Shown here in pieces: positions 1 to 11,872 of a stretch of 11,872 nucleotides of DNA. Under the pieces are notes generated by a model. That model was given only the letters and a program-made list of their open reading frames with translations. It was not told where the DNA came from and ran no database searches. How positions within the stretch are numbered: the first letter of the stretch is position 1; every line of letters starts with the position of its first letter. Source of the stretch: Armatimonadota bacterium (GTDB taxonomy: Bacteria; Armatimonadota; Armatimonadia; Armatimonadales; Armatimonadaceae); the NCBI GenBank assembly GCA_043754515.1, contig JAYUUO010000147.1, positions 1-11,872 on the forward strand. The letters run 5' to 3'. A program made the translations under genes and the position numbers.

Positions 1-148
1 TGGCGCGGTCGGTGCATGCCGTGACGCCGCGCGGTTTCGAGTTGAAAGTCTTCGTAACCGTGCTTACTTACACTATACTACGGTAGCAACTCGGGTTAAC
101 TTAATTATTTCTGCAACGAAATCCATACTGCCACTCCTCACCGATGTC

Positions 149-403
149 ATGTCTTTATGGTACGCTCATGACTGCCATGCTGCCCGCGAGGAACTAAACG
201 AATCAGCCGCTTTTGCCGCTCGCTACGCGGGCCATGGAGAGGCACGGAAGACGCGGGATCAGGCACAAGAACTGTACGGTACGGAAGACGCGGAGGGTAT
301 CGTCGCGGCGAAATCCTACTCCTCTCGATTCCTCGGAGCCAGCCTCGATGTTGATCACGAACTTATCTGGCACGAGGGGCTGAAGGTCGCGCTCGGGATA
401 TAG
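149..403 (+). CDS. Hypothetical protein, 84 aa
   Basis: ATG-TAG ORF filling the gap between an AT-rich stretch (60-130) and the convergent iscX stop; no recognisable motif or RBS. Confidence 0.4.
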   Translation: MSLWYAHDCHAAREELNESAAFAARYAGHGEARKTRDQAQELYGTEDAEGIVAAKSYSSRFLGASLDVDHELIWHEGLKVALGI

Positions 404-440
404 AGGCGCGACCGGCCCCCCGAACCCTGCTCCGCGACGC

Positions 441-656
441 CTACTTGTGCTGGTCTTTATACTCGTCCAGCCACGCCATCTGGATGCGCTCCAGTTTGCC
501 CTCGTTCGACTCGGAGACGTTCCCGGCGAACTCCGGCACTTGCTGGATCATGGCGAGCAGCTCGGTGAAGCGCACGGAAAGCGGGTCGAGGTCGGGGTGT
601 TTCTCGGAAAGGGCGATAGCGATGTCCTCGACATCATCCCACATAATTTTCGGCAT
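441..656 (-). CDS. iscX: Fe-S cluster assembly protein IscX (YfhJ), 71 aa; also in-frame with the upstream thioredoxin
   Basis: MWDDVEDIAIALSEKHPDLDPLSVRFTELLAMI...SNEGKLERIQMAWLDE matches the IscX pattern (W.D...IA..L...PD.DP..VRFT.L...SNE..LE.I..AW..E). GAAGGA (671-666) lies 9 nt before ATG 656. Confidence 0.9.
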   Translation of the reverse strand: MPKIMWDDVEDIAIALSEKHPDLDPLSVRFTELLAMIQQVPEFAGNVSESNEGKLERIQMAWLDEYKDQHK

Positions 657-992
657 AATAATAGTTCCTTCAGGTGTTACATATTCGGCGACGGCGTCGG
701 TCAATATCCGGCGGTCGGTGAATCCGCTAAAGCGCGTCACCTCCGCGCCGCCTACGAAAAGCAGGATCGCCGGTACGGAGTGTACCGCGAAACGACCGGC
801 GGCGGGTAGTTCCTGATCCACGTCCAGGGTGAAGACGCGCAACCGCCCGGCGAATGCACGTTGGGCGGCTTGTAGTTCGGGGGCGACGCGGCGACACGGC
901 CCGCACCGCGCCGCCCAGAACTCGACCAGCACCGGGACGGGCGACGCGAGCACGTCCTCGTCGAACGAGTCGGCGTTGATCGCCTCCGGCAT
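657..992 (-). CDS. Thioredoxin (TrxA-like) domain; no stop codon before iscX
   Basis: SFDEDVLASPVPVLVEFWAARCGPCRRVAPEL with the SVP cis-Pro motif. ATG 992 gives a normal ~110 aa thioredoxin and is preferred over TTG 1055. Confidence 0.88.
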
Positions 993-997
993 CCCCG

Positions 998-1030
998 GTA
1001 GGTGCGGGATGAACCCGAGTTCGTCCCGCC
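998..1030 (+). repeat. GTAG-tagged REP-like intergenic palindrome
   Basis: GTAG-GT-GCGGGATGAAC-ccga-GTTCGTCCCGC: 11-bp stem with one G.T pair, preceded by GTAG, between two genes. Confidence 0.55.
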
Positions 1031-1044
1031 ATTGATCCGCCCCA

Positions 1045-2100
1045 CTAGTAGGCAACTAGGTCACCTATTTCCCGTGCCACCTGATGAAGCATCGGCGACG
1101 GGACACCCTGGAGATTCGTCAGCAGTGCCACGGTTTTCCCGGAGTCGGGGCGAAGCAGGCGCATCGTGGACGCGCCGTGGTGCTTCCCGCCGTGCGCCGC
1201 CTCTCGCTCGTTGTCACGGCTCCACAAGAACCAGCCGAGGCCGAAGCGCGTGTCCTGCCCCGTTTTGGTTCGCTGACGGGTGAAAACTTGCCCCAGAGAT
1301 TCCTCATTCAAGAGAAGGCCGGATTGTAGTGCCGCGCCGAACCGCGCCACCACCTCCGCCGTCGCGCAAAACCCGCCTCCGGGCAAGTGATCGCTCAGGT
1401 CGGTATAGTCCGCGTTGCGCAGAACGCCCGCCTCGTCCCGGACGTAGCCGCGCGAACGGTGGGGGATGACCGCGCGTACGTCGTCGGCATAAACAGCGGT
1501 CATAGAGGCGGGCGCGAATATATGCTCGCGGAGGTAACCCAGGTAGCCCGTGCCGGACACCGACTCGATGACGCAACCGAGCAGGTTGTAGCCGTGGGTG
1601 GAGTAGCGAAACCGGGTGCCCGGTTCGTACAAGAGCGGATCGTTCCGGAACCGGTCCAGGAAGGCTACCTGCGGCGTGTCGCTCTCATAATGGATGAAGT
1701 TGTGCCCTTCGGCGTCGCTGAAGTCGCGTATGCCGGACAGGTGCGACAGGAGCAGACGCGCCGTTATCGGCGACTCCTTTTCGGGGAACTCGGGGACATA
1801 CCGCTGGACGGGGGCGTCGAGATCGAGACTGCCGCGTTCGACCAGTTGCATCACCGCCGTCGCCGTCATCGGCTTGGCGATGGAGGCGAGCCGGAACACC
1901 GTGTCCGCCGTCGCCGGAACGCCGTTCTCGACGTCCGCGAGGCCGAACCCTTCCGACCAGCACCCGAAGGCGGGCGCGGCAACGGCTACCGACAACCCCG
2001 GTATCCCGAAGCGATCCTTCGCCGATGTGACCGCCGCGCGGATTCCAGCAATCACGCCCTCGTCCGTCGCCCGAGCCCGTGAAGCCGCGTCAATGCGCAA
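1045..2100 (-). CDS. Serine hydrolase, beta-lactamase class C/AmpC-like family
   Basis: FRLASIAK (SxxK), LDLDAPVQRYVPEF, LLLSHLSGI, PGTRFRYSTHGY (catalytic Tyr), HGG. TTG start overlaps the rhodanese stop; no signal peptide. Confidence 0.92.
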   Translation of the reverse strand: MRIDAASRARATDEGVIAGIRAAVTSAKDRFGIPGLSVAVAAPAFGCWSEGFGLADVENGVPATADTVFRLASIAKPMTATAVMQLVERGSLDLDAPVQRYVPEFPEKESPITARLLLSHLSGIRDFSDAEGHNFIHYESDTPQVAFLDRFRNDPLLYEPGTRFRYSTHGYNLLGCVIESVSGTGYLGYLREHIFAPASMTAVYADDVRAVIPHRSRGYVRDEAGVLRNADYTDLSDHLPGGGFCATAEVVARFGAALQSGLLLNEESLGQVFTRQRTKTGQDTRFGLGWFLWSRDNEREAAHGGKHHGASTMRLLRPDSGKTVALLTNLQGVPSPMLHQVAREIGDLVAY

Positions 2101-2482
2101 TCGGTTCGCCTTCGGTCGTCTCGTCTCGTCCCTCGGCGTTCCACTGGCGGTAGCCGCCCGTCATGCTATGAACGTTCGTGTAGCCCATCTGCCGCAGGGA
2201 GTCGGCCGCCAGCGCGGAGCGGTTCCCGCCCCGGCAGTAGAGCACGATCTCGCGGTCGGTGTCGGGAACCTCGTCCGCGATGTGGTACTCGAGCACGCCG
2301 CGCCCGATCCCCCGCGCGCCGGGCAGATGACCCGCGTGGAACTCGTCCTGCTCGCGCACGTCTACGAGCACCCCGTTCCAGCTCGGGTTGCTGATGCGCT
2401 CCGCGACCTCGCCGGTCGTCGTTTCGGGGATGCGCGTTTTGGCCTCGTCGCTCAGTTGTTGAAATGTCTTCGTGATCGGCAT
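2090..2482 (-). CDS. Single-domain rhodanese (sulfurtransferase), 130 aa
   Basis: LVDVREQDEFHAGHLPGA, active loop YCRGGNRS, GYTNVHSMTGGYRQW. Likely start ATG 2482; the longer ORF extension overlaps the divergent gene. Confidence 0.92.
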   Translation of the reverse strand: MPITKTFQQLSDEAKTRIPETTTGEVAERISNPSWNGVLVDVREQDEFHAGHLPGARGIGRGVLEYHIADEVPDTDREIVLYCRGGNRSALAADSLRQMGYTNVHSMTGGYRQWNAEGRDETTEGEPIAH

Positions 2483-2519
2483 GCCCCGATTGTACCCCCG
2501 ATGCGGGTAGAACGACCGC
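2483..2519. promoter_or_regulatory. 37-bp divergent promoter region, probably leaderless on both sides
   Basis: Minus strand TACAAT (2494-2489) 6 nt before ATG 2482; plus strand TAGAAC (2508-2513) 6 nt before ATG 2520; no clear SD on either side. Confidence 0.55.
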
Positions 2520-3275
2520 ATGAAATGCATCCCACTCCTGTGTCTCGCCCTCGGATGGCTGACATCCCTCGCGCTGACCGCGCCGCGTGCGCACGCCGCC
2601 GACCCGGTGTATGTTGCATCCGCTACCGCTGACATAAACGGTGACGGCGAGCCGGACGCCGTCTCGGTGTCCGCCGCGCTGGAGAGTACATCTTTCACTC
2701 TGATAATCAACGGCAAACGGCTGTCGGTGCCGCATGACGGCTTCTTCGACGGCATGGCCGGGTTCCGCGTTCTCAGCGTCAACAAAGGGGCGAAGCGTAA
2801 GTACATCGCCGTGCTCCTCGTCGCGCCGAACGACATACACGAGACACGCCTGTTCTACTACGACGGCGCGGCGGCGCGGCCAGCCGGGATCATCGGCGGC
2901 GAGGTGGAGGCGCCGGGCAACGGCGCGATATACACCACGTGGTGGACCGGCATGTGGACCTGCCACGCCAAATACGCCGCTGGCGCGAATGGGGTCTTCC
3001 GTTTCGTGCCGCAAGCCGCGTATTATGTCGGAGTGACCGGAACGGCGAAGCGGTCGTTCCCGATCCGTGTGTCGGCGACGCCTGGCGGGGCGGTGGTTGC
3101 GAACGTCGCGCCGGACAGCAAGATCAGCCTCCTCCTGTACATGACGTACGATAAAGGCGAGCCAGGGAACGCGGAGAACGGCTACTATCTGATCAAGACG
3201 CAGACCGGATTATGCGGCTGGGCAGACTATAAGCAGTTTAAGGACAAGGTCGCGGACCTTCCGTTCGCGGGGTAA
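2520..3275 (+). CDS. Secreted protein with DxNGDG (FG-GAP-like) motif and C-terminal SH3b-like domain
   Basis: Signal peptide ending AHA-AD; ADINGDGEPD; C-terminal IRVSATPGGAVVANV...GYYLIKTQTGLCGWA resembles bacterial SH3. Confidence 0.7.
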   Translation: MKCIPLLCLALGWLTSLALTAPRAHAADPVYVASATADINGDGEPDAVSVSAALESTSFTLIINGKRLSVPHDGFFDGMAGFRVLSVNKGAKRKYIAVLLVAPNDIHETRLFYYDGAAARPAGIIGGEVEAPGNGAIYTTWWTGMWTCHAKYAAGANGVFRFVPQAAYYVGVTGTAKRSFPIRVSATPGGAVVANVAPDSKISLLLYMTYDKGEPGNAENGYYLIKTQTGLCGWADYKQFKDKVADLPFAG

Positions 3276-3288
3276 TCGGGTGCCAACT

Positions 3289-3966
3289 CTACACGGGCGG
3301 CGTCGCGTCCCGCGCGAGCGCGGCGCGGTCGAGGAGCGTCACCACGCGCCCCCGCGCCGCGATATGTCCGAGGTCGCAAAACTGGTGCAGGGTTCGGGAG
3401 ACCACCTCGCGCACCGTGCCGAGATGGGCGGCGATCCCGGTATTCGACTCGGGGAGCGTGAACGACTCCGAGTCGCCCGCCGCCGCGAGCAGGTACGTGG
3501 CAAACCGGGCGCGCACGGTGTGCAGTGCTTGCGCCTTGAGCATCTCGATCAGGCGGCGGTTCTGCACGGCGAGGAACCGGATCACGCCGCCCGCGATTTC
3601 TGGATGCGCCGCGAGGAGGGCGGAAAAGGCGTCGCGCCCGATTGTGAACAGCGCGACTCCCTCGCCGACCGCCGCCGCGTCATAAGGACAGTTTCCGCCG
3701 TCGAAGGTCGCGGGGGCACCGATCACATCGCCGGGGCGCGTGAGTCCGAGCGTGAGTTCGCGCCCCCTCTGATCCCACTTCGACAGTTTCACCGCGCCCG
3801 AGACCACGATGTGAAGCGCGGGTGCCGTGTCGCCCTCGCGGAAGAGCGTTGCGTCCGCTTCCAGACGCCGGATGCTTCCGGCGCGGGTGAAGGCGGCGAG
3901 CGTACCCGCGTCCGCGTCCCGTAGAAACAGGACGCGTCGGAGTACGGTTTCCAGGTTGTTTCGCAC
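3289..3966 (-). CDS. Crp/Fnr family transcriptional regulator
   Basis: cNMP-fold LFREGD...LHIVVSGAVKL...GRELTL...PGDVIG and HTH IAAHLGTVREVVSRTL. Start GTG 3966 (alternative 3981), preceded by TGaTACCGT. Confidence 0.92.
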   Translation of the reverse strand: MRNNLETVLRRVLFLRDADAGTLAAFTRAGSIRRLEADATLFREGDTAPALHIVVSGAVKLSKWDQRGRELTLGLTRPGDVIGAPATFDGGNCPYDAAAVGEGVALFTIGRDAFSALLAAHPEIAGGVIRFLAVQNRRLIEMLKAQALHTVRARFATYLLAAAGDSESFTLPESNTGIAAHLGTVREVVSRTLHQFCDLGHIAARGRVVTLLDRAALARDATPPV

Positions 3967-3998
3967 GACGCACGGTATCACGGATTTTTCGCGCCGGG

Positions 3999-4014
3999 CG
4001 TGACATAAGTCATC
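3999..4014. promoter_or_regulatory. CRP-family operator cGTGA-N6-TCATc
   Basis: GTGA cataag TCAT at 4000-4013 versus consensus TGTGA-N6-TCACA; lies between the crp/fnr gene and the ferredoxin, with a candidate -10 TACGCT at 4037-4042. Confidence 0.65.
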
Positions 4015-4063
4015 GCGGCGGTGGGTCCGCGCCGGATACGCTCTCCCCGGAAGAACAATACCG

Positions 4064-4324
4064 ATGACCTATGTGATTACCGAACCGTGCGCGACGTGTA
4101 AGGACGCGTCCTGTGTCGCAGTCTGCCCGTGCGACGCGATCCATTCAGGCGTTGTGGAGCAACAGGGGCGACGCTACGATCAGTTTTTTATCAACCCGGA
4201 TGAGTGCATCCACTGCGGCCTGTGCGAGCCGGAGTGCCCGGTGAACGCGATCTATTCGGAGGACGAGGTTCCGGAGAGGTGGAAACATTTCGCCGGGATC
4301 AACGTCGCCTTCTTCCGCCGGTGA
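4064..4324 (+). CDS. Dicluster ferredoxin (FdxA / 7Fe-type)
   Basis: MTYVITEPCATCKDASCVAVCPCDAI...INPDECIHCGLCEPECPVNAIYSEDEVPERWKHF: C-x2-C-x4-C-x3-CP plus CxxCxxCxxxCP. Confidence 0.95.
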   Translation: MTYVITEPCATCKDASCVAVCPCDAIHSGVVEQQGRRYDQFFINPDECIHCGLCEPECPVNAIYSEDEVPERWKHFAGINVAFFRR

Positions 4325-4407
4325 TAATTTACTACCGGTGCCGTAACGGGATGCCGCATCCACGCGTTCAGAGTGTGCGCGACGAAAGGCGCGTGAAGGA
4401 GTACCCG

Positions 4408-4659
4408 ATGAGAAAGTTGTTCCTGATAATCGTCTCCGTTCTGTCCGCCGTGATCCTGCTTGGGGTGGGAATGCCACTCATCAGCGTCGCGGGCGGAGCG
4501 GGTTCCTTTGGCGCACAGTGCTTTGCACCGCGCTACGGCATTCACGCGACCGACAGCAAGACAGGCAAAAGCGTGGGCAACGTCCACGTTCCGGCACGGA
4601 CGGCGGGCCGGAGCGTGGACGTTGCCGCCAGGTCGCGCCCCGCCGAAACACAAGCCTAA
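4408..4659 (+). CDS. Small exported/membrane-anchored hypothetical protein, 83 aa
   Basis: AAGGAG (4396-4401) before ATG 4408; MRK followed by a long hydrophobic stretch; stop overlaps the convergent gene's stop. Confidence 0.6.
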   Translation: MRKLFLIIVSVLSAVILLGVGMPLISVAGGAGSFGAQCFAPRYGIHATDSKTGKSVGNVHVPARTAGRSVDVAARSRPAETQA

Positions 4660-5558
4660 GCGACCTTCGCGGCGCGAACCGAGCCATCCGGCGCGAAATG
4701 CGTCAGGACGCCGGGCGCGAGCGGTTCCCAGCCGGACTTCGTGTCGGTCGGCTCGGACGCGATTGCCCAGCCGCTCGCGCCGTCGTCGGATTCCGGAGTG
4801 AGAGGCCGCGAAGAAAGTGTGTAGTAGTCAGGACTGTGCGAGAACTGCCGCAGGGCGTACAGGCCGGACGGGTGCGCGAGCAGGAGGTTGACCCCCGTAT
4901 ACATCCGCGTGATGTCGCCGCCCACGACCCCTTCGGCGACAAACCGGGCCGTCTCGAACAGCTCGCGCAGGGCGTTTGTCAACACCGCGAACGTGTCATG
5001 ACCGTCACGCCCGCTGGCGAGCCGATGTGCGAGGTAACCCGACAGGAGAACAGTGTCGCTGTCCGCGCCGCCCTCTTCGCGCCCCGCGTCCAACACCTGT
5101 TGCCGCAACACGTCAATGAGGGGCTGTTTGAGCGTGCCGTTGTGCGCGACGAGCAGCGTTTCGTACGGCCTCCCAGACATCTGACTTCCCACGCCGGGCA
5201 GGTAGTCGGCGCGGATCGGGTGCGCGTTCTCGGACGATACGCCGCCGACGCTCGCTTTGCGCAGGTGCCCGATAATGATCTTGCCGACGCCGCTGACCGC
5301 CCCGCCGCGCGACGCGGTTTCGGCGGCGAACACGAAGTAGGCCGAATCCGCCGCCGAGCCGGTGTTGCGCACGAGCGAGACGTCGTCCCGGTCGTCGAAC
5401 CAGCCGATGCCCCACGAGTCGCCGTGTCCCGGCTCGGTCCCTTCCGGTACGCAACCCGTTTCGGCCTGCTTGCGGAGCGAGTTCGGCGAGCCGACCAGGT
5501 GATACCAGGACGGCAGAACGGTTTCGGTGGCGCGGATCATTCCCAACAGACGGCACAT
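4656..5558 (-). CDS. Class II glutamine amidotransferase-like Ntn hydrolase (YafJ/EgtC family), 300 aa
   Basis: Begins MCRLLG (Cys2 nucleophile), HGDSWGIGW, GHLRKAS, ENAHP, AHNG, DSD, IASEP. Likely start ATG 5558. Confidence 0.9.
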   Translation of the reverse strand: MCRLLGMIRATETVLPSWYHLVGSPNSLRKQAETGCVPEGTEPGHGDSWGIGWFDDRDDVSLVRNTGSAADSAYFVFAAETASRGGAVSGVGKIIIGHLRKASVGGVSSENAHPIRADYLPGVGSQMSGRPYETLLVAHNGTLKQPLIDVLRQQVLDAGREEGGADSDTVLLSGYLAHRLASGRDGHDTFAVLTNALRELFETARFVAEGVVGGDITRMYTGVNLLLAHPSGLYALRQFSHSPDYYTLSSRPLTPESDDGASGWAIASEPTDTKSGWEPLAPGVLTHFAPDGSVRAAKVA

Positions 5559-5598
5559 ATAAATTAAGACTCTTTCTAGCGGCGCGGTACAATCCCCT

Positions 5599-5982
5599 AT
5601 GGCATCGTTCGCGCTGGCCGTGCTCGCGGCACTCTGTTTTACCACCGGCGGCGTTTTTATGAAAGAGGCCGACGCCATGACGCGCCTTCTGCCGACGCTC
5701 GCTGTGTTCGCGCTGTTTCTGGTCGGGGCCACGCTGAACATCCTGCTCATGAGGCGGTCCGACCTGGGCGTCGCGTACGTGTTCGTGCTCGGGCTCGAAG
5801 CCGTGTTCGCGTTCCTGCTCGGCGTCTGGCTCTTTAAGGAGCCAGTGCTGACGCCGCGCGTGATCGGCGTCGCCCTGATCGTCAGCGGGATAGTATTGCT
5901 CAAGAGCGGCGGGGACGGGAGCCGGCCGCCGACACCGAGCGCGGATGATCCCGTGCTGGCCGCGCGTCGCGTCGCGCCGTGA
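5599..5982 (+). CDS. SMR/DMT family small membrane transporter, atypical
   Basis: Four hydrophobic segments; ungapped match to EmrE landmarks G17, M21K22, T28R29L30, P32, G57, A59Y60, G65; ends IGVALIVSGIVLL. TACAAT 5 nt before ATG. Confidence 0.88.
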   Translation: MASFALAVLAALCFTTGGVFMKEADAMTRLLPTLAVFALFLVGATLNILLMRRSDLGVAYVFVLGLEAVFAFLLGVWLFKEPVLTPRVIGVALIVSGIVLLKSGGDGSRPPTPSADDPVLAARRVAP

Positions 5983-6025
5983 CGCGCGACAATTCGCCCT
6001 GCTCACTTTTTTCGCGGACATCAAA

Positions 6026-6031
6026 TATAAT
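6026..6031 (+). promoter_or_regulatory. Candidate sigma70 -10 element for the RHS gene
   Basis: Perfect TATAAT in the intergenic region ~70 nt before ATG 6100, which has GAAAGGTG upstream; no convincing -35. Confidence 0.45.
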
Positions 6032-6838
6032 CTCGCCACGTCGCTCGCGCCTGGAAGCAAACTACTCGCGCTCTACTGGATTGGTGAAAGGTGGTTCGGA
6101 TGAATGTCCGTGGTGCTTTATCGCGTGCTCACTCAAACAGCGCGTCCTCTTCGTTCAGACGGGCTTTGTTAGTCGGCGGAGTAGTCCTCACTACCCTCAT
6201 AATCGGCTCGACAGCCTACCGACATGCACATCAGCCGATAGCCTCTCCCCCGGCTGTTTTCGTGCCGCCCTCGACGCGAGTACCACTCCATACAACACCC
6301 CTGACGCTCACCGCGCCAAACCGGCATCAGTGACGGCAACGCTGTGGGACGAAGTTGGTGCGCTGAATCGCACCGTGTCCCGCTCCGAGAGTGATTCATG
6401 GCACGCCGAATTGCACCACGAAAGACTGTCTACCCGCCGCCAAGCGGTACTGCATCTGCGCTACGGCGAATACGAGATGGCGGCGCATGACGATCCCGAA
6501 CGCGCCGGGTGGCACTTCCGCCGTGCCCAACAATTGACCCGCCCCGATGACACGTTGCATGGCATGGCGACCTACAACTTAGCCGTCGCCCAATATTCCC
6601 AGTGCGCCTTCGCGGACGCGACGCGAACCTTCCGTGATCTGCTGAATCCGTCAAACCATATGCACGGTTTCGTCGCGAACCATGCCACGCTCTGGTACCG
6701 GCACGCCCTTGCCTGCGAAGGCTACCACGCCGCCCACGCCGCCCTCGGTATCCCTCAACCGTCGCGCCTCGACCTGACCTGCTCCCCGAAAAGTGTACCA
6801 CAAGGAAAGTGAGTCCCCGCCCGTGAAAGGGTAGGGAA

Positions 6839-7151
6839 ATGAAACAAGGTACATTTACAGACGAGCAAATCGTTGCTGTTTTGGCGGAAGCCGAAAAAGG
6901 CGACAAGACAATTACAGCGCTCTGCAAAGAGCGGGCCATCACAGAGCAGACGTTCTATCCGGTATTTCGCCGCGAAAACCTGTGCTGGCGGAACAAGTTC
7001 GCAGGTGTGCGAACGGGTCAGCGGGATGCAAACAAGAGACGTTCAGCGGCTTCGGGAGTTAGAAAAGGAAAACTCTCGCCTCAAGCGTCTGCTTGCCGAG
7101 CGCGATTTGGAGATCGACATCGCCAAAGAGTTCCTAGCAAAAAACTCGTAG
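6839..7151 (+). pseudogene. IS3 transposase OrfA, frameshifted by small insertions
   Basis: MKQGTFTDEQIVAVLAEAE...ITEQTFY|WRNKF|SGMQTRDVQRLRELEKENSRLKRLLAERDLEID (HTH plus leucine zipper), with 24-nt and 19-nt insertions. Confidence 0.9.
7139..7145 (+). other. -1 programmed ribosomal frameshift heptamer A AAA AAC joining OrfA to OrfB
   Basis: gcA AAA AAC tcg tag at the end of OrfA; the -1 frame continues KKLVGTPAKRQ...SERRAC, as expected for IS3. Confidence 0.75.
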
Positions 7152-8076
7152 GCACTCCCGCGAAGAGACAGTTCGTTCGTTACGCTACAGTGAAAGGGAG
7201 TTCGGAACGGCGGGCTTGTTTCTGGGCGAATCTGCCGCGCTCGACACACCGCTATATCTCGCGGGGGAACGGCGATTCGGCTCTGCAGGAGTGCTTACAA
7301 CGGGATGCGGCGAAATATCCGCGCTTCGGTTATCGCCGTCTTCATGCGATGGCGAAGCGGGCGGGTCATGTCGTCAACCATAAGCGGGTCTACCGACTAT
7401 GTAAGGAACAAGGCTTGTCCGTGCGGCGGCGAACGAAACGCAAAAGCACGTTGCCGAAACAGGAGCGACCCAACAAAGCGGAACAGATGAATCATGTTTG
7501 GACCCAAGAAAATCGGCGGGCCGATTTTTCTGCGTCGATTTTGTTCAGGATCAGTTGGTATCGGGCAGGAAAGTGCGGATGTTGACAGTCACGGATGAGT
7601 ACACTCGTCAATCGCTCGCTATCACAGTCGGGTTTTCTCTGAGGTCGAAGGATGTGGCGAGTACGTTGTCGCGGTTGATCGCGGAGCGGGGCGCACCGAA
7701 GTTCTTGCGTTCGGACAACTCAGAGAAATCGCCCGGAGCGATTTTCTTGCGCTCGGAGTTCATCGCCCTGACTTTGCGTGGCTTCTTGCATCGGGGCGGG
7801 GTGTCAACGGCGTACATAGATAAAGGTAGCCCGTGGCAGAACGGCTTCGCGGAGAGTTTTCACAGTCGGTTCCGCGACGAGTTCTTGAACATGGAGGTGT
7901 TCCTGTCGCTGGGGGAGGCGACCAAGAAGACGGAGGTCTGGCGCAGGTGGTATAACGCGGAGCGGCCGCACGGCTCGTTAAAGTACGCGAGCCCGGACAC
8001 GTTCGCCCGGAATGCCCGGGAGGGGAAGGCGACACGCGAGACTGAGGCGGGGGCTAACACAAACGCTGGTACATAA
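7139..8076 (+). pseudogene. IS3 transposase OrfB (DDE/rve), frameshifted by small insertions
   Basis: YPRFGYRRL, VNHKRVYRL, HVWT|VDF, RSDN|SEF, PWQNGFAESF..RFRDEFL, YNAERPHGSL; 29-nt and 30-nt insertions. Confidence 0.92.
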
Positions 8077-10880
8077 AATGGGGGCAGGTCAGACCCGTTT
8101 TGCGCGGCGGCGGCTCTCGCCATGTGTCGGCGGGAGATCGGGCTTTCTTATGAGCGCACACGTGTTGTAGGGGCAATGCGCGTGACCGGGCGCGGTAGCT
8201 CGGACAAGGATGTGGTCGCGGCGTGTGAAAAACTGGGTGACGTAACGGCAACCGTATATCGCGGTGACGAGGCGACTCTTCGGGCGTTGCCCAAGCCGCT
8301 TATCGCGCACGTGGAACACGACCACTTCGTCGCCGTGGTGAAGGCCGACAAGACTGGCGTCACCTACTCCTGTTCGGACTGCGGGACATGGCCCGGAGGC
8401 CGCATTTCTTTGTTGTGGGAGCAGTGGCGGGCGATGGACACAAGCGAGGTGCTGTCTATCGCAAGAAGAGCACCTGAAAGCAAGCCGAACCTACTCACCG
8501 CGCTCACTGGTCGGATCAGACCACTGTTCGGGTTCGACGCGCACAGCAACGCTGGAATTACCGCGCTCGCCGGTGGGGCACGGTCGGCGATAGCGGGCGC
8601 GACTACCCCGGTCACGCTCACGGGCGACCATTGTGGGGTTGACATCGGCTCGCTACGTTGCCAGAAGAACCCGAGTTGCCCCATGTATGAGGGCGGGCAC
8701 GGGTCCGGCCCTAGTTGCCATGATCCGGTGAACCTGTCCTCAATGGAGGAGGAGCTATCGCCGGAAACCGACCTATCCATATACAATCCCACGGGACCCT
8801 CCGTGCTGTGGCAACGCATGTACAACAGTCTGCGCGGTCACCCCTTCGCCGTTGACGATCCCGAGACGATGCTCGGCACGGGCTGGTCCCACCCCTACAA
8901 CGCGTTCGTTCGCATGCCGGGGACGGGGAGCGACCGGTACCTGGTGCTTCCCAACGGATCCCGCGTCGCGTTCACTCCCGATAGCAACGCGAACGGGGTT
9001 TGTTCCTGCACCCTCAAATCTGCCGGAGAGCCGTTCCGCATCTTCGAGGTACACGAGAGACAGATAGCGGCATCCCCGAATCAGGTCACCGGCGATACAG
9101 GAGTGGCGGATGATCTGGGAATTATAGTCATACCGGTACGTTACAACTGGATTATATGTCACACGGACGGGACCGTCTGGTATACCGAGCGCAGCATGGT
9201 GTTGGAAGCCAAAGATCACACCATCGTTCGTGTTCCTGGGCCGAACTTTTTCCTCAACGTCATTGAAGATCGCAACCACAACTCAATCTTTATCGAAACA
9301 GACCGAAGTCGCATCCTGGGCGATTCCGGCAACAAGACACTCTTCCGAATTCGTCAGAGCGGGCCAACGGGCAATATACTACTCAATGTTCAAGCGTCAA
9401 AACCCGACCAGAACGGGAAAGTGACTATCGTCGCGTCGGACTGTTACAACCGCTCCGTGCAGTATTCCCGGTATGGCTACGGGTACGGCTCCGTAAACGC
9501 ACCCACTATTAACTACTCGCTCCTCGCCGACGTGTCGTACATGAACAGAACCGATGTGCGCGAACGGTACGACTATGTCAATGTTCCGAACACCGGACTC
9601 GCTCCGAAGTGCCTCTCCGCTATAACCGTCCCGTCCCCCACCGGATCGGGGACGCGAACGGCGTGGTGACGACGCGCCACTTCGACACCCCAGATGGCGC
9701 GCTTTCCGCCGTTCAGTTCTCGGAGTCGGACGGCACGACATGGACCGGCGCGAACAGCAAAAACAACGCCCTCTTTTTCTACGACGGTTTGGGCCGACTC
9801 GTTCAGAAGAGTGACGGGGCGGAAACAGTGCGGGTCGCCTACGGGCCGACCGGGGTGGTGGCGAACACGAGCCGTGTCTACAACGGGCCTCTCCGCGCCG
9901 ACGCGCCGCTCAATATCCCGATGACGCTTTCGTACGGCTACAACCCGGACGGAAGCCGCTCCTCGCTCGGCACGCCCGCCGGTACGATCAATTACACCTA
10001 CGATACGCTCGGACGTCTCGCCTCGGTGGCGGATCCATTCGGCAACACGGAGCAGTACACCTACCGACCCCGCGACACGGATAATGGTGCCTTGCTGAAA
10101 TCGTGTCGGTTCGGGTCCTCCGCGATGTACGGTACCAACGCGGCGATTGGGGGGACCCGCTACGGGCTGGATTCGTTGGGAAGGCTTGGCGAACTTGTCT
10201 ACCTGAGTTTCAGCACGTACGATTTCCAGTACCACGACGCGATCCACTTCGGTGACATGGCCGGGGGAAACCCTATCACCTATGACGGCGCGGGGAACCG
10301 ATTAAGCGTCTGGACAGCTGGACTTGTAGATCAATATTACTCACCCCACAACGAAACATTCACTTACGACGCTAAGGATCGCCTGACACGCCACACCTCC
10401 AACACCGCTTCCCACGAGTTCACCTACGATAGCATGGCGAACCCCATCGCGTTCGAGTCAGGAGGGGCGCAGTCCTTTAACCTGTGCAACCAACCGACGG
10501 ACGGGACATTTACTTACGCTCCGAACGGTGACCCGACGATCCACCATGGTACCAACACCACGTTCGATTGCAATGGAAACCTGACAACGTTCGGCTCGAC
10601 GATGCGGGCGGGCTATAACGTCTCCGGACGACGAATCTTCAAGGATAGTCCTACCGGCAAACGCCAATATTTTCTGTATGACGGCTCCCACCCGATCATG
10701 GAGGTCCAGTCCAACGGTCAGGTACTGGCTGTCAATACCTTCGGTGGCAAGGGACTGATTAGTCGCTCGACGTTCGCTACTGACGCGGCAAACATAGCGA
10801 ATATTAGTGCGACAGTACCGAACTTCGGGACGATTAATCACCTGCCCTGTGACCCTGTTCAAGACGGCCCCCCCTGTGAC

Positions 10881-10952
10881 CCGACGCCGTCGCCGACCCC
10901 CACGCCGTCGCCGACCCCCACGCCGTCACCCACCCCCACGCCGGTACCGACA
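10881..10952 (+). repeat. Four tandem 18-bp units encoding (PTPSPT)n
   Basis: ccgacgccgtcgccgacc / cccacgccgtcgccgacc / cccacgccgtcacccacc / cccacgccggtaccgaca. Confidence 0.9.
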
Positions 10953-11553
10953 ACAATCACCCTCGGGGCATTGACGAACAACGTTTTCTACATCTTCGAT
11001 GAACGCGGCAACGCGGTGTTGCGCGAGGCTCTCAAGTCCACTAATTACGCGGAGCAGTACAACGCCTACGGTCACACTTCCAGTACCCGAGGGGACGGCG
11101 ACCCGTGGGGCTACGGAGCGCAACACGGCTACTACACGGATCAGGACACGGGCCTGGTCTACTGCGCGCACCGCTACTACGACCCGAGCACGGGCCGGTG
11201 GCTGAACCGTGACCCGGCGGGGTACGCGGGCGGTCAGAACCTGTACGCGTTCTGCGGCGGCAACCCCGTGATGCGCGGCGACCCGAGCGGCCTGTCCGAC
11301 GAGGACGAGGATCTGGGCGACGACTCGAACTTCACGAGCGCTGGCCAGCTGTACGCCAAGGCGGCGGTGTCGTTCGCCAAAGACCCGATGTGGCGCGACG
11401 GGAGCTGCCAGCGCAAGGAGTTCTCGTCCGCGATCAGCAACATCCCGGCGGTCGGCGTCGCAAACAACGCCATCATTGCCTTCACCGGCCACGACGCCTC
11501 GCCCCTTCAGCGCGGGTCCGCCACCGACGCGAGCCGTGTTCACGGATCGAAAT

Positions 11554-11593
11554 GAGAAACCGGCGATACGCCTCCGCGTGTCGCCGGTTTCTC
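11554..11593. terminator. 18-bp stem hairpin between convergent genes, probable bidirectional terminator
   Basis: GAGAAACCGGCGATACGC-ctcc-GCGTGTCGCCGGTTTCTC with one T.G pair; no long U tract. Confidence 0.7.
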
Positions 11594-11612
11594 GTTCCAA
11601 CGTCGCTCTGAA

Positions 11613-11872
11613 CTAGGGCGTCGTGTAGCCTATCGCGCCGCCCGCCGCTTCCTTCCGGTCCGCCGCGCCTGGCTTCGGGTCAACGCGAACCGGCCCGCCG
11701 CCGCGCGTCTCGCTGTCGTCCGTCGTGCCCGTCGGACCCGAGCCGGTTCCGTGGTCATCGTTATCCGGGTCGCTGCCGAAGATCCGCGCCCGTAGCTTCC
11801 CGAACCCCACCGTCAGATCGTCGAACAGCGTGTAAAACACGGGAGTCGCGACCAGCGTCAGCAGGAGCGAGA
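11613..11872 (-). CDS. 3' end of an RND efflux permease (AcrB/MdtC-like), partial
   Basis: Frame open from the window edge: SLLLTLVATPVFYTLFDDL, typical of the last TM of RND permeases, then a polar tail to TAG 11613. Confidence 0.8.
   Translation of the reverse strand, partial: SLLLTLVATPVFYTLFDDLTVGFGKLRARIFGSDPDNDDHGTGSGPTGTTDDSETRGGGPVRVDPKPGAADRKEAAGGAIGYTTP

What the first reader, a model, noticed from the sequence alone, without database searches (positions are those of the whole stretch)
6960..7749. Four tiny (19-30 nt) hairpin-associated insertions inside one IS3 transposase
Seen: the transposase fits IS3 motifs without gaps except at four sites. I1 6960-6983 (24 nt, cGGTaTTTCGCcGCGAAAACCtgt) splits TFY-R-W. 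I2 7001-7019 (19 nt, forms GTTCGCA-ggtg-TGCGAAC with its left flank) splits KF-SGM. I3 7505-7533 (29 nt) splits HVWT-VDF. I4 7720-7749 (30 nt) splits RSDN-x-SEF. Removing them leaves a 1215-bp element with open OrfA and OrfB; no target duplication longer than 1-2 nt is visible. Known: very small dispersed mobile repeats exist in cyanobacteria, and palindromic elements insert in Rickettsia genes. Inference: this genome has an active process that writes ~20-30 nt hairpins into DNA, here crippling a transposon. Exact boundaries are uncertain by a few bases.
Basis: partly seen in the sequence, partly recalled or inferred. Interest (0 to 1): 0.85.

Follow-up and report, generated by a model that had tools for sequence, protein, structure and literature searches.

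The report
Tiny mobile DNA hairpins in transposon
Four 19-30-base hairpin-forming pieces of DNA have jumped into one jumping gene of an uncultured bacterium; they belong to genome-wide families that are still spreading, always land in the same loose 9-base pattern, and have no known enzyme to move them.

Summary
Confirmed. The IS3 at 6775-8091 carries four real inserts (net 24, 19, 29, 30 nt) that homologues lack. Each is a copy of a dispersed hairpin family of this Armatimonadota genome: I3 and I4 family A (48 matches, 0 in a shuffle), I2 family B, I1 family C. Contigs from three studies hold the same inserts, with other left flanks in two runs, plus a fifth, polymorphic A copy at 7883: not an artefact, and recently mobile. 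Added here: the element takes the place of one target base, and all five sites read C(-4), A(-2), pyrimidine(+2); family A shows C(-4) at 35 of 45 sites. Inserts also recur at identical sites of diverged IS630 copies. It works like the Nostoc small dispersed repeats. No dedicated enzyme was found. My best mechanism is DNA-level cut-and-join on each strand; C(-4) makes host topoisomerase I the best named, unproven, candidate. The scan has reported this class on other DNA (39 notes; same-site recurrence); no note held the topoisomerase words.

The parts
6775..8091 (+). IS3-family insertion sequence, 1317 bp, terminal inverted repeats TG...CA; single copy in assembly G000
   Evidence: empty site in a related strain of run X5 (joint 6772>8095)
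6771..6774 (+). left copy of the IS target duplication (GACC)
8092..8095 (+). right copy of the IS target duplication (GACC)
6839..7151 (+). orfA (helix-turn-helix plus zipper), split by I1 (in frame) and I2 (frameshift into the orfB frame)
7109..8076 (+). orfB (HTH_21 and integrase core), split by I3 (frameshift just before the first catalytic Asp) and I4 (in frame, right after the second)
   Evidence: start approximate; catalytic-residue assignment from my knowledge of IS3 DDE motifs
6959..6983 (+). I1, family-C hairpin, 25 nt in place of one base (net 24)
6998..7017 (+). I2, family-B hairpin (core 6997-7014), 20 nt in place of one base (net 19)
7504..7533 (-). I3, family-A hairpin with 28-nt core, 30 nt in place of one base (net 29); one base longer in run X5
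7720..7750 (+). I4, family-A hairpin with 29-nt core, 31 nt in place of one base (net 30); homologues have G at that base
7883..7883 (-). empty target of a fifth family-A insert; 31 nt replace this base in X9 and in one X7 allele, absent in X1, X5 and the other X7 allele
   Evidence: table 8 (records 19, 20, 22, 4, 14)

Best explanation
These are non-coding, non-autonomous micro-elements of 19-31 nt that are recognised as folded hairpins and put into DNA by an enzyme acting in trans. SHOWN: they are dispersed families with compensated stems; they insert and are polymorphic in populations; the block replaces one target base, with variable first and last letters and no real target duplication; families A, B, C, D, G and M share a loose two-fold symmetric target C-N-R-N-[N]-N-Y-N-G around the replaced base; surviving copies lie in prophages, insertion sequences and repeats, and none of the coding hits that I could name was a housekeeping gene. 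INFERRED: each target strand is cut just 5' of the central base and joined to an element strand by a covalent cut-and-join (transesterase) enzyme that reads C at -4; the mismatched junction bases are then fixed by replication or repair, which gives the variable ends. The best named candidate is the host type IA topoisomerase (TopA), whose hallmark is C at -4 (about 0.2 on its own; the rest of this explanation's weight goes to an unidentified enzyme of the same chemistry). A second route, short-patch recombination between paralogues, copies an insert into the same site of diverged IS copies. The IS3 transposase is dead, and the element has most likely been moved on by a related transposase in trans (about 0.7).
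For: Stem covariation in family A: 97.7% of 300 cells paired, 12 cells with both sides changed, 0 of 500 shuffles as high, slid controls 37-58% (32 hand-picked copies). One-base replacement seen directly at 7883, where neither end letter can be the target base (table 8), and against paralogues or homologues for I4, a C copy and D copies. Target signature in family A: C(-4) 35 of 45, R(-2) 39 of 45, Y(+2) 38 of 45 sites after removing homologous hosts (56 matches, 11 dropped), P about 1e-10 for C(-4). When the last letter is A, the other strand also has C(-4) in 15 of 23 cases against 4 of 22 otherwise (P 0.002). All five sites of this IS read C(-4), A(-2), Y(+2) (7883 is out of sample; register and strand of I1 and I2 were my choice). 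Family B in G000: C(-4) 14 of 14, G(+4) 13 of 14, not independent. D, G, M, C pooled: R(-2) 25 of 33, Y(+2) 26 of 33, C(-4) 17 of 33 (my sums). TopA prefers C at -4 (passages of PMC7587558, PMC2702276, PMC9352719); G000 has one TopA that keeps the Arg-x3-Arg-x3-Tyr spacing named there; the 3' end of family A reads TCTTG|A against the E. coli motif TCNTT|A. Nostoc SDR5 splits HIP1 between bases 3 and 4 (passage of PMC4390886), which also puts C at -4 on one strand (weak, about even odds by chance). Paralogue spread: IS630 copies C149, C262 and L080 differ at dS 0.56-0.84, dN 0.08-0.10 yet share inserts differing at 1-2 of 29 bases; one insert sits at the same site in three deep lineages whose nearest relatives lack it; identical runs of 22-37 nt flank shared B copies. 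Trans mobilisation: a short internally deleted derivative with the same ends at its own locus in X1 and an 85%-identical relative in X5.
Against: No enzyme was shown; all mechanism is inferred from junctions. Topoisomerase chemistry conserves nucleotides, so loss of the central base needs an extra repair step. R(-2) is not in the E. coli motif, which has T there. C(-4) is weaker outside family A of G000: 6 of 11 B sites in other genomes, 6 of 9 new A sites, 6 of 15 D sites, and some nested P and D copies lack it on both strands. TopA is universal while the families are lineage-limited (A exact pattern in 2 of 41 genomes; B in 6 of 71). A search for type IA intermolecular strand transfer listed 3 papers, none opened. 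The strand-specific prediction for the first letter was not met (Fisher P 0.17), and first and last letters were not equal more often than chance (10 of 36, P 0.14). Contig depth is not a copy number, and the IS copies could have spread first and been converted afterwards.
Confidence: 0.45

Rival explanations
1. A dedicated hairpin-binding nuclease or transposase (HUH/Y1 such as RAYT, an Ssn-type GIY-YIG nuclease, or an unknown prophage or plasmid protein missing from the assembly) moves the elements.
For: Imperfect stems with a bulged T resemble HUH substrates (recalled). Lineage-limited families suit a lineage-limited gene. G000 is 92.7% complete. Y1 matches exist on three contigs.
Against: No gene is regularly flanked by these hairpins (4 genes with a hairpin on both sides, none a nuclease by sequence). 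The Y1 matches are weak or broken and not flanked by them. The only GIY-YIG match is a 626-codon frame. The four DUF559 genes sit by a different palindrome family or none. No IS110, no integron integrase over cut-off. The target has no fixed tetranucleotide or CT that could pair with a guide at the hairpin foot (guide rules recalled). 64 prophage and island proteins gave no candidate in PHROGs.
Confidence: 0.25
2. The elements move through an RNA copy and a host reverse transcriptase, as I recall Elhai et al. proposing for Nostoc SDRs; untemplated end additions explain the variable letters.
For: Two RT genes are present, one retron-like and one with the small partner typical of diversity-generating retroelements (types assigned from my knowledge). 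Last letter is A in 23 of 45 and first letter T-rich. A G-T pair at the stem foot is never broken.
Against: Uncompensated changes favour neither strand (about 6 vs 5, my count). No orientation bias relative to genes (16 vs 14). Adenines in the core are conserved, unlike diversity-generating retroelement products. No Rfam match. A symmetric target is not what target-primed reverse transcription would give.
Confidence: 0.13
3. No enzyme is specific: hairpin-protected single-stranded fragments anneal by microhomology at replication forks (SPDIR-like or phage annealing protein) and this alone spreads the elements.
For: Fits same-site recurrence in paralogues and short homogenised patches, including a D copy that seems to have brought 7 flanking bases from a distant IS630 (one case). 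SPDIR gives 3-100-bp microindels (10.1101/2023.11.22.568220, part 1 of 3 read). A prophage AAA_24 protein is present.
Against: For new sites it fails: flanks of 45 family-A sites cluster no more than their column composition predicts (P 0.47-0.71) and similar cores do not have similar flanks (Mantel r 0.03, P 0.25-0.29). Ends are too precise and the target pattern is shared across unrelated families.
Confidence: 0.1
4. The inserts are silent: they are spliced, skipped or bypassed during expression, so the IS3 and IS630 transposases stay functional.
For: The IS3 seems to have moved with all four inserts and no allele lacking I1-I4 was seen in four runs. IS630 copies sharing frame-breaking inserts show dN/dS 0.11-0.18. 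With the longer X5 form of I3 the IS would keep one open frame (my reading).
Against: Take-off and landing codons do not match at any of the four inserts and no stop follows the take-off codon (features from passages of 10.1101/2022.08.31.505936). In prophage genes most inserts are in frame without a stop (6 of 8 by my count), so they are translated. None of 17 coding-context hits that I could name was a housekeeping gene. A 29-nt-core A copy leaves a frame open 82% of the time by chance. The shared IS630 insert is polyphyletic.
Confidence: 0.05
5. Assembly artefact or chance hairpins.
For: G000 is a fragmented assembly (313 contigs) and X1 may be its source.
Against: Same inserts in contigs of three studies; families far above shuffles; covariation.
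Confidence: 0.01

Closest known systems
Small dispersed repeats SDR1-8 of Nostoc and relatives (Elhai et al. 2008, Genome Res 18:1484). The paper itself was not held; I saw only mentions in PMC4390886, PMC13756078 and PMC3116915 (passages); the rest is recalled.
   Same: Size class (SDR5 is 21 nt), precise insertion; recalled: several families, compensated hairpins, nesting in each other and in miniature transposons, no known enzyme.
   Different: Other phylum and unrelated sequences as far as I can tell (SDR sequences not available for comparison); no HIP1 dependence; here filled and empty alleles in one population, one-base replacement, a shared symmetric target and same-site spread among diverged IS copies.
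REP/REPIN with RAYT; GTAG- and CGTC-tagged repeats (PMC3116915, PMC3733652; passages)
   Same: 20-40-nt imperfect hairpins in many copies, moved in trans.
   Different: No GTAG or CGTC tag, single units rather than doublets, mostly in mobile DNA and genes, no flanked tyrosine transposase; they insert into the genome's REP-like repeats.
Ssn nucleases with SRM/NTS hairpins (PMC11893778, passages)
   Same: Short hairpin families thought to be handled as single-stranded DNA.
   Different: No small GIY-YIG gene found; the elements do not begin with the SRM tag.
T4 gene 60 and yeast mitochondrial byp bypass inserts (10.1101/2022.08.31.505936, passages)
   Same: Short mobile hairpin inserts inside coding sequence.
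   Different: No matched take-off and landing codons, no stop after take-off; selection for in-frame copies in prophage genes.
SPDIR microindels of Acinetobacter baylyi (10.1101/2023.11.22.568220, first third read)
   Same: Short insert-plus-substitution patches; a possible route between paralogues.
   Different: SPDIR products vary in size and sequence and need microhomology; these are fixed units with a position-specific target.

Membership tests
SDR-type very small mobile repeats | Dispersed families of about 20-30 nt far above chance | tested here: met
SDR-type very small mobile repeats | Hairpin kept by compensatory changes | tested here: met
   family A
SDR-type very small mobile repeats | Precise insertion shown by empty sites; nesting in repeats, in transposons and in each other | tested here: met
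SDR-type very small mobile repeats | Sequence kinship with Nostoc SDR1-8 | not testable with these tools
   paper not held; family A exact pattern found in no cyanobacterial record among 7 genome hits
SDR-type very small mobile repeats | RNA intermediate (proposed for SDRs, recalled) | tested here: inconclusive
   no strand or orientation bias; expression not testable
REP/REPIN-RAYT | GTAG or CGTC tag at the hairpin foot | tested here: not met
   family cores
REP/REPIN-RAYT | Tyrosine transposase gene flanked by the repeat | tested here: not met
   assembly 92.7% complete
IS200/IS605-derived miniature elements | Fixed 4-5-nt target 5' of the insert, no loss of target bases | tested here: not met
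   only -4 and -2 constrained on that side; one base replaced; rule recalled
MITE of a DDE transposon | Target-site duplication and ends shared with an autonomous element | tested here: not met
   no duplication; no half-ends enclosing a gene seen (families A and D)
Ssn-SRM | Small GIY-YIG gene flanked by the hairpins | tested here: not met
   (PF01541 only; very small homologues could be missed)
Translational bypass inserts (gene 60, byp) | Matched take-off and landing codons, stop or hungry codon after take-off | tested here: not met
Integron cassette / attC | Integron integrase and full attC structure | tested here: not met
   no match over TIGR02249 cut-off; elements far shorter than attC sites (recalled)
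Type IA topoisomerase substrate | C four bases 5' of the cut | tested here: met
   35 of 45 family-A sites, 5 of 5 sites in this IS; weaker in other families
Type IA topoisomerase substrate | Enzyme cuts and joins element to target | not testable with these tools
   needs biochemistry
IS3 family (host element) | TG...CA inverted repeats, 3-4-bp duplication, orfA plus -1 orfB with integrase core | tested here: met

The most novel reading that the evidence does not exclude
The smallest mobile DNAs need no enzyme of their own: folded 20-30-nt hairpins hijack the cell's housekeeping topoisomerase I, which cuts each strand four bases after a C and joins hairpin to target. That would explain why such elements turn up in many phyla with no transposase, and would give the Nostoc SDR puzzle a direct bench test.
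Probability: 0.18. Interest if true: 0.92.

Novelty: new variant of a known kind. Interest (0 to 1): 0.62.

Why it matters
How mobile DNAs of only 20-30 bases move has been open since the Nostoc repeats were described, and this scan keeps finding them without an enzyme. This locus adds what is needed to test a mechanism: filled and empty alleles in one population, an exact junction rule (one base replaced), and a target pattern shared by unrelated families that names a candidate enzyme. It also shows that such inserts pile up in transposases and prophages and reach the same sites in diverged copies, which bears on how mobile elements are inactivated and on how shared inserts are read in phylogenies. 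I found no paper on these families or on a topoisomerase link in paper searches (listings only; most subscription papers are not held).

Tried and rejected
Targets are hairpin loops: not for family A (stem of 3 or more at 20 of 41 sites vs 50% of controls); possibly for B (9 of 14 vs 20%, inflated by tandem and fold-back copies). Loop as a guide for the target: no excess match between loop and flanks (P 0.08-0.36). Inherited flank microhomology at new sites: not supported. First letter in {T, target base} and last letter in {A, target base}: looked good on 41 sites but failed on the stricter set and at 7883. Palindrome-bearing KilA-N/ORF6N/Bro-type genes as source (recalled lead): ORF6N and Bro-N not found; paper search gave nothing relevant; KilA-N, RhuM and DUF1016 were not searched in the genome. 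Ku not found. Autonomous element with the same ends: none seen among half-sites, which were mostly nested copies or chance. The reversed-genome control is void, since reversal keeps hairpins. Viral collection: 0 hits for A and N, 1 for B. Metagenome scan gave 10 A loci but no near-identical empty site in G000. No RNA holder was listed. Only assembled contigs, not raw reads, could be laid, on 4 of 13 runs; 58 difference rows and 42 piece rows were not shown. No structure prediction was run, since a model cannot say whether the split active site works. Supplements were not consulted; those of Elhai et al. would hold the SDR junctions needed to test C(-4) in Nostoc.

Full report
Observation. The window is contig C147 of G000. 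An IS3 element lies at 6775-8091 with a GACC duplication and is single-copy in the assembly. Homologues from the phylum align with an 8-residue gap at I1, a 10-residue gap at I4 and frame jumps at I2 and I3; at DNA level the gaps are 24, 19 and 30 nt.

The inserts are members of families. I4 and, reversed, I3 belong to family A (28-29-nt core, 48 matches, 0 in a shuffle); I2 to family B (21 vs 3, including 20-nt tandem arrays); I1 to family C (28 vs 6 strand matches). A de novo scan shows a wider set with A-tract/T-tract stems, here called D, G, H, K, M, N, P, Q and R; 179 copies were catalogued. Family A keeps its stem by compensated changes. Empty paralogous sites exist for A, B, C, D and H, and elements nest in each other and in REP-like repeats. 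The exact A pattern is in 2 of 41 related genomes, D/G/M in 3 of 71, B in 6 of 71. IS elements of two other genera carry their own small hairpin inserts. Of 41 A copies, 12 lie on contigs I marked as prophage (3.6% of the genome), 14 in repeated DNA and 15 in unique DNA, against 6, 42 and 102 of 150 random non-genic positions (my prophage list was partly chosen for hairpin richness, so the contrast is overstated).

Not an artefact, and recent. Thirteen runs in four studies hold the stretch; four were laid as contigs. X1 spans 6820-8092 with no difference, at depth 67 against 24-26 on the flanks. X7 and X9 hold I1-I4 but have other left flanks and no depth on ours. A strain in X5 has the empty IS site. 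A fifth family-A copy sits at 7883 in X9 and in one of two X7 alleles. There 31 letters stand for one, and neither end letter can be the target base, since the aligned pieces stop short on both sides. X5 has a one-base-longer I3.

Junction rule and target. One-base replacement also explains I4 (homologues have G where the window has C), a C copy and several D copies; in other cases the last letter equals the target base, which cannot be told from chance. B varies from net 19 to 21. Around the replaced base, family A prefers C(-4), purine(-2), pyrimidine(+2) and, less, G(+4) (35, 39, 38, 19 of 45). G(+4), which is C(-4) on the other strand, goes with A as last letter (15 of 23 vs 4 of 22, P 0.002). 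The five sites in this IS, from three families, all read C(-4), A(-2), Y(+2). B and the D, G, M, C groups lean the same way, more weakly outside G000. Hairpin targets, loop guides and inherited microhomology were tested and not supported for family A. One enzyme with a loose symmetric site is the simplest reading (inference).

Same-site recurrence. IS630 copies C149, C262 and L080 diverged under purifying selection (dS 0.56-0.84, dN 0.08-0.10) but share an A insert with an in-frame stop and a frameshifting N insert that differ at 1-2 bases. The N insert is also in C125 and C217/C256, deep lineages whose nearest relatives are empty, and the N pattern is nearly confined to G000. Other IS and RHS paralogues show the same, some with identical patches of 22-37 nt. 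So inserts are younger than their hosts and pass between paralogues. That they are silent is unlikely: bypass signals are absent and prophage genes keep mostly in-frame copies.

Enzyme hunt. Present: one TopA, two RTs, weak or broken Y1 genes, four DUF559 genes beside other repeats, CRISPR-Cas and prophage integrases. Not found in this 92.7% complete assembly: integron integrase, IS110, Ku, ORF6N, Bro-N, a small GIY-YIG gene. No gene is bracketed by these hairpins in the manner of RAYT or Ssn. C at -4 is the documented preference of bacterial topoisomerase I (passages of PMC7587558, PMC9352719, PMC2702276). This is a resemblance of specificity, not a demonstration; the lost base, the purine at -2 and the narrow distribution are unexplained by it.

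The host IS. I2 moves reading from orfA into the orfB frame and drops the zipper; I3 ends that frame at 7585; I3 and I4 sit next to catalytic aspartates (motif roles from my knowledge). The transposase is very likely dead. Because no allele lacking I1-I4 appeared in four runs, I favour acquisition in one copy followed by mobilisation in trans, in line with a short deleted derivative in X1 and an 85%-identical relative in X5; conversion of already dispersed copies is not excluded.

Comparison and verdict. It works like the Nostoc small dispersed repeats; kinship in sequence could not be tested because the paper was not held. It fails the defining tests for REP/RAYT, IS200/IS605 miniatures, MITEs, Ssn-SRM, attC and bypass inserts. 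The scan has seen this class in at least 31 genomes and same-site recurrence elsewhere, so the class is not new; the population polymorphism, the one-base replacement and the shared C(-4) target are what this locus adds. New variant of a known kind; interest 0.62.

Noticed in passing
window 5979-6774 and 8096-11555: The IS3 splits a long gene region ending in an RHS-repeat protein (DUF6531, RHS_repeat); that gene also has a frame change near 9640-9670 with no hairpin insert, present unchanged in run X1.
   Followed up: partly
run X1, joint 6828>8050: A roughly 100-bp internally deleted derivative of this IS3 at its own locus; not in the G000 assembly.
   Followed up: no
G000 C68:20955, C97:10582; L172, L177: Elements whose left and right flanks are perfect inverted copies of each other (fold-back events at the hairpin).
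   Followed up: no
G000 C85:2-99 and C113:15-72: Head-to-tail arrays of family B with a 20-nt period running off contig ends.
   Followed up: partly
G000 C197:29307-30838; C263:17469-18857: An RT with a small partner gene like a diversity-generating retroelement, and a retron-like RT next to a large unknown gene.
   Followed up: no
G000 C143, C138, C87, C214: Prophages dense in hairpin inserts, many in frame; C138 and C143 also carry a type I-E-like CRISPR-cas locus or arrays.
   Followed up: partly
G000 C190, C248, C7: DUF559 endonuclease genes beside a separate large family of C-rich/G-rich palindromic repeats.
   Followed up: no
L003 (G029): An IS3 transposase with a four-fold 7-residue tandem repeat inside the integrase core.
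   Followed up: no
L176 (G009), L135 and L141 (G014): IS3 and IS630 copies of other genera with their own 20-25-nt hairpin inserts, some from family B.
   Followed up: partly
window 4576-4626, 11551-11596, 10880-10951: Two GC-rich inverted repeats (23 and 21-nt arms) and an 18-nt tandem repeat coding Pro-Thr-Pro-Ser in the RHS gene.
   Followed up: no
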